From an uncultured Gammaproteobacteria bacterium (GTDB lineage: Bacteria; Pseudomonadota; Gammaproteobacteria; CAMYKB01): a stretch of DNA of 64,000 nt. A program made the translations under genes and the position numbers. Every line of letters starts with the position of its first letter. Within the stretch, counting starts at the first letter, position 1. The stretch spans positions 52,081 through 116,080 of the forward strand of contig CAMYKB010000001.1 in the NCBI GenBank assembly GCA_947258875.1, read 5' to 3'. Shown piece after piece: positions 1-64,000 of the stretch. The notes under the pieces were generated by a model. The model saw only the letters and a list, made by a program, of their open reading frames with translations. It was not told where the DNA came from and ran no database searches.

Positions 1-1
1 G

Positions 2-1594
2 ACATCTACCGGAATCACGCGCCGCTTTACCGATCGCCTTGTATTGAATCTGCAAAATGGCTATGTAGGCTTCATCAAATATTTTACTCGCCATCCCCTA
101 TTAACTATTTTGATTTTTATCCCGGCGTTTACGCTGGCAATCATATTCGCCGTGAATGCTGAGCGCACCGACCTACCGCGTTTGGACAATGGCACAGTTA
201 GGATCATTGTGCGTGGTGACCCCGGCATGCAACTTGAGGAAATGGACAGCACAGTGCGCAAACTTGAGTCCCTGTTCCTCGCACAAGCCGACGTCGCCAA
301 TGTGTACACCCAGGCAGGTGGTTTTGTATTTGGCCGTACCGAACGCCAGAGCAGCGACCGCAGCACCATGACCATTGAACTCAAACCTATGGCCACACGC
401 GGTATCAGCAGCGAAGACTGGATCAATCGCACCCAAAAACAGATCGACAAACTGGGCCTCAGTGGTTTCAGAATTATCATGCGAGTGCAGAATGTGCGCG
501 GTCTGCGCACCAGCCGCGGTGATGACGATATCAGCATACGCGTGCAAGGGCCGGATCTCGACACGCTCGCCGCAATTGGCGACGAGATCATCGAACGCAT
601 ACGCGACCTCAAACTCATTCGTAATGCCGAACACACCTATGAAGGACGCCGCGACGAGATGCTGGTACGTATCGATCGTGAGCGCGCCGCCGACTTGCGT
701 GTCAATGTGATCGATATCAGTCGCGCCCTGCGGGTTGCACTGGATGGTATTGTCGTTAGCGATTATCTGGAAGGCGACCGCGAATACGACGTGCGCTTAC
801 GCCTTCCCCAGGACAGTATCACCTCGCCCGAAGATCTGGGAAATGTCATTGTCGACGTACGTCAGGGCGCAGCCATTCGTTTGCGTGACGTTACCCGCAT
901 CAGCTTTGCACAGGAACCCAACAGTATTTTACGAGACAGGCAACTACGAGCGATGGAAGTCAGTGCCAGCCTGAGTGGCAACGCCACACTCAGTAAAGTC
1001 ATGGAAGAAATTGAAACCAGGCTCCGCGACCTTGAATTACCCGCTGGCTACACTCTCTACGACGCCGGTGCCAGCGAAACACTCAAGAAGGGTCAGTCAT
1101 TGATAATGTATATGCTTGCCCTGGCGGTGTTTATGGTATTCGTCGTAATGGCGGTGCAATACGAATCCTTACGTAATCCGCTGGTGATCATGTTCAGCAT
1201 TTTGTTTACTCCCATCGGGGTGGCAGCAGGATTATTTTTGCTCGAGATGCCAATATCCATGCCCGTGGGGCTGGGAATGATTATGCTTGCCGGCATTGTG
1301 GTAAATAATGCGATTGTCTATGTCGAACAAATCGGCATCGAACGTGAACACGGCCACAACGTTATTGACGCCATCACGCTTGCCGGCCGTGCGCGCCTGC
1401 GGCCCATACTCATGACTGCGCTCACCACCGTGATGGGCATGCTGCCCCTGGCAATTGGCCTGGGTGAAGGTTCAGAAATGTTGCAACCCCTGGCGGTGGT
1501 GATCGTATGGGGTTTGAGTTTTTCAACATTAGTGAGCCTGGTACTTGTACCGTCGTTTTACCGACTATTTCACCACGTAACAGTGACTGCATAA
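2..1594 (+). CDS. RND efflux permease (AcrB/AcrD/AcrF family), C-terminal part; gene starts upstream of the window
   Basis: Frame is open from position 2. C-terminal RND motifs QYESLRNPLVI, GIVVNNAIV, RARLRPILMT and PLAVVIVWGL are present. Confidence 0.93.
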   Translation, partial: TSTGITRRFTDRLVLNLQNGYVGFIKYFTRHPLLTILIFIPAFTLAIIFAVNAERTDLPRLDNGTVRIIVRGDPGMQLEEMDSTVRKLESLFLAQADVANVYTQAGGFVFGRTERQSSDRSTMTIELKPMATRGISSEDWINRTQKQIDKLGLSGFRIIMRVQNVRGLRTSRGDDDISIRVQGPDLDTLAAIGDEIIERIRDLKLIRNAEHTYEGRRDEMLVRIDRERAADLRVNVIDISRALRVALDGIVVSDYLEGDREYDVRLRLPQDSITSPEDLGNVIVDVRQGAAIRLRDVTRISFAQEPNSILRDRQLRAMEVSASLSGNATLSKVMEEIETRLRDLELPAGYTLYDAGASETLKKGQSLIMYMLALAVFMVFVVMAVQYESLRNPLVIMFSILFTPIGVAAGLFLLEMPISMPVGLGMIMLAGIVVNNAIVYVEQIGIEREHGHNVIDAITLAGRARLRPILMTALTTVMGMLPLAIGLGEGSEMLQPLAVVIVWGLSFSTLVSLVLVPSFYRLFHHVTVTA

Positions 1595-1618
1595 AGCCAA
1601 CGGGTTACACTCCGGAGT

Positions 1619-3199
1619 ATGAAACGTTATCGAATCGGCATAATGCTCGTGATCAGCCTGATCTCTGGCGGAGCGATCATCATGACAAGCGTCGGCGGAG
1701 ATACGCCCATGGTTGAACTCTCGCAGCTTGATGTAGATGCAAACGCCGTGCGTCATCACCGTGACGGCATGCGTGACATCCTGCAATTCATGCAGCAGCA
1801 CGCAGACACCTTCCCGACAGAGGCAGGCGAACGCCGCTTGCTGAGTACAGAAGAAAAAACGCTGTTGTTCGATGCCTGGAACCGCATGCTGGATTATCAA
1901 CTTGCCCTGGAACACATCAAACAAAACCACAAAGTTTTTTATAAAATCAAAAACAAGGCCACGCGGCGCACTTCTGAGGCCATCCTGTTCGCTGCCTTTC
2001 TTACCCAATATCGTTATGCACTGGAATTCATACACCGCATTGAAAACAATCCTTCGTTGGATGCCCTGCTCAATGACACGCAACCCGAGTACGGCATACC
2101 GGCTGGCACCTATGCCGATTTTAAATTCCGCTACCTAAACCTGGATCGGGCCGCAGAGTTCACAGCACTGGCAGCGGTCTATGAGGCGAGCGGCAAAAAA
2201 CATGCAGGCAATTTGCGAACAGGTATTAGTGAAGACGCAAGATACTTATGGAAGGCCGGCGTGAGCCACGGGCCCAAACTCACCGCTAAAAATGGCATCG
2301 ACATCGTCACCAATGCGGCGTTCTCGGTATGGTTCCCGGTGCAAACCAATGTCGCCACCTGGATGGGTGACACCAAGGTCTACCGTAAAGACGAATACCT
2401 TATCTCAGACCAGCAAATCGCCGACCTGGGTGATCGCCTGCAACCCGGCGATATTCTGTTAGAACGCCGCGAGTGGCATGTCTCCAATGTCGGCCTGCCC
2501 GGCTTCTGGCCGCACGCCGCGTTCTTTATCGGCACTACAGAACAGCGCCGCGATTATTTTGACGATGACAGCGTACATGCATGGGTCAAGACACAGGGCC
2601 AGGGCGATGGTGACTTTGAGAACCTGCTAAAGACACGTTATCCCGAGGCCTACGCCGACAGTCTTAGCCCTCAAGAGGACGGACACATACCGCGCATCAT
2701 CGAAGCCATTGGTGAAGGCGTTAGCTTTACCACCCTCGAACACTCTGCTTATGCGGATTCCGTCGCCGCCCTGCGCCCGCGGCTCGACAAAGTCACCAAG
2801 GCCGCCGCGATCCTTAAAACATTTCATTACAGCGGCCGCCCCTACGATTTTAACTTTGACTTCCAGACTGACTCCTCACTAGTCTGTACTGAACTAGTGT
2901 ACAAATCCTACGAACCCGACCAAGACAAACCCGGACTCACCTTCCCTGTTAAAGAAGTCATGGGTCGTCTCGTCACCGCACCCAATGACATCGCCAGGAT
3001 GTTTGACGAGCAACATGGCAGCGAGCAACAACAACTCGATCTCGTCGCCTTCCTCGACGCCGATGAATTCAACAAGCATTCCAGCGAAGCCAGCGAAGCA
3101 GAATTCCGCAACAGCTGGCAACGGCCGAAGTGGCACATCTTAAAGGGCGGCTTGAAGTCGTTGGCTATGAAAAACATTGACCCATCAGCCAACGATTAG
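1619..3199 (+). CDS. Permuted papain-like NlpC/P60 amidase (YiiX/YebB-like) with N-terminal membrane anchor
   Basis: LQPGDILL...FWPHAAFFIG (His) precedes YDFNFD...LVCTELVY (Cys), the permuted order. Hydrophobic N-terminus. Confidence 0.8.
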   Translation: MKRYRIGIMLVISLISGGAIIMTSVGGDTPMVELSQLDVDANAVRHHRDGMRDILQFMQQHADTFPTEAGERRLLSTEEKTLLFDAWNRMLDYQLALEHIKQNHKVFYKIKNKATRRTSEAILFAAFLTQYRYALEFIHRIENNPSLDALLNDTQPEYGIPAGTYADFKFRYLNLDRAAEFTALAAVYEASGKKHAGNLRTGISEDARYLWKAGVSHGPKLTAKNGIDIVTNAAFSVWFPVQTNVATWMGDTKVYRKDEYLISDQQIADLGDRLQPGDILLERREWHVSNVGLPGFWPHAAFFIGTTEQRRDYFDDDSVHAWVKTQGQGDGDFENLLKTRYPEAYADSLSPQEDGHIPRIIEAIGEGVSFTTLEHSAYADSVAALRPRLDKVTKAAAILKTFHYSGRPYDFNFDFQTDSSLVCTELVYKSYEPDQDKPGLTFPVKEVMGRLVTAPNDIARMFDEQHGSEQQQLDLVAFLDADEFNKHSSEASEAEFRNSWQRPKWHILKGGLKSLAMKNIDPSAND

Positions 3200-3337
3200 A
3201 AAATTCGACTTTATTCTTCTGCGACAAACCCTAACATTGCGTTAATATTGTAAATGCCTGCTTCGTCCAGGAACGATTATTCACCTAGGCCTTGCGATAT
3301 TTTTAATATAGCGCAGTCCGCCAAAACATGGCATTCC

Positions 3338-3402
3338 TCATAACTCCGTAATAGATGGGCGCACCGCTTCCTGCGCGCTCTTATTACATCGCCTTATCAG
3401 GC
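3338..3402 (-). repeat. Degenerate attC-like site
   Basis: Minus strand reads GCCTGAT aaggcgat GTAATAagaGCGCGCA..TGCGCccatcTATTAC gga GTTATGA, an imperfect palindrome. The stop of the upstream pseudogene lies in its first box. Confidence 0.5.
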
Positions 3403-3706
3403 TTTGCTGATCGACTTTCTATGTTGGACATATAACCCACATGCGATTACAACCCCCAAAACCACCGATCATGCAGCAAGAACACCAAGTTCAATATAAC
3501 GGTCTATCCAGGAAGAAATTGGACTATTAAGGAATGTAGCGATGACCATATTTATGGTTAATATTGCTGTTCAGGCCTAACCATACATAGCACCAAACAT
3601 CGCTCCAAATAAAAGCGATCACTGAAACCAGTATGGCTGGAGTAAAATGCGCAATACTCGGAAGGCATGCCGATACTGCCAACACCAAGCTGACTATGCT
3701 TGACAT
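3397..3706 (-). pseudogene. Degraded small membrane-protein cassette gene
   Basis: MSSIVSLVLAVSACLPSIAHF... continues as hydrophobic segments (AILTINMVIATF, SVVLGVVIACGLYV) only across a frameshift and stops. Ends at GCCTGA in the attC-like box. Confidence 0.5.
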
Positions 3707-3739
3707 ACCCGCCTATCTTGTGAAAATACATTCTGAAAA

Positions 3740-3815
3740 GGCTAACTGGTTAAACTAAGTGGCACCTGAACAGCAAAGTTTTTAGGTTCAGTCTGAAATA
3801 CTCTCGTTGTTAGTC
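3740..3815 (-). repeat. attC-like site
   Basis: Minus strand GACTAAC...GTTAGCC are near-complementary R''/R' boxes with an internal TGAAC..GTTCA repeat, at the 3' end of the lipoprotein gene. Confidence 0.55.
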
Positions 3816-4582
3816 CTGCTTGTTTGAATAAAGCCTTGCCGCTTAAACCAAAACAGTATGGCACCGAGTGGAATAGATGCGGATATTATCCATGGAGCAA
3901 ATGGCCCCGCCGCTATCGCAGAGGAAGCAAACAGCCTTATACTGAATGGCTGCACCCCGAATTGACCCGTTGTCCAGTTTACACTTATGGAACCGAACCC
4001 GACCAACATAAAGAGAACCCAAAGCCATTTTTTCTTTGGAATAGGAGTGCGAATGCAGAAATAAACAGTTAGCAAAATGAAAAGCGGCACAGCTATCGCC
4101 ATCAGTAACACGCTATATTGAATAGCGGACTTCCCAATAAGGCTGAATTTATTTATCTCCTTTTGAGATGCCCCTGTTCTATAAACGTTGAACCCCACAA
4201 CTGACAGGGCTTCGCCAGACTTATGTAGCACGACATTTGCCAGCGCCCACCCACCAGAAAATTGATACTCGAATGAGAAATTTCCTTGCCATTGCGAATT
4301 AGACACGCTTATTCGAGTACCGATCAGCTCAGTGCTTAGCAGATCGCCACCCGGAAAGTACTCGGCAATCTCTAGAAGCTTTTCGTCGGTAACCTGGTTT
4401 TCGATGCTTTGATCTATGTATTGCTTAACGTAGTCGAAGTCTCTGCCATGAAGCTCTTGCAGATAATCTCGCGCGAATTGTGATTCTTCTTTAAGAGTTA
4501 ACTCATCAGTCATTTCCCCGTTGCCACACGAAGCCGCAAGCAGCAGTGTTGGGATAATGAGTATTCTTGTTAATATTTTCAT
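3788..4582 (-). CDS. Lipoprotein with C-terminal transmembrane segments (hypothetical, cassette-borne)
   Basis: Start reassigned to MKILTRILIIPTLLLAASC (lipobox), just after the GTTGGGT core. Three hydrophobic C-terminal segments. Confidence 0.75.
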   Translation of the reverse strand: MKILTRILIIPTLLLAASCGNGEMTDELTLKEESQFARDYLQELHGRDFDYVKQYIDQSIENQVTDEKLLEIAEYFPGGDLLSTELIGTRISVSNSQWQGNFSFEYQFSGGWALANVVLHKSGEALSVVGFNVYRTGASQKEINKFSLIGKSAIQYSVLLMAIAVPLFILLTVYFCIRTPIPKKKWLWVLFMLVGFGSISVNWTTGQFGVQPFSIRLFASSAIAAGPFAPWIISASIPLGAILFWFKRQGFIQTSRTNNESISD

Positions 4583-4594
4583 GCTCTTGGTGTG

Positions 4595-4671
4595 ACCCAA
4601 CACTTGAATTACCTGGCCGTAACGGCCGACAAAAAAACGGCTTAGCGTTCCGAACGAATGAATTGTCAGGC
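4595..4671 (-). repeat. attC-like site (best preserved)
   Basis: Minus strand GCCTGAC AATTCATTCgttcggaacgctaagccg...cggccgttacggccaggt AATTCAAGT GTTGGGT follows the classic RYYYAAC-aattc...ttcaag-GTTRRRY layout, 2 nt after the blc stop. Confidence 0.75.
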
Positions 4672-4673
4672 AA

Positions 4674-5186
4674 TTACTCATGTTTTACATATATTAGCCT
4701 TTTTGTATCAAAACCCAGCGCTGCGGCTTTTGCTATGAGCATATCTTTTATTTCCTCATCGATACCAGGGCTTCTGGACAATATCCACAAATAGGATTTA
4801 TCGGGCCCCGATACAAGTGAATACTGATAATTTTCATGGTCAAGCTCGAATACGATATACGCGCCATAAAAGGGGCCAAAGAAAGAAACCTTCAAGTAAC
4901 CGATATTTGGCTCATTAACGAAATAGGCCTTTCCTTCTGCTACTTTCCAGCTATTGTTTTTTATAGAAAAACCACGGTTTATTACTTTTACACCACCATC
5001 ACTACGCATACTGTAATCAGCGGTTACACTGGTCAAACCACGCTCAAATGAATGATCCAGCCTGGCGATTTCGTACCATTTTCCGAGATACTTTTCTAAT
5101 TTGAAATTATCAACGGGTTTAACATTTTCAGGGACACCAACACAGCCCGTTAATAACAAAACAAACAAAATCGTTAATTTTTTCAT
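4674..5186 (-). CDS. blc: Outer-membrane lipoprotein lipocalin Blc
   Basis: Lipobox LLTGC. Lipocalin motifs YLGKWYEIARLDHSFERG, LKVSFFGPFYG and YLWILSR. Confidence 0.93.
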   Translation of the reverse strand: MKKLTILFVLLLTGCVGVPENVKPVDNFKLEKYLGKWYEIARLDHSFERGLTSVTADYSMRSDGGVKVINRGFSIKNNSWKVAEGKAYFVNEPNIGYLKVSFFGPFYGAYIVFELDHENYQYSLVSGPDKSYLWILSRSPGIDEEIKDMLIAKAAALGFDTKRLIYVKHE

Positions 5187-5206
5187 TTACGCTTTATTCT
5201 CTAAAA

Positions 5207-5291
5207 ACCGAATGCTTAGCATCAGCCGACCTGTGCCGCAGAGCGACGATAGAAGCGGCGCAGTACAGGCTCGGCTGAATGTGTGTTAACC
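5207..5291 (-). repeat. attC-like site
   Basis: Minus strand GGTTAAC acacatt CAGCCGAgCCTGTactgcGCCGC...GCGGCACAGGTCGGCTG atgctaagc ATTCGGT is a long imperfect hairpin 5 nt after the CMD stop. The R' box is mutated. Confidence 0.65.
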
Positions 5292-5296
5292 ACCGA

Positions 5297-5684
5297 TCAT
5301 CCTGGCCTATCTTCAATTACTTCTTTTGCAGCCCTAAATGCTTCTATGCAAGCAGGAACTCCACAATATACCGCAAACTGTAAAAGCACTTCTTGAATTT
5401 CCTCTACTGTGCATCCATTTCGCAACGCACCACGCACGTGTACTTTTAATGCTGCTGCGACTTTAAGAACTGCCAATGCAGTGATGGTAATTGGACGGCG
5501 TGTTTTTTGGAATAGCCCCACGAGTCCAGACTTCACCCCAACAGTTTTAGGTAACTGAATCCTGTAATGGCTTAGTGAAAGCTGTAGCAGCATTCAGCGC
5601 CTTGTCTACATACTCAGTTCCCGGCACCGCTCTTCTTACAGGTATTCCCTTGTCATGTTTATCACGGTTATTGTAGATATACAT
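5297..5684 (-). pseudogene. Carboxymuconolactone decarboxylase (PcaC/CMD family) pseudogene
   Basis: DKGIPVRRAVPGTEYVDKAL...LQDSVT*NCWGEVWTRG lies in one frame and LKVHVRGALRNGCTVEEIQEVLLQFAVYCGVPA in another, so there is a stop plus a frameshift. Confidence 0.85.
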
Positions 5685-5916
5685 CCTTTGTTTTGGTGGC
5701 TATCGGCTACTCTACGGATCCACAGCGGCACGTAGAGCAAACCCCGCGATGTGACGCGCCATCGTAGTCTTGCCACTCGCGGGCAATCCGGAAACGAGAA
5801 CAACGCTCTTCAGCATAGGAACATCAGAATAACACGCATCCTGATGTTCAATCCGGATTTAACTACCCGCAACACATGCTATAAACTTCAACATCACACA
5901 TATAGAGGGATCCGTC

Positions 5917-6741
5917 ATGTCAGCCATTTTCCGCAACATGAGATTCGCCTGTGTATTGCTGCCACTCATTTACGGAGCCGCTAATGCGGCTGAATTGCAA
6001 TGGTTTGGACAATCCGCATTCAAGATCACCACCCAAAGCGGCAAGGTGATTCTGATTGATCCCTTTATCAGCAAGAACCCCAAGACGCCTGCAGCGCTTA
6101 AGGATCTGAAGAAACTCGGCAAGGTGGACTTGATCCTGGTGACCCACGGGCATGGTGATCACCTGGGTGATACGGCAGAGATCTCGGCCATGACGGACGC
6201 CAAGGTGGCGCTCAATGCCGATATGGGGCATACCCTGGCCTTGAACGCGCTGGTGCCTTATGAACAACTGATTCGATTCAACAAAAGCGGGCCGATCCAG
6301 CCTTTGGTCAAAGGCATCACCATAACCATGACTCACGCCGAGCACAGCTCGGAGGTGATGATCACCGACCCCGAGAGCGGCGCCAAGTCTTTACACCCGG
6401 GGGGCGAGCCTGCCGGCTACATCATCCGGCTCGAAGATGGTTTCACGATTTACCATGCCGGCGACACCGGCGTGTTTTCCGATATGAAGCTGATCGCCGA
6501 GTTGTATAAGCCCGATCTGGCGCTGTTGCCAATCGGCGGCCATTTCACCATGGACCCGGTACACGCAGCCTATGCGACTCGCGAATTGCTCGCGCCTGCG
6601 GCAGTGATCCCCATGCACTTCGGCACGTTTCCACCGTTGAAAGGCACCCCCGAAGAATTTGCTAATGCATTAGGCAAGACGAAAACCAAAATCATCAACA
6701 TGCAACCGGGAGACAGCATCCCGCTCAGGCGCCAAAACTGA
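5917..6741 (+). CDS. Metal-dependent hydrolase, metallo-beta-lactamase fold (UPF0173-like), with signal peptide
   Basis: LIDPF, THGHGDHLGD, YHAGDT, LLPIGG and IPMHFGTF motifs. Confidence 0.9.
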   Translation: MSAIFRNMRFACVLLPLIYGAANAAELQWFGQSAFKITTQSGKVILIDPFISKNPKTPAALKDLKKLGKVDLILVTHGHGDHLGDTAEISAMTDAKVALNADMGHTLALNALVPYEQLIRFNKSGPIQPLVKGITITMTHAEHSSEVMITDPESGAKSLHPGGEPAGYIIRLEDGFTIYHAGDTGVFSDMKLIAELYKPDLALLPIGGHFTMDPVHAAYATRELLAPAAVIPMHFGTFPPLKGTPEEFANALGKTKTKIINMQPGDSIPLRRQN

Positions 6742-6904
6742 TGCAACTATGTGATCCCAGAGGCTCGTACAAACAAATATTTTTATAAAACTTTTCTATC
6801 TCCAGCATCATTTCGCCGGTGATGATTACCGCCTGTCGGGCACCAGGCCTACCAAAACCCAGTAGTTATAAGGGTTGAGCGGCAGCCATTGGTTTATACC
6901 CAAG

Positions 6905-6989
6905 TTATGCACAGTTTTTGGGCAGCTTCTACAAAGCCTTACCCACAGCATATTGTGCTTGCGGAGTTTCGAAACACATCTTATAGTAC
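6905..6989 (+). promoter_or_regulatory. nrdAB control region: DnaA box plus two NrdR boxes
   Basis: TTATGCACA at 6905. CCACAGCATATTGTGC (6943) and ACACATCTTATAGTAC (6974) resemble acaCwAtATaTwGtgt and are 31 bp apart. Confidence 0.75.
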
Positions 6990-7065
6990 TTTCCCATGTT
7001 TACCCCCCCAGGCAATCTGGGTGCCGTGAATAAGTATAAGACCGTGTTAAGGGAGAGAGTTTAGA

Positions 7066-9966
7066 ATGCAGACTGATGTAGCCAGCGCCATTACAACTGA
7101 AAACCCGAACGACCCCACCCCGACAGCAGAAAATACCCAAGCCAGTGCCGAAATTGCCGCGACCGCACCCGGCAGTTACCGGGTCATTCGCCGTAATGGC
7201 AAGGTCACCGCATTCGACAAGGGCAAGATCAATGTCGCCATTACCAAGGCGTTTCTGGCTATTGAAGGTGGTAATGCCGCAGCATCCAGCCGCATCCACG
7301 AACAGGTTGATGAGCTGACCGGTCAGGTGATGCATGCCCTGACACGTAATCTCCCTGATGGCGGGACCTTCAATATTGAGGATATCCAGGATCAGGTGGA
7401 ACTGGGACTGATGCGCAGCGGCCACCACAAGGTCGCGCGCGCCTATGTACTGTACCGCGAGCAACGCTCCCAGGCGCGTGCCGCCGAGGCACTAAAAGAC
7501 AAGAAAAAACACGCCAAAGGGAAAAAAGCCGCGCAGCCAGTACTCAACGTCACCCTCGAGGACGGCAGCCGCAAGCCTCTGGATTTAGTGCGTATCAATA
7601 CCCTGGTTGCCGAGGCCTGCCGTGGCACTGATGACGTCCGCCCGGAGCCGATTGTCGAGGCACTGACGCGTAACCTCTATGACGGAGTACCCGATAAAGA
7701 GGTTGGTAATGCGCTGGCAATGAGTGCGCGCACCCTGATTGAACAGGAGCCGAATTACACTTACGTTTCGGCACGCCTGTTGCTGGATAACCTGCGGCGC
7801 GAAGGCCTCAGCTTCGTCTACAAGACGCCCACCGAAGCCACATGTGAAGAGATGGCCGAGCGTTACAGCGACTACTTCTCGAAATATATCCGCCGCGCAG
7901 TAGAGCTCGAGCTGCTAGACCCCAAGCTGGCAAATGAGTATGACCTGGATCAGCTGGGTGCCGCGCTCGTCCCCGATCGCGACCAGCAGTTTACCTACCT
8001 GGGCCTGCAGACATTATATGACCGCTACTTTATCCACCATGACGGCACCCGTTTCGAGCTGCCGCAGGCCTTTTTCATGCGTGTGGCGATGGGCCTGGCG
8101 ACCAATGAAGTTGAGCGTGAGCTGCGTACCATAGAGTTCTATAACCTGTTGTCCTCGTTTGACTTCATGAGCTCGACTCCCACCCTGTTCAACTCGGGTA
8201 CCTTGCGCCCACAACTGTCATCTTGTTACCTGACAACCGTGCCGGACGACCTGCATGGCATCTTCGACTCTATTAAAGATGACGCCATGTTGTCCAAGTT
8301 TGCCGGCGGCCTGGGTAATGACTGGACACGTGTGCGTTCCATGGGCGCTCACATCAAGGGCACCAACGGTAAGTCACAAGGTGTCGTGCCCTTCCTGAAA
8401 GTGGCCAACGACACGGCTGTGGCCGTCAACCAGGGAGGTAAGCGCAAAGGCGCCATGTGCGCTTACCTGGAAACCTGGCACCTCGATATCGAGGAATTCG
8501 TCGAGTTGCGCAAAAACACCGGTGATGACCGCCGCCGCACGCACGACATGAATACCGCAAACTGGATTCCTGACCTTTTCATGAAACGCGTGTCGGAAGA
8601 TGCCGGGTGGACGCTGTTCTCACCCAATGAAGTGCCTGACCTGCACGACCTTTACGGCCAGGAATTTGAGCAGCGCTATTGTGAATATGAAGACAAGGCA
8701 GTGCGCGGCGAAATCCGCAATTTCAAGTCGATTAAGGCTGGTGATCTGTGGCGCAAAATGCTCGGCATGTTGTACGAAACCGGGCACCCTTGGGTGACCT
8801 TCAAGGATCCTTGCAACTTGCGTTCACCGCAACAACATATCGGGGTAGTGCATTCCTCTAACCTGTGCACCGAGATTACGCTGAACACCTCGGATGATGA
8901 AATCGCAGTATGCAACCTTGGTTCTATCAACATGGCTGCGCACATTAACGAAAACGGTCTGCAGCTTAAAAAGCTGGAACGCACCATCAACACCGCCATG
9001 CGTATGCTGGATAATGTTATCGAGTACAACTACTACAGCGTTTCCAAGGCGCGGCGCTCCAATCTGCGTCATCGTCCGGTTGGCCTCGGCATTATGGGTT
9101 TCCAGGACGCTCTATATAAACAGCGCATTGCGTATACCAGCGAAGACGCCGTGGAGTTTGCCGACCGTTCCATGGAAGCCATCAGTTATTACGCGATCCA
9201 GGCCTCATCCGACCTAGCCGAAGAGCGTGGCAGTTATGCGTCTTTTAAGGGTTCATTATGGAGCCAGGGCATACTGCCCATCGACTCCGTGCAAAAACTC
9301 GAAGATGCCCGCGGTGGTTATCTGCAGATGGACCGCAGTGCAACCATGGACTGGGACAGCTTGCGCGAACGCGTGAAAAAGGTCGGCATGCGCAACTCCA
9401 ACACCATGGCGATCGCGCCGACAGCCACCATTTCCAATATCTGCGGTGTTACACAGAGCATTGAACCCACCTACCAGAACCTGTTTGTTAAATCTAACCT
9501 CTCGGGTGAGTTCACGGTTGCCAACCCTTACCTGATTCAAGACCTCAAGGACCGCAAACTATGGGATGAAGTGATGGCCAATGATCTCAAGTATTTCGAT
9601 GGCAGCGTGCAGGCAATTGAACGCATGCCACAGGAACTCAAGCAGATCTATGCCACGGCCTTCGAGATCGACGCACGCTGGCTGGTAGAGGCTGCATCAC
9701 GCCGGCAAAAATGGCTGGATCAGGCGCAGTCACTCAACCTGTATATGGCCGAACCTTCAGGCAAAAAACTCGACAACCTGTACAAACTTGCCTGGGTGCG
9801 CGGACTCAAGACCACCTATTACCTGCGTTCCATGGGCGCCACCCATGTGGAGAAATCCACCATGGCCAACGCCGGCCGCGCCAACAAGTTGAATGCTGTC
9901 AGCAACGCCGCCGAGGTACCCCAGGCCTGCTCAATCCTAGACCCGGATTGCGAAGCCTGCCAGTAA
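7066..9966 (+). CDS. nrdA: Class Ia ribonucleotide reductase alpha subunit with two N-terminal ATP-cone domains
   Basis: VIRRNG ATP cone and a second cone (VTLEDGSRKPLD). QLSSC, SNLCTEI, VCNLGS, TTYYLRS and C-terminal CSILDPDCEAC. Confidence 0.97.
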   Translation: MQTDVASAITTENPNDPTPTAENTQASAEIAATAPGSYRVIRRNGKVTAFDKGKINVAITKAFLAIEGGNAAASSRIHEQVDELTGQVMHALTRNLPDGGTFNIEDIQDQVELGLMRSGHHKVARAYVLYREQRSQARAAEALKDKKKHAKGKKAAQPVLNVTLEDGSRKPLDLVRINTLVAEACRGTDDVRPEPIVEALTRNLYDGVPDKEVGNALAMSARTLIEQEPNYTYVSARLLLDNLRREGLSFVYKTPTEATCEEMAERYSDYFSKYIRRAVELELLDPKLANEYDLDQLGAALVPDRDQQFTYLGLQTLYDRYFIHHDGTRFELPQAFFMRVAMGLATNEVERELRTIEFYNLLSSFDFMSSTPTLFNSGTLRPQLSSCYLTTVPDDLHGIFDSIKDDAMLSKFAGGLGNDWTRVRSMGAHIKGTNGKSQGVVPFLKVANDTAVAVNQGGKRKGAMCAYLETWHLDIEEFVELRKNTGDDRRRTHDMNTANWIPDLFMKRVSEDAGWTLFSPNEVPDLHDLYGQEFEQRYCEYEDKAVRGEIRNFKSIKAGDLWRKMLGMLYETGHPWVTFKDPCNLRSPQQHIGVVHSSNLCTEITLNTSDDEIAVCNLGSINMAAHINENGLQLKKLERTINTAMRMLDNVIEYNYYSVSKARRSNLRHRPVGLGIMGFQDALYKQRIAYTSEDAVEFADRSMEAISYYAIQASSDLAEERGSYASFKGSLWSQGILPIDSVQKLEDARGGYLQMDRSATMDWDSLRERVKKVGMRNSNTMAIAPTATISNICGVTQSIEPTYQNLFVKSNLSGEFTVANPYLIQDLKDRKLWDEVMANDLKYFDGSVQAIERMPQELKQIYATAFEIDARWLVEAASRRQKWLDQAQSLNLYMAEPSGKKLDNLYKLAWVRGLKTTYYLRSMGATHVEKSTMANAGRANKLNAVSNAAEVPQACSILDPDCEACQ

Positions 9967-10029
9967 ATTGAACATATCGATTTATAAACAATAATTGCCA
10001 CTGAACCTGTTACTAAGGGGAACACAAAG

Positions 10030-11244
10030 ATGTTGAACTGGGACGACCCACTTGCAGATATCACAAACAAGGCATCCGAGAATGCTGCGCCAAATTTAGC
10101 CGCCGAACTGGATGGCGACATTGAAGAGACCATTGTGTACTCGGCAGAATCGTTGCCCATGATGTCACCCACAGAGATAGTTGAGGACACCGGTGCTACC
10201 GGCCTGGAACGTATCGAGATGGGTGCCGCCCGCATCGAAGTAGATGACAAAAAGATCATTAACTGCCGCGCCGACCTCAACCAGCTGGTACCGTTTAAAT
10301 ATCAGTGGGCGTGGCAGAAATACCTGGATGGCTGCGCCAACCACTGGATGCCGCAGGAGGTCAATATGACCGCCGACATCGCGCTATGGAAAGACCCCAA
10401 CGGCCTCACCGAGGACGAGCGCACCGTAGTCAAACGCAACCTCGGCTTCTTCTCCACCGCCGATTCATTGGTGGCAAATAATCTGGTGCTGGCAGTGTAC
10501 AAACACATCACCAACCCGGAGTGCCGTCAATATCTGCTGCGCCAGGCCTTCGAGGAAGCGCTGCACACCCATGCATATCAATACTGCGTCGAGTCGTTAG
10601 GGTTGGATGAAGGTGAAATCTTCAACATGTACCGTGAACTGCCCGCGGTAGCGCGTAAGGCGGAATGGGCTCTCCCCTTTACCCAGCATTTGTCTGACCC
10701 CAACTTCCATACCGGCACCCCTGAAAACGATCAGAAATTGTTGCGCGAATTGATCGCTTTTTATGTGATCTTCGAAGGCATCTTCTTCTATGTCGGCTTC
10801 GTACAAATCCTCTCCATGGGACGCCGTAACAAGCTGACCGGTGTCGCCGAGCAGTTCCAGTACATCATGCGTGATGAGTCTATGCATATGAACTTCGGCA
10901 TCGACGTCATCAACCAGATCAAGCTGGAGAATCCACACCTGTGGACGGAAACCTTCAAGCAGGAAATGGTGCAGATGATCCGCGACGCAGTCGATCTTGA
11001 AACCCAGTACGCCTTCGACACCATGCCAAACGGCATACTTGGACTGAATGCACCCATGTTCGAGGAATACCTGCAATTCATCGCCAACCGCCGCTGCGCA
11101 CAGATCGGTCTGCCCGAGCAGTATGCTGGCGTGAACAACCCCTTCCCATGGATGTCGGAAGTGCTTGATCTCAAGAAAGAGAAGAATTTCTTCGAAACAC
11201 GCGTCACCGAGTATCAAACCGGTGGCGCCCTAAGTTGGGACTAA
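10030..11244 (+). CDS. nrdB: Class Ia ribonucleotide reductase beta subunit
   Basis: FFSTAD (Asp ligand), EEALHTHAY (radical Tyr retained), FEGIFFY, RDESMH, NFFETRV. Confidence 0.97.
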
Positions 11245-11296
11245 TTGGCCGGGATTTAACTCATTACTTCAATCAGTATCGGGGAGGAAACGGGAA

Positions 11297-11494
11297 ATGC
11301 ATTGCAACCATTGCAAGTCAATCATGGATGAAGTTCGCAAACAAGAAAGCGAATTGAGTGTACAGGTTTGGCACAAATGCACCATGTGCGGACGGATTTC
11401 GATGTCGTCGGTGCTAACGCATCACCATGCAGAGAACGCTAATTCATCACCTGACTGGGCGGCCTACCCATTGGCCGCCCAACTTGAAGCCTGA
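11297..11494 (+). CDS. Small putative zinc-ribbon protein
   Basis: CNHC...CTMC pairs, strong GGGGAGG RBS, followed by a terminator. Confidence 0.6.
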   Translation: MHCNHCKSIMDEVRKQESELSVQVWHKCTMCGRISMSSVLTHHHAENANSSPDWAAYPLAAQLEA

Positions 11495-11541
11495 AGCGGG
11501 GACCGTGCAATAAAAATAACTAGTGGGAGGGGGTAAGATTT

Positions 11542-11565
11542 GGGCGGCCTTATGGCCGCCCTTTT
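11542..11565 (+). terminator. Intrinsic terminator
   Basis: GGGCGGCC-TTAT-GGCCGCCC-TTTT. Confidence 0.8.
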
Positions 11566-11641
11566 GTTGGTGTGACGATAGCCAGCCCATATCTGTAAAG
11601 AGTAAACTCATTCCTACAGTCACAACAAAAGCCATCACAGC

Positions 11642-12244
11642 ATGAAACTCTTCTACAGCAAGACCTCACCCTATGTCCGTCGCGTACGGGTTGCCGCCAT
11701 TGAACTGGGGCTGGCCGAGCAACTCGAGCTGATCGAGGTTAACCCGCATGAAAGCCCGGACGAGCTACTGGCGGCGAATCCACTGTCGAAGATCCCGGCA
11801 CTGCAATTGGAAAATGGCCAGACTCTATGTGGCAGCGCACTAATTATCGATTATCTCGACAGCATCACCAGCGAGCCCAGCCTGATGCCTGCTGGTAACA
11901 GCAGGTGGGAGGTTCTTGGGCTTGTAGAAATTGCCGAGGGCATCATCGATGCGGCAGTATTATTGTTCATGGAGTACCGCAAGCCGGCACAGCGCCAGCA
12001 TCAGCCCTGGATTGAGCTGCAACGCAACACAATCCTGCGTGCGCTGGATACACTGGAAAACGAGCACAGCGTACTCGATGCATCGAAACCGGGTATGTAC
12101 GACATCACCTTGGGCTGTGCGCTGGCGTACCTGGATTTTCGTCATACTGACTTACAATGGCGTGCAGGCCATGTCGGCCTGGCAACATGGTATGAGCTTA
12201 TGGCACAACGGCCCGCTATGCAGATTACCCGGCCTCCTGAGTAA
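11642..12244 (+). CDS. Glutathione S-transferase family protein
   Basis: SPYVRRVR, NPLSKIPAL and ALAYLDFR motifs. Confidence 0.92.
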   Translation: MKLFYSKTSPYVRRVRVAAIELGLAEQLELIEVNPHESPDELLAANPLSKIPALQLENGQTLCGSALIIDYLDSITSEPSLMPAGNSRWEVLGLVEIAEGIIDAAVLLFMEYRKPAQRQHQPWIELQRNTILRALDTLENEHSVLDASKPGMYDITLGCALAYLDFRHTDLQWRAGHVGLATWYELMAQRPAMQITRPPE

Positions 12245-12247
12245 GGA

Positions 12248-12829
12248 TTAGTTGGTCGGCAGTATCAGCGTGGCCGTATCACCCAGGGCAGCACGTATGT
12301 CGCGGATACTGGGTGGCTCGGCAAGATAGGGATCATCCAATCCACCCCCGCAGATCAGGGCACGCACATTGGGCTGGCTCACAGAATACAAACCAAGTCT
12401 GACGAGTTTCATATCCGGATCGGCAGCATGGCCAAACCCAATACCGACGCCCACACCGGCAAGTCTTAGCGGCATCCGATGAGCGAAAGGATAATCTTCA
12501 TACTGGACACGGTTGATCACAAACTCGTCGGCCTTGACCGTCTGCGCCGTTTCCAGAACATCATTTACCTCCAGCTCGCAGTGGGGAAGGTATTCATTGT
12601 AGCCGTAGGCCGAATACTGGCCGTCCTGAAAATGCACACGCGCGTAACCGGCGGGTATCTCGATAGCCCGATGAAGCCGCAGCAGCGACTGCTCGGGCGG
12701 CAGGTAATAGGGGGAAAATTCGTCACGCTGAGCAGGCGCAAGGCAGCCACTTGCAAGCAACGACAATATCACCACTAACCCGGTAGCAACGGAACAGTAA
12801 CATCGATGATTCCTGCGTATGTCATTCAT
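12248..12829 (-). CDS. Hypothetical lipoprotein
   Basis: Likely start MNDIRR, hydrophobic stretch and lipobox LASGC. The longer ORF start runs through hairpins. Confidence 0.65.
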   Translation of the reverse strand: MNDIRRNHRCYCSVATGLVVILSLLASGCLAPAQRDEFSPYYLPPEQSLLRLHRAIEIPAGYARVHFQDGQYSAYGYNEYLPHCELEVNDVLETAQTVKADEFVINRVQYEDYPFAHRMPLRLAGVGVGIGFGHAADPDMKLVRLGLYSVSQPNVRALICGGGLDDPYLAEPPSIRDIRAALGDTATLILPTN

Positions 12830-12988
12830 GGGCCACCCATACTGTTCGCTATCAAGATGCACATCATTAGATACGGTCTGCGGCACATAATTCCCGTACC
12901 ATGAAACGACAAGCCTGTGGATAAATGCTTCGCGAAAGCGATGCTGGTGACCCGGTTCACGGGTCACCAGCATTTTATAGACAGACAA

Positions 12989-13015
12989 TAAAAACCCCAT
13001 CCAGTAGATGGGGTC
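12989..13015 (-). terminator. Intrinsic terminator of the PEP-CTERM gene
   Basis: Minus strand GACCCCATC-tactg-GATGGGGT-TTTT. Confidence 0.7.
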
Positions 13016-13090
13016 AGTTCCATTTATTATTTTTTAGTTATGATTTGCTTTTTATCTATTGCTCAACAGAGTGTCTACATTAATCTGGTA

Positions 13091-13392
13091 TTAAACGTCC
13101 TTTCTGCGGAGGCGCACCAGGCCCAGCAACAGCAGACCGGTACCGAATAAAGCGATCACTCCAGGTTCCGGCACCTCGGTGTCGTCACAACAATCGGTGC
13201 GCGCATCGTGTGAGAACGGTGCAAACTCACCGACCGTACCCGTATCATTCGGATCGACCGTAAACAGGTCAAAATGAAGGTTATAGCCTGCATCCAGTCC
13301 CGAAATATCGAAGTCGAAGGAGACATAGTACATACCCGTACCTGATTGCGGACCTATGCCTGCACCATCCTGGACGTTGTATATGCATCTCC
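13091..13392 (-). pseudogene. 5'-deleted PEP-CTERM protein (C-terminus resembles choice-of-anchor N type)
   Basis: LHFDLF...FAPFSHDA...VPEPGVIALFGTGLLLLGLVRLRRK. No signal peptide, and the ATGs next to the RBS are out of frame. Confidence 0.75.
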
Positions 13393-13458
13393 ATTACTAT
13401 AGGCAGAGTCCTGTTTTTCCTTACATCTGCACGTTAAATTTCGCTTTGCGTGAATTAA

Positions 13459-13645
13459 TACAAGAACCGGGCCATATTATTAAGACATTGATTAATATCA
13501 ATATTATGCAATAGCTCTTACTCTCAGCTGGCAACGAGTGTAAATATCACCGACGCATTGTATCTGCACATAATCAGCTCATATTTCTTAAGCTATTGAT
13601 CTGTTTAACAATAACAGGTGATGAGCTTTGTAAATTTTATCGACA
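13459..13645 (-). promoter_or_regulatory. sigma54 promoter, IHF site and two PEP-CTERM (PrsR-type) enhancer boxes
   Basis: Minus strand TGGCCCGGTTCTTGT (13460-13474) and AATCAATGTCTTA (13481-13493). Plus strand TGTAAA-N6-CCGAC (13539) and TGTAAA-N6-CGACA (13629). Confidence 0.7.
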
Positions 13646-13716
13646 CCCCGCCCCGCGACCACCTCAACACAGCCTACACGCCATAGCAATCACCCAGGCT
13701 CGCGTATACTTGCGCA

Positions 13717-14340
13717 ATGAAAAAGCCGCGTCTAGAAGTGAATGTCTTCATCGACTACATCTGCCCCTTCTGCTACATCGGCAGTGAACGTTTGTTGCGC
13801 CTCAAGGACGACTATGACCTAAAAGTGGCTTGGTGGCTGGTCGAGATCCATCCACAGACACCGCCCGAGGGCATGCCTTTGGAGCAACTCGGTTACCCTG
13901 CTGAACAATGGCGCCGCATGATGCAATCACTCTACGAAATGGCCGCCACCGATGGCTTGCCATTGGCCGAACGTCAGTTTACGACCAATTCCCACAAAGC
14001 GCTGCTACTGTCCGAGGCGGCCAAAGGGCAAGATCCTGACACCTCCTACGCCCTGCACCAGCGCCTGTTCACCGCCTTTTTTGCCGAGCGCCTCAATATT
14101 GGCGACCCCGCAATACTACAGAAGATCGCCGTTGACTGCGGACTGCCTGCGAACTTCGCCGAACAGGCCTGGCAAGACCCCGAAAACGAACAAAAACTGA
14201 TACGCTACCAGCAGATCGCCGATAAATACCGCATCCAGGGTGTGCCCACCTATATCTTTGGCCACCGCGTAGTGTATGGTGCCTCGGCATTTGACGAATT
14301 AAAGGCAGCTGCCGCAAACGCAGCTGCAGAATATATTTAA
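13717..14340 (+). CDS. DsbA-family (FrnE-like) dithiol-disulfide oxidoreductase
   Basis: DYICPFCYIG and IQGVPTYIF motifs. Confidence 0.9.
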   Translation: MKKPRLEVNVFIDYICPFCYIGSERLLRLKDDYDLKVAWWLVEIHPQTPPEGMPLEQLGYPAEQWRRMMQSLYEMAATDGLPLAERQFTTNSHKALLLSEAAKGQDPDTSYALHQRLFTAFFAERLNIGDPAILQKIAVDCGLPANFAEQAWQDPENEQKLIRYQQIADKYRIQGVPTYIFGHRVVYGASAFDELKAAAANAAAEYI

Positions 14341-14359
14341 CTGACAGCACGGCCCATAC

Positions 14360-14761
14360 ATGTTCAATAAAAAACGCAGCCTGTTGCTTTTGATATCGTT
14401 ACTTGTCACGTTCGTGGTAATGCGTATCAGCTTGCACCTGTCACCCAGCAGCAACTTCAATGTTGGCGCCTACAATATTCATCATCTGTTTACTGGTGTA
14501 CTGCTCATGCTGCTTGCGGGGTTACCGCTGATATTATTTGACGGTAACGGACCTAAACTTGATTTCTCCACACTGGTATTTGGTGCAGGACTGGGTATGA
14601 CCCTGGATGAGTGGGTCTATCTGATTACCACCGATGGCAGCGACGCCGCTTATCTATTACCCCTCTCCCTATGGGGAGCTATCGTGATGATTACACTCGC
14701 AGTACTCTACGTGCTATTGCTGTATACCATTGGCAAGCACAGCCGTACAAATCGACAATGA
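14360..14761 (+). CDS. Hypothetical 4-TM membrane protein
   Basis: Four hydrophobic segments with IHHLFTG and GMTLDE motifs. Confidence 0.75.
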   Translation: MFNKKRSLLLLISLLVTFVVMRISLHLSPSSNFNVGAYNIHHLFTGVLLMLLAGLPLILFDGNGPKLDFSTLVFGAGLGMTLDEWVYLITTDGSDAAYLLPLSLWGAIVMITLAVLYVLLLYTIGKHSRTNRQ

Positions 14762-14806
14762 CGCGTTTTTAATGCACTTATTCACTCAACTGATACTGAG
14801 GTGTTA

Positions 14807-15520
14807 ATGTTTGATTTTTCCGACAAGGTGGCACTGGTAACCGGCGCCGCGGGTAACCTGGGGCAGACCACGGCCGAGATGTTTCATGCGAGAGGCGCAA
14901 AACTGGCACTGGTTGACCTGTCAGGAGACCGTCTCAATAGCATTTATGCAAAATGGACCGGCTCGAAAGATGTGTTACTGCTATCCGCCGACCTGACCGA
15001 TGCCACATCAGTTCAGGCCATGGCCGATCAGGCCGCTGCGCATTTCAGCCACATCGATATCCTCGCCAATATAGCCGGTGGTTTTACCATGGGGCCGCCC
15101 CTGCATGAGACGCCGGTGAAAGACTGGGACTTCATGATTAACCTGAATGCCCGAACCGTGTTTCTCACGTGCCGGGCCATCATCCCAACCATGCTGGCGC
15201 AAGCAGGCGGACGCATCATTAACGTCTCAGCGCGTGCCGCCACTGTCGGCAAGGGCAAAATGGGGCCCTACTGTGCTTCCAAAGCCGCTGTTATCACCCT
15301 CACGGAAAGCCTCGCAGCTGAACACAAACTCAACGGCATTAATATCAACTGCATTCTGCCCGGCACGATTGACACACCACAAAATCGTGCTGATATGCCG
15401 GATGCTGATTACGACACCTGGGTCCCGACAGCCGACCTCGCTGATGTCATCCTGTTTCTGGCATCCGATGCTGCACGTGCAGTAACAGGCGCCGCATTAC
15501 CCGTATATGGAAAAAGTTAA
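14807..15520 (+). CDS. Short-chain dehydrogenase/reductase
   Basis: TGAAGNLG, YCASK and PGTIDTP motifs. Confidence 0.93.
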   Translation: MFDFSDKVALVTGAAGNLGQTTAEMFHARGAKLALVDLSGDRLNSIYAKWTGSKDVLLLSADLTDATSVQAMADQAAAHFSHIDILANIAGGFTMGPPLHETPVKDWDFMINLNARTVFLTCRAIIPTMLAQAGGRIINVSARAATVGKGKMGPYCASKAAVITLTESLAAEHKLNGININCILPGTIDTPQNRADMPDADYDTWVPTADLADVILFLASDAARAVTGAALPVYGKS

Positions 15521-15732
15521 ACCTGCCCAGAAACCCTGACACCCGGCTTGCCCTGGAAAACCCAGATGTGACGCAGTTCAAGCAGTCACTGTCGACAGAG
15601 CAGACAAATAATGTAAGAAATTGTCACATCCTGCAGCATGCAGCAAATCCACTGGTAAGATGTGCTAATCTCGAAATACGGTTGCGGTGATAAACCACCA
15701 GGCAACTTAACAATACCAAGCTGGAGGACACT

Positions 15733-16164
15733 ATGGGTTTGTTTGATTTTGCGAAAGACTTGGGTAAAAAACTTTTCAGCGGCGACGATGATCCTGCCGA
15801 AAAGATCAAGGATCATATCGAGTCCGCCAACCCGGGCATCAAGGATCTGTCGGTAAAATATGATGATGGCAAGGTCGCATTGTCGGGCAAGGCGGAATCG
15901 CAAGAGGCCATGGAGAAGGCGGTTCTAATGGCGGGTAATGTCAAAGGCGTCACTGACGTGACAGCCGACGGCATGGAATACCCACCCGAAGAAAAGAAAG
16001 TCGAGTACTATACGATCGTAAAAGGGGACACCTTATCCGGCATCGCCAAAAAATTCCTCGGCAATGCAATGGACTATCCGAAAATATTTGAAGCCAATCG
16101 CGAGGTCATCAAGGATCCTGATCTGATCTACGTAGGCCAGAAGATTCGTATTCCTCTCGATTGA
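15733..16164 (+). CDS. kbp: BON-LysM protein (Kbp/YgaU family)
   Basis: MGLFDFAKDLGKKLF N-terminus, BON domain, LysM YTIVKGDTLSGIAK...IYVGQKIRIP. Confidence 0.9.
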   Translation: MGLFDFAKDLGKKLFSGDDDPAEKIKDHIESANPGIKDLSVKYDDGKVALSGKAESQEAMEKAVLMAGNVKGVTDVTADGMEYPPEEKKVEYYTIVKGDTLSGIAKKFLGNAMDYPKIFEANREVIKDPDLIYVGQKIRIPLD

Positions 16165-16181
16165 ATCCGTATCATCATGTT

Positions 16182-16218
16182 CATAAAAAATGCCAGGAAT
16201 CTCCTGGCATTTTTTATG
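16182..16218. terminator. Bidirectional terminator
   Basis: CATAAAAAATGCCAGGA-atc-TCCTGGCATTTTTTATG between convergent genes. Confidence 0.88.
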
Positions 16219-16236
16219 TATCTTGTAATTTCTCAG

Positions 16237-16740
16237 TCATGCATTCGGCTTCACTGGCGCAGCGCCCTGCGTGAATGATTTAATGATGTCGTCTTCAATA
16301 TCGATTCGCTCCGCCAATACCTGCCCAAGCTGGTCTATATCTTCAGCCAGTTGTGCAACATTGGCCTGTGCATCGCCATCGTACTTATCATTAAAGGCGA
16401 CTATAGCCTCAGTGGTACGTGCCAGCGGACCGTAAAATTTCTCGGCGATATCTTTGATTTCCTGGCGGCGTTCGGTGCCGTCAATCACGCGCTCGAACAA
16501 TTCAAAGTGTCCAAGTGCTGCATAATCGATCAAATCCTGGCAAAAGTGTCTGAGACGCTCAGCGATCTGGCCCTTATCCTGCGATGAATCGATATCGGCA
16601 AACTCACGATAATCAACCAGAACCTGTTGCCGCTCCAGAGCCAACTCATCGAGCGTATGCTGAAGGCGTTGTCTACGGTCTTGACCAGCCATTTGCGCGG
16701 AAGCGCTTGAATCACTACCAGTACGACGCTGCGTGCTCAT
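16237..16740 (-). CDS. rsd: Rsd/AlgQ family anti-sigma70 factor
   Basis: ERQQVLVDY, FCQDLIDYAALGHF and LAERIDIED motifs. Confidence 0.85.
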   Translation of the reverse strand: MSTQRRTGSDSSASAQMAGQDRRQRLQHTLDELALERQQVLVDYREFADIDSSQDKGQIAERLRHFCQDLIDYAALGHFELFERVIDGTERRQEIKDIAEKFYGPLARTTEAIVAFNDKYDGDAQANVAQLAEDIDQLGQVLAERIDIEDDIIKSFTQGAAPVKPNA

Positions 16741-16874
16741 TTTAACCGACGACTCCTTGTGGATAAGGCCTGCAAGCAGGAACTATGTAGATTATTGTGC
16801 TACCGAAAAGGCCCTTATACAAGCCCGTTCATCAAGAGAAATGACCCGCATTGACCATAATCAATCAGTCTGCT

Positions 16875-17540
16875 TTAAAGTTCGCCCCAGCTACGGCGCT
16901 TGCGCCAGGGAATACGAGGAATTAACAGGCCAAACAACAGGCTGCCCAAACTGACACCCGCACCCACCATAAACCAGTCGCGCTTGACGTTTTCTTTTAA
17001 TACTATATTTTTTTGCACCAGCTTCTGGTTGGTATCACGCTCACTGTTGAGGCGTTCACGTAACTCATTGTTTTCCTCCGCAATCTGGATAGGTCGCGCG
17101 GCAGCAGTTCTCAGATCACCCAACGACTTATTTAAAGCGGCATTCTCTTTAAGCAATTGTTCGTTTTGTTTCTCCAGTTTTTGCTTGTAGCTGGCGAGCG
17201 CATCCAGTTCTTTTTGGATAGACAGTTTATCTTTCTGTAACGCCTCGTACTGCCCCTGTAGGGTTTGATAACGATCACGACCGCTGGGTATATCCATAAG
17301 GTAGCGGCTCAACATCCAGCCACTAACGCCATCTTGCAACTGTACACGGGAATAGCCGTCAGATGTTTCTTCAGTAACGGTAACGGCATCGCCACTGGAG
17401 ATCAGTTTCAGGATTTTGTTATTGGTACTTTTGCCAGTGCGCACAGGCACCTTGGTTTCATCAGTAACATATTTTGTGGTTTGCGCCGATACTGTAGTCA
17501 CTACAAACAACAGCACCAGGAACAGATATGATTTTCTCAC
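16875..17540 (-). CDS. SH3-domain protein, YgiM/HtrG type
   Basis: Signal peptide, SH3b (VRTGKS...GWM), coiled coil, WFMVGAGV TM segment and basic tail. Confidence 0.88.
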   Translation of the reverse strand: MRKSYLFLVLLFVVTTVSAQTTKYVTDETKVPVRTGKSTNNKILKLISSGDAVTVTEETSDGYSRVQLQDGVSGWMLSRYLMDIPSGRDRYQTLQGQYEALQKDKLSIQKELDALASYKQKLEKQNEQLLKENAALNKSLGDLRTAAARPIQIAEENNELRERLNSERDTNQKLVQKNIVLKENVKRDWFMVGAGVSLGSLLFGLLIPRIPWRKRRSWGEL

Positions 17541-17695
17541 TTGGACCCCTGAATCAGCTGAATCTTTGCGCCAGCCGGACGCACATACATTAGATATATC
17601 AATAATACCATTCTAGCGAGCGGAGTGTGCCGAATTAAAGAGAACCGCATCACAGCAGGTCGGCGTACACGGTATCGCGCAGTTAACCCCGGCTT

Positions 17696-19042
17696 CTAAC
17701 CAATGGGCAAGGACAACCAGACACGCGCCCCAGCCAGTTCACTCGATTGGCCAAGACGGATATCGCCCTCGTAAGCATCGACAATTTCCGCCACCACCGA
17801 AAGACCGATACCCTGCCCCTCCATGCAGCTATCAGCACGTATACCGCGCTTGAGTAATGCGTCTATTTTCTCAGATGGAAATCCGGGGCCATCATCCTCG
17901 ACCTCGATCTCGAGACGATGTTCGCTGAGTTTTGCCTTGAGCTGGACCTGGCAGTCACACCACTTGCTCGCATTATCCAGAAGGTTCCCGAGCAACTCCA
18001 TTATGTCACCCTCATCAGCCCGAACATTGATTTTTTCATCAATATCGCAATCAAAGTGGATCTGCTTATGTTTATAGACCTTGCCCAATGAACGCACTAT
18101 TTTATCCACCACGGGCCTTAATGGCTGCGGCTTGAGCAGTGCCTGACGTCCGGTAGTCGCGGCTTTTTTCAGCTGATAGTCGACGATTTGCTTCATGCGC
18201 CCGAGTTGCTCAAGCAGACGTCCCCGCGGCTCCCGGGGAATGGTATCGGAATCGCCCAACCCGCCCAGAACCGCCAAAGGTGTTTTCAGACTATGCGCCA
18301 GATCGTCGAGCGCATTGCGGTAACGCGTTTGATGTGCGCGCTCATTGCGCAACATCGCATTCAGGCCTTCAGTAAGCGGACGTAACTCGTCCTGGTATTC
18401 TCCGTCGATATGTTCCTTGTCACCTGCCTCGATAGTACCTACTTCTTCAGCCAGGCGGGCCAGCGGTGCCAGACCCCAGCGCAGCACCAGTAACTGCACG
18501 ATCAGCAGGACGATGCCCGAGGCCAGCAACCAGGCCAGCAGAGTGCCGCGAAACTTGTGCAACTGGCGGTTAAACCCGCCTGTTTCCTCAACCACCAGAA
18601 AGGTATAGCGGCGCTCCTGTCCGTCCTCGCCCGCCCAATTGACACCAAAGGTCATGGCAAACAGGACGTTGCCGAGTTGATCCAGTACCCGCGCGAAACG
18701 CCATTCGCCTACCGCGGGCAATTCGTTGAGGATAACCGAACGCATTAATGAAGGTGAACGCCAGGTCTCCTGGCCATCACTATCAAGAATTGCGGTATAA
18801 AGCCCCGAATCAGGTTGCCGGAAACGCGGCTCGGCGAGTTGCGCGGTCTCGATGATCAGATTTCCCTGCTCATCAACATCCGCCGCTCCAAGCACGCCAT
18901 ACACAAACCCCTGCAACTTATCCTGTTCGGCCTGTTCAGCTTGACGTTGCAATGCGCGGTCGAGCGCAAAACCGGTGAGACTCAAAAAAATGGCCAGCAC
19001 CAGCGACGCCACCAGCAGCAGTCTCGCCTTAAGTGAATTCAT
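17696..19042 (-). CDS. PhoQ-like sensor histidine kinase
   Basis: Two TM segments, DLAHSLKTPL H-box, GNLLDNA, DDGPG, GQGIGL. Confidence 0.92.
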   Translation of the reverse strand: MNSLKARLLLVASLVLAIFLSLTGFALDRALQRQAEQAEQDKLQGFVYGVLGAADVDEQGNLIIETAQLAEPRFRQPDSGLYTAILDSDGQETWRSPSLMRSVILNELPAVGEWRFARVLDQLGNVLFAMTFGVNWAGEDGQERRYTFLVVEETGGFNRQLHKFRGTLLAWLLASGIVLLIVQLLVLRWGLAPLARLAEEVGTIEAGDKEHIDGEYQDELRPLTEGLNAMLRNERAHQTRYRNALDDLAHSLKTPLAVLGGLGDSDTIPREPRGRLLEQLGRMKQIVDYQLKKAATTGRQALLKPQPLRPVVDKIVRSLGKVYKHKQIHFDCDIDEKINVRADEGDIMELLGNLLDNASKWCDCQVQLKAKLSEHRLEIEVEDDGPGFPSEKIDALLKRGIRADSCMEGQGIGLSVVAEIVDAYEGDIRLGQSSELAGARVWLSLPIG

Positions 19043-19725
19043 ACCGCGGAATGTCTTTGCAGTGTCAGGCGGTAACCTCGACCACGTAGTGTCTCAATAG
19101 GTTTCAGTGTTTCAGCAGGATCGAGCTTTTTGCGCAGACGGCGGATAAAAACCTCAATGACATTGCTGTCACGGTCATCGTCCTCTTCATAAATATGCTC
19201 GGTAAGCTCAGTTTTAGAGACAACATCCCCCGCGTGCATCATAAGGTATTCCAGCACTTTGTATTCATATGCCGTCAGGTCAACAACCTGCCCCTCTAAC
19301 TTCACCAATTGACTGGCTGTGTTCAGCACCACTGGACCACAGTACAATTCTGGTTGCGACCAGCCGCTGGAACGTCTTAACAATGCTCGCAACCGCGCCA
19401 GCAGCTCTTCGTTATGGAAAGGTTTTACCAGGTAATCATCAGCGCCCGCTTCAAGGCCCTCAACCTTGTCCTGCCAGCGGCCACGTGCCGTCAGGATCAG
19501 CACCGGGAAATCTCGCCCTGCTGCACGTGCCTCGCGTATCAAATCGATACCTGACATCACAGGCAAACCGAGATCGATCACAGCAACATCAATGGGGTAT
19601 TCTTTTACCAGGTGAAGTCCATCTTTACCATTGTCCGCACTATCTACCGCAAAGCCATGCTCGCGCAAATATTGGCACACCTGCTCGCGGATATCGTTAT
19701 CGTCTTCAACGACTAGTGCGCGCAT
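19039..19725 (-). CDS. PhoP-like OmpR-family response regulator
   Basis: DLGLP, LTARGRWQDKVEGLEAGADDY and IETLRGRGY motifs. Confidence 0.93.
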   Translation of the reverse strand: MRALVVEDDNDIREQVCQYLREHGFAVDSADNGKDGLHLVKEYPIDVAVIDLGLPVMSGIDLIREARAAGRDFPVLILTARGRWQDKVEGLEAGADDYLVKPFHNEELLARLRALLRRSSGWSQPELYCGPVVLNTASQLVKLEGQVVDLTAYEYKVLEYLMMHAGDVVSKTELTEHIYEEDDDRDSNVIEVFIRRLRKKLDPAETLKPIETLRGRGYRLTLQRHSAV

Positions 19726-19739
19726 GATTCTAAACCGGT

Positions 19740-20036
19740 TTATTTTTCAGCACTGATGCGAACAACCCGCACGTTACCCTCGGATAACAGCTTGACGCGA
19801 TAATACGCCGCACCTTCTTTACTGCGCTTGAGGTCGACCGACAACACCTTGCCACCGTAGCGCGCCTTGGCCTTGCGCGCCGCCTCCTGGGGCGAAACCG
19901 TGCTCGACTCCGCCGCCACACGCATCACAGCCACATTCCTGTAGGATTGTGTGTCAACCTGCGACCGCGCCTGAGCGGGTTGCAATAAACCGCTCAGGCC
20001 CAGCAAGGCAACAAATATGAAAATGAACTGTTTCAT
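19740..20036 (-). CDS. PepSY-domain secreted protein
   Basis: Signal peptide and VSPQEAARKAKARYGGKVLSV...YRVKLL. Typical position upstream of phoPQ-like pairs. Confidence 0.8.
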   Translation of the reverse strand: MKQFIFIFVALLGLSGLLQPAQARSQVDTQSYRNVAVMRVAAESSTVSPQEAARKAKARYGGKVLSVDLKRSKEGAAYYRVKLLSEGNVRVVRISAEK

Positions 20037-20066
20037 CGATTTCAGTCTAGTCCTAACTGTTCGTGT

Positions 20067-20651
20067 TTATCGATGTCCAGGCACCGGTTTGACTTTCACT
20101 TCGACCGGAATCCTGGGGCCGGGATCATAGTCCATACGCGTCCTGAATATCTGACCATGATATTTGTACTTCACACGGTAACCCTCAATGCGTTCTTCCT
20201 GGCGATATTCATCCACCACGCGACAACGCTGTTCATAGCCTACATGACGCTCATCATAATCGCCATCGCGCCGGTTGCGTTGCTGCGCCTGGTCATGGCC
20301 AATCGCAGCACCAATTACCGCTCCGGCCACTCTGGCCTTGTCTCGATCACGCCCATGGCCAACCTGATTGCCTATCACGCCACCGATAATACCACCGAGA
20401 ATCATCTCACCAGCGGCAGAGGCATGTGAGCCACCACGCCGTGAGCGGTATACCGGTTCATCGCGGCATTCCTCATAGGGATGCGACACATCCACCATGC
20501 GGACTATCGGTTTAACCGAAATCACCCGGGCGTAATCGCGAAACTTGCCCCGCTCACGCCATTTATTGTCATCATCATGACCGGCCTGCGCCGCAGACCC
20601 TAGTAAAGTAGCAGTGGTCAATGCTGTTGTTATCAGAGCCTTTTTCATCAT
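20067..20651 (-). CDS. Glycine-zipper 2TM protein (YcfJ-like)
   Basis: GGIIGGVIGNQVGHG...GAVIGAAIG and GYRVKYKYHG...RMDYDPG. Start at MMKK after GAGG. Confidence 0.88.
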   Translation of the reverse strand: MMKKALITTALTTATLLGSAAQAGHDDDNKWRERGKFRDYARVISVKPIVRMVDVSHPYEECRDEPVYRSRRGGSHASAAGEMILGGIIGGVIGNQVGHGRDRDKARVAGAVIGAAIGHDQAQQRNRRDGDYDERHVGYEQRCRVVDEYRQEERIEGYRVKYKYHGQIFRTRMDYDPGPRIPVEVKVKPVPGHR

Positions 20652-20731
20652 TGCTTCCTCCAGTATGTACCCGATTGCACAGACCCCAGATGGGAATATG
20701 CGAGTCTGGTTATCAGAGTAACGCAAACTAA

Positions 20732-20748
20732 CTGAACAGCCGCTGAAT
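20732..20748 (-). promoter_or_regulatory. PhoP-like direct-repeat box
   Basis: Minus strand ATTCAG-cggct-GTTCAG (11-bp period) upstream of the ycfJ-like/PepSY/phoPQ-like operon. Confidence 0.6.
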
Positions 20749-20797
20749 CGATGACACAGCGCAAACCTCAATAACTAGTTGATTTGTATAATATTTA

Positions 20798-21874
20798 TTA
20801 TATCAATTTTAACTGAACATGCGAATCTTCTTTGTCCGGGACACATAAACCAGACACCGTGACACCCAGTAGGCGCACCTTGCGCTGGCCGGCATCGGTT
20901 TTCGCCAGCAACTCCGGCAGCAGCGCATTCATCTCACTCAAGGCAGTAAAGGACTGCTCCAGAGTTCTGCTGCGTGTCACCTGCTCGAAGTTATCGAACT
21001 TCACCTTAATGGTCAGCGTGCGCCCGCTAATCCCCCTGGCAACCAGTTCATGCGCAACCTCGCTGCTGCGTTGCCGCAACTGTAACAACATATCCCCGCT
21101 ATCCGAGAGATCCTGATCAAAGGTGGTCTCCGAACCAATGGATTGCCGCACACGCTGACTCTCTACCGGCCGGTCATCGATCCCCCGTGCTGCGTGATAG
21201 TAATAATGCGCAGCCTTGCCAAAGACATCCTGCAAATCCTCCAGTGACCAGGTCTTCAAATCTCTGCCGGTAATAATGTCCAGGTCGTGCATTTTTGCTT
21301 CGGTAACCTTGCCAATACCGTGAAATTTACCGATCGCTAACGCATCCGCAAATGCGGCACCCTCGTCCGGCGTGATGACATACAAGCCATCCGGCTTGTC
21401 CATATCGGATGCGATCTTGGCAAGAAATTTATTGTAGGAGACACCCGCCGAAGCGGTCAGGCGGGTGTCACGAAAGATATCAGCCTTGATCGCTTGCGCG
21501 ATGCGGGTTGCCGAACCCTGAAAATCAGTATTCTTAGTGACATCCAGATACGCCTCATCCAGCGATAAAGGCTCAATCAAATCGGTATAGCGCTGGAAAA
21601 CCGCGCGAATCTGCGCTGACAGCTGCCGGTAAACCTCAAAACGTGGACGCACGAAAATCGCCTGCGGACACAACCGCCGCGCACGCGAAGACGGCATCGC
21701 CGAGTGAATGCCAAACTTACGTGCTTCATAAGAACAGGTCGCGACCACCCCGCGTTTGTCGGGCGAACCACCTACAATAATCGGCCGCCCCCGATACTCG
21801 GGGAAATCACGCTGCTCGACAGCAGCGTAAAAGGCATCCATGTCGATATGGATGATTTTGCGGTGGGTGTGCAT
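20798..21874 (-). CDS. dinB: DNA polymerase IV
   Basis: IHIDMDAFYAAVE, SYEARKFG, SLDEAYLD and KFLAKIASD motifs. Confidence 0.97.
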   Translation of the reverse strand: MHTHRKIIHIDMDAFYAAVEQRDFPEYRGRPIIVGGSPDKRGVVATCSYEARKFGIHSAMPSSRARRLCPQAIFVRPRFEVYRQLSAQIRAVFQRYTDLIEPLSLDEAYLDVTKNTDFQGSATRIAQAIKADIFRDTRLTASAGVSYNKFLAKIASDMDKPDGLYVITPDEGAAFADALAIGKFHGIGKVTEAKMHDLDIITGRDLKTWSLEDLQDVFGKAAHYYYHAARGIDDRPVESQRVRQSIGSETTFDQDLSDSGDMLLQLRQRSSEVAHELVARGISGRTLTIKVKFDNFEQVTRSRTLEQSFTALSEMNALLPELLAKTDAGQRKVRLLGVTVSGLCVPDKEDSHVQLKLI

Positions 21875-21954
21875 GGGGGGATTATAAAGGCTGCATAAGT
21901 ATCTCGGGAAATGCGATACCGAAGTCGAAAAGTCTGGGAATGAGGAACTAGCGT

Positions 21955-22220
21955 GTATCGCTAACGCGATGATTGTTTGATGTGGGTATTCGCACCCCCG
22001 GGCGAGGCACTTTCTTTGTCAACAGCAACAAAGAAAGTGCCCAAAGAAAATGCCGCCCCAAGTCGCTCAAGGCCACTGCGCTTCGCAGTTTTGGCTCCGA
22101 GGTCGCCCGACAGCACATCCTTGTGCTGGCGTGCGACGCGCGCGTTCCCTCGCGCGCCACTTCGTGCTCCCAGCCAAAACTTTGCGATGCTCGGGCACGC
22201 GCCGAAGGGGAATCAAATCA
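21955..22220 (+). repeat. Structured MITE-like repeat, copy 1
   Basis: TCGCTAACGCGA...ATGTGGGTATTCGCACCC...GCACTTTCTTTGT/ACAAAGAAAGTGC hairpin...GATGCTCGGGCACGC..GAAGGGG. Homologous to 22895-23157 in inverted orientation. Confidence 0.88.
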
Positions 22221-22309
22221 CTTCGCGTTTCAAGCTTTGTTTAAAAATTGAGTGTGGCCGATTAATTCGAGTCTTCCCCCGATTATCTATGCCTTACATG
22301 CATTGATTA

Positions 22310-22687
22310 TCAAATATGGCCACTAATGCCAGACAGAGTTGATAACAGTAGTAAAGCCAAGAGTGGTGAGGATAAAGCAAACAACCATTCTGCAAAGAAA
22401 ATAATTATGCCACTTGAATAATTTTGTGCGCCAATTTCCGAAAGGTAAGATCCATAGAAACCAGCGGCTAGCGCTCCACCTAGAATGCCGATGGCGAATA
22501 ACACAATAAAAACCAGCATGACTGTAACAGCTACCGACTCCAAGCTCGTAAATTTAAGCGCAAAGTGTCTATAGAAAACGAGAACGACACAAATTAGCAA
22601 AGTTAGGAGTACAGATTTTCGAAATACACGATAGCCGGGTTGTGCGCTATCGCTTAGCATTTTCCGGATAATGTCGATTAGCTCCAT
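22310..22687 (-). CDS. AT-rich hypothetical membrane protein
   Basis: 125-aa ORF with three hydrophobic segments, visibly lower GC than flanks. Confidence 0.65.
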   Translation of the reverse strand: MELIDIIRKMLSDSAQPGYRVFRKSVLLTLLICVVLVFYRHFALKFTSLESVAVTVMLVFIVLFAIGILGGALAAGFYGSYLSEIGAQNYSSGIIIFFAEWLFALSSPLLALLLLSTLSGISGHI

Positions 22688-22842
22688 TCAACCTTCCAAA
22701 AGTTCGCCCATCTTCGTGGTGCCTAATTTAGTTAATTATGCGGAACATATTTACCATGTATTTATTGCATATATGGACTATATTTCCACGTAATCTCATA
22801 TTCAAGGTAAAACATGGAAAATCCCGAAATGTTATATCGCTT

Positions 22843-22872
22843 CCCGGGTTACGCTGCGCTCACCCAGGCTAC
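22843..22872 (-). repeat. GTAG-type REP element
   Basis: GTAG-CCTGGGT-GAGCGCAGCGTA-ACCCGGG palindrome. Confidence 0.75.
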
Positions 22873-22894
22873 AAAAGCAGGTTTTGTTTTGACT

Positions 22895-23157
22895 TTGATC
22901 TTCATCCCCTTCAGGCGTGCCCGAGCATCGTAAAGCTTTGGCTGGGAACCCGAAGGGGCATGGCATGGATGCCATGCATTGGCCCTCGGCACATGGACGT
23001 GCCGTGGGCCAACTTCGGAGCCAAAGCTGCGAAGCGCAGGAATAGCACGCCTGAGGGGTGTCCTTTCTTTTGGGTACTTTTCTTTGGACAAGCAAAGAAA
23101 AGTACCTCGCCCGTGGGTGCGAATACCCACATAAAACAACCGTCGCGTTAGCGACAC
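22895..23157 (-). repeat. Structured MITE-like repeat, copy 2 (inverted)
   Basis: Reverse complement shares the same conserved blocks as 21955-22220. Confidence 0.88.
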
Positions 23158-23163
23158 CAACCC

Positions 23164-23871
23164 CTAGTTCACCGGCAGCTTCGCCCGCAACTCATCCCGA
23201 TCAAACCACCAGTTGTCACCGACGATAACGTCTAGCATTGTGGACAGACGTGGCAATAATTCCTTGGGATCATTCAGCTGCAACATCTCCATCCAGATAT
23301 TGATGGACTCTTCATCTTCGATACCTCGGTGCCGTTTGGCTACCTGCGCCAGAATCTGTGAAGTCAGGAAGGAGAGGCTCTCTTCATCCTTGCCTTCGCA
23401 ACGCAGATGCACGATGTAATGTGCAACAGCGGCGGCCACAGCGCCACCATCAGAATCATCCGGCGTCTCATCCACAACATGATGCAACATGGCAACCGTC
23501 GTCTGTGGTGAGATCGGATAGGTTATCCCCAGCCACACACCTTGCGCCAAAGCAATAATGGATTGCTCCTGCTCGGCGCGATACATGATCTCACAGGCCT
23601 CGACGGCGGCCTGCCATTCCTCTACTGTCAGCAACAAATCAAACGCAGCGCGCGCCTCGTCCCAGGCCTCTTTTGATTGCTCCAGGCCCAACAGGGTTTC
23701 AGCAATATCGACCATGATGCGGCCACGATCGCCAGCCGCTGCATCATCTGCCAATTCGCGCAAATGCTGGCGGTGCTGAAATAACTGTTTTTCCAGTAAT
23801 GCTCGGGACTCGCCGGTATTCATACCAACAACGGAATCCTTAAGGGGCTTGTCACCAGTGAGCTCAGTCAT
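23164..23871 (-). CDS. Hypothetical helical (TPR-like) protein
   Basis: 235-aa ORF with a GGAGG RBS. No catalytic motif recognised. Confidence 0.8.
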   Translation of the reverse strand: MTELTGDKPLKDSVVGMNTGESRALLEKQLFQHRQHLRELADDAAAGDRGRIMVDIAETLLGLEQSKEAWDEARAAFDLLLTVEEWQAAVEACEIMYRAEQEQSIIALAQGVWLGITYPISPQTTVAMLHHVVDETPDDSDGGAVAAAVAHYIVHLRCEGKDEESLSFLTSQILAQVAKRHRGIEDEESINIWMEMLQLNDPKELLPRLSTMLDVIVGDNWWFDRDELRAKLPVN

Positions 23872-23908
23872 AAAACCTCCAACTGCAATATTTTACTTCA
23901 CACATTTG

Positions 23909-24601
23909 TTAATTCAGATTACCAGCAGCCGGCTGCGAAATTGCATGGGCTTCCAGTTCAGTCAGGTACTGCCAGGCCTGCGTCAGCCCCTCCGGATACT
24001 GTTGCTGTAGTTCAGATAGCAACGCACGCGCCTGTTGGCACAAGGCGGCACGTTGTTCGGCTTCGAATAATTGCAACGCGGCGCAGGCAGCATCAACAGG
24101 CCCGGTTAACAACACCGGCACCAGTTCGCTAGCATCGATGAGGTTATCCGGCCGCAGTAGGTCGCTGATGAGTGAGTAATCCTGCAGGGCATAATGCATT
24201 TGCCGCGCCTCTTCTTCCTGTTCCAGTTCGTCGATGGCCAGCGGGTCGTTCTCCGCCGCTTTCCACACGACCCGCATGATGACGCTTACCAGTTTTTTCA
24301 ATGCCGCCCGTGTTGCACCCTGATCACCCGCCAGCCCCGAACACCATTCATAATAGCGATCGATCTTCTCCTTGAGCTTAAGTATCACATCGCTTTCGAC
24401 GTTGTCATCAAGCGACATGGCCTCTTGCAATAAAGACTGGAAGTGTTGCTGAAAATCGAGCAGCTCTTCGGTATCAAGACGTTGCGCTTCTTCGAGCTGC
24501 GCCCGTGTAACCTCCTGCTTTTCCGTAGCGAACAACGGATTGCCCTGCATGCGTTGCAGGTGACGCTCGCGTGCGCCGGGCTTGTCACTGAAGCGGATCA
24601 T
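23909..24601 (-). CDS. Hypothetical protein
   Basis: 230-aa helical ORF with N-terminal PGARERHLQR. Co-oriented with 23164-23871. Confidence 0.8.
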   Translation of the reverse strand: MIRFSDKPGARERHLQRMQGNPLFATEKQEVTRAQLEEAQRLDTEELLDFQQHFQSLLQEAMSLDDNVESDVILKLKEKIDRYYEWCSGLAGDQGATRAALKKLVSVIMRVVWKAAENDPLAIDELEQEEEARQMHYALQDYSLISDLLRPDNLIDASELVPVLLTGPVDAACAALQLFEAEQRAALCQQARALLSELQQQYPEGLTQAWQYLTELEAHAISQPAAGNLN

Positions 24602-24757
24602 GTCGTTAGCGGATAGACCTTATGATTTTCGGGATATTGTCTGTGTGCGGCCGCTATTATCCATGATTTCAGCAGCGGGTGCGGCCTTTACAGGCGTAAT
24701 ACTCTATAATGCTCGGCTTTCAAGCTGCCAAACCCACGTTTTTATTCTGGAATAAAC

Positions 24758-25273
24758 ATGACTAGACCTAATGCATTTGAACGCGAAGAACTCTTGAAAT
24801 CCGGTCACGGCGAGATGTTTGGCCCCGGCAATGCCCAGTTACCGACCCCGAATATGCTGATGATGGATCGCATCACACAAATCACTGACACGGGCGGCAC
24901 CTACGACAAAGGCGAAATCATTGCTGAGCTTGATATCAAACCTGACTTATGGTTTTTTGAATGCCACTTTCCTGGTGACCCGGTTATGCCCGGTTGCCTG
25001 GGGCTGGATGCCATGTGGCAACTGGTCGGTTTCTTTCTGGCCTGGTCGGGCAATCCCGGACGTGGCCGCGCGCTGGGTGTCAACGAGGTCAAGTTTACCG
25101 GACAGGTCTTACCCACCGCCAATAAGGTCACCTATCACATTAATATCAAACGCATGATCACCCGCAAACTGGTGATGGGTATTGCCGATGGCAGCATGTC
25201 GGTCGATGGCCGCGAAATCTATACCGCCAAGGACTTGCGGGTTGGCTTGTTTACGTCGACCGAAGGATTCTAG
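24758..25273 (+). CDS. fabA: 3-hydroxyacyl-ACP dehydratase/isomerase
   Basis: FGPGNAQLP and [25 protein letters not shown] motifs. Confidence 0.97.
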
Positions 25274-25288
25274 TGTCCGGACTAACAA

Positions 25289-25942
25289 TCAGTCCGCCTG
25301 GAAATCAATTCCCTTGTGGCTGCCGTCACAGAACGGTTTATTTTTTGACGCGCCGCAGCGGCATAACGCGCCCTTGTTACGCTGCGTCTCACCCTTGTCA
25401 CTAGTGATTCTGACAGGGCCCTTAAACATTAAGGGCCCGTTGCTGCGCAAGCTGAACACCAGCGTATCGACTGAGGCATCCACATCATCATCTGCACGCG
25501 CATCCCTGATACTGCCATCGTGTTCGAAGCCGTATTCCTTATGGCTGCCATCACAATAAGGTTTGTTTTTTGAAGCGCCACAGCGACAAAGCGCCATGTC
25601 AGCCGCCTTATCCAACACAGCGCCATCAGCATCCTGAAACTCCAGTTCGCCTTCGCAGTACAACGGGCCGTTAGTCACCAGGGTAATCGTGTTTTCGTTT
25701 TCAGACATACCCGCCTCTTCTGATTCATTCTCATTTTCATACTTTAGCGCACCGCTTGGGCAACGCCCGATAACCTCGATAACCTCCGCACTCGTAGCCG
25801 CATCAGGGTCGATCCAGGGTTTGCGTTCAGGGTCAAATACTTTCGGCAATCCCTTCACGCACTCGGCGGCGTGGATACAGCGGCCTGAATCGTAACTCAC
25901 CTTCAGCCGCTTACCGTTATACCAGTGAATTTTATCCACCAT
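25289..25942 (-). CDS. Divergent 4Fe-4S domain plus two CDGSH 2Fe-2S domains
   Basis: CIHAAEC...CPSGAL and LCRCGASKNKPxCDGSH twice. Confidence 0.92.
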   Translation of the reverse strand: MVDKIHWYNGKRLKVSYDSGRCIHAAECVKGLPKVFDPERKPWIDPDAATSAEVIEVIGRCPSGALKYENENESEEAGMSENENTITLVTNGPLYCEGELEFQDADGAVLDKAADMALCRCGASKNKPYCDGSHKEYGFEHDGSIRDARADDDVDASVDTLVFSLRSNGPLMFKGPVRITSDKGETQRNKGALCRCGASKNKPFCDGSHKGIDFQAD

Positions 25943-25968
25943 TGATTGATTCCTATGTTTGCAGCGTG

Positions 25969-28614
25969 TTATTTCACGCTCTTTGAGATGATCTCGTAAA
26001 CATTTTTTGATAGACCCTCTGTCTGCAGGATACGTTGCTGTTCGGCGCGCATCAGCGCCTGACGATCGACGTCATATTTCTTCCAGCGCAGAAAGGCCCC
26101 GGCCAGCGCGGCGGCGACATGTGGATTCAGCGGATCGATTTCCAATACACGATCTGCAACAAAGCGATAGGCCTCACCGGATTGCTGATGGAAATGCACA
26201 GGGTTATTTATGGCAAACATGTTGATAAGTGAACGCACCTTGTTTGGATTTTTTATCGAGAACAACTCATGGCGCATCAAACCCTTCACGGTATCCAACG
26301 CGTCGGGTTGGTCGGCCATTGCCTGCAATGAAAACCACTTATCCATTACCAGGGTGTCGTGACGCCATTGCGCCTCGAACTGCATCAATGCCTGTTCGCG
26401 CTGCGCCACATCAACATCGATCAATGCGCGTAACGCACCGATGCTATCGGTCATATTGTTAGCTGCTTCAAATTGCTGTTGAGCCAGTGAAATGTAATCC
26501 GATTTATCCAGTTGCAACAAATAACCAAGACAGGTATTGCGCAGCGAGCGTTTACCCATGTCCGCGGCGACGTAGCGGTAGGTGCCACTCACTTCATTGG
26601 CGTGATAGGCACTGCTGAATTCAGGTTCTAGCCCGGATGCAATAGCTCGCTGCATGGCCTTGTAAACATGATGTACCGCATCGACATCAACGACATCGAG
26701 ATACTCTGCAATGATGTTCTCGCCAGGCAATGCCAGTGTCGCCGCCACCAGCACCGCATCCAGCCGCGTATCCTTCAAGGTATCACGCAATGCATCGCAA
26801 TACAGGGGATCGATGAGCACATCGCGCCCGGCCTGATACGCTTCAATCTGTGTTAAGAGAATGTTGAGCGCAAGGCGTTGCCCGGCATCCCAGCGGTTAA
26901 AGGCATCACTGTCGTTGGCCAGCAAAAACGCTAGCTCTTCGTTGCTATAATCGAAACACAGCTTGACCGGCGCGGAAAACCCGCGCAGCAGCGATGGCAC
27001 CGGCATAACCGGTACATCGGCAAAGATGAATGATTGTGCCGCTTCGGTGACTTCAAAAACGCGTGTGTATGCACTGCCGCCCGCCTCTCCGGCCAGCTGT
27101 AACGGCATGTCATTGCCTTCGCTATTGAGCAGCCCCACAGACAGGGGAATGGCGAAGGGTTGTTTACCGGCTTGCCCTGGCGTATCAGGACAGCTCTGCC
27201 GAATTTCGAGACGATAGGTTTTCGCCCGATCATCCCATTCGCCGCTCACATCCACTTGCGGTGTACCAGCCTGATCATACCAGCGCTTGAATTGGGTCAG
27301 GTCACGGTCATTGCTATCGGCCATCGCCGCAGCGAAATCATCAGTGGTCACCGCCTGACCATCGTGGCGTTGAAAATAGAGATCCATACCCTTGCGGAAG
27401 CCTTCAGCACCCAACAAGGTATGATACATCCGCACCACCTCCGCACCTTTTTCATACACCGTCAGGGTATAGAAATTATCGATCTGCATGTAAGACTGCG
27501 GCCGCACTGGATGCGCCATGGGTCCGGCATCTTCGGAAAACTGACGGGCACGCAAAGCACGCACATCATTGATGCGCTTGACCGCGCGCGATGTCATATC
27601 GGCGGTGAACTCCTGATCGCGAAATACTGTGAGGCCTTCCTTGAGACTGAGCTGGAACCAGTCACGGCAGGTAATCCGGTTGCCGGTCCAGTTATGAAAA
27701 TACTCGTGTCCGATGACGGCTTCGATATTGACGTAATCGTCATCGGTGGCGGTGTCGGGCCGTGCCAGCACATATTTCGAATTGAAAACGTTGAGGCCCT
27801 TGTTCTCCATCGCGCCCATATTGAAATCATCGACGGCGACGATCATGTAGATATCGAGATCGTATTCCAGGCCAAAGACCTCTTCATCCCACTGCATGGC
27901 CTTTTTCAGCGAGGCCATAGCGTGATCGCATTTATCAATGTTATGCGCCTGCACGTAAATACGTAATGCCACCTGCCTGCCGGATGCGGTCGTGTAACTA
28001 TCTTCCAGACTCAGTAGATTGCCGGCCACCAAGGCGAACAGGTAACAGGGCTTGGGATACGGGTCCTGCCATTTGGCAAAATGCCGCTCACCCTCGAGTT
28101 CACCGCTGTCAACCAGGTTGCCGTTGGACAGCAGTACGGGACAGCTTGCGCTGTCGGCCTCTATGCTGGTGGTATAGCTGGACATCACGTCGGGACGGTC
28201 CAGGAAATAGGTGATGCGGCGAAATCCCTGTGCCTCACACTGGGTGCAATAATTACCGCTGGATTGATACAGGCCTTCCAGTGATGTGTTGTGCTGCGGT
28301 TTTATGCGAGTCTCTATCAGCAGCTCGAATTTCGCCGGGACATCCGTGAGAGTGAGACTCTCATTGTCCAACACATAGTCCTGCGCACTAAGCGCCCTGC
28401 CATCGAGCGTTACAGCCAGCAGCTCCAGCTGCTCACCATTCAATACCAGCGGATCTTTTGCTGATGCGGCACCAGGGTTACGCCGCAGCGACAGCTTCGA
28501 ACGCACAGTGGTGGCGTCCTCGCCAAGATCGAAATGCAAGTCCACCGTATCGATCAAAAACGCCGGAGGCGTATAGTCTTTAAGGTAGATGGTATTGGGG
28601 CTGCCTTCTCTCAT
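25969..28614 (-). CDS. pepN: Aminopeptidase N (M1)
   Basis: GAMENKGLN, HEYFHNWTGNR and LKEGLT motifs. Confidence 0.97.
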   Translation of the reverse strand: MREGSPNTIYLKDYTPPAFLIDTVDLHFDLGEDATTVRSKLSLRRNPGAASAKDPLVLNGEQLELLAVTLDGRALSAQDYVLDNESLTLTDVPAKFELLIETRIKPQHNTSLEGLYQSSGNYCTQCEAQGFRRITYFLDRPDVMSSYTTSIEADSASCPVLLSNGNLVDSGELEGERHFAKWQDPYPKPCYLFALVAGNLLSLEDSYTTASGRQVALRIYVQAHNIDKCDHAMASLKKAMQWDEEVFGLEYDLDIYMIVAVDDFNMGAMENKGLNVFNSKYVLARPDTATDDDYVNIEAVIGHEYFHNWTGNRITCRDWFQLSLKEGLTVFRDQEFTADMTSRAVKRINDVRALRARQFSEDAGPMAHPVRPQSYMQIDNFYTLTVYEKGAEVVRMYHTLLGAEGFRKGMDLYFQRHDGQAVTTDDFAAAMADSNDRDLTQFKRWYDQAGTPQVDVSGEWDDRAKTYRLEIRQSCPDTPGQAGKQPFAIPLSVGLLNSEGNDMPLQLAGEAGGSAYTRVFEVTEAAQSFIFADVPVMPVPSLLRGFSAPVKLCFDYSNEELAFLLANDSDAFNRWDAGQRLALNILLTQIEAYQAGRDVLIDPLYCDALRDTLKDTRLDAVLVAATLALPGENIIAEYLDVVDVDAVHHVYKAMQRAIASGLEPEFSSAYHANEVSGTYRYVAADMGKRSLRNTCLGYLLQLDKSDYISLAQQQFEAANNMTDSIGALRALIDVDVAQREQALMQFEAQWRHDTLVMDKWFSLQAMADQPDALDTVKGLMRHELFSIKNPNKVRSLINMFAINNPVHFHQQSGEAYRFVADRVLEIDPLNPHVAAALAGAFLRWKKYDVDRQALMRAEQQRILQTEGLSKNVYEIISKSVK

Positions 28615-28710
28615 GCCGGGATTCCATTGGGTTCTGTACAGATAAAGCGAATTGGGGGATCATATCGCCCCGTCTGGAATGATGCTATTTTTTTAAGGAA
28701 CCTCTGATCA

Positions 28711-29568
28711 ATGCGTGAACTGCATAACCAGAGCCTCTCTAAGGTATACACAGTGGAAAACCCTGATCGTATTCTGAATATCGTGGCCTACAAATTTGTG
28801 GGCCTGGATGAGCTCAGCACGCAACGTGCGCAGTGGCTGGCGCGTTGCGATGCCCTGCAATTGAAAGGTACCGTATTATTGAGCCCCGAAGGCATTAATA
28901 TCATGCTGGCCGGCAAACCCGAAGCCATCCTCAGCCTGCAACGCGAAATCCACGATGACCCGCGTTTCGCCGATATGCCCTTCAAGGAAAGCCTCTCAGA
29001 TGATGTGCCTTTTGAACGCATGCTGGTCAAGATCAAACCCGAGATCATTTCATTTGGTATACCCGGCATTAATCCACGCGAGCATACCGCCACACACCTG
29101 CCACCTGAAACCCTCAAGGCCTGGCTGGATGAACGCCGCGACATCGTGCTGCTGGATACCCGCAACGACTACGAGGTGCAGCTGGGCAGCTTTGATAGTG
29201 CGGTACATCTCGGAATCCAGCGATTCCGGCAGTTCCCGGAGGCGCTTGCCGGACTCGACAAGACCATCAAGGATAAACCCGTCGTCACCTTTTGTACCGG
29301 GGGCATCCGCTGCGAAAAGGCCTCCGAGTTATTGCTACGCGGGGGCTTTCGCGAGGTCTACCAGATCGATGGTGGCATACTCAATTACTTCGAACAATGC
29401 GGTGGGGCACACTGGCATGGCGACTGTTTCGTCTACGACGAACGCATCGCTCTGGATCCGCAGCTCAACGCCACCCATACGTGCCTCTGCCGCGAATGCC
29501 AACAACCGCTGGCGCCTCAGGAAGACACGCTATGCGCCCAATGTGCTGCACAAGAGGCGCATGCATGA
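28711..29568 (+). CDS. Rhodanese-domain protein, TrhO/YceA (UPF0176) family
   Basis: EGIN, LDTRNDYE, FCTGGIRCEKA and CFVYDER motifs. Confidence 0.88.
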   Translation: MRELHNQSLSKVYTVENPDRILNIVAYKFVGLDELSTQRAQWLARCDALQLKGTVLLSPEGINIMLAGKPEAILSLQREIHDDPRFADMPFKESLSDDVPFERMLVKIKPEIISFGIPGINPREHTATHLPPETLKAWLDERRDIVLLDTRNDYEVQLGSFDSAVHLGIQRFRQFPEALAGLDKTIKDKPVVTFCTGGIRCEKASELLLRGGFREVYQIDGGILNYFEQCGGAHWHGDCFVYDERIALDPQLNATHTCLCRECQQPLAPQEDTLCAQCAAQEAHA

Positions 29569-30359
29569 CAGCTGAACTGGTCGACATCTGTTTTAACTTC
29601 ACCCACAATTCATTCCGCAAAGACGAACTAGCCGTACTGGAACGTGCTATAGCCGCAGGTGTCACCACGCTAATAGTGACGGGTTCCAGCGTCGAAGAAA
29701 GCCATGCCGGGGTACAACTGGCGGAACGCTATCCCGAACACCTATTTGCGACGGCAGGTGTACACCCACACCTGGCCAAGGACTGTGATAACACCACACA
29801 GGCACAGTTACGCGCACTAGCTGCACATGAGAAGGTCAAGGCCATCGGCGAAGCCGGACTGGATTACAACCGCAATTATTCACCACAGACAAAACAACGC
29901 AGTGTGTTCGAAATGCAGATTGAGCTCGCCTGTGATCTGGACATGCCGCTGTTCCTGCATGAGCGCGACGCCCATGATGATTTTGTTGCCATACTGGAAC
30001 CCTATCTGAGGGACCTTGATAAGGTCGTGGTGCACTGCTTCACCGGCAACGGCGACCAGCTCGACACCTACCTGGAGCTGGGCCTGTATATCGGCATCAC
30101 CGGCTGGATCTGCGACGAGCGGCGCGGCCACCATTTACACGAGATCGCAGACCGTATCCCTACCGGGCGCCTGATGATCGAAACCGATGCACCCTACCTA
30201 ACACCGCGCGACCTCAAACCACAGCCCAAAGATCGCCGCAATGAACCGGCCTTTCTGCCGCACATCCTCAAGACCCTGGCGCGTTGCCGTGGTGAGCCGG
30301 AGCCGGCGGTGGCTGCCGCCACGACCGCTGCCGCTCGACTTTTTTATGACCTGGATTAA
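29565..30359 (+). CDS. tatD: TatD-family nuclease
   Basis: Start MTAEL overlaps the upstream stop (ATGA). GVHPH, IGEAGLDY, LFLHERDA, HCFTG, IETDAPY. Confidence 0.93.
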   Translation: MTAELVDICFNFTHNSFRKDELAVLERAIAAGVTTLIVTGSSVEESHAGVQLAERYPEHLFATAGVHPHLAKDCDNTTQAQLRALAAHEKVKAIGEAGLDYNRNYSPQTKQRSVFEMQIELACDLDMPLFLHERDAHDDFVAILEPYLRDLDKVVVHCFTGNGDQLDTYLELGLYIGITGWICDERRGHHLHEIADRIPTGRLMIETDAPYLTPRDLKPQPKDRRNEPAFLPHILKTLARCRGEPEPAVAAATTAAARLFYDLD

Positions 30360-30440
30360 ACTTATATAAATCACCTGTTGTCATGACCTGCAGTTGAGTC
30401 TAGCTTGGAAATAAATCCCATAACCTTAAGGAGTTGCGAC

Positions 30441-30668
30441 ATGTTTCTGAGGCAGAAAAATTCGAAACACCTGGTGGAAGTACTCGATCTGAACGCCCTG
30501 TTCGACCCCCATAAAAGCGAATTCAGGGGACGTTTTAATGTTGGCGAAGAAATGCCGGAAGCCGAATCATTCGTGAAATCAGAGGTTTGCTTCCCATCCA
30601 GCGAGTCCTTGCCACGCTGCTGGCTGGATGCACATTACCGCGACGAAGAACTCCGCCACAGCGCATAA
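30441..30668 (+). CDS. Small conserved hypothetical protein
   Basis: AAGGAG RBS; MFLRQK...LVEVLD...FPSSESLPRCW. Confidence 0.75.
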   Translation: MFLRQKNSKHLVEVLDLNALFDPHKSEFRGRFNVGEEMPEAESFVKSEVCFPSSESLPRCWLDAHYRDEELRHSA

Positions 30669-30746
30669 AAGGTTTCCCCCAGGGCACCTGAGTGCCCTGA
30701 TGCGCTATAATTGAAGCCCGTTGTTCATTAACAGGCTGGTCAACCA

Positions 30747-31070
30747 ATGTCAGTTCAATCCACTCTCGAACAGAAAATTACCGAGGCACTGCATCCGATG
30801 CATCTCGATGTCGTCAATGAAAGCCATACGCATAATGTGCCAGCGGGTTCCGAGTCACATTTCAAGGTTACCGTGGTGGCCCAAGAATTCGAAGGCAAGA
30901 TGCTGGTAGCACGTCACCGTATATTGAATGAGTTACTCGCTAACGAACTGGCAGGCGCAATCCACGCACTGTCACTGCACACCATGACACCAGCTGAATG
31001 GGAAGAAAAAGGCGGCATCGTCCCCACATCACCGCCTTGCCGGGGCGGCTCCAAGGCCAGGACCAGCTGA
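30747..31070 (+). CDS. bolA: BolA family protein
   Basis: NESHTHNVPAGSESHFKV, RHR and IHALSLHT motifs. Confidence 0.95.
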   Translation: MSVQSTLEQKITEALHPMHLDVVNESHTHNVPAGSESHFKVTVVAQEFEGKMLVARHRILNELLANELAGAIHALSLHTMTPAEWEEKGGIVPTSPPCRGGSKARTS

Positions 31071-31097
31071 ACCTACAACAACCAGGCTGTACAAGTC

Positions 31098-31307
31098 ATG
31101 ATATTTGAAGATGATAGCGAGAGCATTAGCGAAAAGCTTTTCGAGTTACGCATCGAACATCGTGATCTGGATGCAGCGATTGCAGGACTCACGGAGAGCG
31201 GCTATATCGACCAGCTGCAATTGCGGCGCCTTAAAAAACGCAAACTGATGTTGAAAGATATCATCGCACAATTGGAAAGCAAATTGATCCCGGATCTTGA
31301 TGCTTGA
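31098..31307 (+). CDS. DUF465/YdcH family protein
   Basis: EHRDLD...LKKRKLMLKD...IPD. Confidence 0.88.
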   Translation: MIFEDDSESISEKLFELRIEHRDLDAAIAGLTESGYIDQLQLRRLKKRKLMLKDIIAQLESKLIPDLDA

Positions 31308-31348
31308 GATTTATATAAACCACGCAACTCAGCTATATAACACTTTCC

Positions 31349-31624
31349 TCACTCGAAAATATAATGCTTTTCAATTGCTTCCCTGATATCCCAGGTACAA
31401 CTCATACCGGCAGGAAACGTCACCAGGTCGCCCTCTCCCAACTCGACAGGCTCGCCGTCATCGGGTGTCACGATCACACGTCCGGCAACGATATAACAGG
31501 TCTCCTGTCGCTCATATTTCCAGGGAAACGTGGATACTTCTTTTTCCCAGGTCGGCCAGTCATCCACCCCCAGGATTTCGAGTTTCCCTGACGCAGGATT
31601 GTGTTCATACAAAATCTTATCCAC
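31349..31624 (-). CDS. Cupin (DUF861/EutQ-like) protein
   Basis: ETCYIVAG...GDLVTFPAGMSCTW...KHY. Confidence 0.88.
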   Translation of the reverse strand: MDKILYEHNPASGKLEILGVDDWPTWEKEVSTFPWKYERQETCYIVAGRVIVTPDDGEPVELGEGDLVTFPAGMSCTWDIREAIEKHYIFE

Positions 31625-31644
31625 GAACTCTCCTAATATATTTC

Positions 31645-32052
31645 TCAGATTGCAGCACGCCGCATGACTTCAGACAACTCCTGCTCATCAACCGGAAATG
31701 GTAATGTTGCAAAAAACGCATAACGTTGCTCAAGTTGTTGCAGCTTTTGATGAAACTCACGATCATAAAAGATGATCATTTTAATATCTGGCTGCCTTTG
31801 TGTTGCAGCAATAAGTGATTCCAGATTGCTGAGCCGATCACGAAAGGCAGGCTGGAAATTGAATTCAGCGACGATCACATCGGGCGGTCGTTTTTTCAGT
31901 AAACCCAGGACCTTGCGCATGGAGTTTTCCATACGCACGTTATAACCATGCTGTTGGTAGAGTGACGTGAAGTCTGGATACCCCCCCTGTTCAACGATCG
32001 CTAGCAACGATCTACGGGATCCTAATTCAGGATTTTCCTGTACCATTTTCAT
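31645..32052 (-). CDS. Hypothetical protein, degenerate receiver-like fold
   Basis: PDVIVAE and LPFPVD resemble receiver beta3 and loop, but the canonical Asp and Lys are absent. Confidence 0.65.
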   Translation of the reverse strand: MKMVQENPELGSRRSLLAIVEQGGYPDFTSLYQQHGYNVRMENSMRKVLGLLKKRPPDVIVAEFNFQPAFRDRLSNLESLIAATQRQPDIKMIIFYDREFHQKLQQLEQRYAFFATLPFPVDEQELSEVMRRAAI

Positions 32053-32075
32053 TTGAAATATTTATACGTTGTATC

Positions 32076-32663
32076 TCAATAGCGCACAATCTTGATCTGC
32101 TGGTTTTCATCACGATAGATATCACCCATATGCGTAGCGAAATATCCACCGCGGCGGTCCACAAAATACAGCTGTAAAGTTTCATGGATTACCGGAAAGG
32201 CGAGTTCATCCCAGGGAATCTCCTCTTCTGCAAACAGTGCAACTTCCAGACTTTCCTGACCAGGGCTGGCCTTGCCGTCACGTAACTCACCACGGAACAT
32301 TATATAAACCTGACTGATATGCGGCAGGTTGAATAACGCATAGAGGGACATATTTTCTAGCGATGCGTTGGCTTCTTCCATGGATTCACGCGCCGCAGCC
32401 TGCGCAGTCGTTTCCCTATTTTCCATAAAACCGGCCGGTAAGGTCCAGTAACCACGGCGTGGTTCGATGGCACGCCGGCATAACAACAACTTGTCACCCC
32501 ATTCGGGTATACAACCCGCAACCACCTTAGGGTTCTGGTAATGTATCAGATTGCAGCTGATACAAACATAACGCGGCAAGTGATCGCCCTCAGGAGTACG
32601 TAGCGCAACTTTAGCGCCACACTGGCTGCAATACTTCAGGGGCGGATGCTGCGTTGTAGACAT
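32076..32663 (-). CDS. Nudix hydrolase with N-terminal zinc ribbon
   Basis: CSQCG...CISC and GFMENRETTAQAAARESMEEA. Confidence 0.92.
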   Translation of the reverse strand: MSTTQHPPLKYCSQCGAKVALRTPEGDHLPRYVCISCNLIHYQNPKVVAGCIPEWGDKLLLCRRAIEPRRGYWTLPAGFMENRETTAQAAARESMEEANASLENMSLYALFNLPHISQVYIMFRGELRDGKASPGQESLEVALFAEEEIPWDELAFPVIHETLQLYFVDRRGGYFATHMGDIYRDENQQIKIVRY

Positions 32664-32727
32664 AACCGCAACATAACAGAATTGAGTTGCCGCGTTAAGT
32701 CATACAGCAAGAGCAACTAATTAACAA

Positions 32728-35076
32728 TTATGCAGTATTTGCATTGAGTATTTCCGGCCTTCCAATAGCATAACCCTGCGCATAATCCACACCAATATCA
32801 TTAATCAAGGCATGGATATCCTGCGACTCAACGAATTCAGCGATTGTGCGCAAACCCAGCACATGCCCGATATGGTTAATAGATTCCACCATGGCACGGT
32901 CAATCGCATCGCTTGTGATGTCCTTTACAAATTGACCATCAATTTTCAGATAATCGACTGGAAGATTCTTGAGATAGGCCAGTGATGACATACCCTTGCC
33001 AAAATCATCTAACGCAAACCGGCAACCCATGCCTTTCATATCAATAATGAACTCTTTGGCTCGGCGAAGATTTGCAATTGCTGTAGTCTCGGTGATCTCA
33101 AAACATATTTTCGACGGCAGCGCTGCGATCTGGGTTAGTTGGTGTTTGACAAAAGCAGAAAAACGTTCGTCGTTGAGCGAGTGCCCCGACAGATTGATGC
33201 AACAGGTATGCGTATTCTCCAAATCACCAGGATTAGCAGCAAACCAGGCGACCAGCGTTTGAATTACCCAACGATCTATATCGGTCATCAGGTTAAAACG
33301 TTCCGCAGCAGTCAGAAATTTTTCGGCAGCGATCAGCTCGCCATCAGCATCACGCATGCGAATCAATATTTCGAAATGCCCATGACCATTCAGACTATCC
33401 TGCAATGCCAGGATTGGCTGGCGCACCAGCACGAAACTGTCATGATCCAGGGCGTCCTTGAGTCGACCGATCCACTGTATTTCATCATGCCGCAGTGAAA
33501 GTCCCGTGTCATTGGTGTCATACACGTGCACACGATTCCTGCCCGCCTCCTTGGCAGCGTAACAGGCTGCATCTGCCGCACTGAGTATATGTGTTCTCGA
33601 AGAGTCCGACGAAGCCAACGACACCAGTCCTATACTAACGGAAACAGAAAAGCTGCGGTCATCCCAGGGAAACCGAAATTCCGCGATACGCTCACGTATG
33701 TTTTCTGCAATGATAACGGCATTGTCTATTGAGCAATTATCAAGAATGACTGCAAACTCATCACCGCCCAACCTGGCAATGATGTCACTTTCGCGCGCAT
33801 TATCTTTTAGTAGATAAGCAATCTGACACAACAACTCATCACCCGCACGATGGCCACAAGTGTCATTCACAACCTTAAACTGATCCAGATCCAAAAAACA
33901 CAACACATACTCTTCAGCAGGATATGTTTGACAGTTCTCTAATGCCTGCAACAGGCGCTGCTCAAACTCATGGCGATTGGTCAATCCGGTTAATGCATCA
34001 TGCGTAGCTTGATACGAAATCTGGCGCGTCAACTCCTGCTCGACTGTGACATCATGGAAGACAATAATCGCTCCTGATATCCTGCCATCCATATCACATA
34101 TCGAAGAACAAGAGTGCTCAATAGTCACCTTCCTGCCACTCTTACCTACCAGGATGTGCACTCCTTTATTCCCTGATCTACCCTGCTCGAGACAAACAGC
34201 AAGAGGATCTTCTATCTCAGCCTGAGAATCTGCATCAAGCATTTTCAGCACATCCCTTATCGACGCACCTGCAAGACCTTCAGAACCCCAGCCAGTTATT
34301 TTCATGGCAGTTGGATTCATATACTCAATTCCACCCCTAGCGTTGGTAGTGATTACACCATCGACTATAGACCTCAAGGTGATCTGGGCACGATCCTTTT
34401 GTTCATTCAGCTCCTGCTCGGTTCTTTTACGCTCTTCGATCTCCGCACTTAATTGCGCACGCACCTCCATCGCGGTCCATTCATGGGTGCCGGTCATGCC
34501 CGCAAGAAATGCCAACGCCGCCACTACTGTAGCGGCATGCATGTATGGTATGTCTCCCGCCCCCGCAAACGGATCAGGAAATGCGTACCCCACGCTACTC
34601 AGGTAGACAAATAGCAATACTGCTATTACTGCAAGCAGAGTCATTAGATAACCGTACCAGCGGCCTACGATTAACGTTGCGAGTAGCGGCGCGCAGGCAA
34701 ACCAGATCAGTGCAAATTCCCGTCCACCTGTACAAAAATAATTCCCATATACAACAGCAACAAAGCCCGGAATGATAATCAGCACACCTGATAAGGTGTA
34801 ATCGCCTGTGAGCCTATACAGAAAAAGCATCAGGGGCAGTATGCCGGTCAATACCCCTAGAACGACCAGCTCCAGACTCAGCCCGCCACTCTCGATAAAC
34901 ATTACCGCACACACGATCATGCCGAATACAAAGGCCAGCATCGAGGACGCCACGGTGACGCGGATACGCTGCAGTGTATTGGGGTCATCCCGCAGATTAT
35001 CTGGTGCGAACCAGTCAGCGAAACGGTACAACGGCATAAGCATCCGCTCTCGTACTCCTATATACGCTACCATCAT
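32728..35076 (-). CDS. Membrane-anchored PAS-GGDEF-EAL protein
   Basis: About 6 TM segments, PAS, RLGGDEF, FEILIR and LDDFGKG. Confidence 0.93.
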   Translation of the reverse strand: MMVAYIGVRERMLMPLYRFADWFAPDNLRDDPNTLQRIRVTVASSMLAFVFGMIVCAVMFIESGGLSLELVVLGVLTGILPLMLFLYRLTGDYTLSGVLIIIPGFVAVVYGNYFCTGGREFALIWFACAPLLATLIVGRWYGYLMTLLAVIAVLLFVYLSSVGYAFPDPFAGAGDIPYMHAATVVAALAFLAGMTGTHEWTAMEVRAQLSAEIEERKRTEQELNEQKDRAQITLRSIVDGVITTNARGGIEYMNPTAMKITGWGSEGLAGASIRDVLKMLDADSQAEIEDPLAVCLEQGRSGNKGVHILVGKSGRKVTIEHSCSSICDMDGRISGAIIVFHDVTVEQELTRQISYQATHDALTGLTNRHEFEQRLLQALENCQTYPAEEYVLCFLDLDQFKVVNDTCGHRAGDELLCQIAYLLKDNARESDIIARLGGDEFAVILDNCSIDNAVIIAENIRERIAEFRFPWDDRSFSVSVSIGLVSLASSDSSRTHILSAADAACYAAKEAGRNRVHVYDTNDTGLSLRHDEIQWIGRLKDALDHDSFVLVRQPILALQDSLNGHGHFEILIRMRDADGELIAAEKFLTAAERFNLMTDIDRWVIQTLVAWFAANPGDLENTHTCCINLSGHSLNDERFSAFVKHQLTQIAALPSKICFEITETTAIANLRRAKEFIIDMKGMGCRFALDDFGKGMSSLAYLKNLPVDYLKIDGQFVKDITSDAIDRAMVESINHIGHVLGLRTIAEFVESQDIHALINDIGVDYAQGYAIGRPEILNANTA

Positions 35077-35175
35077 GTTTAAGGCGCCTAGCGTTGTTGA
35101 TGTTATTATTTTCCGACACTAACTTCCCAAAAATGCACGCGGCGTCATTCAGAGAATCACAAATCCGCCGTCATT

Positions 35176-35589
35176 CTAAACAGCAGTCAGTAAAGAGCGA
35201 ATACTGTCTGGCAGGGGCACAGAACACGCCTCACTATAGTCGATCCATACTACTTTGGCGGAACCGCTTGCACACACTTCATCGCGGTTATTTACATTAC
35301 AGATTTCGTAATAGGTTTCAAAACTGCTGCGCCCAGCAGCACCACCATAAAGGGTTACCTCTATCTGTGCTGGGTAGACAATAGGCCTGTGGTATGTTGC
35401 ACATGAATTGACAACAACCGGTCCCAGCCCGCTGCTTTCAATAGCTATACCCAACTCATCCAGCCATGCAACTCTGATCTGCTCGAAATAAACAAAGTAA
35501 ACCGTACTATTGACATGACCTAGCGCGTCCATTTCACCCCAGCGCACAGCCATATTTTCTTGCTTTAGCAATTTCCTCTGTTCAAGCAT
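35176..35589 (-). CDS. Acyl-CoA thioesterase (4HBT hot-dog family)
   Basis: VRWGEMDALGHVNS motif. Confidence 0.9.
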   Translation of the reverse strand: MLEQRKLLKQENMAVRWGEMDALGHVNSTVYFVYFEQIRVAWLDELGIAIESSGLGPVVVNSCATYHRPIVYPAQIEVTLYGGAAGRSSFETYYEICNVNNRDEVCASGSAKVVWIDYSEACSVPLPDSIRSLLTAV

Positions 35590-35689
35590 ATGTCAGTATA
35601 CATGCCTAGTTTGGCGCCTGATTGTCACCGCAGTCGAACATGCCCATACGCTGGCATGTTCCTCAGCAAACAAATAACCCAGTAAAAAC

Positions 35690-37819
35690 TCAATACGTGA
35701 GGATCGATTTGGGTTTACTTATGCCGAAACCTTGCGCATAGTCGACACCGAGTTCCCGCAAGCGGGACTGAATATCATCGTTCTCGACGAATTCGGCTAT
35801 AGTCTTCTTGCCCATGACATGGCCGATATCGTTGATCGACTTGACCATGGCGAGATTGATCGGATCGAGATGCATGTCCCTGACAAATTGCCCATCGATC
35901 TTAAGCAAATCGACTGGCAAGTTCTTGAGATACGCGAATGATGACAGCCCACTACCAAAATCGTCCAGCGCAAAAACGCAACCGAGGCGCTTTAATTCGT
36001 TAATAAAGTTAATGGCATTACGCAAATTCGCGATCGCCGCAGTCTCTGTAATCTCAAAGCAGATCTTCTCGGGTGGGATAGATTTATCGCCGAATTGCGT
36101 CATCACAAATTCGGCAAAGCCTTCATCGGCGAGAGACAATCCGGACAGATTTATGGCGCACATCGACAACCGTTGCAATCGGTCAGGATCACTCTTGAGC
36201 CATTCGAATGCGCGCTGGATCACCCAGCGATCGATCTTGGGTGTTAGATTAAATTGTTCCGCCGTCTTAAGAAAGGTAGCAGGTGCCACGCGTTCACCGC
36301 TCTCATCGAGCAAGCGCACCAGCAATTCAAAATGATCCCCATCATCATCAGTATCCAAAATCGGCACTATCGGTTGATAATCGAGTTCAAAACGGCTCTC
36401 TTCCAGCGCACGATCAATACGCACCACCCACTGCATCTCGTCGTGACGACGCAACATCACTGTATCTTCTTCATGATACTCATGCACGCGGTTACGCCCA
36501 GCGTCCTTGGCGGCATAACAAGCTGCATCTGCTGCACTCATAACGCTGGTCATACTTTCACTGCTATGGTCGATCGGCACCAGACCGATACTGACGCGCA
36601 CCTGGAAGCTCTTACCTTCCCATTCGAAACGATACTCCTCAATTGCTGCACGCAGCTTGTCGGTCACGCGTCTGGCCTGTTTGAGTGTACAGTCTTCCAT
36701 CAACAGACCGAATTCATCGCCACCCAGGCGGGCCAGGGTATCGTTGCGCCTTACCTGCACACGCAATAAATCTGCTACCTGTTTCAGTAACTCATCGCCC
36801 GCGATATGCCCGCAGGTGTCATTAATTACCTTGAACTGATCCAGATCCATATAGCACAAGGCATGTTCGTTCCGGTCCTCCTGGATGTTTTCCAGTATCT
36901 TTTCAAGCCGCCGCTCAAATTCACGGCGGTTCACCAGGTCGGTTAATGGATCATGGCTCGCCTGATGGGTCAGTTGCTCTGTAAGACTATGTGCTTCTGT
37001 CACATCCCAGACCACCCCCGTGATTTGCGCTGCCTTTCCGTCCTTCTCACGATACATCTCTCCGCGCAGCGCGATCACCCGTATATCATTATCGGCTTTT
37101 GCTACACGAAACTGGGTATCGTATTCAGCGCCCTGTTCAAGCGTGCCGTCAAGCTCTGCCCGCACCCGTTCACGATCATCCGCGTGCAGCCGTAAAAAAA
37201 TATCCTCAGGGGTACCGGCGAAGCTGGCCTTCTCCAGCCCGAATAGCGGTGCGGCAAACTCATCCAGAATCACCCTGTCGGTTAACAGATTCCAACTCCA
37301 GGTACCCACTTTCGACGCCTTCAACGCCAGATTCATGCGCTTGGTAAGTTTATACAGCGCAAGCTGGGTGCGCCGGCGTTCCGTGATATCAACGAAACTC
37401 ACAACACAACCAATCACCTCACCTGCTTCACGGAGTGGTCGGCACCAATACTCTACCGGGAAATTTTTACCATTTGCCCGCCAAAACACCTCATCGGACG
37501 CACTGCTTGCACTCGCCGCATTTAGCGATTTCAGTATCCTGGATTCAGTCCTGGGAAAGGGCTTGGCACCCATCAGCGAGTGCTGGATGGTGTCGTGCAT
37601 GTCCTTGCCGATCAACTGCTCGGGCATTTGATAACCCAGCCCTTGTGCAGCAACAGGATTACACAGTGAGATACGCCCTTCCAGATCGAGACAGAAAACG
37701 CCTTGCGCCGACGATGAGAGCACCAGCCGATAGCATTTATCAGTATTCCAGAAAACTACGCCGGCTTGATATTCGCCAGTAGACATAGCCGACTCAGTTC
37801 CCTTGATTGGTTCTTTCAC
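35690..37819 (-). CDS. Cytoplasmic PAS-PAS-GGDEF-EAL protein
   Basis: Two PAS/PAC domains, RLGGDEF, FELLVR and LDDFGSG. Confidence 0.93.
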   Translation of the reverse strand: MKEPIKGTESAMSTGEYQAGVVFWNTDKCYRLVLSSSAQGVFCLDLEGRISLCNPVAAQGLGYQMPEQLIGKDMHDTIQHSLMGAKPFPRTESRILKSLNAASASSASDEVFWRANGKNFPVEYWCRPLREAGEVIGCVVSFVDITERRRTQLALYKLTKRMNLALKASKVGTWSWNLLTDRVILDEFAAPLFGLEKASFAGTPEDIFLRLHADDRERVRAELDGTLEQGAEYDTQFRVAKADNDIRVIALRGEMYREKDGKAAQITGVVWDVTEAHSLTEQLTHQASHDPLTDLVNRREFERRLEKILENIQEDRNEHALCYMDLDQFKVINDTCGHIAGDELLKQVADLLRVQVRRNDTLARLGGDEFGLLMEDCTLKQARRVTDKLRAAIEEYRFEWEGKSFQVRVSIGLVPIDHSSESMTSVMSAADAACYAAKDAGRNRVHEYHEEDTVMLRRHDEMQWVVRIDRALEESRFELDYQPIVPILDTDDDGDHFELLVRLLDESGERVAPATFLKTAEQFNLTPKIDRWVIQRAFEWLKSDPDRLQRLSMCAINLSGLSLADEGFAEFVMTQFGDKSIPPEKICFEITETAAIANLRNAINFINELKRLGCVFALDDFGSGLSSFAYLKNLPVDLLKIDGQFVRDMHLDPINLAMVKSINDIGHVMGKKTIAEFVENDDIQSRLRELGVDYAQGFGISKPKSILTY

Positions 37820-37983
37820 AGCATTTTTACTTCAGATGACATAGGCACACACATAATGACCTATTAGCATAATGGACAAACCACCTGCGGGACAGTCCAA
37901 GGCGGGGCAAACGGTGAGATTATGGCGGTAAGCGGTGTGAAAAGCCGCTTAATTGCAACAAAATAGACAAATATGCTCAATAT

Positions 37984-38841
37984 TCAACCAGCCTCACCAG
38001 TTGCTACCGGACGCTGATCGGAGCGGATCCACTCACTCCATGAACCCACATAAAGCCGTGAGCCCTGATACCCCGACATTTCCATGCTGAGTATATTATG
38101 GCATGCAGTCACACCCGAACCGCACATATGGATTGCTGCCCCTGAACCCGCGGTGCGCTGTAACTGCGTTGCCCACTCCTGTGCCAGTTCAGCTTGGGAG
38201 CGAAAGCGACCTGCTGTATCGAGACTCTCCTGGTAAGGCCGGTTAATCGCGCCCGGCACATGCCCGGCCTTACTATCCAGCGGCTCACTTGCACCGTTGT
38301 AACGTTCTTCGCTACGGGCATCGAATAACATCACATCACCCAGCTGCAGCCTCCTGACCAACTCGTCAGTTGACACCCAGCAGCTATCATCACATTGCGA
38401 CTGAAAGTCACCCCGATGTGGCACCGGGATAACAGTACTGAGCTCACAGCCCTGTGTTTGCCACTGAGTTATACCACCATCGAGCACCGCCACATCACGG
38501 TGACCCAGCCAGCGCAATAAAAACCATAAACGCGCAGCTATGGCACCATCCGCGTCATCGTAAGCCACAATCTGCGAATTGGCGTTAACCCCCCATTGTT
38601 GCAGCTTGTACTCCAATTCCTGCGGGTCAGGCAATGGATGCCGTCCACTCGCCGCTGTAATTGGCCCGGATAAATCGTTATCGAGATTAGCATAACGTGC
38701 GCCCGGAATATGACCTTCGCGGTACTGACGCTCACCGGCCGCGGTGTCCAGCAGCGAAAAGCGGCAATCGAATATTACCCAGCGGGCATCGTCCAGGTGT
38801 TCGTTGAGCTCATGTGTTGAAATGATCGTCTGATACGCCAT
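37984..38841 (-). CDS. sseA: Double-rhodanese sulfurtransferase (SseA/MST)
   Basis: GHIPGA, GRHPLP, CGSGVTA and YVGSWSEW motifs. Confidence 0.9.
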   Translation of the reverse strand: MAYQTIISTHELNEHLDDARWVIFDCRFSLLDTAAGERQYREGHIPGARYANLDNDLSGPITAASGRHPLPDPQELEYKLQQWGVNANSQIVAYDDADGAIAARLWFLLRWLGHRDVAVLDGGITQWQTQGCELSTVIPVPHRGDFQSQCDDSCWVSTDELVRRLQLGDVMLFDARSEERYNGASEPLDSKAGHVPGAINRPYQESLDTAGRFRSQAELAQEWATQLQRTAGSGAAIHMCGSGVTACHNILSMEMSGYQGSRLYVGSWSEWIRSDQRPVATGEAG

Positions 38842-38859
38842 AGCTAGCTGATATTGATG

Positions 38860-39276
38860 TTATTGCCCACGTCTGCGCCTGATTTTATATGCTGTTATTG
38901 TATCGGTAAACTCGGCACAGGGCACATCATTGATCGCACCATAGTGTTCGATGGCCTGCGCCACCAGGGCATGAATATTTGTAATCTTGCCATTACCATC
39001 ACCGGCCGCATCAAGACGCTGCATTAGTATCGACAGGCCCGCATATTGGATTTTCACCAATATGCTATGTGGAATAACCGTCAGGTCATCTTCAAGTCCC
39101 CTTGCGGTGAGCACGGGCAGCTTCAAACAGGTAAATAATTGCTGACAACACTGACTCGCCTCTATAGATGCACAGGCAATTTCAGGTCCGCCCCTACGCA
39201 CCACGCTTTGAGCTAGCTCACAAGCATAGTCCTCCGCTACCAGGGTGGCGCTGAAAACACATTTGTTATCACTCAT
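38860..39276 (-). CDS. Hypothetical Cys-containing protein
   Basis: 138-aa ORF between the Fe-S reductase and sseA, ending RRRRG. Confidence 0.7.
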   Translation of the reverse strand: MSDNKCVFSATLVAEDYACELAQSVVRRGGPEIACASIEASQCCQQLFTCLKLPVLTARGLEDDLTVIPHSILVKIQYAGLSILMQRLDAAGDGNGKITNIHALVAQAIEHYGAINDVPCAEFTDTITAYKIRRRRGQ

Positions 39277-39348
39277 TGATTAACAGTTCGCTCAGTCATA
39301 CATTAAACATAGTATAAATTGTGCACGGCTGATCATGCATACAGTAGA

Positions 39349-40422
39349 TCATCCACCACTGGCTGGAGCAGTTCCTCCAATTACACAACCTACATTGCGG
39401 TTACCACGCACTGGTTCCTGCATTAGTCGCGCATGTGGAAGGCCATGCTCAGTAAGCAAGTTCTTGCCTGCCGCCAGCAGCGGATCTGGCGCTACCATGT
39501 AAACATCATGGCCCGACATATCCGGATAATCTGCGACAATACGCTGCAACTGTTCATCGACAAGCTGCAGTCCCTGTTCTCTAGCGGTGAGCAACCGATC
39601 ATAATCCTGTTTGATACTCAACGGCGTATAACGAAACTGGTCCAGCGCGTCAGCCCAGGAACGACAAAGATTATCCAGGTAATGTCCGTCTGCGCCACAC
39701 GTTATCCAATATAGATGGGCCCGGCGTTCCTCATCCTGTGCCGTCGCATGCTCAAGGACACTCTTTATGGCTGCAAAACCGGTATCAAAGGCAATCAGGA
39801 TAATCGGTCGCTTTGAGTCCTCGCGCAACACAAACTCACCTCTTGGCGCTTCAACCTCTATAAAAGTACCCGGCTTGAGGCAATCGAAAACATACTTTGA
39901 AAACGGTTCATCCGCCACCCTGCGGATATGAAACTCCAGACGCATGTCGTCGCAGGGGCAGCTGGCAATCGCCGAGTCATACGACGCAATGCCCGCCACG
40001 CTGAGACAGGCGTATTGGCCTGCAAGAAAACGCAACCGTTGCGAACGCGGCGTCTGTAACTGCATAAGCATTAAATTATCGCCCACCGGGGTAAGCTTAC
40101 GCACCTTAGTGCGGATATTCTGTACCGCAATTTCGCGGGCAGCGCCCGCAACGCTGGCGTCGATTTCCAGGTTGCTGGCCGCTGTATTGGAACACATCAA
40201 AATGGTTCCGCAAGCCTTTTCAGACGCAGACATTATATAGTCATGCGGCCGCAGCAACTCCACATTACCCCTGACAACTCGCGCCTTGCACAACCCGCAA
40301 TTGCCATTACTACAGCCATACTCCAGCGCAATGCCTGCCCGCACCGCCGCATCGAGTATGCTATCGTGTTGCTCTATCACGAATCGCTGCCCTGTAGACT
40401 GCAGACTAACCTTAAATGTCAT
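39349..40422 (-). CDS. 2Fe-2S ferredoxin fused to FNR-type FAD/NAD reductase (AscD-like)
   Basis: GCSNGNCGLCK...MCS, FLAGQY, PRGEF and DTGF motifs. Confidence 0.88.
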   Translation of the reverse strand: MTFKVSLQSTGQRFVIEQHDSILDAAVRAGIALEYGCSNGNCGLCKARVVRGNVELLRPHDYIMSASEKACGTILMCSNTAASNLEIDASVAGAAREIAVQNIRTKVRKLTPVGDNLMLMQLQTPRSQRLRFLAGQYACLSVAGIASYDSAIASCPCDDMRLEFHIRRVADEPFSKYVFDCLKPGTFIEVEAPRGEFVLREDSKRPIILIAFDTGFAAIKSVLEHATAQDEERRAHLYWITCGADGHYLDNLCRSWADALDQFRYTPLSIKQDYDRLLTAREQGLQLVDEQLQRIVADYPDMSGHDVYMVAPDPLLAAGKNLLTEHGLPHARLMQEPVRGNRNVGCVIGGTAPASGG

Positions 40423-40480
40423 ACAACACGTTATACCGTAGTGTCACTAAATTACCAGATAGATCGCAGCAGAGGCTGCG

Positions 40481-41278
40481 GTGATGAGGGTGTTTTCTTT
40501 TAGAAATATTCGTATTTTAGTACTGTTGATGCTGCTGGGTTATGCTTCGCTCTATACCTATGACCAACGCCTTTCAACCCAGGGCTGGTACAAACCACTG
40601 GCAGTCGTTGTCTACCCCATCAATGTCGCACAAAGCCAGACTGTCGATAACTATATCCGGAATCTACCAACCGAACACTTCACCGCTATCGACGATTTCA
40701 TCAGGCGCGAAGGCAAAAAATACGACATTATCGCAGCAAATCCCACTGTGACACGCCGGGGCACAGAAGTTAAATCATTACCCCCAGCGGCGCCGCAAGA
40801 GGCTGGCATATTGAAGGCCATGCTCTGGAGTCTCAAACTTCGCTGGTGGGCCTATCGCAACACACCTGATGAGGAATCCAACAAACGGCGTATACGAATA
40901 TTTGTTCTGTATCACGACGACAACGGCAATCAGCCACTGGATCATTCGCTCGGGTTGCAAAAAGGCCTGCTCGGCATTGTACATGCCTACGCCCTCAGCA
41001 ATCAGGAACAGCAGAACAATATCGTGATCGCACATGAGCTACTGCATACCGTCGGTGCTACAGACAAGTATGGGTCGATGGGCCAACCTGTACACCCGCA
41101 CGGCTATGCCATGCCACTGCAACAGCCGCTGCACCCACAACGGCGTGCCGAAATCATGGCGGGCCGTATTGCGACCACCGCCACCACGGCACGCATGCCC
41201 AACAGCCTGCGCAGCGTTGTCGTAGGAGACAAGACCGCCCGTGAGATCGGCTGGATAACAGTAGACGACAATCCCTAA
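40481..41278 (+). CDS. Membrane-anchored zincin metallopeptidase-like protein
   Basis: N-terminal TM segment, AHELLHTVGATDKY and Met-turn-like EIMAG. Confidence 0.75.
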   Translation: MMRVFSFRNIRILVLLMLLGYASLYTYDQRLSTQGWYKPLAVVVYPINVAQSQTVDNYIRNLPTEHFTAIDDFIRREGKKYDIIAANPTVTRRGTEVKSLPPAAPQEAGILKAMLWSLKLRWWAYRNTPDEESNKRRIRIFVLYHDDNGNQPLDHSLGLQKGLLGIVHAYALSNQEQQNNIVIAHELLHTVGATDKYGSMGQPVHPHGYAMPLQQPLHPQRRAEIMAGRIATTATTARMPNSLRSVVVGDKTAREIGWITVDDNP

Positions 41279-41314
41279 CACGGCTTTGCAAGCCCTTGGT
41301 TCGTCGTTACACGG

Positions 41315-41477
41315 CGACAGGCCTGTCTCATTACAGATCAGCGCCTTGCGTCATATCACATTGTTTCTGACGTCGTTTGACGACAGGCGATGCCCATTAC
41401 AGCACGCGCTGCATAGCAAGCGTATGGCTTGAAACCCGAGTATTTTCTACCTTTCTCCGAGTTGGCACGGAGCTTGT
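41315..41477 (+). promoter_or_regulatory. sigma54 promoter with tandem upstream direct repeats
   Basis: TGGCACGGAGCTTGT at 41463. CGACAGGC-N6-CATTACAG at 41315 and 41381. Confidence 0.6.
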
Positions 41478-41554
41478 AAGCCGTATTACGAGTTCCCATT
41501 GCCGGCTGACAATCCAGCTTGCGTAAAGCACACAAAAACTAAAGGAGATTAACG

Positions 41555-41812
41555 ATGCGTAACAACATTCTTTTATTGATTCTGGGTATAACACTACTTC
41601 AGCCTGCTTTCGCCGCAACCCGTGATTTCGCAAGCATTGATTCCGATAGCAACGGTTACATCAGTGCTAGTGAAGCGAACTCGATGCCTGGACTGTCCGG
41701 ACTTTTCCTGGCCATCGATACCGACCGTGATGGCAAAATCAGTCCCGCTGAATACGACATCGCTATCCGTGGCGGAGCAACCAGCAAAGGCTGGTCTGAC
41801 ACTGATGGTTAA
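41555..41812 (+). CDS. Small secreted EF-hand protein
   Basis: Signal peptide and two loops, DSDSNGYISASE and DTDRDGKISPAE. AAGGAG RBS. Confidence 0.85.
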   Translation: MRNNILLLILGITLLQPAFAATRDFASIDSDSNGYISASEANSMPGLSGLFLAIDTDRDGKISPAEYDIAIRGGATSKGWSDTDG

Positions 41813-41845
41813 CGAAGCATTCAAACATCCTTGCTGCAGTAGCAC

Positions 41846-42127
41846 ATGACGAGGAGCTCTTATATGGACAGGATCAAGATTATGTCAGTCACACTCCTCC
41901 TGGCGATGCTGGTGACTGCATGCGAGAACAAAACGGACACGCAACTTGAAACAAGTAACGAAGCGCAACAACAGCCAGCCGACACGTCCAGGGCAATATC
42001 CCCGACAGGTACTATAATACCTGGAGGCAGCTACACATCACCCACTGATGGGCAAGACAAGAAGCCTTACAACAGCAGCAGGTCTTCAGAAAACGAAGCG
42101 GCCGATGAGGCTACACCTAAAGACTGA
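41846..42127 (+). CDS. Small disordered lipoprotein
   Basis: Lipobox LVTAC followed by a polar low-complexity tail. Confidence 0.7.
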   Translation: MTRSSYMDRIKIMSVTLLLAMLVTACENKTDTQLETSNEAQQQPADTSRAISPTGTIIPGGSYTSPTDGQDKKPYNSSRSSENEAADEATPKD

Positions 42128-42248
42128 AGCTTGAAGACAGTTTCTTTTACAAATGGACCCCTCACCCCCCTATACCTCCTCCGTAGGGGGGGCATGCCAG
42201 GGAAGGCTTTTTTATTTTTGAACCATGTACTCGCAAATTAATTAAGGA

Positions 42249-43253
42249 ATGATGATGGCAGGTAATACTGATCATGTACGTGCTGTTCTACGGAAACACA
42301 CGAAAGAAATCCATACAAAGCACCGTGTTGTGGCCACAGGCATTGGCTACAAAATCAAGGGCGGACGCAAGACCGACAGCATCTCAATCATCTGTTCTGT
42401 TGTACACAAACGGCCAGCAGCGGAACTGACTAAGAGCGAGCTATTACCCGTAAGCATCGATAATGTGCCGCTGGATGTAATCCAGACGGGGCGCATTCGT
42501 GCTTTCCAATCACGTACAGAGCGTTTACGACCCGCTCCGGGCGGCGCCAGTATCGGGCATTTTGAGATCACCGCTGGCACGCTAGGTTGTATCGTCAAAC
42601 GCAACGGACAAAGAATGATACTGTCAAATAATCATGTACTCGCCAACAGTAATGACGCCAACATCGGAGATCCTATCCTACAACCTGGACCGGTTGATGG
42701 CGGCCGCCTCGCCGATGATCAGATCGCCACACTGCATGATTTTGTACCCATCCAGTTTCCAGACGAGTCCAGCGATTGTGGTATTGCGAACGGCGCCGCC
42801 AAATTCGCAAACGCCCTTGCTGAAATGTCGGGTAGTACTACACGTCTACTGGCGGTCAAATCCCAGGCAGCAGAAAATCTCGTTGATGCCGCAATTGCCA
42901 AACCACTCCAGGACCAGGACATCACTGACGATATCCTGGATATCGGCACCATTACAGGCACAGCCCGCGGTGAACTGGGCCTCAATATCAAAAAAAGCGG
43001 CCGTACTACGGCTTTCACGACAGGCGTGATCGAACAGATAGATGTCACGGTTAATGTACAATATGGTCCTGGACGCACTGCGCTGTTCACAGATCAGTTA
43101 CTGGCCGGCCCCATGAGTCAGGGGGGTGACAGCGGTTCAGCCATACTCGACGAACAAAACCGTGTGATCGGCTTATTATTCGCGGGTAGCGAGAACAGTA
43201 CTATTATCAACCACATCGAACATGTGTTTTCAGCTTTAAGGGTCAGTCTGTGA
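42249..43253 (+). CDS. Trypsin-like (Nal1-like) serine protease with N-terminal pro-like domain
   Basis: GTLG, SNNHVL (His), VDAAIA (Asp), GGDSGS (Ser) and IGLLFAG. No signal peptide. Confidence 0.85.
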   Translation: MMMAGNTDHVRAVLRKHTKEIHTKHRVVATGIGYKIKGGRKTDSISIICSVVHKRPAAELTKSELLPVSIDNVPLDVIQTGRIRAFQSRTERLRPAPGGASIGHFEITAGTLGCIVKRNGQRMILSNNHVLANSNDANIGDPILQPGPVDGGRLADDQIATLHDFVPIQFPDESSDCGIANGAAKFANALAEMSGSTTRLLAVKSQAAENLVDAAIAKPLQDQDITDDILDIGTITGTARGELGLNIKKSGRTTAFTTGVIEQIDVTVNVQYGPGRTALFTDQLLAGPMSQGGDSGSAILDEQNRVIGLLFAGSENSTIINHIEHVFSALRVSL

Positions 43254-43537
43254 TACGCCCGTATCTTGCTTACATACTACTGCTGACATGCGCACTACCG
43301 ATTCACGGAGCATCAAACGTGAGTGAAACCATCGAAGAGGTGAAGGCGCGGCATACCGCTGCAATCATGAATACACCGGGGGTGATTTCTATGGGCATCG
43401 GTAAAGACAGTTGCGGCAATCCAGTCATCGCAATCGGCGTGGAAAAAGACAGCGCTGAGATCAGGGACGCGATCCCTCAAAAACTGGACGGCTATCCAGT
43501 AGAGATCAAGGTAATGGGCTCGATACGGACCCAGTAA
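43250..43537 (+). CDS. Secreted small protein homologous to the adjacent protease's N-terminal domain
   Basis: GTGA overlap with the protease stop, signal peptide, RHT..I....V...GIG and IP..LDGYPV....G.IR. Confidence 0.8.
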   Translation: MIRPYLAYILLLTCALPIHGASNVSETIEEVKARHTAAIMNTPGVISMGIGKDSCGNPVIAIGVEKDSAEIRDAIPQKLDGYPVEIKVMGSIRTQ

Positions 43538-43615
43538 TAATTATTGTTACATACAATACGTCATCAACTCATAGCCAGAGAATCTACCAGTCGACTCTGG
43601 TTATCATCTCCACCA

Positions 43616-44098
43616 CTATAAGCCGGGGACAGATGGCTTAATGACCATCAATACCAGTGCAAATATTGGAGCCATCAACGCTGCAAGTCCCCAAAACTCC
43701 CAGCTGCGAGACAACGCTTTGTATTCATCCCACTGTGATTGGGATTTAAGCTCACCTCCACGCATCAATTCTGCCAACTGTCTTTGTAGTGGCGCGATTC
43801 GCGCGCTAAAAATTACCCCTGATATCGAAAACAGCACCAGCGACCAGAAAATCCATCCCGTGCGCAAGATAGGGATATGTCCATCAATAGCCGCAGCAAA
43901 GCCACCAACAATGATGCCTATAACACCCGGGATCGTGAACCAGCGGTCACTGCGAATAATTCCATCAAATGTCGCAGCAATTATTTCTGAATTACCGCTG
44001 CGATCCGCATGGGCTTTCCAAAACAATCCAGTGGTGATATTACCCAGAAACATCACAACTGAAATGACATGAATAAGCTTCCAGACCGTGTAATCCAT
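43616..44098 (-). CDS. DUF2269-like membrane protein
   Basis: KLIHVISVVMFLG, DRWFTIPG and C-terminal LMVIKP. Confidence 0.85.
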   Translation of the reverse strand: MDYTVWKLIHVISVVMFLGNITTGLFWKAHADRSGNSEIIAATFDGIIRSDRWFTIPGVIGIIVGGFAAAIDGHIPILRTGWIFWSLVLFSISGVIFSARIAPLQRQLAELMRGGELKSQSQWDEYKALSRSWEFWGLAALMAPIFALVLMVIKPSVPGL

Positions 44099-44190
44099 TC
44101 CCGCCCTCCCTCAATAAAATAAATGTCGGCTACAAAGTCAGAATACGCAAAAACAAGAACCAAGTAAAACGACGCTAATCTATTCTTTAC

Positions 44191-44216
44191 TGGATTACCG
44201 CCTACGCGGAAATGAC
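44191..44216 (-). repeat. REP-like palindrome (GTCATTCCCGCGnAGGCGGGAATCCA type)
   Basis: Minus strand GTCATTTCCGCGTAGGCGGTAATCCA. Related copy at 51322. Confidence 0.7.
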
Positions 44217-44320
44217 GTGTTTGTAGGACAATAGCGGCTTAGATCCTGATTAATATATAGGATTGAAACGAGACTGCATCATTATTTGCTGGAACAGCAG
44301 CGCAGCTTAGCTCTTTATAT

Positions 44321-44920
44321 TCAGTCAACATCAACATAACCCGGTTGTTGCCGAACACGCGCAATCCACGCGTTGATCGCAGCATAGCGCTGCAGCTCAA
44401 AACCACCGTCTGCTGCCATATGGGTATAAGCGTATAAGGCGATATCTGCGATGGAATACATATCGCCGGCAAAATAATCCTCTCCTTGCAGGTGACTTTC
44501 CATCAACTCTAACGCCTTGTAGCCCCGCTCGTGTAGTCCAGGCAGTTCCATCCGCCGCTCGTGATCTGGCGCTAAGTATTTGCAAATAAAGCGCGCCACC
44601 GCAACATACGGTTCATGGCTGTATTGCTCGAAGAACATCCAGCGCAGGGCGTGGCCACGCGCGAGCCTGTGAGCAGGCCACAACGCCGACTCTTCTGCCA
44701 GGTAATAAAGAATCGCATTGGACTCTGAAAGATATTGATTCTTTGCGAGCTCAATAACGGGCACCTGCCCCGCCGGATTCATAGCGAGAAATTCCGGGGT
44801 CTGGGTTTCACCTTTGGTGACATCGACTTCCCGCCACTGATAATCGACGCCCAACTGTTCCAGCACCAGCCTGACTTTATAACAGTTCCCGGATGTCGAC
44901 ATTCCATAGACGTTATACAT
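44321..44920 (-). CDS. Glutathione S-transferase family protein
   Basis: SGNCYKVRL, NPAGQVP, ESNAIL and SIADIALYAY motifs. Confidence 0.93.
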   Translation of the reverse strand: MYNVYGMSTSGNCYKVRLVLEQLGVDYQWREVDVTKGETQTPEFLAMNPAGQVPVIELAKNQYLSESNAILYYLAEESALWPAHRLARGHALRWMFFEQYSHEPYVAVARFICKYLAPDHERRMELPGLHERGYKALELMESHLQGEDYFAGDMYSIADIALYAYTHMAADGGFELQRYAAINAWIARVRQQPGYVDVD

Positions 44921-44941
44921 TTTTATATCCTCTAGCAGACA

Positions 44942-45940
44942 CTACTGCCAATTCAGCGGCGGTTCATCCATCAATGCCAATTGCTCACGTAGAGACAGAA
45001 TATGCTCATCCCAATACCGCGGGGCATTAAACCAGGGAAACGCCTGCGGGAATGCGGGGTCATCCCAGCGCCGCGCCAGCCAGGCCGCGTAATGCATGAT
45101 ACGCAATGTGCGCAGCGGCTCAATCAAGTGCAACTCTCTTGGATTAAACTCCCGGAACTGTGTGTAGCCCTCCAGAATATCGGCCAGGCGCATGGTCATG
45201 TTCTGGCGGTCTCCGGACAGAAACATCCATAAATCCTGCACAGCAGGCCCCATACGTGCATCATCAAAATCAACGATATGCGGACCCGCATCAGTCCAGA
45301 GGATATTTCCGGGATGACAATCACCATGCAGGCGCAGTTTAAGCACTTGACCCGCATGCTGATAGCCTTGCTCAATCCGTTTAATCAGGTCTTCCGCCAG
45401 ACTGCGGTACGGCAACTCCATCTCTTTAGGAATGAAACCCTGCTCCAGCAGGTACTGATACGACTGCACACCGAATGATTCGATATCCAATGTTGGCCGA
45501 TGAAGAAACGGTTTAGCCTCACCCAACAAATGGATGCGTGCAATAAAACGGCCAAGCTGTTCGAGCACATCCGGGTCATCCAGTTCTGGCGAACGCCCAC
45601 CACGACGCGGATAGAGCGTAAACCGGTAGGGACCATGACGATGCAGGGTCTCAGCGTTGTTGCCCACCAGCGGCGGCACCACCGGAATTTCCTGACCGGC
45701 CAATGCCAAGGTGAAAAGATGCTCTTCCAGAATTGTTTCATCCGACCAACGGCCGGGACGATAAAATTTTACGATTAGCGGTTGCGCGCCTTCGATACCT
45801 ACCTGGTATACACGATTTTCATAACTATTGAGCGCCAGGAAACGGCCATCCGTTTGGTAACCAGCAGACTCCACCGCGTCGAGAATGCTGTCGGGATCAA
45901 GGTTGCGGTAAGCGACGCTTGCATCAGGATCATTACTCAT
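44942..45940 (-). CDS. srkA: Stress response kinase SrkA (RdoA/YihE)
   Basis: LNSYENRVY, KFYRPGRW, HGDCHPGN and DFDD motifs. Confidence 0.95.
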   Translation of the reverse strand: MSNDPDASVAYRNLDPDSILDAVESAGYQTDGRFLALNSYENRVYQVGIEGAQPLIVKFYRPGRWSDETILEEHLFTLALAGQEIPVVPPLVGNNAETLHRHGPYRFTLYPRRGGRSPELDDPDVLEQLGRFIARIHLLGEAKPFLHRPTLDIESFGVQSYQYLLEQGFIPKEMELPYRSLAEDLIKRIEQGYQHAGQVLKLRLHGDCHPGNILWTDAGPHIVDFDDARMGPAVQDLWMFLSGDRQNMTMRLADILEGYTQFREFNPRELHLIEPLRTLRIMHYAAWLARRWDDPAFPQAFPWFNAPRYWDEHILSLREQLALMDEPPLNWQ

Positions 45941-45942
45941 TA

Positions 45943-46797
45943 TTATTTTTTGCGACTGCGCGCAACATTCCGCCGGTAAAGGATAAAACTGCGGTCGTCG
46001 GCATGCGCCGGCACATGTTCACCATCACCCAGCATACGCTGACCGCATTCATCAGCGAGCGCATTCGCAGCATACAATAAAGGGCCTTTACGTATACTCT
46101 CCACGATCTCATCCGTGTATAGATTATCCGGAATGCCATCACTGGAGATACATAATGTATCTCGTGGTGCCAACGCCAATGCCGCGCCCACTTCGATACG
46201 CATGTCGGGTAGACCCACCACATTAGAAACCAGGTGCCGCTGGTGATGCACGACGGCATCATCCTCATCGAGCAAACCGGCTTCAACAGCATAACCCACC
46301 GGTGAATGCGCTACAGTCTGCAGTTTGAGATGCCCCCGTTGCCCCGTCACGAGTATGACCACGTCACCTACATGGTAGGGCCGTATAACAGAACCGCTGA
46401 TTTCTACAACCGCCAGGGTCGTGGCCGAGCCATTGGTGGTTTCCAGCAAGCGGCGGTTGGCGCGTTCTATGCCATTGAGAATCGCATTGCGTATCGGCCT
46501 GTCTTCTTGGGCGGCCGCCTCTACCGCCGCTATCACTTCATTAATAGCGATGCCCGAGGCCTCATGCCCGGTAGGCATGCCACCAACTCCGTCAGCTACA
46601 ACGAGCACGGCGGTGTCACTCCCTAGTGGGATCATCGCAACACTGTCCTCATTTGCCGTGTCTTTATCAGGCGAACGTGTCGTGAATGCCGTGGCACAAC
46701 CTTCAGCTATCTGGAAACCCTCAGCCTGTTCCATATCGGCCTGTAACCAGGCTTTAGCCTGCTGTAAACGCTTCGTTATTTTTTTTGTTTTAATCAT
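45943..46797 (-). CDS. PP2C/PPM Ser/Thr phosphatase
   Basis: NEDS, VADGVGG, HVGD, SDGI and DDRS motifs. Confidence 0.9.
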   Translation of the reverse strand: MIKTKKITKRLQQAKAWLQADMEQAEGFQIAEGCATAFTTRSPDKDTANEDSVAMIPLGSDTAVLVVADGVGGMPTGHEASGIAINEVIAAVEAAAQEDRPIRNAILNGIERANRRLLETTNGSATTLAVVEISGSVIRPYHVGDVVILVTGQRGHLKLQTVAHSPVGYAVEAGLLDEDDAVVHHQRHLVSNVVGLPDMRIEVGAALALAPRDTLCISSDGIPDNLYTDEIVESIRKGPLLYAANALADECGQRMLGDGEHVPAHADDRSFILYRRNVARSRKK

Positions 46798-46805
46798 AAG
46801 CGGTA

Positions 46806-47555
46806 CTAACCCCACTCCATGGTTTCAAGAAACGCACGCAGCTTCCCCGCGGTCTTGAATTTTTTCAGGATCAGGCTGGGTTTCAAACCACAGCATATTG
46901 CCTTGACTTCGTGCGGTTGTTTTGCGTAATGGGCGCGGCCGCCCAGTGACTCATGAAAGATACGCACCAGATCGAGCACATCGTCCTGCACATTCCTGGC
47001 ACTGGGCGCACCCCAGTGAAACATATCCAGTAGTTTTAATTCAAAGCCCAACCCCACCCGTTGCACGATCACATTATCGCTGTGCAGGTCACCGTGATAA
47101 TCGCCTTGCGCATGAATACATTCGATACCTTTAGCCAGTGCATGTAACAGGTGCATTGCCATAAATGGCTGCAAACGCTTGCCGGGTTGGCGTTTGATAA
47201 AATCACTCAATAGATCACCCGCAACGAATTCCGAAATCAGCGCACTGACTTCGATACCGTCGAACAACATGATTTCGCGAGTGTGGTACTGGATCACGAT
47301 CGGACACAGTCTCAGCTTATGCAACTTTTTTGCGTATATTTTAGAAGCCTTATCACGCTCATTGCGGTGCGGATAAAACAGCTTGGCCGTGCGCTCGATA
47401 CCCGTAGTCTGCTCGCTGATGAGGTACACTTCGCCTTCCCAGCCTCCCCCCAGGGTATCGATTACCTCATACTTACCGGCGATGATAGTGCCCGGCTTTA
47501 GATTGAAGGATTCGATCGTAGTACGACGATGCTTTTTCAGCTTGGTGACGCGCAT
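46806..47555 (-). CDS. Minimal Hanks-type Ser/Thr protein kinase
   Basis: LGGGWEGEVY, TAKLF, HGDLHSDN and LLDMF. Short C-lobe. Confidence 0.85.
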   Translation of the reverse strand: MRVTKLKKHRRTTIESFNLKPGTIIAGKYEVIDTLGGGWEGEVYLISEQTTGIERTAKLFYPHRNERDKASKIYAKKLHKLRLCPIVIQYHTREIMLFDGIEVSALISEFVAGDLLSDFIKRQPGKRLQPFMAMHLLHALAKGIECIHAQGDYHGDLHSDNVIVQRVGLGFELKLLDMFHWGAPSARNVQDDVLDLVRIFHESLGGRAHYAKQPHEVKAICCGLKPSLILKKFKTAGKLRAFLETMEWG

Positions 47556-47579
47556 GACTTATAATTGTTATCGCTGGCC

Positions 47580-47900
47580 CTAGTCTACTATAACCGTACC
47601 TGTTGGCAGGTCCAGGTGTATATGCTCGACCCTGCGCCCCAGCATGCTTATACGGCCCTGGTAACGATCTTGCCCGTTAATACTGAAATCATAGCGGTAG
47701 TGCCGCCGCAACTGCATGCGCCCCGTTGCCATGCGTGCAATGGTGATGCGCGCCAGACGCACCGTCTGGTCCAGCAATTGCACATCCACCTCCTTGCAGG
47801 CCCGCTGGCAACGCGCAATAGCCAGTTCACGCGCACTCACGCTGTCTGACCAGAACCAGACTAGTGCCGCGATCACGATTAAATACAGGATGGAACTCAT
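47580..47900 (-). CDS. DUF3301-like protein
   Basis: TM ending FW, RELA...C...VQLLDQTV and YDFSING.DRY.G. Confidence 0.85.
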   Translation of the reverse strand: MSSILYLIVIAALVWFWSDSVSARELAIARCQRACKEVDVQLLDQTVRLARITIARMATGRMQLRRHYRYDFSINGQDRYQGRISMLGRRVEHIHLDLPTGTVIVD

Positions 47901-47993
47901 AGTGGCAGGCAGTGTAGCGCCCTGCGAGTGCTGCGGGTAGTAAGCTGGCAGGATTTGTTGCAGGATGAACAGGTGGTATGGCAAAAACAAGAC

Positions 47994-48182
47994 AAAAAAA
48001 TGCGGGCCATCCATGACCCGCGCAGAATTGAGTATGTGAGCGTCATTCCATTACTTAAGACAGACTCCGGAAACTAGCGCCAACCCACTCCCGGAGAACT
48101 CACACATTTTTACCTTAACCCAGTGCTTCCCTGCACCGTCCGAAGCCCCAAACTTCGAATCAGGAGTTTCCCATGATCTCGG
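47994..48182 (-). ncRNA. Candidate sigma54-dependent GGA-rich small RNA (may encode an 18-aa peptide)
   Basis: Bounded by a consensus sigma54 promoter and the terminator GCGGGTC-ATGGAT-GGCCCGC-A-T7. Contains seven GGA motifs. Confidence 0.6.
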
Positions 48183-48192
48183 GTTTCTAAAG

Positions 48193-48250
48193 TGCAATCA
48201 CTGTGCCAACACCTGGTGGGACACCGCTAAACAGCTATAACTAATTGATT
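48193..48250 (-). promoter_or_regulatory. sigma54 promoter plus IHF site
   Basis: Minus strand TGGCACAGTGATTGCA (48193-48208) and AATCAATTAGTTA (48238-48250), both matching consensus. Confidence 0.8.
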
Positions 48251-48366
48251 AATAGACAATTAACTCATACGACGCGCCTAACACACAATATCGCTGAGCT
48301 AACTGACAATCGAATTTTTTGCACTTTTTGACAATTATGGTCACCGCAGGCCTCTTGCTTAGCCAC

Positions 48367-48400
48367 AAAAAAACCCCTGGCCAACCAAGTCAGGGGTTTT
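48367..48400 (-). terminator. adk terminator
   Basis: AAAACCCCTG...CAGGGGTTTT hairpin with a T-tract on the minus strand. Confidence 0.8.
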
Positions 48401-48432
48401 CAAAAACAGCAGCGTGGAGTGGCGCAGCTAAA

Positions 48433-49140
<708 letters not shown>

Positions 49141-49289
49141 CTACACGCCCAATGCTGCCTGTTAATCGCTTGATACACATCATTTATAAGGGAGGTCATG
49201 TTACCCTCCATAAGCACACATGAAATCACCGGCAAATTAAGGTATTCTGCGCATCCCTGGCAACACGGCGAGCAACCCGCTTACCCAAA

Positions 49290-49649
49290 ATGACATCGAT
49301 TCCCGACCTCACCGAGAGCGAACAACACATCGTTCAGACCACTGCTGATGAACGCTGGGGCAAAGGCGTTGCCGGGCTGCAGCTAGCCGATGTCGAAATA
49401 CAACTCAACCATGATAGCGAAGCACTGACCGCCTGTCCGGCCCTGTTCTGGGTGGTCAATGACTGCAGCTTCGTCATTATCAAAACCGGGGAGCAAGGCT
49501 TCCGCTGCAACTTCTTTTATAAGAACGATCTGGAACAAATGAGTACCGGCGTTGAGAAATACGACAACATCGGTGACTGCGTAATCGAACTGCTACGTGT
49601 ACAAGCCGATTACGACAGCCTGCGCAGCGGCGCCTTCCCTGGCAAATAA
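49290..49649 (+). CDS. Hypothetical protein
   Basis: 119-aa ORF with CPALFW and LLRVQAD. Confidence 0.75.
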   Translation: MTSIPDLTESEQHIVQTTADERWGKGVAGLQLADVEIQLNHDSEALTACPALFWVVNDCSFVIIKTGEQGFRCNFFYKNDLEQMSTGVEKYDNIGDCVIELLRVQADYDSLRSGAFPGK

Positions 49650-49702
49650 TTTCATATTCTCACCTTTTTATATTCAACAACTACGATTGACAGGTATATC
49701 CC

Positions 49703-51031
49703 ATGGCAAAAAAAGCAGCTAAGAAGACAGTAAAGAAAAAGACCACGCGCAAGACCACAGCTAAAAAAGCAGAAGTCAAAAACGCGTTTTACGCGCAATC
49801 CGGCGGTGTCACCGCCGTCATCAATGCCTCGGCTTGTGGCGTAATCGAAACCGCGCGCAAGAACAAGGGCAAGATCGGCAAGGTCTATGCCGGTCGTAAC
49901 GGTATTATTGGGGCACTCACTGAAGACCTGATCGACACCAGCAAGGAAAGCGCTGCTGCGATCCGCGCCCTGCGCCACACCCCTTCCGGTGCCTTTGGCT
50001 CCTGTCGCTATAAATTGAAAAGCCTGGAAGAAAACCGCCGCGAATACGAACGCCTGATCGAAGTCTTTGAGGCCCACAACATCGGTTACTTCTTCTATAA
50101 CGGCGGTGGCGATTCTGCCGACACCTGCCACAAGATCTCGCAGCTCTCCAAGTCCATGAATTACCCGATCCAGGCGATCCACGTACCCAAAACCGTGGAC
50201 AACGATCTACCGATCACCGACAACTGCCCCGGCTTTGGTTCGGTTGCCAAATACATCGCGGTCTCCACCCGTGAAGCCAGCTTCGACGTGGCCTCCATGG
50301 CCAAGACCTCAACCAAGGTATTCGTGCTGGAAGTGATGGGCCGCCATGCCGGCTGGATTGCCGCTGCCGGTGCATTGGCTTCCGACAAGGACACTGAAAT
50401 TCCGGTCGTCATCCTGTTCCCGGAAGTGCCTTTCGACCAGGCGAAATTCCTCAAGCGCGTTGATGATCTGGTGAAGAAACACGGCTACTGCTCAGTAGTG
50501 GTTTCCGAAGGTGTGAAAGGCCCGGACGGCAAGTTCCTCTCCGACCAGGGCCTGGTCGACGCCTTCGGCCATGCACAACTCGGTGGTGCCGCACCGGTGG
50601 TCGCCAATATGATCAAAGACGGCCTGGGTCTTAAATACCACTGGGGTGTTGCCGACTACCTGCAACGCGCTGCGCGTCACATCGCCTCCAAGACCGATGT
50701 CGATCAAGCCTACGCCATGGGCAAGGCCGCGGTACAGTTCGCACTCAAGGGCGAGAACGCCATCATGCCTACCATCGTGCGTAAATCCAACAAGCCGTAC
50801 AAATGGGCTGTGGGTAAAGCACCGCTGAGCAAGGTCGCCAACGTCGAAAAGATGATGCCCAAGAACTACATCAGCAAGGACGGCTTCGGCATCACCACCG
50901 CCTGCCGCAATTATTTAACGCCGCTGATCAAGGGCGAAGACTATCCTCCCTATAAGGATGGCATGCCCAAGTACGTGCGCTTGAAAAATGTCGCCGTGCC
51001 GAAAAAACTCAAAAACAAGTTTGAACTCTAA
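49703..51031 (+). CDS. pfp: 6-phosphofructokinase, probably PPi-dependent, with Lys-rich N-terminal tail
   Basis: QSGG, NGGGDS (Asp), PKTVDND and EVMGR motifs. Confidence 0.9.
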   Translation: MAKKAAKKTVKKKTTRKTTAKKAEVKNAFYAQSGGVTAVINASACGVIETARKNKGKIGKVYAGRNGIIGALTEDLIDTSKESAAAIRALRHTPSGAFGSCRYKLKSLEENRREYERLIEVFEAHNIGYFFYNGGGDSADTCHKISQLSKSMNYPIQAIHVPKTVDNDLPITDNCPGFGSVAKYIAVSTREASFDVASMAKTSTKVFVLEVMGRHAGWIAAAGALASDKDTEIPVVILFPEVPFDQAKFLKRVDDLVKKHGYCSVVVSEGVKGPDGKFLSDQGLVDAFGHAQLGGAAPVVANMIKDGLGLKYHWGVADYLQRAARHIASKTDVDQAYAMGKAAVQFALKGENAIMPTIVRKSNKPYKWAVGKAPLSKVANVEKMMPKNYISKDGFGITTACRNYLTPLIKGEDYPPYKDGMPKYVRLKNVAVPKKLKNKFEL

Positions 51032-51054
51032 ACACTTGCCAGGGACATAACGGC

Positions 51055-51252
51055 ATGACGCTGGACAAAGCACGCGAATTACTCGAAAAACAGGCCCAGG
51101 TTGCAGGTGGCTACACCCGCAACGGCGCGCGCCTTATTCTTGCAGAAGTCCTAAAGGAACACGGCCAGAGTGCTGTGGATAGCCTGATCAGGGAATTGAA
51201 TCTGGAAGAAACATTTGGGTTTAAGGAAGGCACAGTGTTTAAGGGTTTTTAG
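51055..51252 (+). CDS. Small hypothetical protein
   Basis: 65-aa ORF directly after pfp and before a terminator. Confidence 0.7.
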   Translation: MTLDKARELLEKQAQVAGGYTRNGARLILAEVLKEHGQSAVDSLIRELNLEETFGFKEGTVFKGF

Positions 51253-51280
51253 TCTGCACCCTATAACAACATTTTATTGG

Positions 51281-51305
51281 AAGGCCCGCTATGCGGGCCT
51301 TTTTT
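51281..51305 (+). terminator. Intrinsic terminator
   Basis: AAGGCCCGC-TAT-GCGGGCCTT-TTTT. Confidence 0.85.
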
Positions 51306-51321
51306 ATCTCCAACCCTGCTT

Positions 51322-51347
51322 GTCGTTCCCGCGCAGGCGGGAACCGA
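51322..51347 (+). repeat. REP-like palindrome
   Basis: GTCGTTCCCGCGCAGGCGGGAACCGA, same family as 44191. Confidence 0.65.
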
Positions 51348-51526
51348 GTAGAAAACAGAGCGTAGGTAAAGGGGTCACGAGAGGTAAAGGAGTAAGATCA
51401 GAGCCCTTTAACAATAAGCCTGCCAGGTGGTAACTACGGTCTGACTCGAATTAATCATCAATAACAACGTACCAGGCCGCGTAGATACCCTACGCGGCCT
51501 GGTTTCGTTGAAATATAAAATCGGAA

Positions 51527-51865
51527 TTAACTGCAGCCTTTAGGCCGTGGCAATCCTGCGATTTTATTCGCACACTTGATCAGGCCGGTAGGGAATAAAG
51601 AGTAAATGTATTTCTGGTCGCTGCGGTCCTTGCCGTATTTCTTTTTCATGATTTTGGAAAACGCGCGTGGCTCACAGACGACGCCGTTGTCCTTAAAGTA
51701 ATCACGCGCCTCATTGATGATGTCCCAGTGTTCCTCAGTGAGGCTCTCAATCTTCTCGTTTTTAGCGATCTCGACAGCGAGGTCTTCGTTCCACTCATCC
51801 AGGTTTTCCAGCCAACCTGCTTCACTCAACTGCACCACTTGCCCGTTCACTTCTGCTTGCATCAT
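51527..51865 (-). CDS. TusE/DsrC/DsvC family sulfur-relay protein
   Basis: GWL...WNE, LTEEHW, LFP and KIAGLPRPKGC motifs. Confidence 0.9.
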   Translation of the reverse strand: MMQAEVNGQVVQLSEAGWLENLDEWNEDLAVEIAKNEKIESLTEEHWDIINEARDYFKDNGVVCEPRAFSKIMKKKYGKDRSDQKYIYSLFPTGLIKCANKIAGLPRPKGCS

Positions 51866-51945
51866 TCCGCCTCAATCAATAACTTAGTAAATTAGTCGGG
51901 TATTATATCCGAGCGACCTCTTGACAGCAATGGCCCGGTATATTA

Positions 51946-51974
51946 ATTTCTGTAGTTACAGAAATAACTGAAAT
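51946..51974 (+). promoter_or_regulatory. Operator 1 of the GbsR/MarR-type regulator
   Basis: ATTTCTGT-agtt-ACAGAAAT-AACTGAAAT, downstream of TTGACA at 51921. Confidence 0.75.
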
Positions 51975-51987
51975 CTATATTAGACAT

Positions 51988-52539
51988 ATGAAACTCACAC
52001 CCTTACAGCAACGCTTTGTGCTTCATTGGGGCGAAATGGGCAGCCGATGGGGGGTCAACCGCACCATCGGGCAGATCCACGCGTTGCTGTTTCTAAGCGA
52101 TAAGCCTTTGAATGCCGAGGAAATCACAGAAGCGCTTTCTGTGGCACGCTCGAATGTCAGCACCAGTTTGAAGGAGCTCCAGTCCTTTGACCTGGTGCGT
52201 GTGGTACACGTAATGGGAGATCGCCGCGACCACTTTGAGGCGGAGCAGGATACCTGGGAAATCTTCAAACGCGTGGTGGCGGAGCGTCGCCGCCGCGAGA
52301 TTGACCCCACCCTATCAATGCTGCGTAACGCCTTGCTTGAAACCGCCGAGACCTCTGAAGACACGAAGACCCAGACAAAATTGCGCGAGCTTCATGACTT
52401 CCTTGATGATGGCACACGTTGGCTGGATGAGGTCGAGCGCCTCTCGCCTGAAACACTGATGAAGATCATGAAAATGGGTTCCCGTATCCAAAATGTGATT
52501 CGTGGCGGTAAAACCGACAGCAATAAGAAAACCGCTTAA
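51988..52539 (+). CDS. GbsR/MarR family transcriptional regulator
   Basis: FVLHWGEMGSRWGVNRT, SNVSTSLKEL and RRDHF motifs. Confidence 0.9.
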   Translation: MKLTPLQQRFVLHWGEMGSRWGVNRTIGQIHALLFLSDKPLNAEEITEALSVARSNVSTSLKELQSFDLVRVVHVMGDRRDHFEAEQDTWEIFKRVVAERRRREIDPTLSMLRNALLETAETSEDTKTQTKLRELHDFLDDGTRWLDEVERLSPETLMKIMKMGSRIQNVIRGGKTDSNKKTA

Positions 52540-52555
52540 AAAAATTTAACCGGTT

Positions 52556-52584
52556 ATTTCTGTTTTGACAGAAATAACTGAAAT
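52556..52584 (+). promoter_or_regulatory. Operator 2 (near-identical to operator 1)
   Basis: ATTTCTGT-tttg-ACAGAAAT-AACTGAAAT. Confidence 0.75.
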
Positions 52585-52602
52585 AGAAACAGGAGAACCG
52601 TA

Positions 52603-53046
52603 ATGCACAACAACGACCGATTAGCCGAGCAATCACTCGTGTTCTATGACAAGGCCTGCCTTGTTTGCCGCGAGGAAATGCTACGGCTGAAAACTCGGGA
52701 CAAGGCAAATCGCATGCAACTGATCGATATAAGCGACACGGCGTTTGATGCAAGTGCATGGGGATTAAAGCAAGCCGCAGTGGAAGCAGCAATGCATGCA
52801 CGAACTCCGGATGGCCGATGGCTCATCGGCATGCCCGCAATTCGTCACGCGTATAGTCTGGCCGGTTTAGGCTGGGTGATGGCAGCCAGCGGCTGGCCCG
52901 TTATTGATCGTGTTGCCGACAAACTCTACCTGCGCTTTGCTGCAAACCGTCATGCCATCTCCCGCGGGTTTGCTGCGTTCGTACCAGCCACAGGGTGCCG
53001 CGATGGACAATGCAATGTTACGGACCATGAAATAAAGAAGGGATAA
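52603..53046 (+). CDS. DCC-family thiol-disulfide oxidoreductase (DUF393)
   Basis: FYDKACLVC and Y..FAANR motifs. Confidence 0.88.
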   Translation: MHNNDRLAEQSLVFYDKACLVCREEMLRLKTRDKANRMQLIDISDTAFDASAWGLKQAAVEAAMHARTPDGRWLIGMPAIRHAYSLAGLGWVMAASGWPVIDRVADKLYLRFAANRHAISRGFAAFVPATGCRDGQCNVTDHEIKKG

Positions 53047-53049
53047 CAC

Positions 53050-54480
53050 GTGATGAGCGATTTATTTCTCAACCTGCTGATTGCCCAGGCGTTGATGGGC
53101 GCATTCGATACGATTTATCACCACGAACTGAAAGTCGCACTCCCACGTTGCATCAACGCAAGCCAGGAACTTGCTATCCACGCCGTGCGCGCCCTGCTCT
53201 ATGCGGTGCTGTTCGCTGGCCTGGCCTGGTTTGAGTGGGGCGGGTTATGGGTCGTCGCGTTGGCGAGTATCGTTGTTGTGGAAGTCGTCTTAACGCTTTG
53301 GGATTTTGTGCTTGAAGACACAACGCGACTGCTACCCAAAACAGAACGCATCACGCACACAATACTTGCAATAAACGGCGGCGCTGTATTCCTGTTACTC
53401 GCCTTGATGTTGCCAGGATGGTTCGAGCGACCCACAGCATTTTATGCAATGGATTACGGCTGGCGCTCGTGGTTTCTCAGTGTTGCTGCGGTGGGCGTTG
53501 CATTGTCAGGTATAAGAGATGCGCTGGCTGCCTGGAGTGTACAACGCCTGAATCTGGATCTTGATCTGGACCTTGGGCAACCGCATTGCCGCTTGTTGAT
53601 ATCCGGCGGCACCGGCTTCATCGGCAGCGCACTCTGTCACGAGCTACTGCGCAAAGGTCATAACGTAACATTAATTACCCGGCGACCTGTTGCCGCCGCG
53701 ATTCAATTTGATGGGAAACTGCGCGCCCTGAGGAGCGTCACAGAGCTATCGGCTTACGAACACTTCGACGCCGTCATTAACCTCGCCGGCGCCCCTGTGG
53801 TGGGTCCACTGTGGACGAAGGCACGTAAAAAAATACTGCTCTCCAGCCGCCTGGATACCACTCAGGATCTACTGGATTTCGTGAAACAGGCACATACCCG
53901 CCCCGGTGTGTGGATCCAGGCGTCGGCGATTGGTTATTACGGCACACAGGCGCATACCGCTCTCCACGAGCAATCGCCGGGTGGCGACGGCTTCGCTGCA
54001 GATTTATGTAAACGCTGGGAAGGCCTGACCGATGAACTGGATGCATATTCTGTTCGCTGTGTGACATTACGTATGGGCATGGTATTCGGTCGCAGCGGTG
54101 GCTCACTGCCGCCGATGTTGTTGTCCTACCGCTTTGGCGCCGGGGCCGTGCTGGGAAATGGTAAACAGCATCTTGGATGGATACATATCGAAGACCTGCT
54201 GCGCCTGATTGCACAGTCTGTCACCGACCAATCACTGCATGGCGTACTCAATGCGGTAGCACCAGATAGCCCCACACATGCTGAATTCGCGCATCTGGCC
54301 GGACGGCTGTTGCAACGCCCCGTCTTACTACGCATACCGGCAAGCCTGCTGCGCAGACTGCTCGGTGAAATGGCTTCGTTGTTCGTCGACGGGCCACACA
54401 TCGTCCCGCGACGTTTGCAACACATGCAGTTTGAATATCGCTTTCCTGACTTACGTGTCGCGCTAATGGATTTGACATAA
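53050..54480 (+). CDS. TIGR01777/YfcH-like epimerase fused to an N-terminal membrane domain
   Basis: N-terminal GAFDTIYHHE TM domain; GGTGFIG, NLAG, SAIGYYG and WIHIED. Confidence 0.88.
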   Translation: MMSDLFLNLLIAQALMGAFDTIYHHELKVALPRCINASQELAIHAVRALLYAVLFAGLAWFEWGGLWVVALASIVVVEVVLTLWDFVLEDTTRLLPKTERITHTILAINGGAVFLLLALMLPGWFERPTAFYAMDYGWRSWFLSVAAVGVALSGIRDALAAWSVQRLNLDLDLDLGQPHCRLLISGGTGFIGSALCHELLRKGHNVTLITRRPVAAAIQFDGKLRALRSVTELSAYEHFDAVINLAGAPVVGPLWTKARKKILLSSRLDTTQDLLDFVKQAHTRPGVWIQASAIGYYGTQAHTALHEQSPGGDGFAADLCKRWEGLTDELDAYSVRCVTLRMGMVFGRSGGSLPPMLLSYRFGAGAVLGNGKQHLGWIHIEDLLRLIAQSVTDQSLHGVLNAVAPDSPTHAEFAHLAGRLLQRPVLLRIPASLLRRLLGEMASLFVDGPHIVPRRLQHMQFEYRFPDLRVALMDLT

Positions 54481-54494
54481 GGAGTGATTAACCC

Positions 54495-55178
54495 GTGGAT
54501 ACAATCGCACACACCGAATTATTGAAGCAACGCGCTGCGGCAGAATTCACTGGGGATGACGCGTCATTTACAGCAATCCTGCATCGCAGCCTGGGCAAGC
54601 AGGCATGGTCTCAACTCGAACCGGCCATCAGGTCACGCTTTGCGTCCTCGTTAACACACAACAGGTCTCTGTATTTTACCGGCATTATGCAAACCGTATA
54701 CTGCTCTCTACCTGGCGCGGTTATCGCCCGTATTATACGGCGCGCCGCTGTCCTGCCCGACCGCTGCGCACGCAATACACCGTTTACATTTCGCATTGGT
54801 GTACAGAATGATGAAATCGTTAAACAACGTGATTATATTTTTGATGACTACCAGCCTTTCACATTCCGTTCATTATTCCGCGAAACACCAGCACTTCATG
54901 AAGAATTTCGCGGCGGCATCGGAATGTACTTAAAACTGGCAGTAAAACGAGGCCAACTGCTATTCCGCGACCAAAATTACTTTTTGCGCATTGGTCGCTG
55001 GCGGATTTCGTTGCATCGCTGGCTGACAGTCGGCCGCTTCGAATTGATTCACCGCAACATCGACCCTGATCGATTTCAAATATTAATCCGTGTAACACAC
55101 CCATTACTTGGCACAGTGTTTTATCAACGTGGCGAGTTCAACGCTCACCATGATGACATATCAGCAACTACCCGCTAG
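54495..55178 (+). CDS. DUF4166-like protein
   Basis: LG..AW..L...IR.RF and C-terminal HPLLG..FYQRG.F. Confidence 0.75.
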   Translation: MDTIAHTELLKQRAAAEFTGDDASFTAILHRSLGKQAWSQLEPAIRSRFASSLTHNRSLYFTGIMQTVYCSLPGAVIARIIRRAAVLPDRCARNTPFTFRIGVQNDEIVKQRDYIFDDYQPFTFRSLFRETPALHEEFRGGIGMYLKLAVKRGQLLFRDQNYFLRIGRWRISLHRWLTVGRFELIHRNIDPDRFQILIRVTHPLLGTVFYQRGEFNAHHDDISATTR

Positions 55179-55676
55179 TCCATCCAAATACTGCACACAA
55201 AAAAAGCCCGCTGAAATATCTCGGGCCCCCATTAATTACTGTACTATTAACACTAAGTGAATAAAGCCTGTTTCTTTAGCGTATGTCTGACAGGCAGAAA
55301 ATGAGGCCACATCACGAGTGTCTGCGGCCCCAAGTCGATCTGTTACAGAGCAAGATGGGGCTGTGAATTCACCTGGGAGCCGCCACAGGAGTAGGCGAAA
55401 CCACACACACCAGCATATGGCATTTCCAGCAGGCGTTTAATTTGCTAAATTTGACATCTGCATCCTTGCGACTAAGGGCGTTTGCGACTCGTTAAGCGAA
55501 TAGGACAGCATGCCATAGTCAGCAGTACGCACATCATTGCCAGATGCCTGATCAATGGCCTACTGCGGGTTTGTTTGCTGATATGCGCCGATATTCCAGG
55601 CGAGACTCAAACTGCCCTACGTTTGCGAACGATCAAGTAAAACCCTGTTCCACGGTCTAATCCAAGGATTGAGCTG

Positions 55677-57029
55677 ATGACCCATAAACGCGCATTGATC
55701 GTCGATGATTCACGCTCAGCCCGAGTGGCTTTGCAACGAATGCTGGAGGAGCATGCGCTGGATGTCGAAACCGCCGAATCTGCTGAACAAGCCCTTGAGT
55801 ATCTGAGTAATCACAGCCCAGATGTCATTTTCATGGACCACATGATGCCGGGCATGGATGGCTTTGAGGCGGTCAAAGCCATCAAGGACAATCCGCTTAC
55901 AGCAACCATCCCGATCATGATGTATACCTCCAAGCAAGGTGAAGTCTACGTTGGCCAGGCGCGGGCGTTGGGTGCTGTTGGCGTTCTGCCGAAGCAGATT
56001 GAAGCGGTTGATGTAATCAGGGTGCTCGAATCACTGCACCTCATACCGACAGAAACAGCTGCAACCAGCCAAGATGACACCCACCTGGAGACAGGTGATA
56101 CCAGCCATCAACAAACCTCTCTCAATGATACGGATCAGGGCTTGCATGAGATGATCCAGGAGTTGTTCCGGCAACAGCGAGCGATACTGCGCCGTGACTT
56201 TCTAGATAGCTATGAAGAGATTGCGGCGCGCGCCGCCATAGAAACCAAAAATCCCGCGTTACCAGAACCACCGGACTACGCAGTTGATCCGCTAAGGCCT
56301 GAAGCCGCGCGCTCCTCGTTCCTGACAACAGCCATGATCACCGTCCTGGCTGTGATGACCCTTGCATTCGCAAAACTGTATTGGGACATGAAAGACCGCT
56401 GGCAAAGCCAGAGCGAACGATTAGCTGAAGTCATCCAACAACAATCGTTGGTATCAGACAACGCTACACAGGCGCAACTTTTATTTGCGCAGTCCCGCGA
56501 AAGTAGTAGCTCCACTTCACCGCAAGTTCTGGAAGCCGTGCAATGGGCATTCAATAACAGTGGTGAATACGCATGGGATGAGACCCCACTCGATGATACA
56601 CGGCGTAAAACGATCGAAGAACTGGTAGATAAACTGCAGGCGCTTGGTTTCAGCGGGCAGATCAACATCAGCACTCACGTTGGCGACTTCTGCATGACCC
56701 AGGATACTGACGGTACTGAAATTCTCGCACCACCGGACTTGCCAGCAAGTGAATGCAGACGTCTTGGCTTTTCACCAGGTGAAGCTATTCAGCTCGGCAG
56801 CCGTCAATCGGATAGCTTTGCCAATTTTATAAGCAATTTTTCTGAACGCACCAATGCTGCTATTACCATCAGGACCTCAACGACCGGCAATATTTCGCCA
56901 CTGGTTCTTTATCCACCACTAACAAACACCATGACAGCGGACGAGTGGAACCGCATCGCCGCCAAAAACAATCGGATTGTCATTACGTTAACTGAAAAAG
57001 AAACTCGGGCAAAAATCTATGAAAGATGA
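55677..57029 (+). CDS. Receiver domain-TM-periplasmic OmpA/MotB-like protein
   Basis: IVDDS, FMDHMMPG, YTS and LPK receiver motifs; one TM segment; C-terminal ...LGSRQS...NNRIVITL. Confidence 0.8.
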   Translation: MTHKRALIVDDSRSARVALQRMLEEHALDVETAESAEQALEYLSNHSPDVIFMDHMMPGMDGFEAVKAIKDNPLTATIPIMMYTSKQGEVYVGQARALGAVGVLPKQIEAVDVIRVLESLHLIPTETAATSQDDTHLETGDTSHQQTSLNDTDQGLHEMIQELFRQQRAILRRDFLDSYEEIAARAAIETKNPALPEPPDYAVDPLRPEAARSSFLTTAMITVLAVMTLAFAKLYWDMKDRWQSQSERLAEVIQQQSLVSDNATQAQLLFAQSRESSSSTSPQVLEAVQWAFNNSGEYAWDETPLDDTRRKTIEELVDKLQALGFSGQINISTHVGDFCMTQDTDGTEILAPPDLPASECRRLGFSPGEAIQLGSRQSDSFANFISNFSERTNAAITIRTSTTGNISPLVLYPPLTNTMTADEWNRIAAKNNRIVITLTEKETRAKIYER

Positions 57030-57948
57030 ACACACCAGCGCGCTGGCAGAACTTGCCGGGGGGCGAGAAACCCAGCAGCTTGCCACCGACAGCGAGATAG
57101 AAAACCTCGGCAAGGGAAAGATATTTGCCGATGCCAACTACCCTTACACACTAAAGATGAAACGCAAAGAGTACGAGGCGGAAAAGCAGAATCTACAGAT
57201 CGAGTTACTCAAGATGCAAGGTTGGGTCAAGGAAACCAAACAGCGGATCATGCTGCTCTGCGAGGGCCGGGACGCAGCTGGCAAGGGCGGCACCATCAAG
57301 CGCTTCATGGAACACCTCAACCCGCGTGGCGCCCGCGTCGTGGCGCTTGAGAAACCATCCGAGGAGGAACTGGGCCAGTGGTACTTCCAGCGTTATATCG
57401 CCCACCTGCCGACAGCCGGTGAAATCGTCCTGTTCGACCGCTCCTGGTACAACCGTTCCGGTGTGGAGCGTGTCATGAATTTCTGTCAGGCCGGTGAATA
57501 CCTGGAATTCATGCGCCAGGCGCCGGAACTGGAGCGCATGCTGGTAAGGAGCGGCATCAAACTCTTCAAGCTATGGTTCTCAGTCAGTCGTAATGAACAG
57601 TTCCGCCGCTTCCAGGGCCGCCAGCACGATCCGCTGAAGCAGTGGAAGCTGAGCCCGATCGATATGGCATCCTTGGATAAGTGGCAAAAATACACCGAGG
57701 CGAAGGAGGCCATGTTCTTCTATACCGATACGGCCGACGCACCCTGGACGGTCGTCAAGTCAGACTGCAAGAAGCGCGCTAGGCTGAATGCCATGCGTTT
57801 TGTACTGCACAGCCTGGACTACCCAAACAAGAACACGGATGTTGTGACGCCGGCCGACCCACTGATCGTAGGATCGGCAAAGAATATCTATGAAAGGGGC
57901 GAGCATTACCTCGAGAGCAGCCCGCTGGAAATCGAAACAGGGGAATAA
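57019..57948 (+). CDS. ppk2: Polyphosphate kinase 2
   Basis: EGRDAAGKGG, FDRSWYNR and WKLSP motifs. Confidence 0.96.
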   Translation: MKDEHTSALAELAGGRETQQLATDSEIENLGKGKIFADANYPYTLKMKRKEYEAEKQNLQIELLKMQGWVKETKQRIMLLCEGRDAAGKGGTIKRFMEHLNPRGARVVALEKPSEEELGQWYFQRYIAHLPTAGEIVLFDRSWYNRSGVERVMNFCQAGEYLEFMRQAPELERMLVRSGIKLFKLWFSVSRNEQFRRFQGRQHDPLKQWKLSPIDMASLDKWQKYTEAKEAMFFYTDTADAPWTVVKSDCKKRARLNAMRFVLHSLDYPNKNTDVVTPADPLIVGSAKNIYERGEHYLESSPLEIETGE

Positions 57949-57950
57949 AC

Positions 57951-58166
57951 ATGCAACAGGCAAAACATGCAGAGGCAATGGTCAATAGGTTTCGTGAGCT
58001 GGTGGAGGATGCCGGGGACAGTCTGCCCGCAAACCACTACAACGAACTCAAGCTGATTATCGAGGCTGGCCTGGATACCGCGCTGCTTGAATCGATGCAG
58101 AAGATCGCCGGCAGTCTCAACAATCTCGCGCACGACATCCAGCACAATGCCGAGTTCTTTGAGTGA
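57951..58166 (+). CDS. Small hypothetical helical protein
   Basis: 71-aa ORF 2 nt after the ppk2 stop. Confidence 0.7.
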   Translation: MQQAKHAEAMVNRFRELVEDAGDSLPANHYNELKLIIEAGLDTALLESMQKIAGSLNNLAHDIQHNAEFFE

Positions 58167-58386
58167 CACAGTCCACGAGCTGACTAGCATTTGTTGATAT
58201 ATGGACCGCCTGGTCCAATCATCCACCTCACGGCTATCGGTAGACCGCCCGGATCACCCAAAGCCACGTCACGACACCGCACGGCTTCGGGCGGTCTTAC
58301 AATGACATTAGTATAAAATTTGATGTTAATCGCTATGAGCGTAGCTGCTACCATCAACACTTAGCGCTTCAGATCTAAAACATAGG

Positions 58387-59853
58387 TCACACAAGCACCT
58401 CTATATTGGCTTTCTCTGGCTCTGTTGGTACGCCAATCAAACTGTGCGCCAATTTTCCGAGGGTACGAATGGCATCAACAACCCGCTTGTCCACTTCTTG
58501 ACTGTAACTGATGCGAATAAAATTCTGATAACGACCTCTTGCTGAAAACAACGGTCCGGGCGATATGCCAATGTGGTTAGCTAACGCCAGCTTAGACAGC
58601 TCTACCCCACTGATCTGATTTGGCAACTCAACCCAAAGCAACATCCCCCCTTCGGGCCGGGTCATGCGTGTCTGCTCTGGGAAATAACAGTCGATAAGAT
58701 CAATCATCTGATCACGGCGGCGGCGATAGTGCTCACTTGCAGAGTTAACATGGCGGTCAAAATTCCCCTTTGCCATAAATTCCGCCACTGCGAGCTGCGG
58801 CAAGGTGGCGGTATTCATACTCGCAACATATTTTTGATGCTCGACCTGGTCATAAAATCGGCCCGGTACACACCAGCCAACCCGCAAGCCAGGCGCCAGT
58901 GTCTTTGAAATGGAGGAACAAAGCATAACCCATCCTTCTTCATCGAAGGATTTAATGGTCAGCGGTCGCTGTGTTTGATAGCCCATGTCTCCATAGATGT
59001 CGTCTTCAATCATCGGCATGCGATGTTTTGCGGCTATCGCGGCCAGGCGTTGTTTGCGTTCATCAGACATGACATAACCAAGAGGATTATTAAAGCTTGG
59101 CGTAACCAATACGGCGCCGATCGTCCATTGCTCTAACGCCATTTCCAATGCGCCGACACTCATCCCCCGGCAGGGGCGCGTAGGTATTTCGAGCACTTTA
59201 AGACCCGATGCTTCTATCGCCTGCAAGATGCCGTAATAAGTCGGCGTTTCGACCGCAATGACGTCGCCAGGCTTGGTGACAGCACGCAGGCAACACAACA
59301 GCGCCTCCTGACATCCGTTGGTAACGATGAAATCATCAGGTGAAAGCTTAAGGCCCGCTTCGCGCGAGTGCCGGGCCAGCTGCACGCGTAATTCCGTGCA
59401 GCCTTGCAAGGGGCCGTATCCCAGGCTGCGAGTTTCTCCTTTGCGGGTCTCCACCGCCATCATGCGAGTGAGCGGCCGCAACGTCGGCATCGTAACATCC
59501 GGCGCGGCGCGCCCCATACTCACCACGTCCTCGCGGCTCTCGAGACTGGTCGCATGCATGGCGCGCCCCCACTGGCTCACCCAGGCTGGTGCCACCAGTG
59601 CTTTATTACTGCTTGGCATTTCGGGAGCCGCTCCGGGACGGCGCGTTACAAAATAACCGGACTTTGGCTTCGCCATCACCACATCGCGTTGCTCCAGTAG
59701 CCGATACGCATCCAGCGCAGTGGAGATGCTTATGCGCATTTGGCGGCTGAGACCACGTACTGACGGCAGCTTGTCTCCAACGGAGTAAACCCCGCTATCA
59801 ATCTGTTCGAATAGTTGATTGGCAATTTGCTCGTAAAGTGTCTCGCTAGCCAT
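58387..59853 (-). CDS. MocR/GntR PLP-dependent transcriptional regulator
   Basis: LPSVR wHTH, EDDIY and SISKTLAPGLRVGW. Confidence 0.93.
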   Translation of the reverse strand: MASETLYEQIANQLFEQIDSGVYSVGDKLPSVRGLSRQMRISISTALDAYRLLEQRDVVMAKPKSGYFVTRRPGAAPEMPSSNKALVAPAWVSQWGRAMHATSLESREDVVSMGRAAPDVTMPTLRPLTRMMAVETRKGETRSLGYGPLQGCTELRVQLARHSREAGLKLSPDDFIVTNGCQEALLCCLRAVTKPGDVIAVETPTYYGILQAIEASGLKVLEIPTRPCRGMSVGALEMALEQWTIGAVLVTPSFNNPLGYVMSDERKQRLAAIAAKHRMPMIEDDIYGDMGYQTQRPLTIKSFDEEGWVMLCSSISKTLAPGLRVGWCVPGRFYDQVEHQKYVASMNTATLPQLAVAEFMAKGNFDRHVNSASEHYRRRRDQMIDLIDCYFPEQTRMTRPEGGMLLWVELPNQISGVELSKLALANHIGISPGPLFSARGRYQNFIRISYSQEVDKRVVDAIRTLGKLAHSLIGVPTEPEKANIEVLV

Positions 59854-59868
59854 CGCACGCTCCTAAGG

Positions 59869-59955
59869 GTACAGAGGGTCCCATTACAAGGCAGTACAGA
59901 TTAATCTAATCTAAATCTGTGCTCCTACAAATTAACTTTTTTTGAATCTGTAATG
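59869..59955. promoter_or_regulatory. Probable MocR operator repeats
   Basis: GTACAGA twice and inverted ATCTGT twice between the divergent genes. Confidence 0.55.
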
Positions 59956-60055
59956 CCTCAAGCCAGCAGAGTACTCTTTCTACACAATTTCAGCAATCGC
60001 TGGTCCGGATAGATACGGCCGAGACCACCAACAGAGCAAGAAGACGAGGCGCGAA

Positions 60056-60244
60056 GTGGAGCTGGCAAAGCAATTAAGAATGGCTCGCAAACGCCGCTCA
60101 TTCATGGCGCTAGCTAGGCTTTGGTATCAACGTGGACAGCAACGTCGGCAGCTACTGGAACTGGATGATAGGTTGTTAAAAGACATAGGCATTTGCAGAG
60201 CAGACGCGTTGCGCGAAGCACGCAAACCATTTTGGTTAAAGTAA
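60056..60244 (+). CDS. DUF1127 (YjiS-like) small protein
   Basis: W..R..QRRQL.ELDDRLLKDIG...EARKPFW. Confidence 0.9.
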   Translation: MELAKQLRMARKRRSFMALARLWYQRGQQRRQLLELDDRLLKDIGICRADALREARKPFWLK

Positions 60245-60311
60245 CGCCTGTTATACAACGCATGCCTTATGTAAAAATATATACGCATAATTAAGAGGCA
60301 CGGAAATAGGT

Positions 60312-61223
60312 ATGAAAACGTTTAATTACCATCTTGTCGACGTATTCACCAGTCAATTGTTTGGCGGTAATCAATTGGCTGTCTTTACTGAGTGCAACGC
60401 ACTCAGTACACAAGACATGCAAAACATTGCTAAAGAGCTAAACCTATCCGAGAGCGTGTTTGTTTTCCCAGCAGAAGATGCTGCAAATGACTATCTGCTC
60501 AGGATATTTACACCTGATATGGAGATGCCGATGGCGGGCCACCCCACCATCGGTGCAGCTTATATATTAGCCAAGCTCAACCCCAGACATAAAAATGGCG
60601 GCAGCTTAAAACTTGAAGAAAAGGTTGGCGTAATTACTGTAGAACTATCCGCTAAAGGCGCCCAACCTGCCATCATAACCATGCAGCAGCCGCTCCCGGA
60701 ATTCGGTAAAACCTATGATGACCGCCGACTTATTGCGAAATTATTATCTATCGACAGTAGCGATATCGATGACAAGCTTCCAATGCAGGTGGTTTCAACA
60801 GGCGTCGCTTTTCTCTATATCCCCTTAAACAGCTTAGCGGCCATGAAAAAAATGAAGCTGCGCAGCGATTTATGGGAAACGAACCTGCAAGGAACAGACG
60901 GGCAAAACCTGTTCATATTCTGCCGGGAAACTGAGGATAGCGAATCTACGGTACACTCCAGGATGTTTGCTCCCGCGATGGGCATAAAGGAAGACCCTGC
61001 AACGGGCGCCGCAAGCGGCCCATTGGGTGCTTACTTAGTCAAACATGGCCTGATTACAGCTGCGGGCAGGGCATCCATAGTCAGTGAACAGGGTTACGAA
61101 ATGGGACGCCCGAGCATCGTACACATTAGCATCGAAACCCGTAATCATAATATTACAAAAGTTGCTATTGGCGGTGAATGCGTACCCGTTGGCGGCGGCT
61201 TTATCAACCTGGACTTACCTTAA
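60312..61223 (+). CDS. PhzF family isomerase/epimerase
   Basis: VDVFT...GGN, LSESVF, AGHPT, EDPATG and QG.EMGRPS motifs. Confidence 0.93.
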   Translation: MKTFNYHLVDVFTSQLFGGNQLAVFTECNALSTQDMQNIAKELNLSESVFVFPAEDAANDYLLRIFTPDMEMPMAGHPTIGAAYILAKLNPRHKNGGSLKLEEKVGVITVELSAKGAQPAIITMQQPLPEFGKTYDDRRLIAKLLSIDSSDIDDKLPMQVVSTGVAFLYIPLNSLAAMKKMKLRSDLWETNLQGTDGQNLFIFCRETEDSESTVHSRMFAPAMGIKEDPATGAASGPLGAYLVKHGLITAAGRASIVSEQGYEMGRPSIVHISIETRNHNITKVAIGGECVPVGGGFINLDLP

Positions 61224-61718
61224 ACCATTGGTAAGCGGTGCATAACGATGCGATCGCACCAATTCACGAATTGTAACGAAGCACAACACAACCCACTTAA
61301 AAGCCTCCCGAATACTACATTACAGGGCCGCAGTTTCACTACCGCCCCTAGTAACGCACCATTACCACGCGCACCTACTGGGACACAGATATTCTGGTAA
61401 TGCACGGGTATAGGGATTAGGACGACTCAGGAGACAAAGTCGAGGCCCCCAAACCAAGGTGGCAATCTTATATTACTCTCGGCGGGTGATACAGACTTCA
61501 CCGTCTATCCAGGCATGATGAATATCTCACATTTCCAGCGTCAATTTCTCACTGAATTGCTACTTAAATTCCCGATAATAGGCACAAGCACTACAGACTT
61601 CGTGATACATGGACTGAATCACACACCCTGCAATATCGAGTTGCGCCAGATGTCAGCGCGCAGCGTGACAGGCAAATGAGTTGTAACGTATTACGACCAT
61701 TTAGCAAGGAGGCATACC

Positions 61719-62075
61719 ATGAGAAACTTACGCAACATCTTTAATCTTGTCTATATAGTACCGGTCTTTATATTCGCACTTTCAGCAGACCGTTCAGTCG
61801 CAGGAGAGAATATAGAGTTTGCTCTCACCAAATTGAGTAGCTGGCAACAAAGACACTTGCTTGAACCTTCGCCACGCGACAGATTGCGTGAAAAACAGGG
61901 CCGCATTGTTATCTATGACGGGTTGCTGGATACCGTCGTTGAGAGCGCTCTGGATTTATATTTTGATCGCATCGAAAACATGATGTTCACCCGCATTGTT
62001 GTAACCAGCAAAGATGGCAAGCCATTGCTTGATCCGGATACCGGCGAACTGGTTATCGAGGACGACGGGTGCTGA
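61719..62075 (+). CDS. Secreted hypothetical protein ending EDDGC
   Basis: AGGAGG RBS, signal-like N-terminus and IYDGL...FDRIENMMF. Confidence 0.75.
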   Translation: MRNLRNIFNLVYIVPVFIFALSADRSVAGENIEFALTKLSSWQQRHLLEPSPRDRLREKQGRIVIYDGLLDTVVESALDLYFDRIENMMFTRIVVTSKDGKPLLDPDTGELVIEDDGC

Positions 62076-62191
62076 TCCCAGCCAACCAACTTGATACGGG
62101 CAACACGCAATCTGGGCGAAACCTCTCTACTGTGGGTCCAGCTATTTTCTGACTCCGACTTTTCCGGGAAAAATGAAGCAAGGAGATCGTC

Positions 62192-62689
62192 ATGAAGACA
62201 AAATCGGCACTTTTAATCCCGACACTCATGCTCATGGTGTTCATCATTCAAGGATGTGCCAGCACAGACTTCTGCAATGTCAAAACCAAGACAATCAGCA
62301 TCTATGATGATCACAGCATCCCTGCAAATACCGGCATCAGCACAGGCCTATATACAGATGTGGATGGTTATCGTTACGTAAACATAGTCGTCGAATTTGA
62401 ACAACAAACCGCTACTGAGGAACCGGTATCATTAGGTATAATATTTGCCCACGATCAAAATGGCGAATTAGGCTCGCGAAGATATTTCACATTCGATGAA
62501 AATTTTTCCGCTGCGGCCGACCCCCAGATGATAACTGTAACCGGCAAGGCCAGTTGGCACGGTCAGCAGCATGGCAAAAGCACTTATATTGCGAGGCTGC
62601 CGGTGATGGGCCCGTTTTTGCAAGTATTTCCTTTCAACCACCACAACGGATCACGAACGTTTAGCATTGCGCTTTATTTAAGTGAGTAA
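62192..62689 (+). CDS. Hypothetical beta-rich lipoprotein
   Basis: AGGAG RBS and lipobox IQGC. Confidence 0.75.
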   Translation: MKTKSALLIPTLMLMVFIIQGCASTDFCNVKTKTISIYDDHSIPANTGISTGLYTDVDGYRYVNIVVEFEQQTATEEPVSLGIIFAHDQNGELGSRRYFTFDENFSAAADPQMITVTGKASWHGQQHGKSTYIARLPVMGPFLQVFPFNHHNGSRTFSIALYLSE

Positions 62690-62735
62690 TCGCGCAACAC
62701 CGTACACGCCACCACCTCGACTTTAACAGATAGTA

Positions 62736-63500
62736 TTAATCGCCAAGCAACAACTTCAGGCTGACCGCTATGGAAACGACAACCAGTACAGGCCTGACGA
62801 TGCCCGCGCCATGACGAATCACCAGATGCGAACCCAGATAGGCACCGAATAACTGCCCCACGGCCATGACCCCGCCCAGCAGCCACACCACCTTGCCGGA
62901 AATAATAAAGAATAGTAGCGAGGCAATGTTGCTGGTGAGATTCAGTATTTTGGTGTGCGCTGTTGCCTTGCGCAGGTTATAGCCCAGCAAACCAACCAGG
63001 GAGATCGCAAAGAGCGATCCCGTTCCGGGACCAAAGAAGCCGTCATAAAAACCAACGCTTGTCCCTATCAGGAATGCAAATACTATAGGTGTCATTCGTT
63101 GATGGCAGTCGAGATCACCCATGCGTGGTGACAGCAGGTAATAAACAGCCGCAGCTATAAGCAGTACTGGAATCACTGTTGCAAGTTGGCTGGCATCAAT
63201 TTGCTGTACTAACAGCGTTCCAGTCGCTGCGCCAATAAAGGTACACACAATGGCCAGGACAATGCTGCGTGGCTCGACAAGCCCCTTGTGCATGAAATTA
63301 AAACTGGCGCTAAGGGTGCCAAAACTTCCTTGCAACTTGTTGGTCGCCAGTGCTTCGACAGGAGTGAGCCCGGCAGCCAGCAGCGCAGGGAGCGCCAACA
63401 GCCCTCCTCCGCCTGCTATGGCATCAACGAAACCCGCAGCCAGGCCGACAAAAAAAAGCAGCGCTAGTATTTCGTAACCCAGGGCTTCCATCAGGACCAA
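62736..63500 (-). CDS. TSUP (TauE/SafE/YfcA) family transporter
   Basis: DAIAGGGGL, ATNKLQ and GFYDGFFGPGTG motifs. Confidence 0.93.
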   Translation of the reverse strand: MVLMEALGYEILALLFFVGLAAGFVDAIAGGGGLLALPALLAAGLTPVEALATNKLQGSFGTLSASFNFMHKGLVEPRSIVLAIVCTFIGAATGTLLVQQIDASQLATVIPVLLIAAAVYYLLSPRMGDLDCHQRMTPIVFAFLIGTSVGFYDGFFGPGTGSLFAISLVGLLGYNLRKATAHTKILNLTSNIASLLFFIISGKVVWLLGGVMAVGQLFGAYLGSHLVIRHGAGIVRPVLVVVSIAVSLKLLLGD

Positions 63501-64000
63501 TATCGTTAAGTTCCCACTAGACCAGCATTCCGAGAGAAGTCATTCAGGACTAAATTTACGATACACAGATGACCACCTCCAAATCACGGTTCTCATTCAC
63601 CAGAAAGACCATTACGTTGATCACAAGCAATCCGACCGTAATGACTAACGCATTGTTGCAGCCACTCTTCTGTCGAACGGAATGAGTAGCATGTCTCGGT
63701 GCCAGGGTGATTGGGTTATGGAAGATCTACAAGCTCTGGATTACTTCCACCCTAAGACCCGTAAACGGTGCCTCCCTGCACCTCTACTCTGGTTGGCATG
63801 ATATGCAATGCAAGCTGTACACAAAGCAGTCGTTCATGAAGTAAATTGCGCCCCTTTCATCATATTTCCACAGAACGCAATTTTTCGGCGGCGTCCTCGG
63901 GACTGATGGTACTTACAAACAACCCTGATCCGAGTTCAAAACCGGTGGGAATGCTGGTACGCGGACAAATCTCAAGATGCCAATGATAACTCTCAGCGTA

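Follow-up and report, generated by a model that had tools for sequence, protein, structure and literature searches.

The window, a stretch of 64,000 nucleotides of DNA from an uncultured gammaproteobacterium, contains a divergent doublet made of two diverged copies of a structured repeat of about 255 nt. The copies are placed 5'-to-5', copy 1 at 21955-22210 with its GGA strand on the minus strand and copy 2 at 22906-23157 with its GGA strand on the plus strand. Both were delimited by alignment, copy 1 with copy 2 and 10 further copies of the genome, and they scored 267.6 and 263.0 bits, respectively, with nhmmer. In the repeat finder the cores came out as a pair of inverted arms, each 125 nt long, with 76% complementarity and a separation of 714 nt, together with a second arm pair (59 nt, 90% complementary). 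The AT-rich spacer between the copies holds a 125-aa hydrophobic ORF (22310-22687, minus strand), which matched no Pfam family and is part of the locus, not of the repeat. A REP-like palindrome (22840-22872, plus strand) lies upstream of copy 2 and likewise of other copies; its stretch recurs at C9:15895-15968 and C14:2254-2297. Immediately 5' of copy 2 is a run of short T-rich 5-6-mers (GGTTTT GTTTT GACTTT GATCTT; 22880-22905, plus strand), as found 5' of several copies in this genome; comparable 5' arrays are described in the available text of a preprint (Li et al. 2026, bioRxiv 10.64898/2026.09.22.753630). On the outer sides of the doublet, a convergent 235-aa gene (23164-23871) has its stop codon 6 nt from the 3' end of copy 2, and the GGA strand of copy 1 is directed toward an ORF (20798-21874, minus strand) identified as dinB by a match to the IMS family (E 1e-51). 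About 80 nt separate the 3' end of copy 1 from the start codon of dinB downstream. The promoter scan detected nothing sigma-70-like at the 5' end of either copy, and the sole promoter-like site in 21800-23300 was at 22805-22777 on the minus strand.

Each copy contains two neighbouring hairpins with A-N-GGA-N loops and covarying stems. The core of copy 1 (22085-22185, minus strand; 111.2 bits with model R1) consists of a basal stem and two hairpins, GCGCGCG/AGGGAA/CGCGCGC at 22138-22157 (loop 22145-22150) and an inner stem CAGCAC/AAGGAT/GTGCTG at 22111-22128 (loop 22117-22122) enclosed by an outer stem at 22102-22137. The corresponding hairpins of copy 2, on the plus strand, are GCATGGC/ATGGAT/GCCATGC at 22958-22977 (loop 22965-22970) and TTGGCCC..GGCAC/ATGGAC/GTGCC..GGGCCAA at 22979-23012 (loop 22993-22998), within a core at 22930-23030 that scored 111.1 bits with R1. 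The basal stems read TTTTGGCT/AGCCAAAA in copy 1 and CTTTGGCT/AGCCAAAG in copy 2. All the stems and loops quoted in the earlier note, from which this analysis started, were thus found in the sequence at their positions. The core is followed by a 3' tail. This begins with a pyrimidine tract and a hairpin with a purine arm, a candidate triple-helix module listed in the module table as ..TTTTCTTTGGG with GACAAAGAAAGTG in copy 1 (22008-22053, minus strand) and as CCTTTCTTTTGG with AAAGAAAAGTAC in copy 2 (23062-23106, plus strand). Next comes a small hairpin, helix 10 of the consensus, which in copy 2 reads GTGGGT-GCGAAT-ACCCAC (23113-23130, plus strand); a pattern search of genome contigs with the second tail hairpin gave no match. 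The terminal hairpin (helix 11) is ATCGCGTTAGCGAT on the minus strand in copy 1 (21957-21970) and GTCGC-GTTA-GCGAC on the plus strand in copy 2 (23142-23155), where a minus-strand reading continues with GGTTGTTTTAT. In both copies this hairpin is terminator-like on the strand opposite to the GGA loops (21956-21971, plus strand, for copy 1; 23156-23141, minus strand, for copy 2).

The two 101-nt cores fold with z = -3.8 (copy 1) and -6.9 (copy 2) relative to 200 shuffles. In the minimum-free-energy folds of both, the two hairpins stand on a common basal stem, and helices 3, 6 and 7 of the RNAalifold consensus show the same arrangement. A long outer stem appears in the folds of copy 2 and five other copies; in the class to which copy 1 belongs, only a short CCCC/GGGG closing is evident. 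Helices 9, 10 and 11 of the consensus are three 3' hairpins. In the alignment of 12 copies from this genome, standard pairs occupy 94.0% of the pair cells, against 38-47% when partners are slid, and 33 of 69 pairs show compensatory changes; none of 500 shuffles reached the observed values. Both sides have changed in 5 of the 7 pairs of hairpin 1 and in 10 of the 13 pairs of hairpin 2. A cross-genome alignment of the core (49 distinct matches, 21 genomes) gave 92.3% paired cells against 38-44% when slid, with compensatory changes at 36/36 pairs, figures that lean toward structure because this alignment was fitted to the model. The A-N-GGA-N loop is present in 23 of 24 loops of the 12 copies, and across genomes GGA is kept in loop 1 of 44/49 matches and in loop 2 of 43/49. 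The distance between the two GGA triplets has a median of 28 nt and varies only from 26 to 29 nt (n = 40 elements). The covariation, strong both within the genome and across 21 genomes, supports the proposal of the earlier note that the element is under selection for structure, and its description of the loops as A-N-GGA sites of the type bound by CsrA agrees with both their sequence and their spacing. Folding energy did not discriminate between the strands, the non-GGA strand folding as well as the GGA strand (z = -7.8 and -6.4). G-U pairs outnumber A-C cells on the GGA strand by 62 to 21 over the 69 pairs of the 12 copies (34 to 21 without three mostly-G-U pairs), and the cross-genome core alignment shows a weak asymmetry in the same direction (59 to 41).

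Copy 2 matches the Rfam family TwoAYGGAY (RF01731) at 22918-23042 on the plus strand, over model positions 1-168, with 44.5 bits for a gathering score of 43 (E 2e-5). Copy 1 gave no RF01731 match at E <= 1; the homology of copy 1 to copy 2 is established by their alignment and by model R1. The loops of copy 2 both fit AYGGAY, and those of copy 1 keep A-N-GGA with a purine at the first Y. TwoAYGGAY was described by Weinberg et al. 2010 (PMC2864571) and, like the present repeat, has two neighbouring hairpins that share a basal stem and carry loops of the A-Y-GGA-Y type; it is likewise multi-copy, found in Gammaproteobacteria and an orphan as to function. The Rfam model found two sub-threshold matches genome-wide, whereas a 101-position core covariance model built from the copies of this genome found 12 strong ones; the genome-wide run of the Rfam model missed even the over-threshold copy 2 of the window, and the counts were therefore not based on it. 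A close description is that of Li et al. 2026, whose available text reports an extended Pseudomonadota form in which the basal stem is elongated and three additional hairpins and a tertiary (pseudoknot-like) element lie on the 3' side; short repeats of 5-6 nt accompany it 5' of the element, and REPs lie nearby. Compared by features, the copies of this genome show the elongated stem, in copy 2 and five others, as well as helices 9-11 and a mirror-repeat tract that fits the tertiary element. Variants with a third GGA hairpin, also reported there, occur in this genome at C9:15506-15839 and C6:24868-25198, and divergent doublets are described as enriched, with widely variable copy number. The doublet of the window differs in its spacer, which is 714 nt long and contains an ORF; the median given in the preprint is 249 bp. 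We conclude that the two copies in the window form a divergent doublet of TwoAYGGAY elements of the extended Pseudomonadota type, a repeat already catalogued and multi-copy. Its fold is known from RF01731; CsrA binding to the loops was predicted by Gardner and Eldai 2015 (PMC4333381), and both mobile-like spread and the idea of a Csr/Rsm sponge are found in the discussion of the 2026 preprint.

About 22 loci of the family, with 75-97% identity, are dispersed over the 3.0 Mb of this genome, 12 of them with the GGA core; the copies without GGA loops include four of type B and three lacking the core. The copies sit behind unrelated genes. At 18 of the 22 loci the 3' end faces the stop codon of a convergent gene, within 11 nt in eight cases, and only four copies, copy 1 among them, point the same way as the gene that follows. 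The main text of Li et al. 2026, as far as available, was found to mention neither terminators nor stop codons, and "convergent" there refers only to the mutual orientation of doublet elements and not to flanking genes. Further divergent pairs are present on contigs C7, C9 and C14, and all seven in-locus pairs found in other genomes were divergent. The 30 nearest genomes available are related at class level only and come from 30 separate families, and the dinB neighbourhood recurs in none of them; a blastn search of 20,395 E. coli records with copy 2 gave no match.

The conserved 3' tail has a mirror-repeat pattern compatible with a triple helix. Read by eye, the tract contains the purine arm translated T for A and C for G in 26/26 rows with a recognisable tail module, including those with the rare purine arms AAGAGAAAG and AAGGAAAG. 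Of 45 matches entered in this comparison, nine had no purine-arm hairpin found; 35 rows were listed and nine set aside, a different hairpin having been picked or the module mis-registered. A longest-run mirror score discriminated poorly (observed mean 6.8, cross-pair mean 5.8) because all tracts are T-rich. Judged from this pattern, the pyrimidine tract and the purine-arm hairpin may form a triple helix. The tail-module pattern turned up at 122 loci in other species, and the tail is better conserved than the tip, a core being detectable in only about 25 of 80 tail loci.

We then considered the relation of the repeat to CsrA. This genome has one csrA gene. In a sample of 150 genomes of the class, csrA was present in 18 of the 20 core-bearing genomes, and the two without it have a completeness of 82% and 73%. 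Of 60 named genomes with the tail module, 21 yielded no csrA, and whole-genome search revealed no GGA core in 19 of these; the control genomes contained 27, 57 and 62 cores. The two exceptions, G187 (42 cores) and G202 (one core), are metagenome bins, so that csrA may merely be unassembled. GGA-tipped copies were thus found almost only where csrA was found in the sampled genomes. By name, 17 of the 19 genomes lacking both belong to Burkholderiales, Silvimonas or Desulfobacterota, and 15 to the first two; the co-occurrence is confounded by descent. Several of the repeat loops with their closing pairs read C-A-N-GGA-N-G, the RsmE/CsrA consensus. Like the sponge RNAs of the Csr/Rsm system (CsrB and CsrC; RsmX, RsmY and RsmZ), the repeat presents GGA in hairpin loops at a spacing that would let one dimer bridge two sites; it differs from them in having only two or three sites per unit instead of many, and in being dispersed in about 22 copies instead of being encoded by a gene or two. 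The Rfam search of 21500-23500 reported no Csr/Rsm family at E <= 1, and none passed its cut-off in the rest of the genome; the best genome-wide scores, none of them at the repeats, were 26.4 for RsmZ (cut-off 44), 23.7 for RsmY (cut-off 57) and 18.1 for CsrB (cut-off 71). The best RsmZ-like match (C8:59329-59446) proved to be a terminator region with one A-N-GGA. At least one non-coding stretch that is CsrB-like, rich in GGA and equipped with a strong terminator already exists in the genome, and the repeats are therefore not needed as the sponge. By eye, the motifs of this stretch are mostly AAGGA and CAGGA, against mostly AGGGA and ATGGA in the repeat loops.

The most likely reading of these observations is a transcribed, CsrA-binding, mobile-like RNA module, with transcription and CsrA binding predicted from sequence; we consider it evenly balanced between right and wrong. 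The unit, read on the GGA strand from its own 5' side, would form a long rod whose tip presents the two A-N-GGA-N loops about 28 nt apart, and these loops would jointly hold one CsrA dimer. The tail after the rod, with its possible triple helix and two small hairpins, would stabilise the RNA. The many dispersed copies might supply the cell with additional CsrA decoys or localise CsrA. On the other strand, the last hairpin would end transcription coming from the convergent neighbour gene; with a stem of 5-6 pairs it would be a weak terminator. The family would multiply by a process resembling that of mobile elements and survive mostly behind gene ends. The earlier note had stressed that the GGA strand of copy 1 is the sense strand leading into dinB. 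The strand assignment holds, and one could imagine copy 1 as a cis-acting, CsrA-responsive leader regulating dinB; the emphasis is weakened by the 4/22 count of co-oriented copies, the distance from the GGA loops to the start codon of dinB exceeds 230 nt, the loops being upstream of it and not on it, and copies elsewhere follow unrelated genes, which makes such a leader highly improbable.

A structured RNA of the same family might also use its GGA loops for a partner other than CsrA, or for none, with the unit's main role being that of a stable RNA, an insulator or a cassette for termination behind genes. The prevailing orientation toward gene stop ends, the terminator-like terminal hairpin, a tail that outlasts the tip, and the GGA-less backbone copies, which are conserved and widespread (in this genome and in Comamonadaceae, Silvimonas, Pasteurellaceae and Desulfobacterota), would all suit this explanation. 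It accounts poorly for the persistence of GGA, in about 88-90% of loops, on stems that turn over, which points to a specific reader of GGA, and for the restriction of GGA tips to genomes where csrA was found, the two bins apart; we regard it as possible, with the weight against it. With similarly limited confidence, the family may be seen as a mobile RNA scaffold, a long rod with a triple-helix tail, that carries an exchangeable tip. The GGA tip would then be a cargo kept only in lineages with CsrA, and CsrA-less lineages, Comamonadaceae and Silvimonas among them, would bear a different tip (GTTTGAG..CGAGTT) on the same scaffold, to be read by a different partner. The repeat may instead be selfish at the DNA level, a MITE, REP or REPIN kind of element whose single-stranded hairpins are kept for a mobilising or recombining enzyme, the GGA loops being passengers or enzyme contacts. 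Its copies are indeed many, dispersed, diverged, partly deleted and modular, the divergent doublets resemble long inverted ends, and both strands fold equally well. REP-like palindromes adjoin several copies, and related REPs, together with a fragment of the tail, lie on the flanks of a gene for a RAYT-like Y1 transposase (C2:38045-38374). REP/REPIN-RAYT systems and the intergenic repeats of Pseudomonas fluorescens (Silby et al. 2009, PMC2718517) are likewise hairpin-forming and lie mostly between gene tail ends; a tail-repeat-tail placement is known for ordinary intergenic repeats, for which terminator-like roles and "least harmful site" explanations are proposed in the available text of that study. 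Its family R200 of P. fluorescens SBW25 (320 bp, 47 copies) may, at a guess, be identical with the element behind the preprint's 48 TwoAYGGAY matches. However, the present unit, with about 255 nt and many helices, is far larger than a REP and has a more elaborate fold; the REP-like palindromes beside the copies and beside the RAYT-like gene are separate from it. Its two ends are unlike each other (5' CCCC..CCGAGCATCG, 3' ..GTCGCGTTAGCGACAC), and the mirror-repeat tail and the G-U excess fit one folded strand. Inspection of the flanks by eye showed no evident target duplication. We also rejected the doublet as a composite transposon: no transposase lies inside any doublet, and the ORFs between the wider pairs are ordinary genes, for example a glutamyl-tRNA-synthetase-like gene. 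Recognition of the loops by a mobilising enzyme, the second suggestion of the earlier note, lost ground, since GGA-less family members are also multi-copy and widespread; the GGA loops are dispensable for spread and are thus not the enzyme's site. A selfish repeat at the DNA level seems unlikely.

The doublet of the window represents nothing new in kind. For the family, it adds modest leads: an orientation rule with respect to neighbouring genes, the mirror-repeat tail, and the co-occurrence with csrA. TwoAYGGAY is among the most abundant orphan structured elements of Proteobacteria, with 27 to 62 copies in three named genomes. If it binds CsrA, a large and variable share of the CsrA-binding capacity of these bacteria would reside on a repeat whose copy number differs from strain to strain. 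Should the GGA tip be the cargo of a mobile scaffold, the copy number of CsrA decoys could evolve by transposition rather than by promoter tuning.

The two copies of the ~255-nt repeat in the window lie at 21955-22210 (copy 1, minus strand) and 22906-23157 (copy 2, plus strand), with their 5' ends toward each other and an AT-rich spacer of 714 nt between them. The repeat finder returned two pairs of inverted arms, one of 125 nt with 76% complementarity and one of 59 nt with 90%, and mean column identity between the copies was 84% in the pairwise alignment. All stems and loops quoted for both copies in the earlier note were found at their positions. Its statement that the GGA strand of copy 1 (the strand showing GGA in the hairpin loops) leads into dinB gave the reading direction correctly, the ORF concerned (20798-21874, minus strand) being of DinB type, with an IMS family match at E 1e-51. 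The spacer contains a strongly hydrophobic 125-aa ORF (22310-22687, minus strand) with no Pfam match, downstream of a promoter-like site (22805-22777); no sigma-70-like promoter was found at the 5' end of either copy. Elsewhere in the window, 33004-33908 and 35960-36864 share three families of direct repeats of 63-98 nt (73-79% identity) at a common spacing of 2956 nt, which suggests two diverged tandem paralogous genes.

When 21500-23500 was scanned against Rfam, as had been proposed, copy 2 matched TwoAYGGAY (RF01731) with 44.5 bits (gathering score 43, E 2e-5), and no match was obtained for copy 1 at E <= 1. Over the whole source genome the RF01731 model gave two matches only, both sub-threshold. 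The Rfam model lacks sensitivity for this lineage, and we therefore built a covariance model from the genome's own copies. This model, R1, spans the 101 positions of the core (basal stem and two GGA-loop hairpins) and was trained on 12 copies. In the source genome 12 of its matches were strong and 3 weak; of 150 other genomes sampled from the same class (one genome per family), 20 also had matches. The window pair is a doublet-form member, that is, a pair of copies, of the known TwoAYGGAY family. The motif is listed by Weinberg et al. 2010 (PMC2864571). Gardner and Eldai 2015 (PMC4333381) matched a CsrA-site model to both of its loops and proposed it as a CsrA-sequestering RNA. In the Pseudomonadota form described by Li et al. 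2026 (bioRxiv 10.64898/2026.09.22.753630), the basal stem is elongated, three more hairpins and a 3' pseudoknot are present, and the element is accompanied by short repeats on its 5' side and by REP arrays nearby; variants carry extra GGA hairpins, and copy numbers reach 202. Divergent pairs make up 68.4% of its doublets (median gap 249 bp), and multivalent Csr/Rsm sponges and mobile-element-like expansion are discussed. Since they were proposed in the latter two papers, the CsrA reading and the mobile-module reading are both already published hypotheses. A full-text search by motif name found no binding or expression experiment on TwoAYGGAY.

The earlier note was right about the hairpin pair: the fold is under selection and loops of the AnGGA type are kept across copies. 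The 101-nt cores of the two window copies had fold z-scores of -6.9 (copy 2) and -3.8 (copy 1). Pairing was assessed on these copies aligned with ten others from the source genome, using the RNAalifold structure plus one added hairpin. Standard pairs filled 94.0% of pair cells, against 38-47% with slid partners, and compensatory changes occurred at 33 of 69 pairs; the observed values were reached by none of 500 shuffles. In the two GGA hairpins, 5/7 and 10/13 pairs had changed on both sides, and 23 of the 24 loops read A-N-GGA-N. The CsrA/RsmE consensus is C-A-N-GGA-N-G. Covariation and loop conservation were present again among 49 distinct R1 matches, with 92.3% of cells paired (38-44% when slid) and all 36 pairs compensatory in an alignment that, being fitted to the model, is biased toward structure; GGA was retained in loop 1 of 44 and in loop 2 of 43. 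The two GGA triplets were 26-29 nt apart (median 28, 40 elements), a spacing that a single CsrA dimer could span.

In the source genome (3.02 Mb, 67 contigs, 51% G+C), blastn and nhmmer returned 31-36 matching pieces, which were merged by hand into 22 loci. The family is modular there. The two-hairpin core is present at 12 of the 22 loci, two of which carry a third GGA hairpin (C9:15506-15839 and C6:24868-25198), and is absent from three copies; four type B copies combine the family 5' motif CCGAGCATCG and 3' tail with a different tip without GGA loops, and some loci are tail fragments alone. The 3' boundary is sharp, directly after GTCGCGTTAGCGACAC; the 5' side merges into 5-6-mers rich in T and, for several copies, continues to a common leader and a REP-like palindrome. 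Six tandem GGGGTT units lie immediately 5' of a family member in Silvimonas amylolytica (L090), and arrays of GGTTTT, GCTTTT or GCGGTT occur at or near members in other genomes; such arrays of short repeats, variable in sequence, seem to be a trait of the family. A separate repeat family comprises tandem copies of a ~21-nt unit, GGGAATGACGAACTAGTAAG, broken by masked N (C4:~4066-4310), and a related palindrome, TTCCCGCCTGCGCGGGAATGACG, that recurs 3' of several repeat copies.

In the tail, 3' of the rod (the long stem bearing the tip), a pyrimidine tract precedes a hairpin with a purine-rich 3' arm (23062-23106, plus strand, in copy 2; 22008-22053, minus strand, in copy 1). Of 45 matches entered in a table of this module, 9 had no purine-arm hairpin; among its 35 distinct rows, 9 were set aside because the script had registered the module wrongly or settled on a different hairpin. 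In each of the other 26 rows the tract, by eye, holds the purine-arm core in the same 5'-3' orientation, with T replacing A and C replacing G. AAAGAAAA occurs with TTTCTTTT in 8 rows; in 18, an arm in which three A follow the G corresponds to a tract CTTT followed by non-T; and the rare purine arms AAGAGAAAG and AAGGAAAG corresponded to tracts TTCTCTTTG and TTCCTTTC, respectively. The tract is a mirror image of the next hairpin's pyrimidine arm, and across genomes (including loci L043-L071) it covaries with the purine arm of that hairpin. A crude run-length mirror score separated poorly (6.8 versus 5.8 for cross-pairings). Judged from sequence, the pattern fits that expected of a pyrimidine-motif triple helix (U.A-U / C+.G-C). 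One exact variant of the tail module occurs at at least 122 loci (~700 estimated), in carriers that include, by record titles, Methylomonas, Methylobacter, Dyella, Cellvibrio, Ectothiorhodospiraceae, Pasteurellaceae, Comamonadaceae, Silvimonas and Desulfobacterota. Among the first 80 of these loci, about 25 have an R1-type core directly 5' of the tail; in the remainder the rod ends in a different tip, often GTTTGAG..CGAGTT, which is also the type B tip of the source genome.

Gene placement was scored with crude calls (the longest ORFs without mutual overlap, 100 aa or more). The 3' end of the repeat faces the stop end of a convergent gene in 18 of 22 units in the source genome, at 11 nt or less from the stop codon in 8 of the 18. 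The equally crude test on 34 units in other genomes gave 19 convergent, 9 co-oriented and 6 without ORF. On the convergent gene's strand a T-rich run follows the terminal hairpin, and the consensus scan placed terminator-like hairpins on the neighbour gene's strand in both window copies (23141-23156 and 21956-21971). Divergent doublets on contigs C7, C9 and C14 lie between convergent gene pairs, and in other genomes each of the 7 pairs found within one locus is divergent. Terminator-like ends aimed by each unit at a gene tail would alone yield divergent doublets between convergent genes. A Tail-repeat-Tail bias has been described among intergenic repeats generally (Silby et al. 2009, PMC2718517); the main text of Li et al. 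2026 mentions neither terminators nor stop codons, which its supplements may cover.

Co-orientation with the next gene was seen in 4 of the 22 units, including copy 1 and dinB, and we regard a leader specific to dinB as very improbable. A selfish repeat acting purely at the DNA level is an unlikely explanation, though clearly less remote than such a leader. G-U cells outnumbered A-C cells over the whole element (62 vs 21; 34 vs 21 without three mostly-G-U pairs), the excess being weak in the cross-genome core alignment (59 vs 41), and fold strength was equal for both strands of the core. The source genome has two Y1-transposase (RAYT-like) genes. One, at C2:38045-38374 (region C2:37800-38560, L200), has REP palindromes GTAGGATGGGTG... 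on both sides and a fragment of the repeat 3' tail after it; REPs related to these also precede several repeat copies, for example at window 22840-22872. No transposase was found inside any doublet.

For the CsrA reading, the source genome carries one csrA gene, and csrA was found in 18 of the 20 core-bearing genomes (the other two being 82% and 73% complete), against a background of 122/150, the only tallies that include two genomes flagged unpublished (G039 and G141), on which no conclusion depends. Of 60 named genomes with the tail module, 21 yielded no csrA (Comamonadaceae 5/5, GGA-tip carriers 0/5, others 16/50). R1, trained on source-genome copies and scoring 150 first-look candidates per genome, found no core genome-wide in 19 of these 21 (by titles, 12 Comamonadaceae, 3 Silvimonas, 2 Desulfobacterota and 2 unclassified gammaproteobacterial bins) and 27, 57 and 62 cores in positive-control genomes, a contrast drawn from few independent lineages. 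Cores occurred despite no csrA being found in two metagenome bins, of Methylococcaceae (42) and Cellvibrio (1), and Aggregatibacter, Mannheimia, Psychrobium and Cellvibrio carriers have the backbone and csrA without R1 cores. A structured RNA of the same family with another reader or role is a possible, if rather doubtful, alternative. No Csr/Rsm family of Rfam scored above cut-off anywhere in the source genome. Two GGA-dense non-coding stretches there have stops in all six frames and AAGGA/CAGGA motifs. That at C36:~21440-21790 (plus strand), ending in a strong terminator (hairpin and T-run) whose loop reads CAGGATG, is likely a CsrB/RsmZ-type sponge RNA, and that at C19:~53060-53350 (minus strand) may be a second. 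With such candidates elsewhere in the genome, the repeats would not be required as a sponge. That the repeat is a CsrA-binding RNA module, as proposed, has in our judgement an even chance of being correct.

Follow-up and report, generated by a model that had tools for sequence, protein, structure and literature searches.

The window, a stretch of 64,000 nucleotides (nt) from an uncultured Gammaproteobacteria bacterium, contains on its forward strand a gene for a NAL1-like serine protease and, overlapping its end, a small gene for a protein that resembles the N-terminal domain of this protease. Both open reading frames (ORFs), the second of 95 amino acids (aa), had been described together with their GTGA overlap in an earlier sequence-only reading, and both are found on the + strand as described there. 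The features of the locus are the following:

42244..42248, + strand: AAGGA, a Shine-Dalgarno-like motif 6 nt 5' of the third ATG (42255), from sequence reading
42249..43253, + strand: ORF of the NAL1-like S1 serine protease, from the ORF list, Pfam, profile and model
42249..42512, + strand: N-terminal domain of the protease, residues 1-88, with the closing tail TGRIRAFQ, from profile alignment and model
42513..43250, + strand: linker and chymotrypsin-fold catalytic domain, from invariant triad columns and fold matches
42633-42635, 42885-42887 and 43131-43133, + strand: codons of the catalytic residues His129, Asp213 and Ser295, from sequence reading
43250..43253, + strand: GTGA, start of the long ORF overlapping the protease stop codon, from sequence reading
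43250..43537, + strand: small gene, long form, 95 aa and stop, with a signal-like extension in front of the free N-domain paralogue
43250..43318, + strand: signal-peptide-like extension, residues 1-23, MIRPYLAYILLLTCALPIHGASN, from hydropathy and frame comparison
43307..43310, + strand: GGAG, candidate internal ribosome-binding site in the signal-coding stretch, 8 nt 5' of GTG 43319
43319..43537, + strand: small gene, short form, 72 aa and stop, from an internal GTG that is Val24 of the long form
43514..43534, + strand: conserved C-terminal tail MGSIRTQ, residues 89-95, the hhalign counterpart of the TGRIRAFQ linker of the protease

Counted from the first ATG, the protease ORF comprises 334 aa. 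The start is probably the third ATG at 42255, giving 332 aa, since the database model (P0002) has this length and AAGGA lies 6 nt upstream. As far as can be read from the nucleotides, the GTGA shared by the two ORFs is an arrangement for translational coupling. The sequence composition around the pair shows no anomaly, and a scan for promoters and terminators at the locus returned sites no more numerous than in shuffled sequence.

The protease is matched by the Pfam family Trypsin_2 (E 9.3e-07, above the cut-off), and its scores for the two NAL1 families lie under their cut-offs, with 20.0 bits for NAL1_N (PF25608; cut-off 27) and 18.3 bits for Nal1_C (PF25819; cut-off 26.1), so it is called NAL1-like here and not a Pfam member. 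These cut-offs are thresholds of models that seem to be built around the plant proteins and not a biological feature, and PF25608 is carried by many close relatives of the protease. A profile of the protease family finds rice NAL1 chains at E 2.2e-12, aligning positions 25-129 to NAL1 112-236 in the full-length chain 8has_A (the NAL1 references were PDB 7Y77, 8PMM, 8PME, 8HAU and 8HAS). NAL1 chains are also the best Foldseek match of the protease model (E 3.5e-13, TM 0.56-0.64), followed by streptogrisin B, Glu-specific protease and alpha-lytic protease. The intact His/Asp/Ser triad and the missing signal peptide, both noted before from the sequence, are borne out, as His129, Asp213 and Ser295 are invariant across 19 aligned proteases, and the N-terminus is hydrophilic and modelled as an N-domain helix (residues 4-22). 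The protease has over 6,000 close relatives and is highly conserved, with about 60% identity across phyla.

Rice NAL1 is a much-studied yield gene, and its product shares with the bacterial protease a small alpha/beta N-domain followed by a chymotrypsin-fold domain with the His/Asp/Ser triad. According to the available part of PMC12012508, NAL1 has an N-terminal arm building the hexamer (residues 1-88) and an ATP-binding domain (residues 89-172), the activity needs the trimer and hexamer cage, in which residues 48-53 join the trimers, and ATP is bound by the basic residues R120, R122, K123 and K139. The same part of the source describes the N-terminal ATP-binding/oligomerisation domain as staying attached to the protease in a single polypeptide and mentions neither a free domain copy nor a partner (PMC12012508). 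The bacterial protease differs in that both the N-terminal arm 1-88 and the long C-terminal region are missing, and the trimer-joining residues 48-53 have no counterpart in the 332-aa protein. Judging from the alignment, its N-domain (modelled elements H4-22, E27-37, E40-51 and E73-79, pLDDT about 90) corresponds to the ATP-binding domain of NAL1 (residues 89-172). The alignment places K35, K37, G38 and K54 of the protease at NAL1 R120, R122, K123 and K139, and K35 and K54 are nearly invariant in the family alignment. The small-protein family has no conserved basic residue at the NAL1 ATP-binding positions.

In a single BLASTP comparison, the small protein and the protease share 19/78 identities with an E of 0.004, which is weak alone. 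When 14 small proteins are compared with 19 proteases using hhalign, the probability is 96.9% (E 1.6e-10), and residues 23-95 of the small protein align against residues 5-86 of the protease. In addition, the HMM of the small protein matches the N-domain of the protease ORF in 21/25 genome loci and in the window. The resemblance proposed from the sequence alone thus agrees with the profile comparison, and the structural comparison described below agrees as well. In the tree, the small proteins and the protease N-domains form separate groups with support of 88/92 and 97/94, and by this phylogeny the small protein is an old paralogue of the protease N-domain and no recent copy. Consequently, the earlier proposal of a module of protease and free N-domain stands in so far as the module is conserved, while the description of the small protein as a copy of the protease's "own" domain is not upheld by the tree. 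An exhaustive HMMER search yields 832 representative relatives of the small protein at E <= 0.001, and a word-index homology search with it returned its own 72-aa database model (P0001) only. No family in Pfam or NCBIfam matches the small protein, NAL1_N is reached by only 1/14 and 1/92 of its relatives, and no pro-region family in Pfam matches the small protein or 92 relatives. Compared with PDB sequences, the small-protein profile gives chance-level rows (E 0.25 or worse) and no pro-region chain.

As modelled by AlphaFold, the small protein reaches a pLDDT of about 96 over residues 28-90 and comprises the elements H28-40, E45-52, E58-64, H69-74 and E82-88. The modelled fold is alpha-beta-beta-alpha-beta, the two helices packing on the same side of a three-stranded sheet, a topology that agrees with the alpha-lytic prodomain fold as described in the accessible part of PMC11836899. 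The best structural match of the model is rice NAL1 residues 86-173 (Z 7.3, rmsd 2.9 A, 67 residues), and the pro region of alpha-lytic protease is matched by 2pro_C at Z 5.8 and by 4pro_D and 3pro_C at Z 5.4 each. The same list holds the C-terminal domains of MamM and ZnT at Z 4.5-5.7, and because common small alpha/beta folds also reach Z 5-7, the pro-region likeness is at the level of fold only; in comparisons of models, a middling Z is a sign of shared fold, not of shared function. A Foldseek search of PDB with the small-protein model gave no match at E <= 0.001. Another structure with the same fold is PDB 4HLB (DESPIG_01740 of Desulfovibrio piger, 'alpha-lytic protease prodomain-like protein'; Z 4.6, rmsd 4.2 A, 69 residues), likewise a small stand-alone bacterial protein, which is absent from the matches of the small-protein profile at E <= 10, with no detectable sequence relation.

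The alpha-lytic pro region acts as a foldase and inhibitor, comprises about 166 residues, and is part of a secreted precursor from which it is cleaved off. The bacterial catalytic domain belongs to the same chymotrypsin-fold branch as alpha-lytic protease, and the small protein resembles the pro region (2PRO, 3PRO, 4PRO, 1BOQ) in its fold and in its conserved C-terminal tail; in the known system, as worded in the title of PDB 1BOQ, the pro-region C-terminus contacts the active site. However, the free N-domain copy here is a separate gene and shows no sequence-level match to the pro region. The pro-region idea of the sequence-only reading is therefore retained as a fold resemblance (Z 5.4-5.8), and a cleaved pro-region is not supported as such; by sequence, the domain corresponds to the one that stays attached in NAL1. 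Concerning the tail, 71/117 single-domain relatives end exactly 5 residues past a conserved Gly, and of the 86 whose tail has no more than 8 residues, 38 terminate in Q and 18 in R. In the model of the small protein, the pLDDT falls to 69 over the tail.

The extension that precedes the domain in the long form contains Arg3 and then a 14-residue hydrophobic stretch, and HGA precedes Ser23, the His at -3 being atypical for a signal cleavage region; the signal assignment is based on a hydropathy heuristic and on reading by eye. Across the relatives, the extension is in-frame open in 51/51 and hydrophobic in 45/51, while the other two frames have stops in 44/51 and 20/51 and are never hydrophobic. 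From this frame comparison, the hydrophobic extension is real coding sequence under coding constraint. Of 32 dereplicated long forms preceded by a complete protease, 28 have an NTGA overlap with its stop, and a signal-like extension occurs in about 87/150 representative relatives, many of which have lipoboxes, including clear ones such as LFAC, LVGC, LTAC and LAAC. The nearest Atlas clusters to the small gene are models of 94-100 aa. The signal peptide claimed earlier for the small protein accordingly holds, as signal-like, for the long ORF and does not hold for the 72-aa database model P0001, which excludes the extension, so the term is limited to the long ORF here. Two other roles of the extension were considered and rejected: Tat export with the protease carried along, as among the extensions inspected twin arginines occur only at two loci (L007, L008) and not in the window, and a reversed membrane anchor, as the charges lie N-terminal to the hydrophobic stretch.

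The 72-aa model P0001 matches the long ORF with 99% identity at 76% coverage and fits a start at GTG 43319. To index this position among the relatives, an anchor on the conserved PGVxxxGxG stretch was used. At the position exactly 4 residues ahead of a conserved Ile, 36/46 dereplicated long forms have a start codon, with 29 ATG and 7 GTG versus one GTA, and 45/46 have one within -6..-3. Since the background of start codons in the gene bodies is 8.0% per codon, the excess at the fixed position has a p of 6e-31. A Shine-Dalgarno (SD)-like motif precedes the internal start in 28/46 long forms versus 9.9% at other codon positions, and when codons were resampled synonymously with the amino acids kept, 28/45 observed motifs compare with 12.5 +/- 2.4 expected and a maximum of 20 in 2000 runs. 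Furthermore, two Chlorobiaceae loci (L002, L006) have the short form only, beginning at the same conserved Met. A signal-less cytoplasmic form is thus to be expected from the conserved internal start and its own SD-like motif. No such motif precedes the internal start in the seven Chlorobiota loci that have a signal, nor in the one Desulfobacteraceae locus of this kind that was examined (loci without it include L003, L004, L007, L008, L009, L010 and L014), so that only the conserved Met suggests a second start there; alternatively, the Met, as the first residue of the domain, could be retained for its part in the structure.

Of the 25 genome loci found with the protease, 23 have the small domain next to it, 21 of them clearly and two (L018, L025) weakly, and the other two (L005, L011) lack it. 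Conversely, the protease is directly upstream in 70/80 metagenome loci found with the small protein, and five of the ten exceptions are truncated at the end of a contig, giving 70/75 assessable loci. For the metagenome scan, the closer alignment A4 was used, A3 and A1 being too diverse, and because the scan was keyed on PGVVSVGIG it samples one branch of the family. The gene-neighbourhood survey suggested in the sequence-only reading hence reveals conserved linkage, both in the genomes (23/25, two weak) and in the assessable metagenome loci (70/75). Pairwise identities of the partner and of the catalytic domain correlate with an r of 0.64 over 21 pairs, and 0/999 permutations are as high.

The form of the partner varies between lineages, and in many of them, by their sequences, it is a signal-less form only or is fused to the protease. 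For example, in the Chloroflexota locus L012 the copy continues the protease at its C-terminus without an intervening signal, and the fusion has two matches to Pfam NAL1_N (E 3.5e-15). Free copies without a signal are found at L002, L006, L013, L015, L019-L022 and L024; such signal-less partners have 68-90 aa and occur in other phyla and at the two Chlorobiaceae loci, and modules with signal-less partners are also present in Chloroflexota, Bacillota and Actinomycetota. The earlier suggestion that partner and protease work in different compartments is consequently at most half right: it fits the signal on the long form, while the internal start predicts a cytoplasmic form as well and the signal-less and fused relatives speak for a shared compartment. 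The exported small gene is also found at five loci without a nearby protease (L057, L061, L076, L091, L093), and the small domain occurs in exported tandem-repeat proteins (P0122, P0123, P0136, P0139, P0203); the exported domain thus does not always need this protease for its function. Finally, P0244 is a secreted NAL1-type protease with a signal peptide and the small domain at its C-terminus, and its catalytic domain is 39% identical to that of the window, with Nal1_C above the cut-off.

Stand-alone proteins that resemble the N-terminal (pro) domain of a protease and act on this protease in trans are known from other protease clans. In the parts of the sources at hand, these comprise the subtilisin-propeptide-like inhibitor of Plasmodium SUB1 (PMC6993865), and CTLA-2alpha, crammer and BCPI of the I29 family (PMC4089206). 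Yet they belong to the subtilase and papain-like clans, are eukaryotic, are not in the operon of their target and have no second start. An analogy in layout, and in layout only, is the Tli/Tle pair of Enterobacter cloacae, which is unrelated in fold and enzyme class and tied to the type VI secretion system (T6SS). In the portion of the preprint available, the immunity lipoprotein Tli is also made in a cytosolic form from starts behind the signal, and the two pools have a different job per compartment towards the neighbouring signal-less Tle (bioRxiv 10.1101/2023.03.28.534661). A literature search on the pairing of a protease with a free N-domain found no description, in agreement with the sequence-only reading, which had regarded the pairing as undescribed. 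New in the present analysis are the export signal on the small gene and the second start just behind it.

We give about even chances to the reading that the locus is a two-gene operon of a cytoplasmic NAL1-type protease and a dedicated partner made in an exported and a cytoplasmic form. The partner would be an ancient N-domain paralogue without the near-invariant lysines that match the phosphate-binding residues of NAL1. Translation from the first start, within GTGA, would give the 95-aa precursor, which may be exported because of its predicted Sec-type signal. Translation from the second start (GTG 43319, with GGAG 8 nt upstream) would give the 72-aa signal-less form, staying in the cytoplasm with the protease. 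There, this form would bind the protease domain at the usual docking place of the N-domain and regulate the assembly or activity of the protease. Its conserved tail might then reach into the substrate cleft, as in the alpha-lytic protease pro region. The exported form may have a related job outside the cytoplasm, for example as a binding or inhibitory domain.

Part of this evidence could also be explained by one form alone. The small gene may make the 95-aa precursor only, as the sequence-only reading took it, acting as a periplasmic inhibitor or immunity protein against a protease that reaches this compartment, or in an unrelated role. Such an exported protein would fit the coding constraint on the extension and the coupling of its start to the protease stop, the about 87/150 representatives with the extension, many with lipoboxes, and the existence of exported tandem repeats, of the secreted protease P0244 and of exported copies without a neighbouring protease. 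Nevertheless, it leaves unexplained why a start codon is kept at a fixed position, with an SD-like motif, inside the signal-coding stretch, and why other lineages have signal-less and fused forms. In addition, the genome of the window, which is 98.5% complete, has no exported NAL1-type protease, and its sole other weak protease relative (L029, 301 aa) has no signal either; we consider the exported form on its own unlikely. The opposite explanation takes the 72-aa model as the real gene, with the upstream stretch untranslated or translated without consequence. This is how the protein database models the gene, GGAG is suitably placed 8 nt 5' of GTG 43319, and signal-less partners of 68-90 aa do exist in other phyla and at the two Chlorobiaceae loci. 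Here, the extension is the obstacle: it is open in 51/51 and hydrophobic in 45/51 relatives with the alternative frames closed or never hydrophobic, its start codon overlaps the protease stop in 28/32, it has the charge-hydrophobic-polar layout of a signal, often with a lipobox Cys, and the nearest Atlas clusters are 94-100-aa models, which makes a short form alone rather doubtful.

A further explanation keeps both forms and changes the role of the protease, which would be a weapon or released enzyme acting in the periplasm of other cells or kin; the exported form would protect the producer's periplasm, and the cytoplasmic form would hold or prepare the protease before release. The signal-less enzyme, the exported small partner and the internal start parallel the Tle/Tli pair as presented in the available part of the preprint (bioRxiv 10.1101/2023.03.28.534661), and the distribution is patchy, the small gene being present in 0/40 other genomes of the same class at E <= 1e-8. 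However, neither the T6SS sheath (PF05943) nor Hcp (PF05638) was found among the genes of the 98.5%-complete genome, the neighbourhood of the pair is free of secretion, VgrG and PAAR genes, and no PADLOC family matches the protease or the small protein. That Chloroflexota, Bacillota and Actinomycetota have the module with a partner lacking a signal also speaks against an effector with its immunity protein, as does the high conservation of the protease between phyla (about 60% identity), which would be uncommon in a toxin, and we regard this role as improbable. As for chance resemblance or a spurious ORF, the weak BLASTP hit (E 0.004) and the lack of a Pfam or NCBIfam family for the small protein could have suggested it, but it is refuted by the 832 representative relatives, the hhalign match of 96.9%, the confident model and the conserved linkage, leaving it a negligible likelihood.

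If the protease and its two-form partner work as proposed, several implications follow for a large prokaryotic NAL1 family that is unannotated, comprising over 6,000 proteins close to this protease and, for the small partner, 832 representative clusters. A conserved, dedicated partner derived from the enzyme's own type of N-domain points to an unexamined control of such proteases, and the pair may serve as a simple bacterial model for the functions of the N-domain, among them ATP binding, assembly and gating. With its two conserved starts, the small gene would be a clear example from nature of a single bacterial gene that serves two compartments. If the effector and immunity role were true instead, an uncharacterised and widespread protease family would gain a role in bacterial conflict. 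Gene callers are already split on the same gene, giving either a 72-aa or a 94-100-aa model.

The protease gene of the window, related to rice NARROW LEAF 1 (NAL1), and its small partner gene were both read as open reading frames (ORFs) from the sequence:

42249..43253, + strand: protease ORF, 334 codons
43250..43537, + strand: small ORF, 95 codons, GTG start

The GTG start of the small ORF overlaps the TGA stop of the protease ORF, and the next gene 3' of the pair is a DUF2269 gene on the opposite strand. Given this neighbour on the other strand and two small exported-looking proteins encoded upstream, the protease and small ORFs look like a two-gene unit. The true protease start is probably the third ATG, at 42255, as AAGGA lies 6 nt ahead of it and the gene's model in the protein database is 332 aa long. 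Both upstream proteins are encoded on the + strand just 5' of the pair. The first (41555-41812, 85 aa) has a signal-like N-terminus and contains two EF-hand calcium sites (EF-hand_5, E 3.6e-10); the second (41846-42127, 93 aa) is of low complexity and has a lipobox-like LVTAC. Also on the + strand, a 265-aa ORF (40481-41278) is hydrophobic in an N-terminal segment and contains the HExxH motif AHELLH. It matches no Pfam family at E <= 1 and may encode an unclassified membrane-anchored metallopeptidase.

In Pfam searches with the protease, Trypsin_2 scored over its cut-off, while NAL1_N and Nal1_C stayed under theirs. The protease family is very large and conserved, with at least 6430 relatives at E <= 0.001 among 8000 scored candidates, the best 120 being 330-339 aa long and 59-66% identical. 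Across 19 aligned proteases, His129, Asp213 and Ser295 are invariant, and the profile of this alignment matches rice NAL1 chains (E 2.2e-12). The AlphaFold model (pLDDT 77, pTM 0.80) is confident over the N-terminal domain (N-domain) and poorly defined at a linker (89-112) and an insert (173-207); its top PDB matches are without exception NAL1 (E 3.5e-13, TM 0.56-0.64), with streptogrisin B, Glu-specific protease and alpha-lytic protease ranking next. Profile searching aligned the N-terminal part with NAL1 residues 112-236 in full-length chain numbering. According to PMC12012508, NAL1 residues 89-172 constitute an "ATP-binding domain", which touches the adjacent subunit's protease domain and thereby builds the trimer. 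The window's genome contains a single copy of the pair and one distant protease relative on another contig (L029:1417-2322, contig 12). The latter is a signal-less trypsin-fold protein of 301 aa (Trypsin_2 E 4.3e-05) with a weak NAL1_N-like start (E 0.023), preceded by a 115-aa membrane protein, and a free N-domain copy is absent nearby.

By profile, fold and tree, the small protein is an old paralogue of the protease N-domain. Pairwise, the similarity is weak (BLASTP, 24% over 78 residues, E 0.004). A word-index homology search with the small protein returned only the gene itself, whereas 832 representative relatives reached E <= 0.001 in an exhaustive HMMER search. None of the nearest Atlas clusters has a name, and they share no common Pfam family. 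When the profile of 14 small proteins was compared with that of the protease family, the probability was 96.9% (E 1.6e-10), with small-protein residues 23-95 pairing with protease residues 5-86; the sequence-only reading, in which the whole mature small protein aligns with the protease N-terminus, is thus borne out. The structural model, confident over residues 28-90, shows the order helix-strand-strand-helix-strand, and in a second-look structural alignment its top match is the ATP-binding domain of NAL1 (8pn1_A residues 86-173, Z 7.3, rmsd 2.9 A, 67 residues). A close runner-up is the pro region of alpha-lytic protease (Z 5.4-5.8), although this resemblance indicates a shared fold only, as unrelated small alpha/beta domains reach Z 4.5-5.7 in the same list. 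The small protein is not a recent duplicate of the adjacent domain, since in a tree 16 small proteins fall apart from 14 N-domains (support 88/92 and 97/94), with 2 label changes compared with 10.2 when shuffled. In the alignment, the nearly invariant protease lysines K35 and K54 match the phosphate-binding R120 and K139 of NAL1; at the corresponding positions, no basic residue is conserved among the small proteins.

The small domain adjoins the protease in 23 of 25 genome loci found via the protease (21 clear; L018 and L025 weak), L005 and L011 having none beside it. The small gene usually lies directly 3' of the protease gene, with upstream positions in L013 and L019, and in L012 the domain is fused to the protease C-terminus with no signal in between, so that NAL1_N matches this protein twice (Pfam, E 3.5e-15). 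Among 80 metagenome loci found via the small protein, which cover one family branch because the search was keyed on one conserved peptide, the protease is directly 5' in 70; five others end at a contig edge (L030, L045, L084, L101, L102), and five truly have no protease neighbour (L057, L061, L076, L091, L093). Partner identity correlates with catalytic-domain identity (r 0.64 over 21 pairs; 0 of 999 permutations as high), as expected of co-inherited genes. Within the window's class the distribution is patchy, the module being found in 0 of 40 other genomes. In L076 (2501-2791), the small gene encodes an exported protein with a lipobox (LLSC) and an internal GTG with a Shine-Dalgarno (SD)-like motif; it is protease-free within 2.5 kb on each side, flanked by unrelated-looking ORFs of 314 and 340 aa, and on other contigs its near-identical counterparts sit behind a protease gene.

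At its N-terminus, the long ORF has MIRP and then 14 hydrophobic residues. Over the final 22 codons of the corresponding extension in relatives, the reading frame is open in 51 of 51 cases and hydrophobic in 45; stops interrupt the other two frames in 44 and 20 of the 51, and neither is ever hydrophobic. Of 32 dereplicated cases in which the upstream protease is complete, 28 show an NTGA overlap between its stop and the extension start, and many relatives carry plain lipoboxes. On these sequence features, the exported long form is considered real. A signal-like extension occurs in about 87 of 150 representative relatives; the raw threshold gave 92, of which five short proteins were excluded, as in them the hydrophobic segment forms a strand of the domain itself.

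The protein database model of the window's small gene is 72 aa, which agrees with a start at GTG 43319, 8 nt behind a GGAG. Start sites were examined in 94 small genes, reduced to 56 by dereplication at 80% identity, 46 of them long forms. Exactly 4 residues ahead of a conserved Ile, 36 of these 46 have a start codon (29 ATG, 7 GTG; one GTA), against a background of 8.0% per codon in gene bodies (p 6e-31), and 45 have one within -6 to -3. With the caveat that these statistics depend on analyst-chosen motif definitions, 28 of the 46 internal starts have an SD-like motif (GGAG, GAGG or AGGA, spacing 4-10) ahead of them, compared with 9.9% elsewhere; resampling synonymous codons with amino acids kept gave 12.5 +/- 2.4 against 28 of 45 observed (maximum 20, 2000 runs). 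Among the signal-bearing loci examined, the motif was absent from all seven of Chlorobiota and from the one of Desulfobacteraceae. In the Chlorobiaceae loci L002 and L006, the extension is lost and the start is the same conserved internal Met. Taken with the signal evidence, the fixed internal start, the SD-like motif and this loss suggest that the small gene is built for two proteins, the short cytoplasmic form seemingly being the part never given up. Database models of the family divide into short (about 72 aa) and long (94-100 aa) versions of the same gene, examples being P0180, which corresponds to the inner portion of the L008 ORF, and P0211, a truncated form of the L014 ORF.

The domain appears to be used outside the cytoplasm as well, as judged from exported copies without a protease neighbour, exported tandem repeats and secreted permuted proteases. 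Five database proteins (P0122, P0123, P0136, P0139, P0203) carry 2-4 tandem copies behind a signal peptide or lipobox, P0203 having four and an unrelated C-terminal part. P0244 and P0261 are secreted NAL1-type proteases with a signal peptide, a catalytic domain lacking the N-domain and a C-terminal small domain; P0244 shares 39% identity with the window's catalytic domain, and Nal1_C is over its cut-off. A similar layout is known from Tli, the immunity lipoprotein of Tle, a phospholipase of the type VI secretion system (T6SS), for which bioRxiv 10.1101/2023.03.28.534661 describes an exported product alongside a cytosolic one made from internal starts, although T6SS marker genes were not found in the window's genome. 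We rate proteases with a propeptide-like partner, and two-start genes serving two compartments, as kinds already known; the pair here would be a variant combining both. Searches of openly available papers turned up none that describes a free N-domain partner for NAL1 relatives in prokaryotes.

Beyond the observed homology, fold, linkage, fusion and two start signals, the favoured reading is that the 72-aa form remains with the cytoplasmic protease and binds the catalytic domain where an N-domain docks, which would tune assembly or active-site access. The exported form may have a binding or inhibitory role outside the cytoplasm. A conserved tail is suggestive: 71 of 117 single-domain relatives end exactly 5 residues past a conserved Gly, 38 of the 86 relatives with a tail of at most 8 residues finish in Q and 18 in R, and the tail resembles the protease's own TG-x-IRA-x-Q linker. 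In alpha-lytic protease, the C-terminus of the pro region acts at the active site, as the title of PDB entry 1BOQ states.
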